A stretch of 64,000 nucleotides of DNA from Candidatus Omnitrophota bacterium (lineage in GTDB: Bacteria; Omnitrophota; Gorgyraeia; Zapsychrales; Fredricksoniimonadaceae), in contig JAUSEK010000004.1 of NCBI GenBank assembly GCA_030650275.1, forward strand, positions 24,196-88,195, written 5' to 3'. The position numbers were made by a program, and so were the translations under genes. The notes beneath the pieces were generated by a model. That model made no database searches. It saw only the letters and a list, made by a program, of their open reading frames with translations, and was not told the origin of the DNA. Positions 1 through 64,000 of the stretch are shown in pieces; positions within the stretch are counted from its first letter, which is position 1, and the number at the start of each line of letters is the position of its first letter.

Positions 1-444
1 CGCTGCCGGAATTTTGGCCGGTTCTTTGGCAGCAGGCGCTATTTCTTCCTTGGCCTTGGATCTTTTCTGGCCGCTGATGATGGTCCGGCTTTTTTCCGTC
101 AATTCCAGGAACACCAGCTGGGCATTATCACCGGCACGTTGATTAAAAGGAATGATGCGGGTGTATCCACCCGGACGCTCTTTGAAACGCGGGGACGTCT
201 CTTTAAAAAGCCGGGACACCAGGACATGGTCGCACAGGATGGCGAACGCCCGACGGCGGGCGGCCAGCGTGTCCCTCTTACCCAGCGTGATGAGCCGGTC
301 AATGAGTTTTCTGGCCTCTTTGGCCTTGGCGCGCGTGGTGCAGATGCGCTCCTGGATCAGCGTCGCCTTGGCCATGTCGCGCAAGGTGGCCTTGCGCAAA
401 CTTTGATTACGGCTTAGACGGTTCCCTGCTTTCCTATGTCTCAT
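1..444 (-). CDS. rplQ: 50S ribosomal protein L17, 3' end truncated by window edge; long Lys/Ala/Pro-rich C-terminal extension
   Basis: Manual translation of minus strand from ATG at 444 gives MRHRKAGNRLSRNQSLRKATLRDMAKATL..., a canonical L17 N-terminus; no stop before position 1; ATGA overlap with rpoA stop (441-443); expected position downstream of rpoA. Confidence 0.88.
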   Translation of the reverse strand, partial: MRHRKAGNRLSRNQSLRKATLRDMAKATLIQERICTTRAKAKEARKLIDRLITLGKRDTLAARRRAFAILCDHVLVSRLFKETSPRFKERPGGYTRIIPFNQRAGDNAQLVFLELTEKSRTIISGQKRSKAKEEIAPAAKEPAKIPAA

Positions 445-1439
445 GATCCGCTCTTTGCTTTCAATTTCTTCGAATCAACCTTCATCCCCAAAGCAAGGCC
501 CATGCCTTTGAGCAATTCGGCGATCTCGGTCAGCGATTTCTTTCCGAAATTACGGAATTCCAGAAGTTCGGCTTCCTGGCGTTTGACCAGGTCCCCGATG
601 GTCTTGATATTGGCGTCCTTCAGGCAGTTGGACGAACGCACGGAGAGCTCCAGTTCGGAGATGGGAAGGCGCAGTTTGGTATACAAGGCCTCTTCCTCGG
701 CGGAGACCTCCTCCTCCTCCACTTCCTCTTCGGGCAACTGACCATAGGCGACAAACACGTCCAAATGGCGCTGGAGGATGTTGGCCCCGTACAAAAGCGC
801 TTCTTTGGGGTTAATGGCCCCATTGGTGAAAATTTCCAACAGCAGGCGGTCATAATCGGTGCGCTGTCCCACGCGGGTATTCTCAACGGTAAAATTCACC
901 TTCACGATGGGGGTGAAAATGGAATCCACCGCGATGGTGCCCAAAGGCGCGCCTTCTTTTTTGTTCTGGTCCGCCGGAACATAACCGCGGCCGCGGGCGA
1001 TCTCCAGTTCCATGTTAAAAGGAATGTCCTGCGTCAACGTGGCGACGTGGTGTTCGGGATTCAAAAGCTCGATGACCTCGTCAAAGATGATGTCCTTGGC
1101 CCTGATCTCGCCTTTTTTATTGGCCTTGACATAAACCGTCTTGGGGGCCTTGGAATGCGAACGCACGATGAGCCCTTTGATGTTCAGGACGATCTCGGTC
1201 ACGGACTCCAGGACGCCGGGCATGGTGGAAAATTCGTGCGACACGCCCTCAATGCGGATGGACGTGACCGCGCTGCCTTCAATGGAGGACAATAAAATAC
1301 GGCGCAGGGAATTGCCCAGGGTCACGCCATAACCGCGCTCAAAGGGTTCAGCAATGAATTTTCCATAAATATTGGTATAGCCGGACTCTTCGCAGTCCAA
1401 ACGTTTCGGCATCTGAAAATCACGCCATTTAACACCCAT
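441..1439 (-). CDS. rpoA: DNA-directed RNA polymerase alpha subunit
   Basis: 332-aa ORF; N-terminal and C-terminal domain motifs typical of RpoA; rpsD-rpoA-rplQ synteny. Confidence 0.95.
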   Translation of the reverse strand: MGVKWRDFQMPKRLDCEESGYTNIYGKFIAEPFERGYGVTLGNSLRRILLSSIEGSAVTSIRIEGVSHEFSTMPGVLESVTEIVLNIKGLIVRSHSKAPKTVYVKANKKGEIRAKDIIFDEVIELLNPEHHVATLTQDIPFNMELEIARGRGYVPADQNKKEGAPLGTIAVDSIFTPIVKVNFTVENTRVGQRTDYDRLLLEIFTNGAINPKEALLYGANILQRHLDVFVAYGQLPEEEVEEEEVSAEEEALYTKLRLPISELELSVRSSNCLKDANIKTIGDLVKRQEAELLEFRNFGKKSLTEIAELLKGMGLALGMKVDSKKLKAKSGS

Positions 1440-1457
1440 TGTCTTATCCTCCGTGAT

Positions 1458-2087
1458 TTACCTTGAATAAAGCTCGACGATCAATTGCTCGTTGATGGGA
1501 AAACCAATGTCCTCACGCATCGGGACGCGCACGACTTTGCCCTTCAAATTTGCCGCGTCCGCCTCAAGCCAGGCGGGGACCTTGCGCTCCTTGGTCACCT
1601 CAACGTTGACCTTGATGGTGCCGGTCGTCTTGGCGTCGGTCTTGATCTCCACAATGTCATTGGGTTTGACCAAGAAAGAAGCGATGTTCACGCGCCGTCC
1701 GTTGACGGCCACGTGATTATGGCTGACGATCTGGCGGGCATCCGTGCGGGACTTCGCGAAACCCAGATTGAACACAACACTGTCCAAACGGCGTTCCAAA
1801 AATTGTAAAAGCACGGTGCCGGCGACACCCTTGGTGCTCACCGCCTTGATGAAATAATTCCTGAACTGCTTTTCAAGCACGCCGTAAATGCGCTTGACCT
1901 TCTGTTTTTCGCGCAGTTGGACGCCGAAATTCGACAGTTTGGTCGTCCTCCTTAACCCATGCTGGCCTGGGGGATATTCCCGGCGGGATATGGCGCATTT
2001 ATGCGTATAGCAACGCGCGCCTTTCAAGAAAAGTTTCTCGCCTTCCCGGCGGCACAAACGGCAATCTGGTCCTAAATCACGTCCCAT
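1458..2087 (-). CDS. rpsD: 30S ribosomal protein S4
   Basis: 209-aa ORF with zinc-ribbon-like CRLCRREGEKLFLKGARC N-terminus and S4 domain; alpha-operon synteny. Confidence 0.95.
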   Translation of the reverse strand: MGRDLGPDCRLCRREGEKLFLKGARCYTHKCAISRREYPPGQHGLRRTTKLSNFGVQLREKQKVKRIYGVLEKQFRNYFIKAVSTKGVAGTVLLQFLERRLDSVVFNLGFAKSRTDARQIVSHNHVAVNGRRVNIASFLVKPNDIVEIKTDAKTTGTIKVNVEVTKERKVPAWLEADAANLKGKVVRVPMREDIGFPINEQLIVELYSR

Positions 2088-2200
2088 ATTCTTGTATTTC
2101 CTCTCGATTCATTTTGTCACCCCCGAATGTTTTTATCGGGGGTCCAGAGTTGGCTAGTGTCTGGATTCCCGACAGAAGCATTCGGGAATGACATCCTATT

Positions 2201-2644
2201 TTATACCCTGCGCTTTTTGCGCTGACGGCATCCGTTATGCGGGATGGGCGTCACGTCCTTGATAGACGTCACCATCAAGCCTGCCCCTGCCAGCGCGCGG
2301 ATCGCGGACTCGCGGCCTGAACCGGGTCCTCTGACAAAAACATCCACGCTCATCAAACCCAATTCCTTGGCCCTGCGGGCGGCATCGGTGGCCGCGATCT
2401 GCGCCGCGAACGGCGTGCTTTTCTTGGAACCGTGGAAACCGACCAGGCCCGGCGTCGCCCAAACGATGGTATTGCCCTGCTTGTCACTGATGGTGATGAT
2501 GGTATTGTTGAACGTCGCCTGAATGGTGACAATGCCGCTGGTGATCCCTTTGAGGGATTTTTTGCGGGCCTTGGCAGCTTTCTTGACGAGGGGCTGCTGT
2601 TGCTGTTGTTTTTGTTGTTCGGGTTGTTCAGGTTTTGTGGCCAT
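2201..2644 (-). CDS. rpsK: 30S ribosomal protein S11 (with poly-Gln N-terminal extension)
   Basis: 147-aa ORF; C-terminal ...[18 protein letters not shown]... is canonical S11; N-terminal [18 protein letters not shown] extension. Confidence 0.95.
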
Positions 2645-2650
2645 AAATTT

Positions 2651-3058
2651 TTATTCCTTATTCGGCTTTTTGGCGGCCGGGGCCTCCGCCTTCTGGATGA
2701 TATGTCCCGTGACCGCTTTTTTGCCCTTGCGGGTACGGGCATTGGTCTTGGTGCGCTGACCGCGCACAGGCAAACCCTTGCGATGACGCAGGCCGCGGTA
2801 AGACCCCATTTCCATGTGCCGGCGTATGTTCTCGTTGTTCTCACGGCGCAGATCGCCTTCAACGACAAAGCCCTTCTGGATGATGGTGGTGATCCGCGTG
2901 ATCTCCTCTTCGGTGAGGTCCTTGGCGCGCTTGTCCACGCTGACCTGCGCTTGCGTCAAAATATTTTTAGAACGGGTCGGCCCGATCCCGTATATATAAG
3001 GAAGGGCGGCCTCGATGCGCTTTTCTTTGGGAAGATCTATCCCTAAAATTCTCGGCAT
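2651..3058 (-). CDS. rpsM: 30S ribosomal protein S13
   Basis: 135-aa [29 protein letters not shown]... canonical S13. Confidence 0.95.
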
Positions 3059-3064
3059 ACGTTG

Positions 3065-3178
3065 TTATCCTTGTCTTTGCTTATGTTTGGGGTTGATGCA
3101 GATGACCCGCACGACCCTCTTGCGACGGACGATCTTGCAATTGCCGCAAATCCTTTTAACGGATGATTTGACCTTCAT
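3065..3178 (-). CDS. rpmJ: 50S ribosomal protein L36
   Basis: Not in ORF track (too short). Manual translation: [37 protein letters not shown] (37 aa), zinc-ribbon CxxC...C...H, between infA and rpsM as expected. Confidence 0.85.
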
Positions 3179-3188
3179 TTTTTATTCC

Positions 3189-3407
3189 TCATTTCAATCT
3201 GAATGTGATCCGCCCCCGGCTCAAGTCGTACGGGGAAAGTTCCACTTTCACTTTATCGCCGGGCAATATCCGGATGAAATTCATGCGGATCTTCCCCGAA
3301 ACATGCGCCAGGACCTTATGGCCGTTGTCCAGAACAACGCGGAACATGGCATTGGGAAGCGCCTCTCCCACGACTCCTTCGACTTCGATCAGGTCTTCTT
3401 TGGCCAT
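3189..3407 (-). CDS. infA: translation initiation factor IF-1
   Basis: 72-aa [16 protein letters not shown]...[14 protein letters not shown], canonical IF-1 S1-like fold sequence. Confidence 0.95.
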
Positions 3408-3410
3408 AAG

Positions 3411-4166
3411 CTATTGTGTCAGTATTTCCGGCCCCTGGGCTGTGACGACAACCGTATGCTCAAAATGAGCGGACGGTTGACCGTCCGCGGTCACCACGGT
3501 CCAGCCGTCTTTCAATATCTTCGTCCGGTGCGTTCCCATGTTGACCATGGGCTCTATGGCCAGCACCATCCCCGGTTTCAAAACAGGCCCCTGATGGGGC
3601 GGGCCGTAATTAGGGATCTCCGGGTCTTCGTGCAATTGCCTGCCGATGCCGTGTCCGACAAAATCCCGCACCACCGAAAATCCGTGCAATTCCACATAAC
3701 TTTGCACGGCAAAAGAAATATCAGAGAGCCGGTTGTCCGCGCGCGCCTGTTCAATGCCCTTATACAAGGACGCTTGGGCCACCTGCAGCAGGCGTTGGGT
3801 CTCGGGGGCCACACGGCCGATCGGGACCGTCACGGCGGTATCGGAATAATAATCGTCGTGGATAATGCCCACATCAAGGCTGACAATATCGCCCTCTTTG
3901 AGGACATACCCGCCGGGAATGCCGTGCACCACCCCCTCATTGACCGAAATGCAGGCCGACGCGGGGAACCCGTGATAGCCCTTGAACGCGGGGAGCACGT
4001 TGTGCCGCTTGACCAGCGCTTCGGCCCTGGCGTCAATGCCCTTGGTCGTCATTCCAACTGTTAAAGAGCCCTTCAATTCCTCAATAATGGAAGACAAAAT
4101 TTTACCAGCTTTGCGTAAAATGTCAATCTCGCCGGGGCTTTTGATCTTGATCTGGCTTGTTGTCAT
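3411..4166 (-). CDS. map: type I methionine aminopeptidase
   Basis: 251-aa ORF with MetAP metal-binding residue pattern (D..D..H..E..E); position between adk and infA; 44-nt overlap with adk 3' end. Confidence 0.9.
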   Translation of the reverse strand: MTTSQIKIKSPGEIDILRKAGKILSSIIEELKGSLTVGMTTKGIDARAEALVKRHNVLPAFKGYHGFPASACISVNEGVVHGIPGGYVLKEGDIVSLDVGIIHDDYYSDTAVTVPIGRVAPETQRLLQVAQASLYKGIEQARADNRLSDISFAVQSYVELHGFSVVRDFVGHGIGRQLHEDPEIPNYGPPHQGPVLKPGMVLAIEPMVNMGTHRTKILKDGWTVVTADGQPSAHFEHTVVVTAQGPEILTQ

Positions 4167-4833
4167 TGAGGATGCTGATCAAATGGTCGCGCACATCCGT
4201 TGTTTGGGCGTTGCCGTCGACCTCTTTTAATTTTTTCTGCCTGGCATAATAATCGATAATAGGTTTTGTGCTGGTGGCGTAGACATCCATGCGCTTGCGG
4301 ATGGTGTCCTCATTATCGTCGGAACGCTGATACACTGGTCCGCCGCAAAGGTCGCACACGCCCTGCGTCTTGGGCGGTTTATTCGTTAAATGGTAAAGAG
4401 CGCCGCATGTCTTGCACACCCGCCGGCCCGTGAGGCGCATCAGGATGATGTCCAGGTCAGCCCGCATGTAAAGAGCAAAATCCAAAGGTTTTTTGGCCTT
4501 GGCCAGCATCGCGTCCAGGTCCTGGGCCTGCTTGACCGTGCGGGGAAACCCGTCGAGCATATACCCTTGGGCCAGGTCCGGGTCATGGCTCACTTTTTCC
4601 TGGACCAGCCGCGTGACCACGTCATCGGGGACCAATTCTCCCCTTTCAACGAAACCTTTGATTTCTTGGCCCAAGACGGAAATTTTTCCGCCGGAGGCGG
4701 ATCCGCCTTTGGCGGACATCTCCTCACGGAGCATATCGCCGGTGGAAATGTGCGCGATGCCCGTCATGCCCTTGATGAACCCTGCCAAAGAACCTTTGCC
4801 CGCGCCCGGAGGACCCAAAAGCACGATCCTCAT
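4123..4833 (-). CDS. adk: adenylate kinase (contains in-frame 9-aa [10 protein letters not shown] insert from a GC palindrome)
   Basis: ORF-track ORF extends to 5028, but the Adk P-loop start MRIVLLGPPGAGKGS lies at 4833, giving an ATGA overlap with the secY stop; LID-domain Cys4 motif CKTCG...CDLCGG present. Confidence 0.88.
   Translation of the reverse strand: MRIVLLGPPGAGKGSLAGFIKGMTGIAHISTGDMLREEMSAKGGSASGGKISVLGQEIKGFVERGELVPDDVVTRLVQEKVSHDPDLAQGYMLDGFPRTVKQAQDLDAMLAKAKKPLDFALYMRADLDIILMRLTGRRVCKTCGALYHLTNKPPKTQGVCDLCGGPVYQRSDDNEDTIRKRMDVYATSTKPIIDYYARQKKLKEVDGNAQTTDVRDHLISILNDNKPDQDQKPRRD
4684..4718 (-). repeat. 35-nt GC-rich palindromic element ttttccgccggaggcggatccgcctttggcggaca inside adk
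   Basis: Identical 35-mer at 14843..14877 inside rplC; both in-frame, encoding [10 protein letters not shown]. Confidence 0.75.
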
Positions 4834-6188
4834 CGCCGTCCCCGGAGCTGCCCCGTTTTCATGAAGCCCTCGTAATGGTGCATCTGCAGATGCGACTCGA
4901 CCTGCTTCATGGTATCGAGCATGACCCCGACGGTGATGAGAACGCCCGTGCCCCCGAAGAAGGACGCCACCAGATACGGCACTTTGAACGAGGCCATGAT
5001 GGCATCTGGCATGACGGCGATGCAGCAAATAAAAAGAGCACCGACCAGGGTGACGCGCGTCAGGACATAATCCAGATGATCCGCGGTTTCCTTGCCCGGA
5101 CGTATGCCGGGGACAAACCCCCCATGTTTCTTCAAATTTTCCGAAACATCCACGGGGTTAAAAACAATGGCCGTGTAAAAATAACAAAAGAAAATGATCA
5201 AAAACGCGTAGAGGGCGTAATAGCTGAAATTCCCGCGCGAGATCCATGTCATCGCGTGCTGCAAGGGGCCCTGGGGCCAGAAACTCGCGATCGTCGCCGG
5301 AAAAAGAATGACGGATTGCGCGAAAATGATGGCGATGATGCCCGCGGTGTCCACCTTCAAAGGGATGAACGTCGAGGACCCTCCGGTCGCCTGCGTCCCC
5401 GTCATGCGCCGCGCGTACTGGACCGGGATGCGCCGCTGGCCCTGGGACACCATGGTCGTTGAAATGATGACCGCAATGAGGAAAAAGACCATCAGCACCA
5501 GCGCGATCGGCTGCAATTGACTGGCCCCGCTTTTAGAGGACAATAACAAATTCAGGTAATGAAGCGCCGTCGGCGCCGAGGAGATGATGCCCGCGGTGAT
5601 GATCAGGGACACGCCGTTGCCGACCCCCCGTTCCTGGATGCGCTCGCCCAGCCACATCAAAAATACACTGCCCGCGGTCAGGGTGATGACGCTCGTGAAC
5701 CTGAAACCCCAGCCGGGATCGTTGACGATCTGCAAACCGCCGAATGTCGAAGGACTTTCAAGCCAAAGAGCGATAAAAAATGACTGCACCAGGGACAATA
5801 GCACGGTGCCGTAACGGGTGAACTGGTTGATCTTCCGGTAACCCGCCTGGCCTTCCTTGGATAATTTCTCCAGGGACGGGATCACGGCCGTCAACAGCTG
5901 CATGATGATCGAGCTGGAGATATACGGCATGACCCCCAGAGAAAAGATCGTCAATTTTCCCAACGCCCCGCCGGAGAACATGTTCATGATGGAGAACACG
6001 TTGCCGCCGCCGGTGGTGCTGTCCATGCGCGCAAAGAACTCATTGAGCGCCACCCCGTTGATGCCGGGGGTCGGGATATAACAACCCAGGCGATAGACCG
6101 CCAGGATCCCCAGGGTAAAAAGGATCTTGTTGCGCAATTCCTCGATCTTAAAACAATTCGTCAACCCCTGGAGGAATTGGGCTATCAT
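4830..6188 (-). CDS. secY: preprotein translocase subunit SecY
   Basis: 452-aa 10-TM ORF with SecY signature regions; follows rplO. Confidence 0.95.
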   Translation of the reverse strand: MIAQFLQGLTNCFKIEELRNKILFTLGILAVYRLGCYIPTPGINGVALNEFFARMDSTTGGGNVFSIMNMFSGGALGKLTIFSLGVMPYISSSIIMQLLTAVIPSLEKLSKEGQAGYRKINQFTRYGTVLLSLVQSFFIALWLESPSTFGGLQIVNDPGWGFRFTSVITLTAGSVFLMWLGERIQERGVGNGVSLIITAGIISSAPTALHYLNLLLSSKSGASQLQPIALVLMVFFLIAVIISTTMVSQGQRRIPVQYARRMTGTQATGGSSTFIPLKVDTAGIIAIIFAQSVILFPATIASFWPQGPLQHAMTWISRGNFSYYALYAFLIIFFCYFYTAIVFNPVDVSENLKKHGGFVPGIRPGKETADHLDYVLTRVTLVGALFICCIAVMPDAIMASFKVPYLVASFFGGTGVLITVGVMLDTMKQVESHLQMHHYEGFMKTGQLRGRR

Positions 6189-6195
6189 CGATAAG

Positions 6196-6654
6196 TTATT
6201 TCACGGCCTGCCGGGTCAAAACTTCCGCTTTCCCGCCGGCCTTGGTGATCTTGTCCTGGGCGGTCTTGGAAAAACGATGCGCCTGCACGGTCAATTTTTT
6301 AGTGATCACACCATCGCTTAAGATCTTCACGGGCCTGCGCAAGGTCTTGATCAAACGGGCGTCTTTGAGCGAATCAGGACCGACCACGGCGCCGTCATCA
6401 AAACGGTTCAGGGCCTCGACATCAACGATCTGGTATTCCGCCGGCCATTTGCTGTTAAACCCGACCTTGGGCAAACGGCGCAAAAGGCTCATCTGTCCGC
6501 CTTCATACCCGAGCAGGACCCCGCGGCCGGAGCGGGAATTCTGACCTGTCTGTCCGCGTCCGGAACGTTTGCCGTGCCCGGTCCCGCGGCCGCGGCCGAC
6601 GATCTTCTTGCGCTTGCGGGAACCTGATGGAGACCTCAGCTGATGCGATTGCAT
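6196..6654 (-). CDS. rplO: 50S ribosomal protein L15
   Basis: 152-aa ORF, Gly/Arg-rich N-terminus typical of L15. Confidence 0.95.
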   Translation of the reverse strand: MQSHQLRSPSGSRKRKKIVGRGRGTGHGKRSGRGQTGQNSRSGRGVLLGYEGGQMSLLRRLPKVGFNSKWPAEYQIVDVEALNRFDDGAVVGPDSLKDARLIKTLRRPVKILSDGVITKKLTVQAHRFSKTAQDKITKAGGKAEVLTRQAVK

Positions 6655-6666
6655 ATATGGATATCC

Positions 6667-7329
6667 TTACGGGCGATCAATGATCGCCCCTACTGATGTT
6701 CTCTGGGCCTTCAACCGCGACAACCCGTCGAACGTCGCTTTCACGACGTTGATGGGATTGTTGGAACGATGGCATTTGGTCAAAATATTGGAAATACCCG
6801 CGCCGTCGCAAACCGCGCGCACCGCGCCGGAAGCGATGACCCCGGTCCCTTCGGACGCTGGCTTCAAAAGGACCTTGGCAGAACCGCAGGAGCCCAGGAT
6901 CTCATGGGTGATCGTCGTGCCGCGCCGCGCGATGACGATCATTTCTTTTTTAGCGGTGTTGAAGCCCTTCTTGATGGCAGCGGCCACTTCACCGGCCTTG
7001 CCTAAACCGTAACCGACCTTGCCTTTACCGTCGCCGACAACAACCAGCGCGGAGAACGAGAGACGCTTCCCGCCTTTATTGGTTTTGGTCACACGGTTAA
7101 TGGACACCACTTTTTCAATAAGCCCGCTGTCGGACAAAGATCCTTGTTTTTTGGGTGGTCTGCGCTGTTCTCCCCGTCCACCGCGGCGATTTCTGCCGCC
7201 GCCTCCCTGCTGCCCCGGGGCAGCTGGAACAACGGCCGGCGTTTGGACGGCTGCTTCGGGTAAAACCACCGGCTGTTCCACGGCTTCGGCAGCGGCCTCT
7301 TCGTCTTTGTTCGGATCTTCCATGGTCAT
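6667..7329 (-). CDS. rpsE: 30S ribosomal protein S5 with ~60-aa Ala/Pro/Gly/Arg-rich N-terminal extension
   Basis: 220-aa ORF; core ...[26 protein letters not shown]... is canonical S5; no rpmD (L30) between rpsE and rplO. Confidence 0.95.
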
Positions 7330-7691
7330 TAAAACTCCAGTCCGGCTTTACGCGCGGCTTCGGCGAACGCTTTGATCCGCCCGTGATATAAATAACCTCC
7401 GCGGTCAAAACACACTTGAGTGATCCCTTTCTTAACAGCCTCGGCCGCCAGGGTCTGGCCCAAAACAGCGGCGGCATTGATGTTACCGCCTGTCTTGATC
7501 TTGGCGCGCACGTCCTTGGCCAGCGTGCTTTTGCCCAAAATGATCCTGCCCGCGCTATCGTCGATGATCTGGGCCTGCAAATTGTTCAAACTGCGGTGAA
7601 CGCACAAACGCGGCCGCTGGGGTGTTCCGGCTAGCCCCTTACGGATGCGCTGGTGGCGGGCTGATCTTTTATGTTCTTTGACGGATAACAT
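7329..7691 (-). CDS. rplR: 50S ribosomal protein L18
   Basis: 120-aa ORF, canonical L18; spc-operon order. Confidence 0.95.
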
Positions 7692-7707
7692 ATTTAACCT
7701 TGCTTAA

Positions 7708-7736
7708 GTACAGACGCAGCATTGCTGCGTCTCTAC
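7708..7736 (-). repeat. 29-nt palindromic hairpin gtacagacgcagcattgctgcgtctctac in rplF-rplR spacer; its 3' ctac supplies the rplF TAG stop
   Basis: Near-identical copy at 8290..8318 (1-2 nt difference in loop). Confidence 0.6.
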
Positions 7737-8272
7737 TTCGTCACTTGCTTACCCTGTTTGCGCCTGACAAATTCACCGACATAACGGATGCCTTTGCCCT
7801 TATACGGCTCCGGCGGCTTGAATTCGCGGATCTTGGCCGCGACCAGGCCCACGAGCGCCTTGTCCACGCCTTCAATGGCGATCTCCGTCGGTTTGGCAGA
7901 GGTGACCTTCACCTCTTTGGGAAATTCATATTCGATCGGATGGCTGAACCCTAAACTCATGACCAGTTTATTGCCCTGCACCGCGGCGCGAAAACCGACG
8001 CCCTGGATCTCCAACTGCTTGCGGTGGCCGTTGGTGACCCCCTCGCACATGTTGGCGATGATGCGCTTGGTCGTCCCGTGATTGGACCTGCTCTGTTCGG
8101 TATCATTGAGGCGATTGACGAACAGTTTGTCTTCCTTATGTTCCAACACGACGCCGGAAGGGATGTTCATGGACAATTTTCCCCTGGGCCCCTCAATATT
8201 GACCTTGGCCGCGTCGAAATCAACCTTGACGTTCTTGGGCAGGACAACGGGTGTTTTGGCGATGCGTGACAT
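7733..8272 (-). CDS. rplF: 50S ribosomal protein L6
   Basis: 179-aa ORF, canonical L6. Confidence 0.95.
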   Translation of the reverse strand: MSRIAKTPVVLPKNVKVDFDAAKVNIEGPRGKLSMNIPSGVVLEHKEDKLFVNRLNDTEQSRSNHGTTKRIIANMCEGVTNGHRKQLEIQGVGFRAAVQGNKLVMSLGFSHPIEYEFPKEVKVTSAKPTEIAIEGVDKALVGLVAAKIREFKPPEPYKGKGIRYVGEFVRRKQGKQVTK

Positions 8273-8289
8273 AACGGATTCCTTTATCT

Positions 8290-8318
8290 GTACAGACGCA
8301 GCAATGCTGCGTCTCTAC
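8290..8318 (-). repeat. 29-nt palindromic hairpin gtacagacgcagcaatgctgcgtctctac in rpsH-rplF spacer; 3' ctac supplies the rpsH TAG stop
   Basis: Second copy of the 7708..7736 element. Confidence 0.6.
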
Positions 8319-8710
8319 CAAATATAACAAACCACTTCGCCGCCGATCTTCAGCTTCCTGGCTTCGCGGTCGGTGATGATCCCTTTGGACGTGGACAACA
8401 CCGCCGTACCCAGGCCGCTGATGACGCGCGGGATGCGGCCATTGTCCGCGTACACGCGAAGCCCTGGACGGGAAACGCGTTTTAATCCTATGATGCCGGG
8501 CTTATTGTCCGCGTATTTCAAATATACTTTCAGGACCCCCTGCTTGTTGTCCTTCAAAAGGCGGTAATCCTCGATATAACCGTCGTTCTTGAAAATGCCC
8601 ATCACCCGCTCCAGCAGTTTTGAAGCGCGAAACTCCACGGTTTGCTTGCGCGCCCCAAGGGCATTGCGGATGATCGTTAATGTATCGGCGATCGGATCGG
8701 AAACAGACAT
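8315..8710 (-). CDS. rpsH: 30S ribosomal protein S8
   Basis: 131-aa ORF canonical S8. Confidence 0.95.
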   Translation of the reverse strand: MSVSDPIADTLTIIRNALGARKQTVEFRASKLLERVMGIFKNDGYIEDYRLLKDNKQGVLKVYLKYADNKPGIIGLKRVSRPGLRVYADNGRIPRVISGLGTAVLSTSKGIITDREARKLKIGGEVVCYIW

Positions 8711-8895
8711 TACCAGCTCGCTTTCTTAACGCCCGGGATCTCGCCTTTCCAGGCCAATTCCCGAAAGCAAATACGGCAAGTGCCGAAACGGCGCAGAAAC
8801 CCGCGCGAACGGCCGCACAATCCGCAGCGGTTATGCTGGCGGACGGGAAATTTCGGTTTCATTAATGATTTGTTGATCAATCCTTTTTTTGCCAT
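8710..8895 (-). CDS. rpsN: 30S ribosomal protein S14 type Z (zinc-binding, 61 aa)
   Basis: 61 aa with CGLCGRSRG...CRIC Cys4 motif. Confidence 0.9.
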
Positions 8896-8903
8896 AAATT
8901 CCC

Positions 8904-9458
8904 TTATGATCCCTGTTTTGTGAACGGCATGCCCAACAACTGTAACAATTCCAAATTTCTTTCCTGGTCCCCGCCTTTAATGACAAAGGTGATGTCCATT
9001 CCCTGAACGCGATGGTCACGCGCGCCGGCATCGATCTCCGGAAAGATCGACTGGTCGGTGATCCCCAGCGTGTAATTGCCGCCGCGGTCAAAGGCCTTGC
9101 GGGAAAAACCGTTAAAGTCACGGATACGGGGCAGGGACACATTGACCAGACGGTCCATAAATTCATACATGCGCCCACGGCGCAGCGTCACCTTACAGCC
9201 GACAGGCAGGTCCTCGCGCAATTTGAAGTTGGAAATGGCTTTCTTGGAACGGCGGACCGTCGGTTTCTGGCCGGTGATCGTCGCCAGATCAACAGCGGCG
9301 CGGTCCAATATCTTCACGTCGGCAATGGCCTCCCCGACACCCATGTTCACCACGATCTTTTCAATATGGGGAACGGCCATGGGATTCTTGATCCCGAACT
9401 TCTTTTGCATCACGGGGATGACTTCTTTACGGTATTTGTCCTGCAAACGCGGGATCAT
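8904..9458 (-). CDS. rplE: 50S ribosomal protein L5
   Basis: 184-aa ORF canonical L5. Confidence 0.95.
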
Positions 9459-9769
9459 ATCATTTCACCGGTTTTTCTGACCACGCGGATCTTGCCGCCG
9501 TCATTCAGGACCTTGGCGGAAAAACGCACGGGCTTATTGGTCTTTTTGTCCACCAGCATCAAATTCGCCATGGATACGGGCTTTTCCAGTTCGATGTAAC
9601 CGCCCTGGGGATAGGTGTCGCTTTTGCGCACCGATTTTTTGACCACGTTGATATTCTCAATGACGGCCTTGCGTTCTTTCGGCAGGACAGACACGACCTT
9701 GCCGGTCTTGCCTTTGTCCTTGCCCACCATGACCATCACCTGATCGTCTTTTTTGATACGTAACATCAA
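9455..9769 (-). CDS. rplX: 50S ribosomal protein L24
   Basis: 104-aa KOW-domain ORF. Confidence 0.95.
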   Translation of the reverse strand: MMLRIKKDDQVMVMVGKDKGKTGKVVSVLPKERKAVIENINVVKKSVRKSDTYPQGGYIELEKPVSMANLMLVDKKTNKPVRFSAKVLNDGGKIRVVRKTGEMI

Positions 9770-10134
9770 ACCACCTCTGGTGCTAAAGAAATGATCTTCA
9801 TGTATTCCATATTGCGCAGTTCACGCGCCACGGGCCCGAAGACGCGGGTCCCTTTGGGGTTGCCGGCGTCGTCAATGATGACCACCGCGTTGGTATCAAA
9901 ACGGACATGGGTGCCGTCGGGCCTGTGGATCATCTTTTTGGTGCGCACGACGATGCCCTTGGCCATGGTGCCTTTCTTGACCGCGGCATCCGGAGCGCTT
10001 TCCTTGATATTGACCCTGACGATATCGCCGACCTTGGCCCACATTTTCCCCTTGGCTTTAAGAACGCCGATCACAGAGGCCTTGCGGGCCCCGGTATTGT
10101 CGGCAACATCTAAAATGGTCTTGAGTTGGATCAT
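9766..10134 (-). CDS. rplN: 50S ribosomal protein L14
   Basis: 122-aa ORF canonical L14. Confidence 0.95.
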   Translation of the reverse strand: MIQLKTILDVADNTGARKASVIGVLKAKGKMWAKVGDIVRVNIKESAPDAAVKKGTMAKGIVVRTKKMIHRPDGTHVRFDTNAVVIIDDAGNPKGTRVFGPVARELRNMEYMKIISLAPEVV

Positions 10135-10137
10135 GGC

Positions 10138-10464
10138 TTACGCCTTTTGCTCAGATGCTTCGCTGTGCTGAGATGCTTCGCTACGCTCAGCATCATCGGC
10201 CCTGATCTGCGTCGAAGGGCCGATGACTTCCTGGATGATCCAGCGCTTGTCCTTGGACAACGGCCGGGTTTCCATGATGCGCACCACATCCCCCACCTTG
10301 GTCGCGTTGGCTTCGTCATGCGCCTTATACTTCGCAAAACTGCGCACCGACTTTTCGTACTTGGCATGCTTGCTGACCCGCGACACCCGCACAACACGGG
10401 TCTTGTTCATCTTGTCGCTGACAACAACGGCCGTTAACAGGCGACGATGGTTATTTCTTTCCAT
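10138..10464 (-). CDS. rpsQ: 30S ribosomal protein S17 with short repeated acidic C-terminal tail (EASQHSEASEQ)
   Basis: 108-aa ORF; N-terminal ...RLLTAVVVSDKMNKTRVVRV... is canonical S17. Confidence 0.95.
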   Translation of the reverse strand: MERNNHRRLLTAVVVSDKMNKTRVVRVSRVSKHAKYEKSVRSFAKYKAHDEANATKVGDVVRIMETRPLSKDKRWIIQEVIGPSTQIRADDAERSEASQHSEASEQKA

Positions 10465-10666
10465 TAGACTTTCTTTCGTTTAAGACCGTCAGGATACGGG
10501 CAATGTCTTTCTTGGCTTTCTTGAACAACGCCGGTTTCTCGACACGGCCCAGCTGACGCTGATTGTTGAGGCCGAACAGTTCCTTCTTGATCTGTTTTTC
10601 CTTGGCCGCCAGATCTTCAAGCGACAGGTCTTTCAACTCTTTGATCTTCATTCTAGTGCCCCTCAC
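10451..10666 (-). CDS. rpmC: 50S ribosomal protein L29 (true start may be the MKIKELKD Met at 10651)
   Basis: 71-aa ORF; KIKELKDLSLEDLAAKEKQIKKELFGL is a canonical L29 helix. Confidence 0.9.
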   Translation of the reverse strand: MRGTRMKIKELKDLSLEDLAAKEKQIKKELFGLNNQRQLGRVEKPALFKKAKKDIARILTVLNERKSNGKK

Positions 10667-11069
10667 GCGTCACAAATTTCGTTCTCAGCGACAATTTAAA
10701 AGCGACCAGGCGCAGGACCTGTTTGGCGAAATCCGCGGGAACGCCGCCGAGTTCAAAAATGATCTTGCCCCGCCTGACCACCGCGACCCAATGATCCAGG
10801 TCCCCTTTGCCTTTGCCCATGCGGGTTTCCGCGGGTTTCTTGGTGATGGACTTGTGCGGGAACGCGCTGATCCACAATTTTCCGGTGCCGTGCAGTTTAC
10901 GGGCCACGACAACGCGGGATGCCTCCAACTGGCGCGCCGGGAGAAACCCATTCTCCAGGGCCTTGAGGCCATATTCACCGAAATGCATCTGGCTTCCGGT
11001 CACGGCGATGCCGCGGGATTTTCCCTTTTGGCTCTTGCGGTACTTGACTCTTTTGGGCATTAACAACAT
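10653..11069 (-). CDS. rplP: 50S ribosomal protein L16
   Basis: 138-aa ORF canonical L16; AAGGAA RBS upstream. Confidence 0.95.
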   Translation of the reverse strand: MLLMPKRVKYRKSQKGKSRGIAVTGSQMHFGEYGLKALENGFLPARQLEASRVVVARKLHGTGKLWISAFPHKSITKKPAETRMGKGKGDLDHWVAVVRRGKIIFELGGVPADFAKQVLRLVAFKLSLRTKFVTREGH

Positions 11070-11085
11070 AAAAAATTCCTTGTCC

Positions 11086-11110
11086 GGGCGATGACAAGCA
11101 TCGCCCCTAC
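11086..11110 (-). repeat. 25-nt hairpin repeat gggcgatgacaagcatcgcccctac in rpsC-rplP spacer
   Basis: Exact 25/25 copy at 28829..28853; related copy gggcgatcaatgatcgcccctac at 6671..6693 inside the rpsE 3' end. Confidence 0.6.
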
Positions 11111-11111
11111 G

Positions 11112-11852
11112 TTAAACGGCGGCCGGCGCTTCAGGCACAACCGGCACAATAGGAACAACAACCGGCGCTGCGGGCTGGACCGGGACCAGAGCCGCCTGGG
11201 CCTGCTCCTCGATCTCCTGATGGTCTTTGATCACGTCACCCTTATAGATCCAGACCTTCACGCCCAGCAAACCGTAGGTCGTCAACGCTTCCGCAAAACC
11301 GTAATCAATGTCCGCGCGCAGGGTCTGTAAAGGGACCTTGCCTTCATGATATTTTTCGGTGCGGGCCAGTTCCGCGCCGCCCAAACGTCCGGCGCAGCGG
11401 ATCTTGATGCCTTTGGCACCGGCCGCGCGGGCCTGTTCAATGGCGCGCTTCATGGCACGGCGGAACGCCACGCGTTTCTCCAGCTGGAAGGCCACGCTCT
11501 GGGCCACCAACTGGGCGTCCACGGACGGGTTTTTGATCTCCTGAATATCGATCGCGATCTCGCGGCTGGTGATCTTGCCCAGATCAGCGCGCAGACGGTC
11601 GATGTCAGCGCCCCTCCGGCCGATGATGACACCCGGACGGGCGGAATGGATACGGACCTTGACCTGTTCGGCCAAACGCTCGATCACGACCATGGATACC
11701 GCGGCCTGCTTGAATTTTTCATTGATATACTCGCGGATCTTGAAATCTTCCCGGATATTCTTGGAGAAATCCCTGCGTTCAGCGAACCACAGGCTGCGCC
11801 AGTTCTTGGTGAACCCGAGCCTCAATGCTAATGGATGAACTTTTTGTCCCAC
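11112..11852 (-). CDS. rpsC: 30S ribosomal protein S3 (GTG start; Pro/Val/Ala-rich C-terminal tail)
   Basis: 246-aa ORF, KH + S3-C domains; manual check shows GTG initiation codon. Confidence 0.95.
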   Translation of the reverse strand: MGQKVHPLALRLGFTKNWRSLWFAERRDFSKNIREDFKIREYINEKFKQAAVSMVVIERLAEQVKVRIHSARPGVIIGRRGADIDRLRADLGKITSREIAIDIQEIKNPSVDAQLVAQSVAFQLEKRVAFRRAMKRAIEQARAAGAKGIKIRCAGRLGGAELARTEKYHEGKVPLQTLRADIDYGFAEALTTYGLLGVKVWIYKGDVIKDHQEIEEQAQAALVPVQPAAPVVVPIVPVVPEAPAAV

Positions 11853-11874
11853 GGTGATCTCTCCTAAAAAATGC

Positions 11875-12210
11875 CTATTTTGTTTTAAGGTCCAGCTCGA
11901 TCGTCAAATGCGTGGTGCGGCGCAGGATCGGGGCGGCGCGGCCGAAAGACGCGGCACGGAAACGCTTCCAGGCGCCGCCGTGATTGGCCGTGATCCTCGA
12001 AACATACAGCTGTTCCTCAGCCAAACCTTTTTGTTTGGCATTGCTCACCGCGGAATCCAACACCTTTTTCACGAAAGAAGTGCCGCCCTTGTTGATCTGG
12101 GCCAAAAGGGCAAGGCTCGTTGGAATATCTTTGCCGCGGATGGCATCAATGACCTGACGGACCTTCATGGACGAAATTCTCAAAAATTTTGCATGCGCTG
12201 TGGCTATCAT
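11875..12210 (-). CDS. rplV: 50S ribosomal protein L22
   Basis: ORF-track start at 12258 overlaps rpsS; the conserved L22 N-terminus MIATAHAKFLRIS begins at 12210. Confidence 0.9.
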   Translation of the reverse strand: MIATAHAKFLRISSMKVRQVIDAIRGKDIPTSLALLAQINKGGTSFVKKVLDSAVSNAKQKGLAEEQLYVSRITANHGGAWKRFRAASFGRAAPILRRTTHLTIELDLKTK

Positions 12211-12217
12211 TTTGTCC

Positions 12218-12505
12218 CTACTTCTTCTGCATCGCCTTCTTGGCCTTGACCCCGCCATGGGCCCTGAACGTGCGGGTCGGCACGAACTCGCCGAGTTTCA
12301 AACCCACCATGTTCTCGGTGATGAACACCGGCACATGCTTGCGGCCGTCGTGCACCGCGAACGTGTACCCGACGAAATTCGGGATGATGGTGGAACGGCG
12401 CGACCAGGTCTTGATCGGCTGGCGCTGGCCGCTCTGGATGACTTTGTCAAAACGGCGCATCAAAGATGCTTCGACATACGCGCCTTTTTTAATGGAACGT
12501 GACAT
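12218..12505 (-). CDS. rpsS: 30S ribosomal protein S19
   Basis: 95-aa canonical S19. Confidence 0.95.
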
Positions 12506-13354
12506 TTATCTTACCCCTTTTGCCCTTCTCCTGACGATGAACGGGTCGGAATATTTACGACGCTTGCGCGTCCTGAAGCCCTTGGTCGGTTTGCCCCACG
12601 GGGTGACCGGATGCGGGTTACCTTGCGGCGCCTTGCCTTCACCGCCGCCGTGCGGGTGGTCCACAGGGTTCATGACAACGCCGCGCGACTGCGGACGGCG
12701 GCCCAGCCAGCGGCTGCGGCCGGCCTTGCCGATGGAGATCGACCCGTTTTCCACGTTGCTCAACTGTCCGATGGTGGCACGGCAGTCCACGGACACCTTG
12801 CGCACTTCGCTGGACGGCAAACGCACATGGGCCATGGCCCCTTCGCGCGCGATCAATTGGGCGCAGGCGCCGGCGGAACGGACCATTTGGCCGCCCTTGC
12901 CCGGCTTTATTTCGATATTGTGCACGCCTGTTCCCAGGGGGACCTTCCTTAACGGCATGCAATTGCCGGCCTTCATTTCCACGTCGGCATCGTTGGTGCT
13001 GACAACCGTCTCTCCCGCTTTCAGATCGAGCGGAGCTAAAATATAGGCCTTGACCTTGTCGCTCTTGTACTGGATCAGGGCGATGCGCACGGTGCGGTTA
13101 GGGTCGTATTCAATGGCCAAGACCTCAGCCGGGTCGTCAATGCGATCGCGCTTGAAATCAATGATGCGGTACATGCGCTTGTGGCCGGCCCCGCGATGGC
13201 GCGAGGTGATACGGCCATAGGAGTTGCGGCCGCCGGTTTTCTTCAAAGGCAGCAACAGGGACTTTTCCGGCTTGGCCCTAGTGATCTCGGCAAAATCGTT
13301 GATGAGCGCGTGGCGCACGCCGTTCGTTGTCGGTTTAAATCTCTTGAGTCCCAT
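12506..13354 (-). CDS. rplB: 50S ribosomal protein L2
   Basis: 282-aa canonical L2. Confidence 0.95.
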
Positions 13355-13633
13355 TTACACAGCCTCGATCTTCTGTCCCTCTTTCAGGGACACAACCGCT
13401 TTTTTCCAACCCGTGGTATAACCGCTCCTGGAACGCACGCGCTTGAGTTTGCCGGACACGCGGGCGGTATTGACGGATCCGACCTTGACCTTATAAATTT
13501 CCTCAACCGCGCGTTTGACGTCGATCTTGGTCGCCTCGGGAGTCACGCGGAAACAATACTTGCCCTGGCTTTCCAGGGACGTTCCTTTTTCCGTGCGCAC
13601 GAGCGCTTTTAAAATATCGTAAGCGGTGATCAT
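13355..13633 (-). CDS. rplW: 50S ribosomal protein L23
   Basis: 92-aa canonical L23. Confidence 0.95.
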   Translation of the reverse strand: MITAYDILKALVRTEKGTSLESQGKYCFRVTPEATKIDVKRAVEEIYKVKVGSVNTARVSGKLKRVRSRSGYTTGWKKAVVSLKEGQKIEAV

Positions 13634-14253
13634 TGGATCCTCTTGAGCAGCGTTTGCATCGCCGTTTTGGTGACCAGCAGCATTTTATTATTCATGATGT
13701 CCAGCGCATTGACATCGCTGGCGCGCGACAAGGTCACGCGGGCGAGGTTACGGCCGGCCAACAATGTCTTGGCATCGACCCCGTCCATGACGACCAGAAC
13801 GCGGCCCTGGGCCTTGACGTCCGCGAGGATCTTGGAAAAATCCCTGGTCTTTCCTGAAGGAACGGACACCTCATCCACGCAAACCAGATCATTGCTTAAA
13901 AATTTGGCATTCAAGGATTCACGCAAAGCCGCGATCCGCACTTTGCGGGGAACATCAAAAGAAAAATCGCGTGGTTTCGGCCCAAACGCAATACCACCCT
14001 TTTTCCACAACGGCGAACGGCTGGAACCCGCGCGCGCGCGGCCTGTGCCTTTCTGGGCCCAGGGTTTTTTGCCGCCGCCGGAAACTTCACCCCGGTCCTT
14101 GGTGGAAACATTGCCCTGGCGCTGATTGGCGCGGTACATGACCACGGCCTGGTGAATGACGGCGTCATGGACATGGACGCCGAACTGCTCTTCGGGCAAT
14201 TTGACGCTGGCGCTTTTTTTCCCTTCGCTGTTAACAACGGCTAATTCCGGCAT
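13630..14253 (-). CDS. rplD: 50S ribosomal protein L4
   Basis: 207-aa canonical L4. Confidence 0.95.
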   Translation of the reverse strand: MPELAVVNSEGKKSASVKLPEEQFGVHVHDAVIHQAVVMYRANQRQGNVSTKDRGEVSGGGKKPWAQKGTGRARAGSSRSPLWKKGGIAFGPKPRDFSFDVPRKVRIAALRESLNAKFLSNDLVCVDEVSVPSGKTRDFSKILADVKAQGRVLVVMDGVDAKTLLAGRNLARVTLSRASDVNALDIMNNKMLLVTKTAMQTLLKRIQ

Positions 14254-14260
14254 ATCATCC

Positions 14261-15004
14261 TTACTTCTTCGTGGTTTTGGCGACAGAGGCCTTGCTCTGC
14301 TTCATCGGGTTACGCTTGACGGCAACGGTCTCCTGTTTCTCTTCAAGCGAGCGAAAAACCTTCTTCTTGGACCTATTGATCAAAATAATGGCGTTGGTGT
14401 GGCCCGGGACAGCGCCCTTGACCAGGATCAAATTATTACCGGCATCCACCTTCATGACGCGCAAGCTCTGCACGGTCACGGTGTCCGCGCCCATGTGGCC
14501 GGGCATATGCGTGCCTTTATAGACGCGCGAGGGGTCGGAACTCGCACCGATGGAACCAACACGGCGGTGATGCATGGAGCCGTGCGCGGCCGGACCGCCA
14601 CTCCAGTTCCAGCGCACCATGCCGCCCTGGAAACCTTTGCCGATGGACGTGCCGGTGACGTCCACGAAATCCCCGGCCTTGAAAAGGTCGGCCTTCAATT
14701 CCTGGCCGACTTTGTAATCTTTGTTGTCGGAGGAAAAAAATTCATTGATATGCTTCAAAGGCGCGACGCCGATCTTCTTAAAAAAACCGCTTTCGGGTTT
14801 TTTCAAACGGGTCTCTTTGACAGGAGCATAGCCCAAAATCACTTTTCCGCCGGAGGCGGATCCGCCTTTGGCGGACACGGGCTTTTCCCTCAACCCCAAA
14901 ATGGTGCAGGGACCGGCTTCGACCACGGTGACGGGAACAATGTTGCCCTCATTGTCGAAGATCTGGGTCATGCCCACTTTTTTGCCCATTAAACCGCGGA
15001 TCAT
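14261..15004 (-). CDS. rplC: 50S ribosomal protein L3 (contains the same in-frame [10 protein letters not shown] insert as adk)
   Basis: 247-aa canonical L3. Confidence 0.95.
14843..14877 (-). repeat. 35-nt GC-rich palindromic element inside rplC, identical to the copy in adk
   Basis: See 4684..4718. Confidence 0.75.
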
Positions 15005-15303
15005 TGCTTGATCTCCACGTCGACACCGGCCGGCAAATTCAACTTGCGCAGGGCCTCGACGGTCTTGGATGTCGGGTCCACAAGGTCGATCAATCTTTTA
15101 TGCGTCGCCAGTTGGAACTGTTCACGGCTTTTCTTGTCGATGACCGGTGAACGCAGCACGGTATACAGCTCCTTCTTCGTCGGCAAAGGCACGGGCCCCA
15201 AAACCTGGGCACCGGTGCGGATGGCCGTGTCCACAATTTCCTGCGTGGACTGGTCGATCAGCCGATGGTCGAACGCTTTTAATTTGATACGGATCTTCTG
15301 CAT
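15001..15303 (-). CDS. rpsJ: 30S ribosomal protein S10
   Basis: 100-aa canonical S10. Confidence 0.95.
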
Positions 15304-15310
15304 GAATTCC

Positions 15311-16507
<1,197 letters not shown>

Positions 16508-16530
16508 TGTCGGATCCTCCGTTTATTTTT

Positions 16531-18642
16531 TTACGATACCTTTGCGACAAATTCCTGGCGCGCGCCGATGATCTTCTCGGAGATCGATCTGGGCACCTGC
16601 GCGTAATAGGACGGCTCCATCGAGAACGACGCCCGGCCCTGCGTCAAAGAACGCATGTCATTGGCATAACCGAACATTTCCGCCAGAGGAACGTCGGCGC
16701 GCGCGGTCTTCAATTTGCCGCGGTTGCCCTGCTCGGTGATCTTGGCCCGGCGCGTGTTCAGATCGCCTGTAATTTTACCTATATGCTCTTCGGGGACCAC
16801 GATCTCAAGGGCCATGATCGGTTCCTGGAACACGGAACCGGCCCTGCGCAAGGCCTCTTTGATGGCCTGCTTGCCCGCGATCTGGAACGACATTTCATCA
16901 GAATCCACATCGTGATATTTACCGTCCACCAGGGTGACCGTGATGTCCGTGACCGGATAACCGGCCAGGACGCCGTTCTGCGCGCCCATCTCAATGCCTT
17001 CCTTCGCGGGTTTGATGAATTCGCGCGGGATGGCCCCACCCTTGATCTTATCGATGAACACAACGCCTTTGCCGATGTTCTCTCCTTCGGAGGGCTCAAC
17101 GTCGATCACGACATAGCCGTATTTACCGCGGCCGCCCGTTTGCGAAATGTATTGGCCGGCGACTCCGGTGACCTTCTTGGTGATGGCTTCTTTATAAGCA
17201 ACTTCCGGACGCCCGACGTTGGCCTCCAGGTTATTTTCGCGCTTCATGCGGTCCACAATGATCTCCAGATGCAGTTCCCCCATGCCGGAAATGATGGTCT
17301 GGGACGTTTCATGGTCAAATTTGACGCGCAGCGACGGGTCTTCATCCAGGAACTTGCGCAGGACCATGCCCATCTTGTCCTGGTCCGCCTTGGTCTTGGG
17401 CTCAATGGCCAGGGACACCACGGCTTCCGGGGGCTTCAGGCCTTCCAGGACGGCCGGTTTGTCCTCGGCGCAAAGCGTATCGCCGGACTTGCTTTCTTTT
17501 AAGCCCACAAAAGCCACGATCTCCCCGGCACAGGCGGAAGAAACGATCTCCTGCTTGTTGGAATGCATGACAACGATCTTGGAAATTTTTTCTCTTTTGC
17601 CGTTGGAAGAGTTCAAATACAATTGACCGGGAAGGAATTTTCCGGCATAAATGCGGGTGAAAAAGATCTTACCCACATACGGATCGGACGCGATCTTAAA
17701 AACCAGGGCCAACGGAGATTCATTTTCATCAGCTTTACGCTGAATGATCTCTTGGGCGTCATCGGGGTTATGTGCTTTCATGGGGGGAATATCTAAAGGA
17801 GAGGGAAGGAAATCAATGACGGCATCCAACAACAATTGTACGCCTCTGTTGCGAAGGGCCGTACCGGTCAATACCGGAATGAACTTGCTGGCAATGACGG
17901 CGCGGCGAATGGCGCTCATGAGCTGTTCTTTGCTGATGTCTTTGCCATGCAGGTACAGGTCCGCCATCTCATCGTCCACTTCCGCCAGGCATTCGACCAG
18001 TTCATGGCGGTATTTAGCCGTCTTTTCTTTGAACTCTTCGGGCAAAGGCAGGCGGTCAAATTCCATGCCGTCTTTATCTTTGTATTGGATATACTGGGCG
18101 TTAACGACATCGATCAGGCCTTTGAAGGCATCCTCTGCCCCGTCGTTATAGACAATGGCTGAGGCATTGGAACCGAAACGCTCGCGCATTTCGCCGACCA
18201 CACGGTCGAAATCCGCGCCCATGCGGTCGATCTTGTTGATGAAGGCGATCCGGGGGACGTGATACTTGTCCGCCTGGCGATAAACGGTCTCGGTTTGCGG
18301 CTGCACGCCCGAACAGGCGCACAGGACAATGACCGCGCCGTCCAAAACTTTTAAGGACCGCTCGACCTCGATGGTGAAATCCACGTGGCCCGGGGTGTCG
18401 ATGATGTTGATGCGGTGGTCCTTCCAGAAACAGGTGGTCGCCGCGGACGTGATGGTGATGCCGCGCTCCTGCTCCTGGGGCATCCAGTCCATCGTGGTAT
18501 TGCCATCGTCGATATTGCCCATCCGGTGGATGGTCCCCGTGTAATACAGGATGCGCTCGGTCGTCGTGGTCTTCCCCGCGTCGATGTGGGCGATGATCCC
18601 GATATTACGGAACTTATCTAAAGGTGTTGTATTGGCTGCCAT
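16531..18642 (-). CDS. fusA: elongation factor G
   Basis: 703 aa, [13 protein letters not shown]1 motif, five-domain EF-G architecture. Confidence 0.97.
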
Positions 18643-18653
18643 ATTTTTATCCT

Positions 18654-18725
18654 GAATTATGGGGACACAAAACTTAATTCGAAACTAAAGTACACTAAGA
18701 ATTAAGTATTGTGTCCCTATAATTC
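18654..18725 (-). repeat. Inverted repeat with 27-nt arms (gaattatggggacacaaaacttaattc / gaattaagtattgtgtccctataattc) and 18-nt spacer in the rpsG-fusA intergenic region; abuts rpsG TAG stop
   Basis: Arms are reverse complements with 2 mismatches; a third copy of the arm lies at 59258..59285. Confidence 0.6.
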
Positions 18726-19196
18726 CTACCATCTTAAATGACTAAATGCCCTGTTGGCCTCAGCCATCTTATGCGTTTCATCACGTTTCTTGATCGCGGA
18801 CCCTTCGCCTTTGTAAGCGGCCACCAATTCATCGGCCAGCTTCACCTGCATCGGCTTGCCCTTCTTGTTGCGGGCGTAATCACGGATCCAGCGCATGGCC
18901 AACGATGTGCCGCGCGCGGGAACGACGTCGGTCGGGACCTGATACGTGGCGCCGCCCACCCGGCGGGACTTGACCTCCAGGCGCGGACGGACATTGTCGA
19001 TCGCCTTGGTCAGGGCCTTGGCCTGGCTCTCGTCGCCGGTCTTTTGCTGGAGAATGTCCAGCGCTTCATACACAATGCGTTCGGCAATGGTCTTCTTGCC
19101 CTCGACCATGATCATGGCCACAAAACGGCTGACCAGTTCGCTGTTGAACTTGGGATCCGGTGATATTTTTCTTTTTTCTACGCGGCGTCTTCTCAT
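18726..19196 (-). CDS. rpsG: 30S ribosomal protein S7
   Basis: 156-aa canonical S7. Confidence 0.95.
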
Positions 19197-19564
19197 TTTC
19201 CCCTCTTGGCACCGTATTTGGAACGTGATTTCTTGCGGTTGGCCACGCCCGAGGTGTCCAGCGTGCCGCGGATGATGTGATAACGCACGCCGGGAAGGTC
19301 CTTGACGCGCCCGCCCCTGACCAGCACGATCGAGTGTTCCTGCAAATTATGCCCTTCCCCCGGGATGTACGAGGTGACCTCGATCTTATTGGAAAGCCGC
19401 ACGCGCGAAATTTTACGCAGCGCCGAGTTCGGCTTTTTGGGCGTCATGGTCTTGACCTGCAGGCAAACGCCGCGCCGCTGGGGGCAACTGGTCAAAGCCG
19501 GCGACTTACTGCGTCTGGCTTTGTGTTTCCGGCGATGTCTGATCAGCTGTGATATTGTCGGCAT
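19193..19564 (-). CDS. rpsL: 30S ribosomal protein S12
   Basis: 123 aa [13 protein letters not shown]...[15 protein letters not shown]...[11 protein letters not shown] canonical S12; its first 58 nt overlap the rpoC 3' end in another frame. Confidence 0.95.
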
Positions 19565-22500
19565 ATTTTACCATTTCCACCTTTTGATACTCCTTCATCC
19601 CCGTCCCTGCGGGGATAAGGTGACCCACTATAACGTTTTCTTTAAGTCCAAGTAAAAGGTCAACTTTACCAGAAGCGGCTGCCTCTGTCAAGACCCTTGT
19701 CGTTTCCTGGAAGCTCGCCGCGGAAATAAAACTTTCCGTCGTCAAAGAGACCTTGGTGATCCCCAGCAGCAGCGGGGTCGCCTGGGCCGGTTTGCCCTTT
19801 TTCTTGAGCACGGCCTCATTGGCTTTCTTGAAGACCACGCGGTCCACCTGGTCGCCGACCAAAAAGTCGTTGGACCCTGAATCGTCGATGCGCACTTTCT
19901 TGAGCATCATCGAGATGATGATCTCGATGTGCTTGTCGTTGATGCGAACACCCTGCAGCCGATAGACCTCCTGAACCTCGTTGAGGAGATATTCCTGCAA
20001 GGCCTTGTCCCCGCAAACGCGCAAAATGTCCTGCGGGACGACCGGCCCGTCGGTCAACTGCTGGCCGGCGTACACGGTGTCGCCCTTGTACACGTTGGGA
20101 TGTTTGCCGTGCGGGATGGTGTATTCCTTGACCATGCCGGTCGAGGAACGCACGACGATCATCCGCAGGCCCTTCTTGTCCGCGCCGAACTCGACGGTCC
20201 CGTCGATCTCGGAAATGACCGCCGGGTCTTTCGGACGGCGGGCCTCAAAAAGTTCCGCGACGCGCGGCAAACCGCCGGTGATGTCACGGGTCTTGCTGGC
20301 CCCGCGCGGGATCTTGGCGATCAATTCGCCGGCGCCGACCACGTTCTTGTCGCTGACGAGGATGTGCGCCCCCACGGGGATGGAATAGATCCCGACGATC
20401 TCTTTCTTGTCGTCGGTGATGATGATCTGCGGATGAAATTCCTGTTTGTGTTCCACAACCACGCGTTCGACGATGCCCGTCACGGGGTTCTCCTCGCGGC
20501 GGAACGTGACGTTCTCGGTCAGGTCCTCAAAGGAGACGCTGCCTTTGGCCTCCGTGATGATCGGGATGGTGTACGGGTCCCAGCTCGCCACGATGGCGCC
20601 TTTGCTGATGGATTTTCCGTCGGCAAAACTCAAAGCCGTGCCCTGCGGAAGGATGTGGCGCTCGTATTCGCGGCCGTATTCGTTGTTGATGCTCACGGCC
20701 CCGTTGCGGTTGAGGACGATAAATTCCTTGCCGCGCTGGACGGCGCGCAATTGGTGGTATTTGACGGTACCGTCCTGTTTGACCTTGATGAAGGACTGCT
20801 CGATGGTCCTGGAGGCCGTGCCGCCGATGTGGAAGGTCCGCATGGTCAGCTGGGTGCCCGGCTCGCCGATGCTCTGGGCGGCGATGGTCCCCACCGCTTC
20901 CCCGATCTCCACGACACGATGCGTGGCGAGGTTGCGGCCGTAGCATTTGATGCAGACACCCTGCTCGGTTTCGCAGGTCAGGACCGAACGGATGCGCACT
21001 TTCTCAATGCCCAACTGCTCGATGAAATCGGCCTTCTCTTCCGTGATGATCTCGCCGGAGCCCACGACCTGCTGGTCGGTGACGATATCGACGATATTGT
21101 CAAGGGCAACACGGCCCACAATGCGTTCTTTGAGCGAAACGACCAATTCGTCGCCCTCGGTGATGGCCGCGACCGTGATGCCGTTGACCGTGCCGCAATC
21201 GGGCTCGTTGATGACCATTTCCTGGGCCACGTCCACCAGACGGCGGGTCAGATAACCGGCGTCGGCGGTCTTCAGGGCGGTATCCGCCAGACCTTTACGG
21301 GCGCCGTGCGTGGAAATGAAATACTCCAGAACGGTCAGGCCTTCGCGGAAACTGGCCGTGATCGGGTTCTCAATGATCTCGCCCGACGGTTTGGCCATCA
21401 GGCCGCGCATGCCGGAAAGTTGGCGGATCTGCAATTTGGAACCGCGCGCCCCGGAATCGGCCATGATGTAAACGGGATTGAACTGATCCATTTTCTTGAA
21501 GACCAGGTCGGAAATGGTTTCGGTCGTGTGGGTCCACACGTCGATGACCTTGTTGTAGCGTTCACGGTCCGTGATAATGCCTTTGCGGTACTGGTCGTCC
21601 ACCTTGGCCACTTCCTGCTTGGCCGCGGCGATGACCTTAGGCTTGTCTTCCGGGATGGTCAGGTCGGACATGGCAATGGAAATGCCGGCTTCGGTGGCCC
21701 GGATGAATCCCAACTGCTTGACGTCGTCCAGAAGCTGGACCGTGCGGTGCTGGCCGAAACGTTTGTAGCAATCGGCGATGACCGCGCCGATGCGTTTTTT
21801 ATCCAGGAGTTCGTTGACGAACCCGTAATCCGCGGGCAGGGTCTCGTTGAAAAATACGCGACCGACGGTGGTTTCGATGATCTTTGTGGCCGAAGGAGCG
21901 GTCTCCTGCTCTTTTTTCTTCTTGTCCTTCATTTCAGGATGGATGACCATGGACGGTTTTCCCTGACCCCAGACCGAAGTGCCCAAACGCAGTTTGATGC
22001 GGGCATGCAAGTCCACATACCCGTCGAAATAAGCGACCGTGACCTCCTCGCAGGTGCCGAACAGATGGCCTTCGCCGCGGGCCGAAGGACGTTCCTTGGT
22101 CAGGTAATACAGTCCCAGGACGATGTCCTGTGTCGGAGAAACGACCGGGCGCCCGTCCGCCGGTGAAAAGAGATTGTTGACGGACAATAATTGCACGCGG
22201 CATTCGATCTGCGCTTCGAGCGACAGGGGCACGTGCACGGCCATCTGGTCACCGTCAAAGTCCGCGTTGAACGCCGTGCAGACCAGCGGATGCAGTTTGA
22301 TGGCCTTGCCTTCGATGAGGATCGGCTGGAACGCCTGGATGGACAAACGGTGCAGCGTGGGCGCGCGGTTGAGCATGACCGGATGGTCCTGGATGACCTC
22401 GTCGAGAATGTCCCAGACCTCGATCTTGGCGCGCTCGACCATGCGCTTGGCGCCCTTGATGGTGTGGACAAAGCCCTTCTCACGCAATTTACGGATGATG

Positions 22501-23621
22501 AACGGTTCAAAAAGTTCCAGCGCCATTTTTTTGGGCAGACCGCACTGGTGCAATTTCAGGTCCGGACCGACGACGATGACCGAACGTCCGGAATAATCCA
22601 CGCGCTTGCCCAAAAGGTTCATGCGGAAACGCCCCTGCTTGCCTTTGAGCATGTCGGACAGGGACTTCAAGGGGCGGTTGCCGGAGCCCAGCACCGGACG
22701 GCCATGACGGCCATTGTCCAAAAGGGCGTCCACCGCTTCCTGCAGCATGCGCTTTTCATTGCGCACGATGATCTCGGGAGCGTTCAGGTCGATCAGTTTC
22801 TTCAAGCGGTTGTTACGGTTGATGACCCGGCGGTAAAGATCGTTGAGATCGGAGGTGGCGAAACGGCCGCCTTCCAGGGGGACCAGCGGACGCAGGTCCG
22901 GCGGAATGACCGGCAGGACGTGCAGGACCATCCATTCGGCGCTGTTGCCCGAGGCCCTGAAATCTTCGACGATCTTTAAGGTCTTGGCGATCTTCTTGAA
23001 ATTGGTGCCGTTGGGGTTGGCGTCGGCCAGATCCTTGCGCAATTTCTTGCACAGGACGGCGAGGTCCAATTCCCTGAGAAGCTCACGGATGGCATCCGCG
23101 CCGATCCTGGCTTTGAAAGCGCCGCCGTGTTTGACCAGGGCGTCCTGGTATTCGTCCTCGGACAAAAACTGCTTTTTCTTCAAAGGGGTCGTGCCCGGGT
23201 CAATGACCACATATTCTTCGTAATAGATCAATTTTTCCAGGTCGCGCAGACCCACCTGCAGGAGCGCTGCCAGACGGGACGGGACCGCTTTATAAAACCA
23301 GATATGCGTCACCGGACAGGCCAGTTCAATGTGGCCCATGCGCTCGCGGCGCACCGACGAACGCGTGACCAGGACCCCGCAGCGGTCGCAGGTGATGTTC
23401 TTGAACTTGATGCCCTTGTATTTTCCGCAGTTGCATTCCCAGTCGCGGATGGGGCCGAAGATCTTCTCGCAGAAGAGCCCGTCCTTCTCCGGTTTCAGGG
23501 TGCGGTAATTGAGGGTCTCGGCTTTTTTCACCGCGCCTTTGGACCAGGACATGATGATGTCCGGCGAAGCGATCCTGATGGTGATCCGGTCCTGTTTGGT
23601 GATATCGATCTTGTCTCTCAT
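19506..23621 (-). CDS. rpoC: DNA-directed RNA polymerase beta' subunit
   Basis: 1371 aa; zinc finger [27 protein letters not shown] catalytic motif, trigger loop and bridge helix regions. Confidence 0.97.
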
Positions 23622-26600
23622 ATCGTGGCTTCTTCCTTTGATTGATCTTTGGATTCAGCTTTTGGTTCATCTTTGGATTCGGCTTTTTCCATGCGGATGT
23701 CCAGACAAAGTCCCTGCAGCTCTTTGACCAGAACGTTGAACGATTCCGGCGTGCCCGGAGGCAGGGCCTGTTCCCCCTTGACGATGGCCTCGTAGATCCG
23801 GCTGCGGCCGACAACGTCGTCGGATTTGACAGTGAGCATTTCCTGCAGGGTGTACGCGGCCCCATAGGCCTCCAGGGCCCAAACTTCCATTTCCCCGAAA
23901 CGCTGGCCGCCGAAATGCGCCTTGCCGCCCAACGGCTGCTGGGTGACGAGGGAATACGGCCCGATGGAACGGGCGTGGATCTTCTCGTCCACCAGATGAT
24001 TGAGCTTGAGGATGTAAATGTAACCAACAGTCACCTTTTGACTGAACGGCACGCCTGTATGCCCGTCACAGACGACGGATTTGCCGTCCTCGGGCAAACC
24101 GGCCTGTTTCAAAAGCGAACGGATCTCCTGTTCGGTGGCGCCGTTAAAGACGGGTGTCTCGGCGTGGAAACCCAGCGCCTGCACGGCCCATCCCAAATGC
24201 GTTTCCAGCAATTGTCCCACGTTCATACGCGAAGGCACGCCCAGCGGGTTTAAAACCACGTCCACCGAACGGCCGTCGGCCATGAAAGGCATGTCCTCTT
24301 CCGGCAGGATGCGCGACACGATCCCCTTGTTCCCGTGACGGCCGGCCATCTTGTCGCCGACGGACAATTTGCGCTTGGTGGCCACATAGACGACGACACG
24401 CTTGAGGACGCCCGCGGGCAGTTCATCGCCCCGGCGGATGCGGTCCAGTTCGCGTTCCTCTTCTTCCATCAGTTCCGCGATCTTGTCCATGTAAAAACCC
24501 ATGACCTCGCGGGCTTCGGAGTCCTCATCAATATCGTCGATGGTGAGTTTCGCCACGCGCCTTTTGTCAATGCCCAGCATCTTGCTCAATTTCGCGTCCT
24601 TTTCCTGCTGGATAAAATCGATCTCCTGCCTGTAATACTCCTTGATCTTATTGACCGCCTCGGCTTCCTTGGCCTTGTCCTGCTTGGATTTGCGGCCGCG
24701 CTCGTTGCGCTGGAAGGACTCAACGTTGACAATGACCCCTTCGATCCCGGGCGAGAGGGTCAAAGAGGTGTCGCGCACGTCCGCCGCCTTTTCCCCGAAA
24801 ATGGCGCGCAGCAGCCGTTCCTCGGGAGACAGCTCCTTCTCGCTTTTGGGGGTCACCTTGCCGACGAGAATATCACCGGCCTTGACCTCCGCCCCGACGC
24901 GTATGATGCCGTCCTCGGTCAGGTCCTTGAGGGCCTCGTCGCCGACGTTGGGGATATCGCGGGTGATCTCTTCATTGCCCAAACGGGTCTCGCGGCATTC
25001 GCACTCAAAACGCTCGACGTGAATGGACGTGAACACATCCTCGCGCACAATGCGTTCATTGATCAGAATGGCGTCCTCAAAATTGTATCCGCGCCAGGGC
25101 ATGAACGCGACCAGCACGTTGCGGCCCAGGGCCAGACGGCCGTTCTGGGTACCGATGCCGTCGGCGATGGTCTGCCCGGCTTCGACTTTTTCGCCGGGTT
25201 TGACCAGCGGACGCTGGTGCACGCAGGTATTGGCGTTGGAACGCTGAAAATTCTTCAAAGGATAAACGGTCTTGCCGACGACGATCTCGCGGCCGTCCAC
25301 CTTGGTGACGGTGCCGGCCTCCTGGGCGATCACAAGGACCCCGGAGTCGCGGGCCACTTTCTCTTCCATACCGGTACCGACGAAAGGTACTTCCGGGATC
25401 ATCAAAGGCACGCTCTGGCGCTGCATGTTGGAGCCCATGAGCGCGCGGTTGGCGTCGTCGTGTTCCAAAAACGGGATCAGCGCCGCGGCCACGGAAACCA
25501 GCTGTTTCGGAGAAACGTCCATGTATTCGACTTTATCCGGTTTCACATGCGGAAAATCTCCTTTGTAACGGCAGGACACCAGATGCTCCGTGAAACGCCC
25601 GTCCTTGTCAATGGCGCTATTGGCCTGGGCGATGTATTTGTTCTGGTCCACGTCGGCGGTCAGATACTCGATCTTCCGGCCGACCTTGCCGTCCGCGACC
25701 TTGCGGTACGGGGTCTCGATGAAACCCAGTTCATTGACGCGGGCACAGGTGGTCAAAGACGCGATCAAACCGATGTTCGGACCTTCGGGCGTCTCAATGG
25801 GGCACACGCGGCCGTAATGGGTCGGATGCACGTCGCGCACTTCAAAACCGGCGCGTTCGCGCGAAAGACCGCCGGGACCAAGCGCGGACATCCGGCGCTT
25901 GTGGGTCATTTCAGAAAGCGGGTTGACCTGGTCCATGAACTGCGACAACTGGCTGCGGGCAAAGAAATCCTGGATCTGGTTGGAGAAGAGGCGCGAATTG
26001 ATCAAATGATGCACGGTCAGGTTCTCAAAAGAGCTCATGACGACCAGGCGTTCCTTGATGGAACGCTCCAGGCGCGCCAAACCGATGCGCACCTGATTCT
26101 GGATGAGTTCACCGACGGACTTGATGCGGCGGTTGCCCAAATGGTCGATGTCGTCGGTCTCGCCGGTCCCTTCGCGCAGGCCGATCAGATACTTGATCGC
26201 CGCGACCACGGTCTCAATGTCCAGCACGCGGTTGTCCATCGCGACACTGGTGCCGAGTTTGCGGTTGATGATGTGGCGGCCGACCTTGCTCAAGTCATAA
26301 CGCTTGGGGTCAAAAAATAAACGGAAGAACAGCGTCTCGGCCACTTCCACGGTGGCGGGCTCTGTCGGGCGCATTTTGCGGTAAAAATCCAGCAGCGCTT
26401 CTTCCTTGGTATTCGTGTGGTCTTTCTCAAGGGTGTTCTTGAGCTTGTCGAGATGCGCCCCGAACATTTTTTTCATGTCTTCGAGGTTGGAGAGGCCCAT
26501 GATGCGCAGGATCTGGGACGCCGGAAAATTGCGGCGGCGGTCCACGTAGGCGATGAGGACATCATTGAGGTCATATTTGATCTCGAACCATGCCCCGCGC

Positions 26601-27094
26601 GAAGGGATGACGCGGCCGTAATAAATGCTTTTACCCGTCGGATGCGTTTCTTCTTCAAAAGAAACGCCCGGCGGACGCTGGATCTGGGAAACGACGACGC
26701 GTTCGTCGCCATTGATGATGAAGGTCCCGGTATCGGTCATGAGCGGGAAATCGCCGAAATACACTTCCTGCTCTTTGATGTCCACGGGGGTGATAAGACG
26801 AAGCTTGACCTTCAGGGGGGCGGCATAGGTCATCCCGCGGCGCTGGCACTCGTGGCGGGAATATTTTTCCTTGCCGATGACGTATCCGATATATTCAAGG
26901 CGGATCTGGGCGTCGTAACTTTCCAGGGGGAAGACTTCACGGAAAACTTCCTCCAATCCCTGGTCTTTGCGTTTGTCCGTCGCAATGCCCCTTTGCAGAA
27001 ATTCTTCGTAAGAAAGGGTCTGTATGTCTAAGAGCTTGGGTAATTCGAAATTATCCTGGAACTTGCTGAAATTCCTGATCTTGAGTTTTCCCAT
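23618..27094 (-). CDS. rpoB: DNA-directed RNA polymerase beta subunit (C-terminal [19 protein letters not shown] repeat tail)
   Basis: 1158 aa with rifampicin-cluster region and conserved beta motifs; ATGA overlap with rpoC. Confidence 0.97.
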
Positions 27095-27111
27095 AGTTCC
27101 CTTTTTTTAAT

Positions 27112-27152
27112 GGGGACAGCGCCCTATTGATCACGAGTAGGGCGCTGTCCCC
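27112..27152 (-). promoter_or_regulatory. Perfect 15-bp-stem hairpin (ggggacagcgcccta/11-nt loop/tagggcgctgtcccc) in rplL-rpoB intergenic region; candidate attenuator / RNase III processing site
   Basis: Perfect inverted repeat seen directly; the position matches the known rplL-rpoB attenuator in other bacteria; no U-tract follows, so not a classical intrinsic terminator. Confidence 0.35.
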
Positions 27153-27175
27153 TAAAAATAACAATACAGAGAGAA

Positions 27176-27577
27176 TTACTTCAATTCCACTTTGGCGCCG
27201 GCAGCTTCAAGTTTCTTCTTGAGTTCTTCAGCTTCGGCTTTGGGAACAGCTTCCTTAACGGTCTTCGGAGCGGCTTCGACAAGGTCCTTGGCTTCCTTGA
27301 GCCCCAGGTTCGTCATCGAACGGACTTCCTTGATGACGTTGATCTTGTTGGCACCGGCATCCTTGAGGACGACGTCGAACGAGGTCTTTTCCTCGGCAGG
27401 AGCGGCTCCGCCCACGGGCGCGGCGGCGGGCGCCATCATGGGCGCGGCGGCCTGGATACCGAATTTGTCTTCCATGGCCTTGACCAGATCGGCCAATTCC
27501 AGGACGGTGAGGCCTTCAATCGTTTTGAGGACCCCGTCTAATTTAGGAGAGATCTCCTTAACGGCGGTTTCAGACAT
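27176..27577 (-). CDS. rplL: 50S ribosomal protein L7/L12
   Basis: 133 aa; Ala/Pro hinge and canonical C-terminal domain. Confidence 0.95.
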
Positions 27578-27578
27578 T

Positions 27579-28106
27579 TTAACTACCTCCCTTTTTTTCG
27601 CTTAACTGTTTTAATAGGAAACAAAGGTCGCGTGTCTTGGCGTTCAAAGCGCCCATGAAACGGGTCAACGGCGCCTGCATGGTCCCCAACACCTGTGCTA
27701 AAAGAACATTTCTGGGGGGCAAAGCGGACAAGGTCTTGATCGTGTCCGGATCAAGCATCTTGCCGTCGAGAAGCATCCCTTTGAGGACGAACCCTTCGCA
27801 ATCCTTGGCGAACTTGACGAGAATCTTGGAAATTTCAGAGGCGTCGGAGTTGCTTAAGACAAGGGCCATCTGGCCTTGCAGGCAGTCGGCCAACGGCTGA
27901 TACCTGGCTTCTTTAAAGGCGATGTCCGCCACCGATGTTTTGGCGACCAGGACATCGGCCTTCTTGCGCTTGAGGTCCTTGCGCAAGGAGTCCATCTTCG
28001 CGCAAGAGATGCCGTGGAAGCTCACCACGAACGTGCTGCTGTTTTTGGCAACGCCGTCCTTGACGGAAACGGCGATCTTTTGACGGTATAATTCTCCGAC
28101 TCTCAT
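27579..28106 (-). CDS. rplJ: 50S ribosomal protein L10
   Basis: 175-aa canonical L10. Confidence 0.95.
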
Positions 28107-28792
28107 AGGGCCACCTTGATCCCGGGCCCCATGCTCGTGGCCACGGACAGACTTTTGATCAGATTGCCTTTGACCGACGCCGGCTTGGCGTGGTTGATGG
28201 CTTCCAGGACGTGCTGGACATTCTCCACTAATTTGTTCTCGGCGAAGGAACGCTTGCCGATCCCCAAATGGATGCCGCCCTGCTTGTCGGACTTGAATTC
28301 CACGCGGCCCGCCTTGACTTCCCTGACGGCGCGCTCGACGTCAGCGGTGACCGTGCCGGCCTTAGGGGTCGGCATCAGCCCGCGGGGGCCGAGCAGTTTG
28401 CCGAGTTTGCTCAAGTCGCGCATCATATCGGGAGTGGCGACCACGACGTCAAAGTCCATGAACCCGCCGGCCACCTTTTCGATCAATTCATTGCCGCCGA
28501 CATGTTCGGCGCCCGCGGCCTGCGCCTTGGCCACCGCGTCGCCTTTGCAGAATACGGCCACACGCACGCTCCTGCCGGTGCCGTGAGGCAAAGCCACGGT
28601 GCCGCGCACGCCCTGGTCAGAGGCCTTAAGGTCCAGGTTCAAATTCAGGTGCAATTCAACGGTCTCGTCGAATTTGACCTTGGGGGCCTTGGCCAAATGG
28701 GCGATGGCGTCGGACAACGGGACCGGGGCCTTGATGCCTTCGATCGCTTTGCGGACTTCTTTCATTCTTTTGCTCAAATGTGCCATAACCAA
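28103..28792 (-). CDS. rplA: 50S ribosomal protein L1
   Basis: 229-aa canonical L1. Confidence 0.95.
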
Positions 28793-28804
28793 TCCTTAAT
28801 GTAC

Positions 28805-28853
28805 GGGCGAACCTTGTGTTCGCCCTTCGGGCGATGACAAGCATCGCCCCTAC
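28805..28853 (-). promoter_or_regulatory. Two tandem hairpins (gggcgaaccttgtgttcgccc and gggcgatgacaagcatcgccc+ctac) between rplK stop and rplA start; the second is the 25-nt repeat also found at 11086..11110
   Basis: Direct sequence inspection; the 3' ctac supplies the rplK TAG stop; candidate L1 autoregulatory/rRNA-mimic structure or REP-like element. Confidence 0.4.
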
Positions 28854-29272
28854 TTCACTTCAATCCCCATGGAACGGGCGGTACCGGCGATGGTGATCAT
28901 GGCCTGCTTGAGATCGACGGTGTTCAAATCGTCCATTTTCAACTTCGCGATCTCTTCCACCTGTTGGGCGGTCAAGGTGCCGATGACTTCCTTGCCGGCG
29001 GTACCCGAGGCCTTGGCGAGCTTGGCGGCCTTCTTGATGAGGGCCGAGCTCGGCGGCGTCTTGATGATGAAATCAAATGATTTGTCCTTATACACCGTGA
29101 TGACGACCGGCAAAGGCAGGGCTTCTTTGCCCTTGGTCTTGTCGTTGAACGACTTGCAGAACATCATGATGTTGACCCCGTGCTGGCCCAAGGCAGGACC
29201 GACCGGAGGGGCCGGGTTGGCCTGGCCCGCAGGAACATACAACTTAATTTGTGCGACGGCTTCTTTAGCCAT
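28850..29272 (-). CDS. rplK: 50S ribosomal protein L11
   Basis: 140-aa canonical L11. Confidence 0.95.
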
Positions 29273-29283
29273 GATAACTTTCC

Positions 29284-29808
29284 TTAGATTTTTTCAACCT
29301 GCCAGTATTCCAATTCAACCAGCGTCGAGCGGCCGAAAATGGACACGCTGACCTTCAACTTGCCGCGGTCCGGATAGACTTCCATGACCGAACCGTTGAA
29401 ATTCGCGAACGGCCCCTGCGCGATGCGGATCGCCTCCCCCACCTCAAAAATGATCTTCGGACTGGGTTTGGTCTCGGTTTCCTGTGTCCGCTTGAGGATG
29501 TTGTCCACCTCGGTGTCCGTCAGGGGCTGGGGCTGGCGTCCCGGGCCGATAAAGCCGGTGATCCCCGGCGTCGTTTTCACCAGGTACCAGCTTTCCTTGT
29601 TCATTTCCATCTTGATCAAAAGGTAGCCGGGAAAAAACTTGCGGGTGGTGATCCGCTTCTTTCCGCCGCGCACCTCGGAAACCTGCTCGGTCGGGACAAC
29701 GACTTCGCCGACGTATTGCTTCAAAGCGGTGGTGGCAACGCGGCTGTCTAAGCCTGCCTTGGCCCGCTCTTCAGCACCGGTCTGCGTATGGACGACGTAC
29801 CATTTCAT
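29284..29808 (-). CDS. nusG: transcription termination/antitermination factor NusG
   Basis: 174 aa, NGN + KOW domains. Confidence 0.95.
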
Positions 29809-29811
29809 ACA

Positions 29812-29997
29812 TTACCTGACGATCAAAAAAATCCCTTTTGAAAGAACAAGATCAATGGCCGCGATGAAGCCGCCCAAAAAAAGAGAACTGAAAATGACGA
29901 TCAGGGTCGAATCCCGAAGTTCCTGGCGCGTGGACCAGGAAACCTTCTTGAGCTCGGCCATGACCTGCCCGATAAATCCTTGGACTTTGCCTATCAT
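29812..29997 (-). CDS. secE: preprotein translocase subunit SecE
   Basis: 61 aa single C-terminal TM helix; position between tRNA-Trp and nusG. Confidence 0.85.
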   Translation of the reverse strand: MIGKVQGFIGQVMAELKKVSWSTRQELRDSTLIVIFSSLFLGGFIAAIDLVLSKGIFLIVR

Positions 29998-30026
29998 AAA
30001 ATCCTTGTTCCCGCGTCGGATGTTTC

Positions 30027-30207
30027 GGGGCTCCTTCGAGTCCTGCAGCCAATCAAACAGGCCAGGCAGGACTCGCCGCCCCGACTTTTCTGGAATGATT
30101 GAAGTCGGGGTCGGGCACCCGCCCCATCAACTGCTCCTGTTCGTCGCAGTTGATAATCGGGGCTCCTTCGAGTCCTGCAGCCAATCAAACAGGCCAGGCA
30201 GGACTCG
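30027..30207 (-). repeat. Two 49-nt direct repeats (30027..30075 and 30159..30207). The downstream copy comprises the last 18 nt of tRNA-Trp plus 31 nt of 3' flank; att-site-like duplication
   Basis: Identical 49-mers 132 nt apart; the second overlaps the tRNA-Trp 3' end. Confidence 0.6.
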
Positions 30208-30263
30208 AACCTGCAACATACGGTTTTGGAGACCGTCGCTCTACCAATTGGAGCTACTGGCCT
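30190..30263 (-). tRNA. tRNA-Trp (anticodon CCA), 74 nt, CCA end not encoded
   Basis: Manual fold: acceptor AGGCCAG/CTGGCCT, anticodon loop CTCCAAA, T-loop GGTTCGAGTCC; canonical location between rpmG and secE. Confidence 0.85.
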
Positions 30264-30432
30264 AAAATGCTCGTTTCACTCGCATTTTCCGCTAGGGGGG
30301 CAAGCCCCCCTTCGGCGCTCGCTATCGCTCGCTGAGCACCCCCCAAACGTGGGGAAAGGTTTTCCCCACACCCCTTTCAGCATCCCTATCCCATCAAAAA
30401 ATTCGTGAACGGGATGCTTGGGCGCAATATAT

Positions 30433-30585
30433 TTACTTCTTCGTTTCTTTATGAAGGACGTGCTTGCGGCAGAAACGGCAAAACTTCTTGAGCTCCAAAC
30501 GCTCCGGCTTCTTGCGCTTGTCCTTGGTGCTGTTATAAGTGATTTGATTGCACGCGGTGCATTGAAAATGAATTGTCTCGCGCAT
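30433..30585 (-). CDS. rpmG: 50S ribosomal protein L33
   Basis: ORF-track ORF is N-terminally over-extended across the tRNA; the L33 Cys4 core MRETIHFQCTACNQITYNSTKDKRKKPERLELKKFCRFCRKHVLHKETK starts at 30585. Confidence 0.85.
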   Translation of the reverse strand: MRETIHFQCTACNQITYNSTKDKRKKPERLELKKFCRFCRKHVLHKETKK

Positions 30586-30662
30586 GTCCCTGTTTCCGTT
30601 TTGTGCGCTCCCCCGTAAAACAACGACGGGGTTCACAGAAGATCTTAGGATAGTATTTGAGA

Positions 30663-30735
30663 AGCCCCCGAGCGGGATTGAACCGCTGGCCTCGTCCTTA
30701 CCAAGGACGTGCTCTACCAACTGAGCTACAGGGGC
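30663..30735 (-). tRNA. tRNA-Thr (anticodon GGU), 73 nt
   Basis: Manual fold: acceptor GCCCCTG/CGGGGGC (one G·U), D-loop AGCTCAGTTGGTAGAGC, anticodon loop TTGGTAA, T-loop GGTTCAATCC. Confidence 0.85.
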
Positions 30736-30829
30736 AGATGAGGCCGCCCGCAGCGCTCATATAAATGAACGCAAAGTATATCTGCCGGTGATATTTTTGT
30801 CAAGAATAAACTTTAACAATCCCAATACT

Positions 30830-31978
30830 TTACATCAAACGCAGGAAACGGCGTTTGCCTACTTTTAAAACGCCTTTTTGCGGCGTCCAATCTTCGTCGG
30901 AAATGACCTTGCCCTCATGGGTGACGGCGCCTTCCTTCAAAAGCCGGCGTCCCTCGTTCTTCGTGGCAATGATCTTCGTAACTGCAAAAATATCTAGTAG
31001 TTTTTGCCCGGATAAGATCTTTATTTCAGGAATGCCATCGGGGGTTTGATGCTGACTGAAGGTACTCTCAAAATGTTCGCGGGCTTTGGCCCCTTCCCCT
31101 TTGGGATGGAACATATCCACCAAGGTTTGGGCCAATTGGAGTTTGGCCTCTTTGGGGTGCATGGCCTTGACCGCTTTCAAATCGGCTTCCGTCAAAAGTT
31201 CATAATAACGCAGCATCAGATCGTCGCTGATGGACATGATCTTTCCGAATATTTCATTGGGAGCATCATTGATGCCGATGGTATTGCCCAGCGACTTGCT
31301 CATTTTCTGCACGCCGTCCGTGCCTTCCAAGAGCGGGGTCATGATGACCGCCTGCGGTTTTTGGCCGTAACTCTGCTGTATCTGGCGACCCATCAACAAA
31401 TTAAATTTCTGGTCGGTGCCCCCCAATTCCACATCGGCTTTCAAATGCACCGAATCGTATCCCTGCAACAGCGGATACAAGAATTCCAACACGCTGATCT
31501 CCTTGCCCGACTCAAAACGTTTTTTGAAATCAGCGCGGGCCAGCATCTGCGCCACCGTCGAACGGGCGCTTAATTTCAGCAGCTCCTGCAGGGTCAATTG
31601 ATTGAGCCACTCGCTATTAAAAACAATTTCGGTCTTTTTGGGATCAAGGACCTTGAACACCTGGGCCTTGTAGGTCTGCGCGTTGATCTCGACTTCCGCA
31701 GGGGTCATTTTCTTGCGCAATTCATTGCGGCCGGTCGGGTCACCGATCTGGGCGGTGAAATCACCGATGAGAAAAACAACCTTATACCCCAGGTCCTGAA
31801 AGGTCTTGAGTTTGCGCAAAAGCACGACGTGACCGAGATGGATGTCGGGAGCAGTGGGGTCGAAACCGGCTTTGATGACCAGCGGCTGGCCCTCACCTAA
31901 TTTCTGGGTGAGTTCAGCAATGCCGATGATCTCGGCGGTACCGCGGCTGATCTTTTGGAGGGCATCCTGAGTTGTCAT
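30830..31978 (-). CDS. tyrS: tyrosine--tRNA ligase
   Basis: 382 aa; HLGH (HIGH-type) and KMSKS motifs, C-terminal S4-like domain. Confidence 0.9.
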   Translation of the reverse strand: MTTQDALQKISRGTAEIIGIAELTQKLGEGQPLVIKAGFDPTAPDIHLGHVVLLRKLKTFQDLGYKVVFLIGDFTAQIGDPTGRNELRKKMTPAEVEINAQTYKAQVFKVLDPKKTEIVFNSEWLNQLTLQELLKLSARSTVAQMLARADFKKRFESGKEISVLEFLYPLLQGYDSVHLKADVELGGTDQKFNLLMGRQIQQSYGQKPQAVIMTPLLEGTDGVQKMSKSLGNTIGINDAPNEIFGKIMSISDDLMLRYYELLTEADLKAVKAMHPKEAKLQLAQTLVDMFHPKGEGAKAREHFESTFSQHQTPDGIPEIKILSGQKLLDIFAVTKIIATKNEGRRLLKEGAVTHEGKVISDEDWTPQKGVLKVGKRRFLRLM

Positions 31979-32028
31979 AAAAAAGAAAGGCGGCCCCTTT
32001 TTAAAAGGACCGCCTGAAAGATCAAAAA

Positions 32029-33570
32029 TTACAAACGCGCGGAGACACCGATTTTCATGCCTTCGACGTCCACCTTGATGATCTTGACCTGCAGGCGGTC
32101 GCCGGGTTTGAGCGCGGCGGCCTGGGTCTTGTCGATCTCGGACGAATACACCAGCGCTTCAATGTCATCTTCCAATTTCACAAAAACACCGAAATTGGAA
32201 TTCATGACGACCTGCGCGTCAACGACGGCGCCCACGGGAAATTTCTGGGCGATCTCATTCCAGGGGTTGGACTGCAGCTGCTTGAGCCCCAAGGTGATCT
32301 TGCGGCTGTCAATATCCACGGCCGCAACGAGCACCTCCACCTCCTGGCCTTTTTGGAGGACTTCCTGCGGGTGATTGATCTTGCGGGTCCAGGACATGTC
32401 AGAAACGTGGATCATGCCTTCCAAACCGCCTTCCAGTTCCACGAAAGCGCCGTAATCCGTGAAACCGCGGACAACACCCTTGATCTGGGAACCGACGGTG
32501 AATTTCTGCGCGGCGCTGACCCAGGGGTTTTCCTCCAGCTGTTTCATGCTCAAGGAAATGCGCTTGGCGTCCTTGTCCACGTTGATGATCTGCACTTCAA
32601 TGATGTCACCCAATTTGAACATTTCCTGCGGGTTGACCATCTTTTTCTGCCAGGAGATCTCCGAGGAATGCAAAAGCCCTTCGATGCCTTTGTCGATCTC
32701 GACAAAAACACCGTAAGGCATGATATTGACGATCTTACCCTTGACGCGGGAATTGGAGGGGAATTTGGCAACGGCATCATCCCACGGGTTGGCGATGATC
32801 TGCTTGTAGCCCAAAGAAACCTTGGAATTGGCCTGGTCAAAATCCAGGATGAGGACCTCGATCCTCTGGCCCACGGAAACCACTTCGGAGGGATGGTTGA
32901 TGCGCGACCAGCTGATGTCGGTGATGTGCAAAAGCCCGTCCACGCCGCCCAAATCGACGAAGGCGCCGAAATCGGTGATGCCTTTGACGGTCCCTTTGCG
33001 CTTCTGGCCTTTTTTCAGTTCGGCCCACAATTTTTCACGGACCGCTTCGCGCTCTTTCTGCACCATTTCCCGGCGAGAAAGGATGAGATTGCGGCGCTGT
33101 TTGTTCATCTTGGCCACCACGAATTTATACGGGTTGGCCGTGATGTCATTATTGGAAAGGCCCTTGAACGCGGAGAGCGACATGGGCAAAAAGGCCTCAA
33201 CGCCGAAAACATCGACAATGTAGCCGCCCTTGACCGCGCGCACGACCTTGCCTTCAATGATATCGCCTTCGTTTAAGTCATCGGCGATCTTCTGCCAACC
33301 TTTAAGCCGTTCGGCCTTGGAAAAAGAAAGGACCAGCCGGCCGTGATCGTCCTCAATGTTCTCGATGAGGACCTCGATCTGCTGGCCGATGACCAGTTCC
33401 TGCGGGTTGCGGAATTCTTCAATGGAAACAAAACCTTCGGACTTAAAGCCGATATCAACAATGACCTCTTTTTGGGTCACGGCCGCGATAATGCCTTTAG
33501 CCACCTCCCCTTCCTTAATATCACGCAGGGTGCTGGCGTAAAGCTCTTCCATGGATAATTCGTTGCTCAT
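32029..33570 (-). CDS. rpsA: 30S ribosomal protein S1 (six S1 domains)
   Basis: 513 aa with repeated S1 RNA-binding domains. Confidence 0.95.
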   Translation of the reverse strand: MSNELSMEELYASTLRDIKEGEVAKGIIAAVTQKEVIVDIGFKSEGFVSIEEFRNPQELVIGQQIEVLIENIEDDHGRLVLSFSKAERLKGWQKIADDLNEGDIIEGKVVRAVKGGYIVDVFGVEAFLPMSLSAFKGLSNNDITANPYKFVVAKMNKQRRNLILSRREMVQKEREAVREKLWAELKKGQKRKGTVKGITDFGAFVDLGGVDGLLHITDISWSRINHPSEVVSVGQRIEVLILDFDQANSKVSLGYKQIIANPWDDAVAKFPSNSRVKGKIVNIMPYGVFVEIDKGIEGLLHSSEISWQKKMVNPQEMFKLGDIIEVQIINVDKDAKRISLSMKQLEENPWVSAAQKFTVGSQIKGVVRGFTDYGAFVELEGGLEGMIHVSDMSWTRKINHPQEVLQKGQEVEVLVAAVDIDSRKITLGLKQLQSNPWNEIAQKFPVGAVVDAQVVMNSNFGVFVKLEDDIEALVYSSEIDKTQAAALKPGDRLQVKIIKVDVEGMKIGVSARL

Positions 33571-33667
33571 TGTATTTAAAACCTCTCTCTATGCAGGAAT
33601 TCTTTGAATGGAGCCATTCAAAGTAGAGGGATTATCCCAAAATATCAAAAAATGTCAAATGAAAAGA

Positions 33668-34252
33668 TTACGCGGGAATCCGGTCAATGCTTTGCAGGAT
33701 GGTTTGGGCGATATTTTCGTAGCTGTCTTTTTGGTCAAAAACCACGGGAGGGCCGTAACGCACGGTTACGAGATGGCGGGTCAGGGACCTGCTGCCCGGG
33801 GGCATGACTTTCTCGGTCCCGCTGACATGGACGGGAATGACCGGCACCCCGGCTTTAACAGCCAGGAATCCGACGCCCGGCTGGGCCTTAGGGAGCGCGT
33901 CCGCGATGCGGCGCGTACCTTCCACGAACATCAAAACAGGCGTCCCTCTTTTCAAACGTTTCAACGCTTCTTTGAGGGCGCCGAAATCCGCCTGGTCGCG
34001 TTTCACCGGAAAAGACCACAACTTTTTAAGGATAAACCCCAGCGGCTGTTTCTTGAACAGCGAATCCTTGGCCATGAAATTGACACGGCGCACGACCGAG
34101 ATCCCCAACACCACGGGATCCAGGTTGCTGATATGATTGCTGGCCAGGATAAAGCCGCCATGTCTGGGAAAATGTTCCATCCCGTAGATGCGGCGGGGGA
34201 AAAAAAGAAAACTGAAGAACTTGGTCAGGAAATAGACAATGTAATAGATCAT
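33668..34252 (-). CDS. 1-acyl-sn-glycerol-3-phosphate acyltransferase-like (PlsC family)
   Basis: 194 aa; NHISNLDP (HX4D) and FVEGTR acyltransferase motifs. Confidence 0.8.
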   Translation of the reverse strand: MIYYIVYFLTKFFSFLFFPRRIYGMEHFPRHGGFILASNHISNLDPVVLGISVVRRVNFMAKDSLFKKQPLGFILKKLWSFPVKRDQADFGALKEALKRLKRGTPVLMFVEGTRRIADALPKAQPGVGFLAVKAGVPVIPVHVSGTEKVMPPGSRSLTRHLVTVRYGPPVVFDQKDSYENIAQTILQSIDRIPA

Positions 34253-34369
34253 AATGTCCGTTAAGAGCGCCGGGCGTGCCGACCGAGGCCGAGCGCGAGC
34301 CAGCCGGCGCAGGGTAGCCGGCTTCGGCGAGCCTCGAGGCCGAGCGAGGCAGGACCGGCGATCTTAACC

Positions 34370-35758
34370 TCAAGGGTCGATCAATTTGCGGCCGAACTCC
34401 AGCAAGTCCTTAGCCCTTTTCAGGGATTTGGCTTCCGAATAAATGCGCACCAGCGGCTCCGTACCCGACGGGCGGAACATGAGCCAGTCCTCATTGTCGC
34501 AAATGAGCTTCACCCCGTCAAAATCTTTCACCCCGGCCACCCTCTTCCCTAATACAGACGTGATGGTCTTAAGCTTGTTGAGGTCCACTTTCTTGGCATC
34601 CATCACGTGATCCAGCCGCTGATAATAATAACGGCCGAACTCTTTTTCCATATCATCAAGCAATTGTTTGAAATTCCGTTTGTTGTAGACCATCATTTCC
34701 AGCAAAAGCAGGCCCGCCAGGGTCCCATCGCGTTCGGGGATATAATCAGGCAAACCCATGCCGCCGGCCTCTTCCCCGCCGGCCACGATCGTTTGGGTGA
34801 CCATGAGATCTGAAATGTATTTGAACCCGACAGGTGTTTCGTAGAGTTTACGGCCGAGTTTGCGGGCGATGTTGTCAAGCATGGTAGTGCCGCACAATGT
34901 TTTAACGATGCCGCCGGGCACCTTGCGGTTGCGGACCAGATGAAGGACGAGCAGGCCGAGGATCTTTTGCGGGCTCACAAAATCCCCACCGGGCGAAATG
35001 GCCGCGATGCGGTCCGCGTCCCCGTCAAGGACCAGCCCAAGGTCAGCCTTCTCTTTTTTCATGCGGCCCATGATGGCCCCCAGGCATTCCGGGATGGGTT
35101 CGGGCTTGTTGCCGTCAAAACCGGGATTGACGTCCGCGCGCATCAACTCCAGACGCACCCCCGTGCCTTTGAGGATGCGGGTCATGAGATCGCCGCCGCT
35201 GCCATGCATGATATCGGTCAAGACCTTGTATTTGGAGCCCTTGATCTTCTTGAGATCCAGGTATCCGCGGATGAAGGCGACGTATTCTTTCTTGAAATCG
35301 TGGACAGTAATTGGTTGATCCGCGGTCTTGACCGGGGAGAGGCCCAAATAGGACTCGACGGCGCCGGTGATGTCTTTCGGCGCGGCCCCGCCCTGGGCGG
35401 TCTTGATCTTAATGCCGTTGAATTTGGGCGGGTTGTGGCTGGCCGTGATCATGATGCCGCCCACCGCCTTCAAACGCACGACCCCGTAGCTCAAGGCCGG
35501 CGTGGGCAAGGAGGTATCGGAAAGAAAAACAGCGATGCCGTTGCCGGCTAAAACTTCAGAAAAAGTACGGGCATACTCGGCGGACAGGAAACGGTTGTCA
35601 TATCCGACGGCAACCGTCTTTTTTGTAAAAGAAGGGTTGTCCTTGTTGACCCAGTCCGCGACGGCCTGCGCCACGATGCGGACATTCTTAAATGTGAACG
35701 TATCGGAAATGACCGCGCGCCAACCGTCGGTGCCGAATTTGATCTCGCTATTGGACAT
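34370..35758 (-). CDS. phosphoglucomutase/phosphomannomutase-family alpha-D-phosphohexomutase
   Basis: 462 aa; TASHNP active-site Ser loop, GGEEAGG sugar-binding-like loop. Confidence 0.8.
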   Translation of the reverse strand: MSNSEIKFGTDGWRAVISDTFTFKNVRIVAQAVADWVNKDNPSFTKKTVAVGYDNRFLSAEYARTFSEVLAGNGIAVFLSDTSLPTPALSYGVVRLKAVGGIMITASHNPPKFNGIKIKTAQGGAAPKDITGAVESYLGLSPVKTADQPITVHDFKKEYVAFIRGYLDLKKIKGSKYKVLTDIMHGSGGDLMTRILKGTGVRLELMRADVNPGFDGNKPEPIPECLGAIMGRMKKEKADLGLVLDGDADRIAAISPGGDFVSPQKILGLLVLHLVRNRKVPGGIVKTLCGTTMLDNIARKLGRKLYETPVGFKYISDLMVTQTIVAGGEEAGGMGLPDYIPERDGTLAGLLLLEMMVYNKRNFKQLLDDMEKEFGRYYYQRLDHVMDAKKVDLNKLKTITSVLGKRVAGVKDFDGVKLICDNEDWLMFRPSGTEPLVRIYSEAKSLKRAKDLLEFGRKLIDP

Positions 35759-36269
35759 ATAACCCTTTCTGCCGGATATAACCGATCACGGCCGCCGGTG
35801 TCAGCCCTTGAATGCTCCGCTTGCAAGACAGGCGGGACCTTATCTGTGAAGAAGATACGGGGCAACATTCGCGATTGACGGCAATGAACGACAAAATGCT
35901 CAATATCCCGTCAATATTTTTCCAGTCCCCAAGTCCTTGGATGCTGTCCTCGCCGATGATAAAAAACAACTGGTCTTTAGGACAAAGGCGGCGGAAATAT
36001 CGGGCCGTATCCACGGTGTAAGAAATGCCGCCGCGTTTGATCTCCGCATCGCAAACGCTGAAGTCCTTATGCCCGCGCACGGCAATGCGCGCCATGGCCA
36101 GCCTGTCTTTGGCCAGAGCCATCTCACGGTCTGTTTTGTGCGCAGAACAATTGACCGGAACAAAAATAACCTGGTCCAACCCGAGCCCCTCCATGGCCGC
36201 CCGGGCCATGAACAAATGGCCGCAATGGATGGGATTGAAACTGCCGCCTAAAAGGCCGATGCGCTTCAC
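35748..36269 (-). CDS. nadD: nicotinate-nucleotide adenylyltransferase
   Basis: 173 aa; GGSFNPIHCGH nucleotidyltransferase motif. Confidence 0.85.
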   Translation of the reverse strand: MKRIGLLGGSFNPIHCGHLFMARAAMEGLGLDQVIFVPVNCSAHKTDREMALAKDRLAMARIAVRGHKDFSVCDAEIKRGGISYTVDTARYFRRLCPKDQLFFIIGEDSIQGLGDWKNIDGILSILSFIAVNRECCPVSSSQIRSRLSCKRSIQGLTPAAVIGYIRQKGLYVQ

Positions 36270-37522
36270 GTCCGTATTTGCCCCCGGCCGTAAATTTGAT
36301 ATTGATAAGACGTCAGCCCCTCCAGCGCCATGGGGCCGCGCACGTGCAATTTGTCCGTGCTGATGCCCACTTCCGCCCCGAACCCGAACTCATACCCGTC
36401 GGTAAAACGCGTGGACGCGTTCACATAGACGCAGGCGGAATCAACGCCTTCCAAAAATTGTTTCGCCTGGGCCTTGTCCCTGGTGACAATGGCATCCGAA
36501 TGGCGCGAACCATAGGTATTGATATGGTCCACGGCCTCCTGCAGGCCGTCCACGACCTTCACGGAAAGGATCAGGTCCAGGTACTCGGTGGACCAATCTT
36601 TTTGTGTCGCTGTCTTAACGTCCCTGACAATGGCGCGCGTTGCCGCGTCACCGCGCAGTTCACAGCCGGCCTTTTGCAGGTCCGCGAGCGCCGCGGGCAG
36701 AAATTTTTTGGCCACGGCCTTGTCCACCAGCAAGGTTTCCATGGCATTGCACACACCCGGTTTTTGCACCTTGGCGTTGAGGACGATCCGGCGGGCCATC
36801 TGCAGGTCCGCTTGGGCGCTGACATACACATGGCAGACGCCCTTGAAATGTTTGATCACCGGGATCCGGGAGTTCTGTGCGACAAAACGGATCAGCTCCT
36901 CCCCGCCGCGCGGAACGATCACATCCACGTATTGTTCGAGTTTTAAAAGTTCTTGCACGGCCCGGCGGTCAACAGGGTCGATCATTTGCAGGGCCTGCGG
37001 CGGAACAGAAGTGCTCCTTAAAGCGTCCTTGAGGACTTTGAAAATGGCCTTGTTGGAATGCACGGCTTCTTTGCCTCCTTTGAGGAGGACGGCATTTCCG
37101 GACTTCAAGCATAAGGCGGCGCAATCGCTGGTCACATTAGGACGTGATTCGTAGATGATCCCGACGACACCTAAAGGCACGCGGATCTTCTTGATGAGCA
37201 AACCATTGGGGCGTTTGAACGTGTCCAACTCTTCTCCGATGGGATCTTTCAGGCGGGCCGTGGCCAGCACGGACTCCGCCATACCCTTGATGACCTTGGG
37301 AGTTAATGTCAGACGGTCGACCAAGGCCCCGGCATAACCGGCCCGTGCGGCCGCGGCGATGTCCCTGCTGTTTTCTTTGATCAAATACGGCTGTTGGACC
37401 AAAAGGGCTTGCGCCATCAAACGCAGGGCCCGGTCTTTTTCCCTGGCCGGGACCAAGGCGAGTTGATAGGACGCCTTTTTAGCGGCTTGCGCGATTTTTA
37501 AAATGCGAGCGGATAAACTCAT
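36266..37522 (-). CDS. proA: gamma-glutamyl phosphate reductase
   Basis: ORF-track ORF over-extended to 37594; the conserved ProA N-terminus MSLSARILKIAQAAKKASYQLA begins at 37522, giving a 44-nt overlap with proB. Confidence 0.9.
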   Translation of the reverse strand: MSLSARILKIAQAAKKASYQLALVPAREKDRALRLMAQALLVQQPYLIKENSRDIAAAARAGYAGALVDRLTLTPKVIKGMAESVLATARLKDPIGEELDTFKRPNGLLIKKIRVPLGVVGIIYESRPNVTSDCAALCLKSGNAVLLKGGKEAVHSNKAIFKVLKDALRSTSVPPQALQMIDPVDRRAVQELLKLEQYVDVIVPRGGEELIRFVAQNSRIPVIKHFKGVCHVYVSAQADLQMARRIVLNAKVQKPGVCNAMETLLVDKAVAKKFLPAALADLQKAGCELRGDAATRAIVRDVKTATQKDWSTEYLDLILSVKVVDGLQEAVDHINTYGSRHSDAIVTRDKAQAKQFLEGVDSACVYVNASTRFTDGYEFGFGAEVGISTDKLHVRGPMALEGLTSYQYQIYGRGQIRT

Positions 37523-38327
37523 GTTCCATGTCTCCGTCGAATATTTTGTCATTCTTCTCGATAAAATACGTGCCGATCTTTTGTCCATCCACAACGCGCG
37601 TCAGAACGTCGCGGATATGGCCGGCGGTGATCACACAAGGAACACCGGCATGAGTGGCGATCTTGACCGCCTCGATCTTGGTTTTCATGCCGCCGCGGGC
37701 GATATGGAAATTTCTTGTGCCGCCGCCCAACCTTTCGATCTGCGCCGTGATCTCCTTGACTTCCTCAAACACTTTTTTGTCGGCGCCGTAAAGCCCGCTG
37801 ACGTCGGAAAGGATCAGCAAAAGGTCCGCGCGCACCAGGCCGGCCACCAGAGCGGAAAGTTTGTCGTTGTCGCCGAACCTGATCTCTTCCGTCGAGGTCG
37901 TGTCGTTCTCATTGATGACGGGAATGACCCCCTCCTTCAAAAGATTGTCCAGCGTATGACGGGAATTCAAAAAACGCACACGCGCTTTAAAATCATCCCA
38001 CGTCAAAAGCACTTGCGCGCATTTAAGCCCCGCCTTTTCAAACAATTTGCTGTAGGTGCGCATCAACACGGCCTGACCGATGGCCGCGCGCGCCTGAAGC
38101 GACGCAAGTTCCGTCGGACGTTTCTTCTCTCCCAACTCCCCCATGCCCAGCACAATGGCCCCCGAAGAAACAAGCACCACCTCGATGCCGCGCTTGCGCA
38201 AACGGCCGACCTGTGAGGCCAAAGACCGCAATTGCGCGGTGCGGGGCTTGAGCGCGTAATCCGCGATCTGACTGGAACCGAGTTTGACGACCACACGCCG
38301 TATGGGTCTGTTGAATGTCCTTGTCAT
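37479..38327 (-). CDS. proB: glutamate 5-kinase (no PUA domain)
   Basis: 282 aa amino-acid-kinase fold, VVKLGSS N-terminal motif. Confidence 0.9.
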   Translation of the reverse strand: MTRTFNRPIRRVVVKLGSSQIADYALKPRTAQLRSLASQVGRLRKRGIEVVLVSSGAIVLGMGELGEKKRPTELASLQARAAIGQAVLMRTYSKLFEKAGLKCAQVLLTWDDFKARVRFLNSRHTLDNLLKEGVIPVINENDTTSTEEIRFGDNDKLSALVAGLVRADLLLILSDVSGLYGADKKVFEEVKEITAQIERLGGGTRNFHIARGGMKTKIEAVKIATHAGVPCVITAGHIRDVLTRVVDGQKIGTYFIEKNDKIFDGDMEHEFIRSHFKNRASR

Positions 38328-39289
38328 AATAGTTTGCGCAGGGCGGCGAGCAATTTGTCCAACCCTTCCTTTTCCTTGGCAGATATGGCGATAATATTTT
38401 TGCTGACCTTACGTTTGAATGTCTTCAAATTCGCTTCAGCCGACGGAAGGTCCATTTTATTGGCCACCAGGACCCTGTGCTTGTGGGCCACTTCCTCGCT
38501 ATAAAGATCCAGCTCCTGACAGGTCTGATGATAATCGTTGATCGGGTCGCGGCCTTCACAGCCGGACATGTCAATGATGTGCACGAGGATTTTGGTGCGC
38601 TCGGCGTGTTTTAAGAACTGATGGCCCAGGCCCTTGCCCTCATGCGCGCCCTCGATCAGGCCCGGCAGATCAGCAATGACAAAATCTTCGGACTCGCCCT
38701 GCTCGTCCTTGACGATCCCCAGGATCGGCGCCTTGGTGGTGAAGGGATAATCGGCGATCTTGGACCTCACCTTGGACACGGCGCAAATGAGCGTACTTTT
38801 ACCGGCATTGGGAAAACCGATCAGCCCCACGTCCGCGATGATCTTCAATTCCAGGCGCACCATGCGGACTTCCCCCGCATGCGGGGGCGTGACCGTGCGG
38901 TTATGGTTATTGCCATGGCCGCCTTCGCCGCCCTTGACCACGGTGACGCTGTCCCCGTGCACGGCAAGATCGCGGATCAAAAGGCCGGTGTCATGGTCCC
39001 ATACCATGGTCCCAACGGGAACCCGCAGGACCCAGGCCGGGCCGTTGGCCCCGGTCTTATTATTGGAGCCGCCGTGGGCGCCGCTTTTGGCCACGTAATG
39101 CTGTTTGAACCGGTAATCCAAAAGGGTGTACAGGTTGCGGTCCGCCATAAAGACAACGTCACCGCCCCTGCCGCCATTCCCGCCGTTAGGGCGGGGATAA
39201 CGCATGTATTTATCCTGGTAATGACTTTCGCATCCTTTGCCGCCGTTGCCGGCCTGGGCCTGAATGCGCGCCTTATCAACAAATGCCAT
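38324..39289 (-). CDS. obg: GTPase Obg
   Basis: ORF-track N-terminus over-extended; Obg fold starts MAFVDKARIQAQAGNGGKGC at 39289; G1 GFPNAGKST. Confidence 0.9.
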   Translation of the reverse strand: MAFVDKARIQAQAGNGGKGCESHYQDKYMRYPRPNGGNGGRGGDVVFMADRNLYTLLDYRFKQHYVAKSGAHGGSNNKTGANGPAWVLRVPVGTMVWDHDTGLLIRDLAVHGDSVTVVKGGEGGHGNNHNRTVTPPHAGEVRMVRLELKIIADVGLIGFPNAGKSTLICAVSKVRSKIADYPFTTKAPILGIVKDEQGESEDFVIADLPGLIEGAHEGKGLGHQFLKHAERTKILVHIIDMSGCEGRDPINDYHQTCQELDLYSEEVAHKHRVLVANKMDLPSAEANLKTFKRKVSKNIIAISAKEKEGLDKLLAALRKLL

Positions 39290-39394
39290 AATAAAACCTA
39301 AAAATCCCGGTTCCCCAAGGGAATGGGATACCGGGATTCCGGGGGAATGGATTATTTTAAAACTTGTGGTGAGCAAGCACAGCGCGTCGAACCA

Positions 39395-39706
39395 TTAAGC
39401 TGCTATCTTCTCAATCCTGATCGTGGTCAGGTCCTGGCGATGGCCGATGGTCCTGGCCGAGTCCTTGCGCTTGCGATACTTGTACGCGATGGTCTTGGGG
39501 CCGCGGGTATGGCCGATCACCTCTGCCTTGACCTCAACATCCTTGAGATACGGCTGGCCGACCTTGACCTCTTTACCGTCGGAAAACAGCAAAACTTTTT
39601 CCACGGTGATCTTTTGTCCGGGCGTATAGTCCAAACGGTTGGCGGCGATGGTCTCGCCTTCGCTCACCTTGAACTGGAACCCGCCTAATTCAATGACTGC
39701 GAACAT
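39395..39706 (-). CDS. rplU: 50S ribosomal protein L21
   Basis: L21 core MFAVIELGGFQFKV begins at 39706 (ORF-track start 39745 is over-extended); no rpmA follows. Confidence 0.9.
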   Translation of the reverse strand: MFAVIELGGFQFKVSEGETIAANRLDYTPGQKITVEKVLLFSDGKEVKVGQPYLKDVEVKAEVIGHTRGPKTIAYKYRKRKDSARTIGHRQDLTTIRIEKIAA

Positions 39707-39780
39707 GAAATGCCCTTTCTTAAATATCCTTGATAGAAGTTTCAATTATACATGGGAAGCGCTAAAGGTCAAAAGGATTA

Positions 39781-40005
39781 TTATCCGACACCTGCGGGTA
39801 AATTTTCTATGTTCACGTTTGCCAGTTCCTGCGGGGTCAAACGCTTGCTGACATCCAAGATCTCGATCCCTATCAAATGCCCCTGCCCATCCAAATCCAC
39901 CATGACCCCTTCTTCGATCTCACGGGTCTTGGCAACGTGCATTTCACGAAAATAAACATAAAGAGCATCAGCATCTTTGCTATATTCGATTTTCATACCC
40001 TCCAT
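39781..40005 (-). CDS. DUF2283-family small protein (antitoxin-like partner of DUF4258)
   Basis: 74 aa MKIEYSKDADALYVYF... pattern typical of DUF2283; low GC and AT-rich third codon positions; directly downstream of DUF4258 gene. Confidence 0.6.
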   Translation of the reverse strand: MEGMKIEYSKDADALYVYFREMHVAKTREIEEGVMVDLDGQGHLIGIEILDVSKRLTPQELANVNIENLPAGVG

Positions 40006-40014
40006 TCCTCCTTT

Positions 40015-40299
40015 TTAGTCCGATTTATCCACCACTGTCAGGACCATAACTTTGCCGGCGGATAACCTGTAAGTCACACGGACGTTCCTTGATCCTATAA
40101 CCTTATAAACATGATATCTATTGTCTTCCAACACCACCGTCTTGTCCGGACTGCTCAATGTCCGAACTACTTCCTCTTCGGAAATTTGCCGCCATTTCAT
40201 GCGACGGCGCGCGTGACGCACATACTCAATTGTCTTGTATTTTACACCAACGGTTTTCGCACCAAAAAATGCCAATATTTTATTCAATGCACTCTTCAT
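40015..40299 (-). CDS. DUF4258-family small protein (putative toxin-like component)
   Basis: 94 aa with HARRRMKWRQISEEEV motif characteristic of DUF4258; 9-nt gap to DUF2283 gene; low GC. Confidence 0.6.
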   Translation of the reverse strand: MKSALNKILAFFGAKTVGVKYKTIEYVRHARRRMKWRQISEEEVVRTLSSPDKTVVLEDNRYHVYKVIGSRNVRVTYRLSAGKVMVLTVVDKSD

Positions 40300-40351
40300 A
40301 AACTAAAATATCATAACATAAAAGATAATATTCTTCAGGATTTTCCGTGCT

Positions 40352-43300
40352 TTATGTCGCCTGGGCCAGGGACGCAGCGGGTTGGCTGTCACGAATTTCA
40401 GAAAAGAACGGCAGGGTGTTCCAGGTACCGGTATTGATCTCCTTGATGCGGGGCACGAAGCCGCTGATGGGTTCCTTCAAAAGCCATTCAAATCCCTGGG
40501 GCACGGGGAAATTCACCTTCTTGCCCTCAAATTCAATGGTCCCCAGTTGGTCATTTAAGTCGATACCGCCTGTTTTCTCACGAGCCGTCATCGCCCCATC
40601 CGCCGCGGTCGCATCCGGAGCCGCCGTCGCCGTACTCACATCAATTCTCAATCTTGCTTCAATTATTGCTATTGCCTCATCAATAACACTCACAATAGTA
40701 CGATAGTGTACATAGTCTGCACCAAAGGATCTACCTTTCTGTTTCTCATTTTCTGACTTTGCATCTCTCAAAAGTTGAATTTTTTCCCCCACAGCTGTCG
40801 CAGCTAAAAATGATTCCCTAAACCTATTTCCCCACAACATCGTTTCAGCCAGCTTTTCTAATTGACTACCTATCAATCTATCTGCTTCATCTGCCATCAT
40901 CGCTTGGTCTGTCTTACTTCCTTTTGCAACGTCGAAGGAATGAATTCTTCTGTCTATCGTTTGAACTAATATTCTTCGGCGCTGAACGTCAAATCTGCCA
41001 GATACCCGTGCGCCTTTCGCATCCTCCAATAATTGCCCTAAACGGTCCCTCATATCCGGAGAGTCCGGTTGTTCTTTAACTGCGTCATATCGGTTCCTAA
41101 TGGCTTCGATGCTCATGGCCTGCTTTTGTTGCTCATCAAATCGTCTTATTTCCTCTCTAATACCGTCCAACTCCGATATAATTTGGGCAGATTCTACATC
41201 ACTCATGTCGCCATCAGCACTACGCTTCTGATATGTTTGAATTAATCGAGGAATAATACCCCGCTCTCCTACTTCTCTGGCGGTCTTGTACCCGTTTTCA
41301 TCATCAGAAAAAACCGCATCCTTTATTAAATTATGCCGCGCCAGTGCTGCCAGGACCCTGCCCCTTGCCTCTTGAGCCGTCATCGCCGCGTCCGCGCCCC
41401 CGGCCGGAGCCGTCATCGCCTGATCCGAAGCGGCCACTTTCAATGCATCGATCTGGCGCTTTAAACTAGAACTCAGGAGTGGGCCATAATTGCTGAGTAT
41501 TTCATCAGCTTCCCTCATGATCGATGTTCTTTCAGTCCGGTTACTCCCGGCACGATTGTATCTCGACGTCAGGTTATTGACCCAATTATTCAAAGCGGCC
41601 TGCTGGTTCTGCCGCGCCACATTCCCGTTCTGGGACAACTGCCCCATGAGGTCTGCCGGCGTCATGGGCTTTCCCTTGCTGTCGACAATGCCTTTCACGC
41701 CCGTTAATTGCTTGCCCACTGCAGCAGAATTGGCGCTAATCTCGACGGCTACATCTCCAAATAATTTTGTAGCCGTTCTATGATCCCCTTTGTCGAAGGC
41801 GGCGCTGGCCCTTTGATTAAGATCGTTGGTCTTTTTCACCAAACCTTGATAAGCCGCAAAGCCGTCATTGGACGGCACCTGCGCGCGACCTCCTGCGCTA
41901 CCGATGGACGCATTGTGTTCAGCGGCCTCCGCATTCTTCTGGGCCGTCTGGCCAATAGTAAACAACTGCCCCAACAAGCCAGCGGCAGTCACTGGCTTCT
42001 TAACGCCGTTTTCTTTGGTATAAATGCCGGATGGAAACCTCAATCCTTCAAAACGTTTGCGTTCAGCGGTGGCTTTTTGGGCCGCTTCTCTATAGCGTTT
42101 TGCGGACTCGTCAAATTTCTTCTGCTCGAATAACTGGTTCGCTTGATTGATCATGGTCTGGATCTCTAATATGGACGCATTATATTCACTAAAAACATCT
42201 GCCGGCGTCATCGCTTGCTTGGCCGCGGCTGCAGTCGGCGCTTTTTGGGATTGGGAGGGCATGGCATTGGTCAACCCTGGGGAAACAGCCAAAGCAATCG
42301 TTATGGCCGCCGCCCTCCATAAACTACCGGCGCCCGATATCATCGCCTCGTCTGCGGTCTTGAACCTATCACGCAAACGACTCCTCTCAACTCTCATACG
42401 ACGCAATTCTCCGGTAATGTTGTCAATTGCTGTACGTGCAGTTTCTCTGGGACCTGGTCTATCACTTCGACCCAGTCCACCATCAAGGGGATATAGTGAA
42501 TGGTTGTACAAGAATCGCTGGTCCGCTAATTGTCCCTCGGCCTCCGCTATTGCCCTCTCTACTGCGTCTAATTCGAGTCTAATTTGACTCGCCGTCTTCC
42601 CTAAACGTGGCATTCTTTTCGTAACATCTGCTCGCGCAGAAACATCTTCGGAAATGAACGCCGTTGTTTCGGGCCTACCCTGATCTCTTGCCGTCCGACC
42701 CAAAACCACTCTAACGGTCTCCGCGACTCTTTCATAAAGTCGCCGTATTGAGGGGGGTAACCGATTGACCACTGTCACGGCAACGTCCGCACCCGCAAAA
42801 CTCGTCCCACCCGAAAAATACTTCCTGGGGATCATTTGCTGGGTTACGGGGTCCATGTCTTCCTTGATGAAGTTGTAGACGCCCTTTTTATAGGCCTTCA
42901 CGTATTGCTCGAAGATCTGCTGGTTCTGAGAAGGATCATCCAGGGCAATGCCGTTGGTTTTGGCCTTATCTACATAAATTTTGCCTAAGATGCTTTCTTT
43001 GAGGCGCTTCTTGAACCAGGCCGAGAGGATGACGGCATGATAAATTTGACGCAATTGCGCGAAATGCTCTCCTTCATTGACTTCCTTTTCAATTTGAGGA
43101 ATTATGATCTCACGCAGAACCTGAGTGCCTACGGCGTTGATGTTTGGTGAGGCGTTGGGGTGGTTTACCTGGGATGCTTTCGTATTCAATGGTTGGGGGG
43201 TTGGCCAGGTGCTTGGGGACACGTTCTGCGGAACATGTCCCCTGGTTGGCGTCTGGTTCTTTGCAAGGGCGAGGTAATCTTCTTCCAGCATGACCTTCAA

Positions 43301-43930
43301 GTGACTTGACACCACCATAGCCGTATGGCCGTTCTCATACACAACGGCCTTTTGCGGCACGATCCAGACCTTATTAAAGGTATTGACCGGCACTTCGGTG
43401 GTGCCGAATTGCTGCTTGGTGCGGCTATAGACATTGTCCCAGAATTTCTTGCCTAATTCTTTGTCCGGATGGATCAGCGAGGCGGTCAATTGCTTGAGGA
43501 TATAATCCTGGGCCAGAAGATCTCGGCCTGTTTCCGTCTGCCCGAAATCCTGCGGCACGATCCTCCCCGCTTCATAAGGAGAAAGGTTGACCCACATGTC
43601 CTTTTCAGGGGTGGTCAGCGCGGCCATGAAATACTTCACTAATTTTAAGTACTCTTCCTGCTTCTGGTCTGCCGCAAGGGCCTTGTCGCCGGGCTGGATA
43701 AGAAAATCGAATTCAAGGGGGTTATTCGGGTTGACCTTAATGCCGGTCAAAACAGCAGGGGCAAAGGACTTGGATAAATTGACCATGGTGCCCGGGGCCG
43801 GCAGGTTTAAAACCTGGGCCCGGGCCTGGGGCATGGGCCCCAATAGGGTAAAGGCAAAGGCGGTAATAATAGAGTAAACAACACCACGAAAACCGGGGCA
43901 GGAGCGTTGACGCTGCGTATGGGATATCAT
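40352..43930 (-). CDS. 1192-aa secreted repeat/coiled-coil protein of unknown function (Sec signal; AMT[PA]AD / GADAAMTAQE repeats; central hydrophobic segment)
   Basis: Single long ORF preceded by a strong promoter-like element and AAGGAAAG RBS; signal peptide ...TAFAFTLLGPMPQARAQV; no recognisable catalytic domain by eye. Confidence 0.7.
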   Translation of the reverse strand: MISHTQRQRSCPGFRGVVYSIITAFAFTLLGPMPQARAQVLNLPAPGTMVNLSKSFAPAVLTGIKVNPNNPLEFDFLIQPGDKALAADQKQEEYLKLVKYFMAALTTPEKDMWVNLSPYEAGRIVPQDFGQTETGRDLLAQDYILKQLTASLIHPDKELGKKFWDNVYSRTKQQFGTTEVPVNTFNKVWIVPQKAVVYENGHTAMVVSSHLKVMLEEDYLALAKNQTPTRGHVPQNVSPSTWPTPQPLNTKASQVNHPNASPNINAVGTQVLREIIIPQIEKEVNEGEHFAQLRQIYHAVILSAWFKKRLKESILGKIYVDKAKTNGIALDDPSQNQQIFEQYVKAYKKGVYNFIKEDMDPVTQQMIPRKYFSGGTSFAGADVAVTVVNRLPPSIRRLYERVAETVRVVLGRTARDQGRPETTAFISEDVSARADVTKRMPRLGKTASQIRLELDAVERAIAEAEGQLADQRFLYNHSLYPLDGGLGRSDRPGPRETARTAIDNITGELRRMRVERSRLRDRFKTADEAMISGAGSLWRAAAITIALAVSPGLTNAMPSQSQKAPTAAAAKQAMTPADVFSEYNASILEIQTMINQANQLFEQKKFDESAKRYREAAQKATAERKRFEGLRFPSGIYTKENGVKKPVTAAGLLGQLFTIGQTAQKNAEAAEHNASIGSAGGRAQVPSNDGFAAYQGLVKKTNDLNQRASAAFDKGDHRTATKLFGDVAVEISANSAAVGKQLTGVKGIVDSKGKPMTPADLMGQLSQNGNVARQNQQAALNNWVNNLTSRYNRAGSNRTERTSIMREADEILSNYGPLLSSSLKRQIDALKVAASDQAMTAPAGGADAAMTAQEARGRVLAALARHNLIKDAVFSDDENGYKTAREVGERGIIPRLIQTYQKRSADGDMSDVESAQIISELDGIREEIRRFDEQQKQAMSIEAIRNRYDAVKEQPDSPDMRDRLGQLLEDAKGARVSGRFDVQRRRILVQTIDRRIHSFDVAKGSKTDQAMMADEADRLIGSQLEKLAETMLWGNRFRESFLAATAVGEKIQLLRDAKSENEKQKGRSFGADYVHYRTIVSVIDEAIAIIEARLRIDVSTATAAPDATAADGAMTAREKTGGIDLNDQLGTIEFEGKKVNFPVPQGFEWLLKEPISGFVPRIKEINTGTWNTLPFFSEIRDSQPAASLAQAT

Positions 43931-43959
43931 GGAGTATTCTTTCCTTAAATTTAATCCTC

Positions 43960-43995
43960 AAAAGAAAGTATATCCTACCAAAAACAAAAATCAAG
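43960..43995 (-). promoter_or_regulatory. Sigma70-like promoter for the giant gene: -35 TTGATT (43989..43994), 16-nt spacer, -10 TATACT (43967..43972)
   Basis: Read directly on minus strand; ~35 nt upstream of RBS/ATG at 43930. Confidence 0.35.
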
Positions 43996-44128
43996 GGCTC
44001 AAGGCCGTTTTTGGGCAAACGCTATCTGGTCCCACGCGTGGTGCGGGTGGCTTCGGTAGGGGGACCCCAAGCGCGCGCAGGAACGAGCACGCTGGGGGAA
44101 ACCGAAGACAGGACCCGCCCTACGCCCA

Positions 44129-45535
44129 TTAATCGATCTTGACCTTTCCCCGGCCTTCGCAATACGGGCAGGCGTGGAATTTCAGCGACTCAATGGTCTT
44201 TCCCGTGCGCGCCCGGGTCATCTCCACCAGCCCCAGGGCGGAAATGCGGTTGACCTCGGTCTTGGCATGGTCCTTGACCAACTCCTCCCGCAGGGTGTTC
44301 ACGACCCTGCGCTTATGGTCTTCCCGGTTCATGTCAATGAAATCAATGACGATGATGCCGCCTAAGTCCCTCAAACGCAATTGCCGCGCGATCTCGGGGG
44401 CCGCTTCCACATTGACCGCGAACGACGCGTCTTCCGGCGTGCCCCGGCCCTTGAAACGGCCGCTGTTGACGTCCACGACGATCAGCCCTTCCGTGGGTTC
44501 AATGACGATGTAGGCACCGGATTTGAGATACACCTTGCTCTCATAAATTTTCTCCAGTTCATGCGCGACGTTTTTCGCCTCAAACAACGGCTGGGGGCCC
44601 TGATGATGCTGGATCTTGTCCATCATCTCCTGGCCGCTGATGGTCTGGGCGAACTTGCGCATCTTGATGAACTCCTCCTCGGAGTCAATGATGAGCCGGT
44701 CCACCTCGTCTTTGAGCAGATCGCGCACGACCTTCCAGATCAGGTCATACTCTTTATAGACCAGCGCCGGGGCCTGCTTTTGTTTGGAGAGATGGCGTAC
44801 TTTTTCCCACATGGCCGTCAAAAATTTGGCGTCGCGGGTGAGTTCCTTCTCGCCCTGGTCCACGGACGCCGTGCGCACGATGAACCCGCCGGACCTGGCA
44901 AAATTGAACGTCCTGAGGATATCGCGCAGACGCTGGCGTTCTTCAGGTTTTTCGATCTTTTTGGAAATGCCGTTATGCTTGTCCAGCGGCATATACACCA
45001 CGAAACGCCCTGCCAGGCTGATATGCGTCGTCAAACGCGGGCCCTTGGTGCCGAAGGGGTCTTTGACCACCTGCACCAGGATCTCCTGGTCTTTTTTCAA
45101 AGGCAGCGGCGACTGCTGTTTGGGACGTCTGCCCTGTCTGGGGTTCTGTGGCGGCTGTTGAGGGGGTTGTTGATCCGGTTTAGCCCCGCCGTAGGCGGGG
45201 ACGGGCCCCGCCATAGGCGGAGCAGGCTGGGGAAAGATCATGTTGATGATCTTCTGGCCCACGCCCACCACCGGCTCTTCTTCGATCCGGTCAACTTCCT
45301 TGAGCAAAGGATTGTCGGCGTCGGTCAGGTATAAAAACCCGTTCTTCTCCTGGCCGATGTTAACGAACGCCCCGTTGATGGACGGTAAAATGGACTCGAC
45401 CTTGCCTTTGTAAATATTGCCCAGCATGGACTGGTGGCGGTCGAGCTCAATGTAAAAATCATCCAGTTTTCCGTCGGACAGAACAGCGACGCGCCGTTCG
45501 CCTTGCGCGACTTGCACTAAAATTTCTTTGGACAC
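44129..45535 (-). CDS. rng: ribonuclease G/E-family endoribonuclease (Rng-like) with Pro/Gln-rich insert
   Basis: 468 aa; S1 domain, DNase-I-like core, CPYCEGRG zinc-link motif near C-terminus. Confidence 0.85.
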   Translation of the reverse strand: MSKEILVQVAQGERRVAVLSDGKLDDFYIELDRHQSMLGNIYKGKVESILPSINGAFVNIGQEKNGFLYLTDADNPLLKEVDRIEEEPVVGVGQKIINMIFPQPAPPMAGPVPAYGGAKPDQQPPQQPPQNPRQGRRPKQQSPLPLKKDQEILVQVVKDPFGTKGPRLTTHISLAGRFVVYMPLDKHNGISKKIEKPEERQRLRDILRTFNFARSGGFIVRTASVDQGEKELTRDAKFLTAMWEKVRHLSKQKQAPALVYKEYDLIWKVVRDLLKDEVDRLIIDSEEEFIKMRKFAQTISGQEMMDKIQHHQGPQPLFEAKNVAHELEKIYESKVYLKSGAYIVIEPTEGLIVVDVNSGRFKGRGTPEDASFAVNVEAAPEIARQLRLRDLGGIIVIDFIDMNREDHKRRVVNTLREELVKDHAKTEVNRISALGLVEMTRARTGKTIESLKFHACPYCEGRGKVKID

Positions 45536-45643
45536 AGTTGTTTCTCCTAAATGAGGACATAACTTACGGAACGAAGTGACGTAAGTTATTTGTCCGAATT
45601 TATCCCGCGAAGCGGGACTTCCTTATTTAGGGCAGAGAGGTCA

Positions 45644-47044
45644 TCATTTTCCGCTGGAAGCGGATGCGATGGGATTATTCGCCGTGATGATGTGCGGGGT
45701 CAGGAAGATCAGAAGTTCGGTCTTGTCCGTCTGGTCTTCCTTTTTCTTGAACGCTCCACCAATGAACGGTATATCGCCCAAAAACGGCACCTTCTTCTTG
45801 GTGAACGATGTTTTGTCCTTGATCAATCCCGCGATGACTAAAGTCTGCCCGTTTCTGATCATAACCCTGGTCTTAGCCTGTTCGGTGCTCAGCACCGGCA
45901 CCTTGGCCGTTGCCGCCGGGTCCACCAGCACGTAATCCGTGATCGCCGTAATGGTCGGCTCTAGGTCCAGCGTGACCAGATCCGCGTTGTTCACGTGCGG
46001 CGTGACCTCAAAAATGATCCCGATATCCATATAGTTCCAACCCGACAACTGCAATTTGGCCTGGTCGCTGTTGTAGGTGTACGTCGGAATGGGGTACTGA
46101 CTCCCGACAACGATCTTGGCGGTATTGTTGTCCAGCGTCACGATGCTCGGGTTCGAAAGGATCTTGGTGTCCGTACGCTTGTGGAGCATTTCCAGCGTCG
46201 CCGAAAGCCCGGAGGCATCCAGGGTCCCATATTTGAAATCATTGTTGGCCACCGTAGCGCCGGCAGGGATCATCGTGCTGGTCTCCTGAGTGAAAGGAAA
46301 ACTCGTCGAATGCTGCGAGCCGGTGGCGGTCCCTCCGATCGCCCAGCTGATCCCCAAATTTTCCGTATTGCTCAAGGTTGTCTCCACCACCTTGGCCTCG
46401 ATCAAAACCTGCGGGGTCACGCTGTCCAGTGTCTTGATGACACCGTCCAAAAGTTCTATGTTACCGGCCACATCACGGACAATGAGCACGTTGGTGCGCT
46501 GGTCAAAATTGATATTGCCGCGGCCTGTCTTGATCTTGTTGATGGATTCCACCACCTCCGAGGCCTTGGCAAAATTCAAACTATAGGTCTTGGTCACCAG
46601 CGGCTCCTGGTCCTGGAGCGTTTGATTGTCCTCCCTGCGTTTCTTAAGATTTTCAACGGTGGTGACGGTGACGATATTGCCTTTGCGCTCATACCCGTAG
46701 CCGTAGGTCGCCAGGATCACGTCCAGCGCTCTTTGCCACGGCACATCCGTCAACTGGATGGTGACAACCCCGGTCACCTCGGGGCCGGCCACGATGTTGA
46801 CCCCGCTCTTATAAGAAAGCACCTTGAGGACATTGCGGATATCCGCGTCCTGAAAATCCAGGGACACCAGCCCATTTTCCGATGGCACCACCACAAGCGT
46901 CGGAGGAACAGCCGGCACGGACGCATCCGCCCCGCCGACAGGCCCCGCCATAGGCGGGGGGGCCTCCTGGCTCTGGGTCTGTCCGGGTAATGTCCACGCA
47001 ACAACAAGGGCAAATGCCGCGGCACAGATCAATGAACGCATCAC
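45644..47044 (-). CDS. pilQ: type IV pilus secretin PilQ
   Basis: 466 aa, signal peptide, C-terminal secretin domain ...VPFLGDIPFIGGAFKKK...LLIFLTPHII. Confidence 0.9.
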   Translation of the reverse strand: MMRSLICAAAFALVVAWTLPGQTQSQEAPPPMAGPVGGADASVPAVPPTLVVVPSENGLVSLDFQDADIRNVLKVLSYKSGVNIVAGPEVTGVVTIQLTDVPWQRALDVILATYGYGYERKGNIVTVTTVENLKKRREDNQTLQDQEPLVTKTYSLNFAKASEVVESINKIKTGRGNINFDQRTNVLIVRDVAGNIELLDGVIKTLDSVTPQVLIEAKVVETTLSNTENLGISWAIGGTATGSQHSTSFPFTQETSTMIPAGATVANNDFKYGTLDASGLSATLEMLHKRTDTKILSNPSIVTLDNNTAKIVVGSQYPIPTYTYNSDQAKLQLSGWNYMDIGIIFEVTPHVNNADLVTLDLEPTITAITDYVLVDPAATAKVPVLSTEQAKTRVMIRNGQTLVIAGLIKDKTSFTKKKVPFLGDIPFIGGAFKKKEDQTDKTELLIFLTPHIITANNPIASASSGK

Positions 47045-47397
47045 ATTCCCTCTTTTTTCAATTTCACGGTGAACCGTTGGCCGTCCTTGACCAATTCCAC
47101 GTCATCCGGCCGCACCGCGGCCACCACAAAAAGCCCGATCCTGTCTCCCTGCTTGACGATCTTGCCGTTAATAACGGCCATATTATTACCCTGCGCGTCC
47201 GCCACGATGCCCTCCAAGATCATATCGCCCGCCGTCAAATCCTCCTCGTACGTGACCACGGTCCCCGCCGCGGAAACCTGCGGCACAAAGGGGTCGCGCT
47301 GGCCATGATCGTCGTAGACAAACGCCCCGCTGTCGGCGAGGGCAAAAACAGCCGGAGAAACACAAACAGCCAAAACAAAAAAGAGGAATGTTCTCAT
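47041..47397 (-). CDS. pilP: type IV pilus assembly protein PilP-like
   Basis: 118-aa signal-peptide protein in pilMNOPQ position. Confidence 0.7.
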   Translation of the reverse strand: MRTFLFFVLAVCVSPAVFALADSGAFVYDDHGQRDPFVPQVSAAGTVVTYEEDLTAGDMILEGIVADAQGNNMAVINGKIVKQGDRIGLFVVAAVRPDDVELVKDGQRFTVKLKKEGM

Positions 47398-47990
47398 GGC
47401 TTTTGTGTCAATATCACCTTCAAAGTCGCCTGCACCAAGATCCCTTTGTCGGCCTGCCCACCGGCTTCCATATGCCAGTTGGTCAGGGTAAGAAATAAAC
47501 GACTGGACTCCAGAGTATTCAAAAAATGGCCGAACATATGATACCCCGAACGGGCCTGAATAACAATAGGCAGGGCGTAATATTTTTCTTCCGGCGTGCT
47601 GATGAGGGTCTCCTGTGATTCCGACATGGGCTTGATCTGGTCTATTTTGACATTGAATTGATTGGCCGTGCGGGATATCTCTTCAAGAATGACCGGCACT
47701 TCCTGCAGGGAACGGACCTTGACACTCATAACTTCCAGCTCGGCGCTGGAACTGTTCAAGCCATCCTTAATCTGCTGGATCCTCTGCAGATCATTATTGA
47801 CCCTCTCAACATCCGCGGACGCGGTCTTGGCCGCCTCCCCCAACCCTTTCAGGGAACGTATCTGGGGGGCCATGATCAAAAAATAATCCAAAGCGAAGAC
47901 GGCCAGTAAGATCCCGAAAAAAATGCCGTAACGGACCTTGATGTCCGTCCTGTTGATGCCGCGCATGATGTTCTGGATGTTGATCTTCAT
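47394..47990 (-). CDS. pilO: type IV pilus assembly protein PilO
   Basis: 198 aa, single N-terminal TM + coiled coil, synteny. Confidence 0.75.
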   Translation of the reverse strand: MKINIQNIMRGINRTDIKVRYGIFFGILLAVFALDYFLIMAPQIRSLKGLGEAAKTASADVERVNNDLQRIQQIKDGLNSSSAELEVMSVKVRSLQEVPVILEEISRTANQFNVKIDQIKPMSESQETLISTPEEKYYALPIVIQARSGYHMFGHFLNTLESSRLFLTLTNWHMEAGGQADKGILVQATLKVILTQKP

Positions 47991-48562
47991 TTCAATTTAG
48001 CCGTGATGACAAAGTCGGCCACTTCCGTCGGCCCCCGCTTGCCCCTCTGGATGGACAGCACCTCAATGGAAGAAAAATCGTCCGCGAACGCCCCTTCTTT
48101 CTTAAGGTTTGCAACGAAATTCCCGACGGTAACGATCTCGCTGCGTGCTTTGGAAAAAACGCTGCCCTCCAGCGTCAGGGTCCCGTTGTCCAGGTTGATC
48201 TTTTTAAGCCACACGCCTTTGGGCAATGCATCGCTCAGGACATTCATCTTCCTGGACCACGGACTGGTCCCGGTGGAGGTGATGCCGGTGATGGTCGTCA
48301 CTTTTTTCCTTAAATCCCTCAATTCCGTCCCGATGGCATCAATGCGGTTCCTGTCAGGCAAAAGCTTTTCCCACTGGGCTTTGACCATCCCCAAACGCAC
48401 ACCCTGCGCGCTTTGGGCCGTCAGCAACAATACGTGCGCAAGGACCAAAAACGCAACGAACGCCGCGCCGACGCCCAAAAGGACCTCCCGGGGGATGTCC
48501 AGACCCATGCCCCTGACGGACATTTTTCTTAAATTTTCCGGGACCAGATTAATGACGATCAT
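47987..48562 (-). CDS. pilN: type IV pilus assembly protein PilN
   Basis: 191 aa; N-terminal INLVPE (INLLP-type) motif + TM. Confidence 0.75.
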   Translation of the reverse strand: MIVINLVPENLRKMSVRGMGLDIPREVLLGVGAAFVAFLVLAHVLLLTAQSAQGVRLGMVKAQWEKLLPDRNRIDAIGTELRDLRKKVTTITGITSTGTSPWSRKMNVLSDALPKGVWLKKINLDNGTLTLEGSVFSKARSEIVTVGNFVANLKKEGAFADDFSSIEVLSIQRGKRGPTEVADFVITAKLK

Positions 48563-49704
48563 ATTTTGCTTAACCCCAACCCAATGGCCACTCCCAACTG
48601 GGATGAAGACAGATGGATGTCAGACGATGCCACCGACGGACTCAAGCGCAGGCCCGCCACCGGGTCCCAGATCTTGACGCGTATCCCTAAATTCCTTTCA
48701 AACACCCCTTCGATCCCTTTGAGCAAAGACCCTCCGCCCAACAGGAAGAATTCGCCCACCTGGATATTTTTTTCCGTCATGAAATAATCCAGGGACAGGC
48801 GGATCTCATCGATCAGGTTGGCAATGGGCCCCTCGCAGGCGGCCAGCATCGCCTCCGGACGTTCGTTGGGGGCTTTTTTCATCGCCTCGGCCTTGGATTC
48901 GTCCACGCCCAGAACGTGGGCGATCTGTTTAGTCATCTCCCGGCCGCCGACAAAAATGTCCCTGGTGAACCGCGGGGACATGTCCTTGAGGATGATCAGA
49001 TCGCTGACGTCCTCACCGATATCCAGGATCGCCTTGGCCCCGCCATCAGCGGCCCCGCCATCGGCGGGGTGCGGCCCCAGCCGCGCGAACGCATTGGCCA
49101 CGGCAACGGTGTCGATGGTGATATGTTCCAGTTTCAGTCCCAGTTCCTTGAACAGCTTTAATCGCTCGTCCACGATCTCCTTTTTCACCGCAACCACCAA
49201 AACAGACATGCGCTTCTGTGCGTTGGAAGGGTCCAGGATGAAACAATCGGTGTAAATGCTTTGCGGGTCAAAGGGGAAATATTTGTCCAGATCGTACGTG
49301 AAAGATTTGCGCAGGTCCTCCAGGGGCATACGGGGCATATCGATATAACGGATCAGGGTCCCTTTGCCTGAAACCGAAGTCACCAGGGTCTGGTCCGTGT
49401 AACCGATCTTTTTGATCAGTTGGGAAAGGGCGGATTTGACGTCCCCGCCCTGGACCGGCTCGACCGCCCACAAGCGTATCTCAAAACCCGCGCCTGCCCC
49501 GCCTATGGCGGGGCCGATCTCCACGGCCCTGACCGTGCTGGTCCCTATGTCAATACCTAAAACCGATGGCTGTTGAGGACGGGGCACAAAACGTGTGATG
49601 GCTTCTAAATATTGGTTAAAAAGAAACTTAAAATCCATTGCTGTTATTTTAGCAGATTCATGGGCATTATACCTAAAGGAAATAATTAATTTTTTAAAGG
49701 TCAA
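48559..49704 (-). CDS. pilM: type IV pilus assembly ATPase-fold protein PilM (TTG start at 49704; an internal ATG at 49638 is an alternative start)
   Basis: 381 aa actin-like fold ...LGIDIGTSTVRAVEIG...; TTG initiation verified manually. Confidence 0.85.
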   Translation of the reverse strand: MTFKKLIISFRYNAHESAKITAMDFKFLFNQYLEAITRFVPRPQQPSVLGIDIGTSTVRAVEIGPAIGGAGAGFEIRLWAVEPVQGGDVKSALSQLIKKIGYTDQTLVTSVSGKGTLIRYIDMPRMPLEDLRKSFTYDLDKYFPFDPQSIYTDCFILDPSNAQKRMSVLVVAVKKEIVDERLKLFKELGLKLEHITIDTVAVANAFARLGPHPADGGAADGGAKAILDIGEDVSDLIILKDMSPRFTRDIFVGGREMTKQIAHVLGVDESKAEAMKKAPNERPEAMLAACEGPIANLIDEIRLSLDYFMTEKNIQVGEFFLLGGGSLLKGIEGVFERNLGIRVKIWDPVAGLRLSPSVASSDIHLSSSQLGVAIGLGLSKI

Positions 49705-49711
49705 AATAAAA

Positions 49712-49743
49712 AGGGGACACCATCAAGTGTCCCCTTTTTAAAA
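49712..49743 (-). terminator. Rho-independent terminator downstream of pilA (aggggacac-loop-gtgtcccct + T-tract)
   Basis: 9-bp GC-rich stem followed by TTTTATTTT on minus strand. Confidence 0.5.
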
Positions 49744-49759
49744 CCATTCACAAACACGA

Positions 49760-60752: not shown

Positions 60753-61193
60753 TTATCGTTGGGTGGACCGCTTGTCCAAAGAAAAACGCTGGGTTTTTAC
60801 CAAATTGCGCAGCAGGACCATGAGGACCAGAAAACAAAAACTGTCAAAAACAATGATCTGCTGCGGCGTCACCTGGACCCACGACCCGAAACATCCGCAA
60901 TGGTCCAAAGGCAAACCGCGCAGGAGGGCCTGGCCGACAACGACGATAAAAACAGCGAACAACATCAGCGCCCATCGCAGCGCCTTCATGGTCCACAATC
61001 CCAGCACGAGGAAAAGGCCGATCATCAGCTCAACCCAGGGCGCAACGACGGCCGTCAGGGTTTCCGCCCATCCAGGAAGCATTTGATAGGCCTGGACCAC
61101 GTACAAAAAATTCTGGTACGGGTGGATGGCCTTTTCAAGGCCGGAAACCAGAAGAACACTGCCGACAACGATGCGCAATAAGGGAAATATCAT
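60753..61193 (-). CDS. DoxX/MauE-family membrane protein (conserved CGCFG motif)
   Basis: 146 aa, 4 TM; HCGCFG motif typical of MauE-like proteins. Confidence 0.7.
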   Translation of the reverse strand: MIFPLLRIVVGSVLLVSGLEKAIHPYQNFLYVVQAYQMLPGWAETLTAVVAPWVELMIGLFLVLGLWTMKALRWALMLFAVFIVVVGQALLRGLPLDHCGCFGSWVQVTPQQIIVFDSFCFLVLMVLLRNLVKTQRFSLDKRSTQR

Positions 61194-61801
61194 TGGCTTG
61201 GGAAATATTGGTTGAGTTCATCCATCAGGGATTTTCCCCCGACGACCATTTTATGATTGATGAAATACGTCGGTGTCGACTGCACGCCCAGGGAACGGCC
61301 CTGGTCGCGGTCCCGCATCACCGTTTCTTCCACATCAGGAGAGGCCAGGCAACGCCGCAGGGCGGCTTCCTCCACCCCTGCTTCGCGGGCGAACTGCGTG
61401 AACATCCCTTCGGCGCTGATCAGATCCTTCCATTGCGCCTGGCGCTCAACGATCAAGTCATGCATCGGCCAGAATTTGCCCTGACGGCCCGCGCATTCAG
61501 CATAGGTGCTGGCGGTCATCGTATGACGGTGGATGGCCATCAAAGGAAAATACTTCATCTCAACACGGATATCCTTGGGATGAAGGGTATAAATTTTCTT
61601 GAGTTTGAGCGCCCCGTCGGCGCAGGCCGGACATTGAAAATCAATGAACTCAACGATCTGGACACGGGCCTTGAGGTCTCCTTTGGCGCGCATCCTGGAC
61701 GGGTCCATCTGTCCGGCATACAACGACAAAAATATTTTTACGGCAACCACAACGATCAGCGCGCTACCAACAATGACAACGGTTAATTTCTTTCTGGACA
61801 T
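61190..61801 (-). CDS. membrane-anchored DsbA-family thiol:disulfide oxidoreductase (CPAC active site)
   Basis: 203 aa; N-terminal TM, FIDFQCPACA thioredoxin-fold active site. Confidence 0.8.
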   Translation of the reverse strand: MSRKKLTVVIVGSALIVVVAVKIFLSLYAGQMDPSRMRAKGDLKARVQIVEFIDFQCPACADGALKLKKIYTLHPKDIRVEMKYFPLMAIHRHTMTASTYAECAGRQGKFWPMHDLIVERQAQWKDLISAEGMFTQFAREAGVEEAALRRCLASPDVEETVMRDRDQGRSLGVQSTPTYFINHKMVVGGKSLMDELNQYFPSQ

Positions 61802-61805
61802 AGCG

Positions 61806-63302
61806 TCACGCTCTTTTCGTTAAAATTGTTAAATGACGCAGTTTGGGGTTCAACCGCGGCTTCAACGCGGACGGCGATAACCGCCATTGCCAATTGCCAA
61901 CCTTGGTCGCCGGAGTGTTCATGCGGCCCTCTTCCCCCAATCCCAGGACATCGGCCATGGGGATGATCACGGTATCGGCTTTGGAACGCATGAGCGCTTC
62001 GATCATGGCCCAGTGCAGGTCCGACGTGCGCGGGCGGCCTTTCAGAACAACGGCGATATTGGCCCGCTCGCGGGGACCGGCCTCTTTGCGAAACCAGCCC
62101 TGCACGGTGTTATTGTCATGGGTGCCCGTATAAACCACGCAATGACGCGCGTACCGGGCCGGCACGTGCGGATTGGTTTTGGGATCGTTGCCGAAAGCGA
62201 ACAGCAGGACCCGCATCCCGGGAAAACCGAAACGGCGCATGAGCGCGGGCACGTCGGGAGTTATTTCTCCCAGGTCCTCGGCGATGATGGGCAGATGTTT
62301 GAATTGCCGGGCAAGGGCGGTGAAGAAATCCGCGCCCGGCCCCTTGACCCAGCGGCCGAACACCGCCAGTTTTTCATGCGCGGGGATCTGCCAGAAGCCC
62401 AAAAAACCGCGGAAATGGTCAATGCGCAAATGGTCAAAGAGGGCCAAATTATGGCGGATCCGCCTGACCCACCACCCGTATTTTTCCTTTTTCAATCTGG
62501 CCCAGTCATAGACCGGGTTGCCCCAGCGCTGGCCTGTCCTGGAAAAATAATCCGGCGGGCATCCACTGACGAACCGCGGGACAAGATCATGGTTGAGTTT
62601 AAAAAACCCCGGGTAGCGCCATACATCGGCGCTGTCATAATTGACATAAATAGGGATGTCCCCGATGATGCCGACCCCGTTGTCCTTCGCGTATTGTTTC
62701 AGGCGCTGCCATTGGCTGAAAAATAAGAATTGCACGAACCGGGCCTGGTCAACCGCGCGGATATGGGTCCGGACGAACCCTTTTAGCGCGCCAGGTTTGC
62801 GGCGCTTGAGGTTCGCCGGCCATTCGTTCCACGGCCTGGCGTTGAACACGAATTTAGCCACGGAAAAAATAGCATAGTCCTCAAGCCAATGGGCATGGAC
62901 ACGGCAAAAAACATCATAACCGCCTTTGTCCTTGAGTTTAGCCCACCGCGCATAGGCGCGGACGAACAGGCGTTCCTTGAACGCGGCCGCTTTCGCATGG
63001 TCCACGCGCAGGGCGTCAAACGCAGGGGCCTTCTTCAGATCAGACGCCGTCAAAAAACCGTCCATGACCATGAGTTGAGGGCTGATGAATAAAGGGTTGC
63101 CGGCAAAAGCGGACAAGGAACTGTACGGAGAATGCCCATTGATGCCGTCGGTGGGATTGACGGGCAGGATCTGCCAGAACGTCTGCCCGGCGGCTTTTAA
63201 CGCGTCCACGAACGCATAGGCCCGGGGGCCCAGGTCCCCCACCCCGTAGGGGCAAGGCAGGGATGTGATGTGCATTAAAATGCCGCTGGCGCGTTGGCTC
63301 AT
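61806..63302 (-). CDS. malQ: 4-alpha-glucanotransferase (amylomaltase, GH77)
   Basis: 498 aa; N-terminal GILMHITSLP...GDLG and GH77 catalytic blocks. Confidence 0.9.
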   Translation of the reverse strand: MSQRASGILMHITSLPCPYGVGDLGPRAYAFVDALKAAGQTFWQILPVNPTDGINGHSPYSSLSAFAGNPLFISPQLMVMDGFLTASDLKKAPAFDALRVDHAKAAAFKERLFVRAYARWAKLKDKGGYDVFCRVHAHWLEDYAIFSVAKFVFNARPWNEWPANLKRRKPGALKGFVRTHIRAVDQARFVQFLFFSQWQRLKQYAKDNGVGIIGDIPIYVNYDSADVWRYPGFFKLNHDLVPRFVSGCPPDYFSRTGQRWGNPVYDWARLKKEKYGWWVRRIRHNLALFDHLRIDHFRGFLGFWQIPAHEKLAVFGRWVKGPGADFFTALARQFKHLPIIAEDLGEITPDVPALMRRFGFPGMRVLLFAFGNDPKTNPHVPARYARHCVVYTGTHDNNTVQGWFRKEAGPRERANIAVVLKGRPRTSDLHWAMIEALMRSKADTVIIPMADVLGLGEEGRMNTPATKVGNWQWRLSPSALKPRLNPKLRHLTILTKRA

Positions 63303-64000
63303 GAGGGTGTGCGCACCTGAAGGATGTCCCCCAAATATTCAAAGATCTTCACCCAATGCAGCTGCGGATCAGCCACCCCGCCAAAGGCGGGGCCGGCGAT
63401 ATCCGGATAAACCGTATGGGCCATTTCAAAATAAACGTTCTGGGCTTCCCACAGGTCCAGGTCCAGGCTCAACCCCGTGAAAATCTCGAGAATGGCCGTG
63501 ATCTTTGTCATCAGCAGGATGTCGTGGGGATGTTCGTTGAGCCGGCGCATCAGGCTGTTCAGCCGCTGGCTGGCGAGAAAACCGAAATTCGCCTGGTCGC
63601 GCTTGAACGCCCAGCGCTTCATCTCCTCCGCCAGGCCTTTGAGCCGGTCAATGTCCACGTCGTCTTTTTCCAACACAGCGCACACATCACGGTTGAGGAT
63701 GAATTCAACGACGGTGATCAGCATGCGCGGCAAGGGCAGACGGCCTTCATTCTTGATCTGCATCAAAGGATAATGTTGTTCGTAAATATGGCGAAAACTG
63801 GTCTCGATGTCTTCCATCGCAGAGCGCAGGACCTGGTCAAGAATGTTCTGCTGTTCCTGCTTGAACAAATGCCACAGGGAATAATTCCGGGAACCAAAAT
63901 AACGGTTGATGAGACCGATGACTTCCGGGATATTGCTCTCGGAAAAGGCCTCCGTAAGATCCCGCTGCATAGAGATGTAGTCCCCGGATTTGAAATAGCC
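63299..64000 (-). CDS. C-terminal (DUF3536-like) part of a GH57-type protein; 5' end lies beyond the window
   Basis: Reading frame is open to position 64000; composition and neighbourhood (malQ) typical of GH57/DUF3536 proteins; assignment tentative. Confidence 0.45.
   Translation of the reverse strand, partial: GYFKSGDYISMQRDLTEAFSESNIPEVIGLINRYFGSRNYSLWHLFKQEQQNILDQVLRSAMEDIETSFRHIYEQHYPLMQIKNEGRLPLPRMLITVVEFILNRDVCAVLEKDDVDIDRLKGLAEEMKRWAFKRDQANFGFLASQRLNSLMRRLNEHPHDILLMTKITAILEIFTGLSLDLDLWEAQNVYFEMAHTVYPDIAGPAFGGVADPQLHWVKIFEYLGDILQVRTPS

Follow-up and report, generated by a model that had tools for sequence, protein, structure and literature searches.

Rickettsia palindromic elements (RPEs) are about 100–150 bp long, have family-specific sequences and are largely confined to Rickettsia and its relatives. 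These palindromes, reportedly described by Ogata et al. in 2000, lie in-frame in unrelated and often essential genes, are tolerated at the protein surface, have no transposase of their own and decay. REPs are short, extragenic and lineage-specific GC-rich hairpins of 20–40 nt; they are headed by GTAG or CGTC and lie to either side of their own RAYT gene, and a REPIN is a doublet of such inverted units. Transposons of the IS200/IS605 type cause no target duplication, insert 3' of a short target, have hairpin ends, are excised precisely and can be mobilized in trans, and MITEs are defined by terminal inverted repeats together with a target-site duplication. Very short GC-rich mobile hairpins are also represented by mitochondrial GC clusters, by the double-hairpin elements of Allomyces and other fungi and by the "byp" elements of Magnusiomyces; these have a one- or two-hairpin anatomy and invade coding regions of AT-rich organellar genomes by an unknown or host-supplied mechanism, and some of them are skipped through ribosomal bypassing or are located in variable regions. 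PARCELs are coding DNA with dyad symmetry, with intragenomic shuffling and a punctate cross-clade distribution that has been attributed to horizontal gene transfer, and, in surface proteins whose function is unknown, they encode amphipathic repeats of 25 residues in tandem. DNA uptake sequences (DUS in Neisseria and USS in Pasteurellaceae) are non-palindromic motifs of 9–12 nt that occur evenly at about one per kb, arise by point mutation and favor DNA uptake by a dedicated receptor; as nucleotide motifs they are conserved across species, occupy tolerated frames in genes, spread with recombination tracts and are under-represented in phages.

We analyzed a 64-kb stretch of an Omnitrophota genome (hereafter the window), in which one short GC-rich palindrome lies in-frame in both adk, encoding adenylate kinase (Adk), and rplC, encoding ribosomal protein L3. 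Homologues of the window proteins bear "Candidatus Omnitrophica" as source name, in agreement with this assignment. In behavior this element is closest to RPEs, in anatomy to REPIN doublets and to the mitochondrial double-hairpin and GC-cluster elements, and in concept to PARCELs, but it fails defining features of each of the compared families. With RPEs, to which the original prediction had likened it, the element shares the traits given above, and the analogy stands insofar as a large family lies in-frame in unrelated genes; however, it is not an RPE family, which its length of 30 nt excludes on size alone, and it differs further in its GC-rich stems, in its Gly/Ser/Ala linker product and in the occurrence of one sequence in more than 10 phyla. 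The element is a doublet of inverted units as in REPINs, whereas about 74% of its copies are intragenic (inside ORFs of at least 120 aa), its head is a T-run (TTT-TCCGCC), its distribution crosses phyla and no RAYT gene was found within 4 kb of 245 copies. A separate GTAG-headed palindrome flanks rplF in the window. The resemblance to IS200/IS605 (no duplication, insertion 3' of a short target, here TT^, and hairpin ends) is one of manner of working and not of membership. Terminal inverted repeats of the MITE kind are present as two abutted 15-nt inverted repeats, but the target-site duplication is not (GTG^AAG becomes GTG[30]AAA in rplC, and ATG^AAA becomes ATG[30]AAA in adk). The element differs from the mitochondrial hairpins in that it is bacterial and that its translation is implied, from PARCELs in being a single 10-residue insert in housekeeping enzymes, and from DUS and USS in being a 30-nt insertion with a density of about 8–30 per Mb. 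No prior description was found in the literature searched by concept, sequence and peptide, in which coverage of subscription journals was thin.

The two window copies were recognized by a 35-mer, TTTTCCGCCGGAGGCGGATCCGCCTTTGGCGGACA, which occurs on the + strand at 4684–4718 and 14843–14877 with 0 mismatches; no third copy was found in the 64-kb window at up to 3 mismatches, and the expectation in 100 shuffles is 0 against the 2 exact copies observed, so that the identity of the two sites on one strand, as originally reported, is upheld. Alignments with orthologues at both genes set the length of the insert at exactly 30 nt. As the Lys codon AAA and the adjoining TG are native flanks present in empty orthologues, the 35-nt identity consists of the 30-nt element plus TTT and CA; thus, the in-frame insert of 10 residues is confirmed, while the bounds first given for its peptide were displaced. 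The element consists of two abutting 15-nt units, each of the form T-CCGCC-nnn-GGCGG-A, of which the second is an inverted copy of the first. The hairpins had initially been described as two tandem mini-hairpins; both are present, but because the units are mutually inverted, the whole 30 nt is a near-perfect palindrome that can form either two 6-bp hairpins or one 13-bp hairpin. The 30-mer folds at about -13 kcal/mol as single-stranded DNA (z about -4.5), and as RNA at -20 kcal/mol in the mRNA sense and -25 kcal/mol in the antisense. With its flanks, the family consensus is TTT-[TCCGCC-RRA-GGCGGA][TCCGCC-TYY-GGCGGA]-AAA, in which 95% of units have A as the last of their three loop bases; the loops of a copy are fully complementary to each other in 24 of 125 copies, and the differences between them are mostly transitions. 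The coordinates of the features are collected in Table 1.

Table 1. Features of the two element copies and their host genes in the window.
Feature	Position	Strand	Basis or remarks
adk, host gene	4123..4833	-	PF00406, PF05191
Diverged tract directly 3' (coding sense) of the adk insert	4633..4686	-	Sliding identity against the empty allele
Native flank TTT (coding-strand Lys AAA) at adk, part of the preferred target TT^NA	4684..4686	.	Lys present in empty orthologues
30-nt double-hairpin element in adk	4687..4716	-	Delimited against the empty allele P0121/L124 (GAG ATG^AAA)
Units of the adk element	4687-4701 (TCCGCC-GGA-GGCGGA); 4702-4716 (TCCGCC-TTT-GGCGGA)	-	Read as 10 residues
rplC, host gene	14261..15004	-	PF00297, Ribosomal_L3
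Native flank TTT (Lys AAA of the conserved KV[VI]LGY) at rplC	14843..14845	.	Orthologue alignment
Identical 30-nt double-hairpin element in rplC	14846..14875	-	Units 14846-14860 and 14861-14875

Both copies are true insertions, as had been proposed, since close orthologues of rplC and of adk are empty and lack exactly 30 nt. The Pfam domains ADK and ADK_lid were found in all adk homologues. The ten closest Adk homologues (75–91% identity) all have the empty site ATG^AAA AGA TCT, and the window gene reads ATG, the 30 nt and then AAA ATT TCC, with no target-site duplication. Along the gene, the window and the empty L124 allele are 97–100% identical at the nucleotide level, with 100% identity on the 5' side up to the insertion point, except for a tract of about 54 nt that is only 50–57% identical and contains a 3-nt indel besides 7 synonymous and 6 non-synonymous changes. 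The next-closest empty homologues (P0122, P0123 and P0125) share the L124 state of this tract, and this polarization indicates that the window lineage gained the element together with the diverged tract, which implies that the adk copy probably arrived by recombination with a foreign occupied allele rather than by local transposition. The imported tract is one codon shorter, so that the net gain of Adk is 9 aa and not the 10 of the initial description, and it accounts for the K-[IVL]-S motif common to all occupied adk alleles. A bulge-helix-bulge intron of archaeal type and the variable region of a diversity-generating retroelement were considered for the tract and rejected: the 3-nt loops face each other, and the substitutions are largely synonymous third-position changes and not adenine-specific. 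In the AF2 model of Adk (mean pLDDT 86), residues 40–49 form a coil between helices 31–39 and 53–63, with pLDDT below 50 at residues 43–48, and alignment to the solved Adk 5g3y puts the insert between helices alpha2 and alpha3, where the NMP-binding domain has its KEGTE loop. The insert of Adk is thus modeled as a disordered loop between helices.

At rplC, the closest 120 L3 homologues are mostly 237 aa long and read ...LKEKP-x-KVVLGY, where the window protein reads REKPV, 10 further residues and KVILGY. An empty allele with 91% protein identity (P0002/L121) has CCG GTG^AAG GTG against CCC GTG TCCGCCAAAGGCGGATCCGCCTCCGGCGGA AAA GTG in the window, i.e., an exact 30-nt insert and again no target-site duplication. 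The AF2 model of L3 (mean pLDDT 38) was unusable, and a sequence alignment to the PDB was taken instead, in which the insert aligns to the tip of a beta-hairpin (QRKTAQTDGYEAVQIGY of 1nkw_B). With the Adk loop, this agrees with the original expectation that the insert is tolerated in surface loops. The rplC site is occupied, by an intact or decayed copy, in several Omnitrophota lineages, down to 83% protein identity, and the site is old. Whether the inserted residues are an ancestral feature had been named as a point on which the insertion reading could fail, and at rplC they are in part such a feature, given these occupied lineages; at adk, the closest homologues are empty. The filled allele P0005/L123 is identical to the window element at 29 of 30 positions, and none of the 10 third codon positions differs, against 42% elsewhere in rplC (P = 0.004). 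The rplC element is therefore more constant than coding requires, by function, homogenization or re-acquisition. Around the insert there is a milder patch of lowered identity, and the rest of the gene is 97–100% identical.

The wider search for the core that had been recommended at the outset was made with the pattern CCGCCNNNGGCGGATCCGCCNNNGGCGG, in which the stems and the centre are fixed and the loops are free, in one genome per species (596 Gb in total). The pattern was found at 120 or more loci in the contigs of species representatives, whereas its 22 fixed bases lead to a calculated expectation of about 0.1 chance matches. All of the species-representative matches listed are from metagenome-assembled genomes (MAGs) and come from more than 10 phyla; the listed hosts include many classes of Patescibacteria, Omnitrophota, Kiritimatiellae, Verrucomicrobiota, Lentisphaerae, Planctomycetes, Ignavibacteria, Bacteroidota and Chloroflexota, as well as Firestonebacteria, Margulisbacteria, Auribacterota, one Desulfotomaculaceae MAG and MAGs labelled Gammaproteobacteria and Deltaproteobacteria. 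In addition, the exact window 30-mer was found in metagenome contigs at no fewer than 120 loci, with about 110 distinct flank pairs and contig GC contents of 0.35–0.71. The density in the window is 2 copies per 64 kb (31 per Mb), and other carriers have about 7–8 extra copies per Mb. Only 2 of 2.9 million viral contigs have the pattern, GenBank phages gave chance-level partial matches only, and neither the PLSDB plasmids nor all complete Escherichia coli genomes gave any match. A phage vector was considered unlikely in light of the viral counts. Intergenic copies also occur, one inside a 185-nt repeat in a Kiritimatiellae MAG and others in a structured repeat of about 150 nt that follows the 3' ends of genes in Firestonebacteria-like contigs; in some lineages, the element is thus an integral arm of the latter repeat, which has covarying stems.

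The restriction of the listed genome matches to MAGs raises the question of an assembly, library or synthetic-linker artefact, the more so as the element looks like a designed Gly/Ser linker that includes a BamHI site (GGATCC), GGS-type linkers are common in constructs, and the literature matches to its motifs are primers and synthetic linkers. An artefact is nevertheless extremely improbable, because the contigs that carry the element number in the hundreds, come from many independent studies and assemblers and differ in their flanks, because it is always continuous with the host reading frame, and because loop variants, 1-nt derivatives, single-hairpin remnants and, in orthologues, decayed versions at the protein level exist. 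Moreover, an adapter would join unrelated fragments and would not split a gene in-frame.

The architecture of the element determines what it encodes. With 5 codons per unit and an element that equals its own reverse complement, S-A-x-G-G results twice on either strand from the frame TCC GCC nnn GGC GGA, and the encoded decapeptide is a small flexible Ser/Ala/Gly linker loop. Among the copies in long ORFs, this frame 0 is used by 75 of 92 in the genome set and by 88 of 103 in the metagenome set, or about 80%, and some copies use the other two frames. The window subfamily also shows an orientation bias, with K and S at the loop codons in 69 cases and G and F in 19 (metagenome set). These biases imply that the copies within genes are probably translated and filtered by selection. 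The 69:19 orientation relative to genes may also be taken as a hint of the dependence on the replication strand expected under a TnpA (Y1) transposase of the IS200/IS605 type, but selection on the loop residues can explain it as well. When the host ORFs were compared with Pfam, 26 of 30 were recognizable and mutually unrelated; they include DnaG, FemAB, PurA, UvrB, Mfd, UvrD, GyrA, PolX, TsaD, a Mur ligase, an S41 protease, solute-binding proteins and tRNA synthetases of the Asp/Lys-, Phe-beta-, Cys-, Thr- and Ile/Val-type. The C-terminal sorting domain of the type IX secretion system (T9SS) is a recurrent insertion site in different secreted enzymes.

The strong preference for one frame, and for the sense orientation that gives K or S over that which gives G or F, is also what would be seen if a SAxGG linker were selected as a protein-level convergent motif. 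Alternative codons, however, are used in no instance: among 248 SAxGGSAxGG peptides in about 0.9 Mb of loci and the window, 240 are encoded by the canonical string and the remaining 8 by one-base derivatives of it, and none by unrelated codons. The identity is thus one of nucleotides and not of protein, in line with the original argument from two genes. The codon identity refutes convergence, the probability of which is practically negligible, and copies between genes, within a pseudo-tRNA or in either of the other two frames add to this.

Analyses of the flanks, of copies within single genomes and of variant copies suggested how the element behaves as DNA. At 110 distinct sites, T has frequencies of 0.55, 0.92 and 0.75 at positions -3, -2 and -1, and A has a frequency of 0.75 at +2, which gives the target TT^NA. 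The Phe codon TTT precedes the element even where TTT is on the sense strand, unlike what selection of loop residues would give, and the target preference therefore looks mechanistic. A general preference for the apex of hairpins already in place was discarded, as the flank complementarity (3.7–4.2 of 12 positions) did not exceed that of the shuffled-flank control (3.85). Pairs of copies within the same MAG have an identical loop pair in 9 of 22 cases against 5.4% of random pairs (binomial P ~1e-6), and the two window copies match this pattern. The likeness of copies within a genome indicates that the element multiplies or is homogenized within lineages. At one locus (L027), 60 nt can be parsed as two elements, one of which entered the other behind its TTG loop, and the outer one occupies the anticodon loop of a pseudo-copy of the 5' half of tRNA-Ser, where it follows CTTG; this is probably a nested insertion, with tandem slippage as an alternative origin. 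When the element, the L027 region and the ~150-nt repeat (L236) were compared with Rfam, all matches were at chance level, far below gathering scores. Decay was also observed. At rplC, an allele with 94% identity (P0001/L122) keeps one hairpin after a 21-nt deletion, and a further clade has degenerate inserts at the same site, e.g., a 22-residue form and LSAEGKIACGG; in Adk, single units remain as SAKGG (P0131) and SASGG (P0140).

Compensatory stem changes in variant copies, such as CCCTCC/GGAGGG, and the predominance of transitions among the differences between loops could likewise reflect repeated de novo hairpin mutation, in which template switching or snap-back synthesis perfects local palindromes and no element is copied. 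The window contains a second set of mini-hairpins, CCCCGCC-nnn-GGCGGGG, in other genes and in different frames, and comparison with orthologues shows that these, too, are indels (+4 aa in PilM), as such a process would produce. A local process, however, gives local palindromes and not one 30-mer at at least about 110 unrelated sites over GC contents from 0.35 to 0.71, and the empty sites have no stem precursor. With the cross-genome identity largely refuting it, we regard this origin as very unlikely.

It is with moderate confidence that we regard the element as a nucleotide-level insertional repeat family of the mobile-DNA type. The two window copies would then be members of a family of miniature non-autonomous palindromic insertion elements. 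The element enters DNA at TT^NA without target duplication and is retained mainly where the S-A-x-G-G frame is read, in surface loops of ordinary proteins. Occupied alleles can subsequently be passed on to related lineages when a short patch recombines homologously, as at adk, and ageing copies become single hairpins or degenerate Gly/Ser-rich loops. Insertion itself may be catalyzed in trans by an enzyme that recognizes extruded hairpins on single-stranded DNA. The lack of duplication, the short 5' target, the hairpin ends and the precisely empty alleles liken the process most to single-strand transposition in trans by IS200/IS605 and REP/RAYT systems, which we adopt with low confidence as the working mechanism; as the catalyst, a transposase of the Y1/HUH type, akin to those of IS200/IS605 or RAYT, is a rather doubtful candidate. 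Up to 4 kb from 245 copies, the analysis found no transposase, HUH, RAYT or other recurrent non-host gene family; it also found no mobile gene among 10 uncharacterized long ORFs of the window that were scanned against Pfam, and only ordinary genes, and no transposases, between pairs of copies 0.8–5 kb apart (L006, L016, L059 and L236). The proposal that the palindrome is self-propagating, made in the original prediction, is accordingly not sustained, as there is neither a target-site duplication nor, within 4 kb, a transposase.

Several observations run against the mobile reading. The guide and cleavage sequences known from IS200/IS605 would not fit into 30 nt, and the same sequence occurs in more than 10 phyla, unlike the lineage-specific REP/RAYT systems. 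With the adk copy of the window brought by recombination and the rplC site being old, transposition is demonstrable here for neither. The copy density, about 7–8 extra copies per Mb, is modest, and the conservation above neutral DNA at rplC hints at function or drive over pure selfishness.

The last of these points is also among those that favor the main rival, a functional or driven cis-sequence, which could be a conserved palindrome recognized by a protein of DNA binding, uptake or recombination, or else a hairpin with a structural role in RNA or DNA. It would be maintained as a nucleotide sequence and would pass between genomes chiefly when patches of host genes recombine homologously, much as molecular drive spreads DNA uptake sequences. 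The nucleotide conservation of the rplC element above coding need, the occurrence of one sequence across phyla and GC contents, the recombination tract flanking the adk copy and the milder one around the rplC copy would all be explained, as would the near absence from the 2.9 million viral contigs and the absence from plasmids. Tolerated frames within genes are found for the USS of Haemophilus as well, and the place of the element as an integral arm of the ~150-nt structured intergenic repeat with covarying stems, in some lineages, points in the same direction. A 30-nt insertion, however, cannot arise by point mutation, and a separate insertion mechanism would still be required; furthermore, known uptake sequences are ~100-fold denser than the element, of which there are about 8 copies per Mb (31 per Mb in the window), many copies decay, and no candidate binding protein was found. 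We therefore consider a cis-sequence of this kind unlikely as the main explanation, and retain the insertional repeat family as the preferred reading.

The element is possibly, though we advance this tentatively, the smallest mobile or driven DNA element so far seen in bacteria, a 30-nt palindromic "linker cassette" that is harmless when translated in either orientation and near-unchanged in Patescibacteria/CPR, Omnitrophota, the PVC group and others, and this would imply a common hairpin-specific enzyme or an uptake or recombination receptor as well as DNA traffic between phyla. Among short palindromic repeats that colonize coding sequence, it is unusual in its minimal size, its orientation-independent coding of a linker and its identity across phyla. 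A flexible linker readable in either orientation is a possible model for insertion-tolerant tags in engineering. Annotation and phylogenomics are affected, as markers such as L3 carry non-homologous inserts. The element would be a pervasive and apparently undescribed genome feature of the least-known bacterial lineages, in which ribosomal proteins, kinases, tRNA synthetases and enzymes of replication and repair receive loops of 10 residues from it; it marks recombination and gene flow between uncultivated lineages and points to a hairpin-recognizing activity. If the proposal holds, essential proteins would have in this element a natural supply of inserted loops.

Some copies of the 30-nt double-hairpin element (two abutting inverted 15-nt units, TCCGCC-nnn-GGCGGA) at loci on other contigs, drawn from MAGs or metagenomes (L-numbers), lie inside larger intergenic repeats. 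In a structured repeat of ~150 nt, positioned directly after gene 3' ends, the element forms the central arm, and the enclosing stem covaries across contigs (ATGCCGGA/TCCGGCAT versus GTGCCAAA/TTTGGCAC). This repeat is adjoined by tandem arrays of 9-nt units (ACCTTACAA-like), its RNA fold reaches -66.7 kcal/mol (z -6), and an Rfam search with it returned no match. In addition, the element is contained in a 185-nt intergenic repeat, several copies of which were observed in a single Kiritimatiellae MAG; a related flank was found in a Verrucomicrobia MAG. Probable nesting was seen at L027, where the anticodon loop (CTTG^AAAA) of a tRNA-Ser(TGA) pseudo-copy is split by 60 nt that parse as one double-hairpin element within a loop of a second, the intact tRNA-Ser(TGA) being located 350 nt downstream.

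Coordinates of element-bearing repeats at other loci and of further features in the window
Feature	Location	Context
~150-nt structured intergenic repeat	L236 5-155, 5465-5615; also L051, L147, L210, L225	
185-nt intergenic repeat containing the 30-nt element	L006 4569-4752, 6390-6572; also L003, L053, L029	L006, Kiritimatiellae MAG
tRNA-Ser(TGA) 5'-half pseudo-copy and intact tRNA-Ser(TGA)	L027 7380-7490, 7748-7835	
GTAG-headed 29-nt palindrome GTAGAGACGCAGCAATGCTGCGTCTGTAC	window 7708-7736, 8290-8318	intergenic gaps either side of rplF
27-nt inverted repeat GAATTATGGGGACACAAAACTTAATTC	window 18654-18680 / 59258-59284	arms 40 kb apart
51-nt perfect direct repeat	window 30025-30075, 30157-30207	copies 132 nt apart
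1192-aa ORF	window 40352-43930	
CCCCGCC-nnn-GGCGGGG mini-hairpins	window 45184-45200, 45206-45221, 46943-46959, 49040-49069, 49497-49513, 63376-63392	
Two adjoining paralogous genes, ~565 aa each	window 52490-54181, 54183-55901	beside pilus genes

Besides the 30-nt element, the window harbors a second family of mini-hairpins, CCCCGCC-nnn-GGCGGGG, at a density of 78 per Mb versus 9 per Mb at the other loci. The host genes are an RNase E/G-like gene, PilQ, PilM and one unannotated ORF, and the reading frame varies (PPMAGP versus PAIGG, PAYGG and PAFGG); in PilM, one such hairpin corresponds to a +4-aa indel relative to an orthologue with 91% identity. Within the ribosomal protein operon, rplF is bracketed by the two copies of the GTAG-headed palindrome, which resembles a REP element and has no third copy elsewhere in the window. 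The second copy of the 51-nt direct repeat covers the 3' terminus of tRNA-Trp (minus strand, 30189-30264); the repeat has the appearance of a partial tRNA duplication of att type, such as an integrative element leaves behind. The 27-nt inverted repeat shares a GGGGACA core with a distinct hairpin at 27103-27161, and the two may represent another small repeat family.

Two further coding regions were also observed. A Pfam scan of the 1192-aa ORF found no family; its region has the lowest GC content (0.49) and the strongest GC skew (-0.20) of the window, and 27-nt repeats occur inside it at 40582, 41374 and 41407. The paralogous pair, in which several nucleotide stretches spaced ~1.7 kb apart are 71-74% identical, is a tandem duplication adjoining the pilus genes.

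In the T9SS C-terminal sorting domain, the 30-nt element is found repeatedly at YEVEF^NAYNL (L173, L185, L203, L207, L224, L233, L235, L243 and others); as this same site is occupied in different secreted enzymes, including a peptidyl-arginine deiminase, an M14 carboxypeptidase and a BNR protein, the occupied domain appears to have been shuffled among genes. Both pheT of L016 and an S41 protease gene of L059 contain the element twice, at an internal position and close to the N-terminus, the loops differing between the two copies; these paired copies could reflect either local hopping of the element or gene-specific tolerance.
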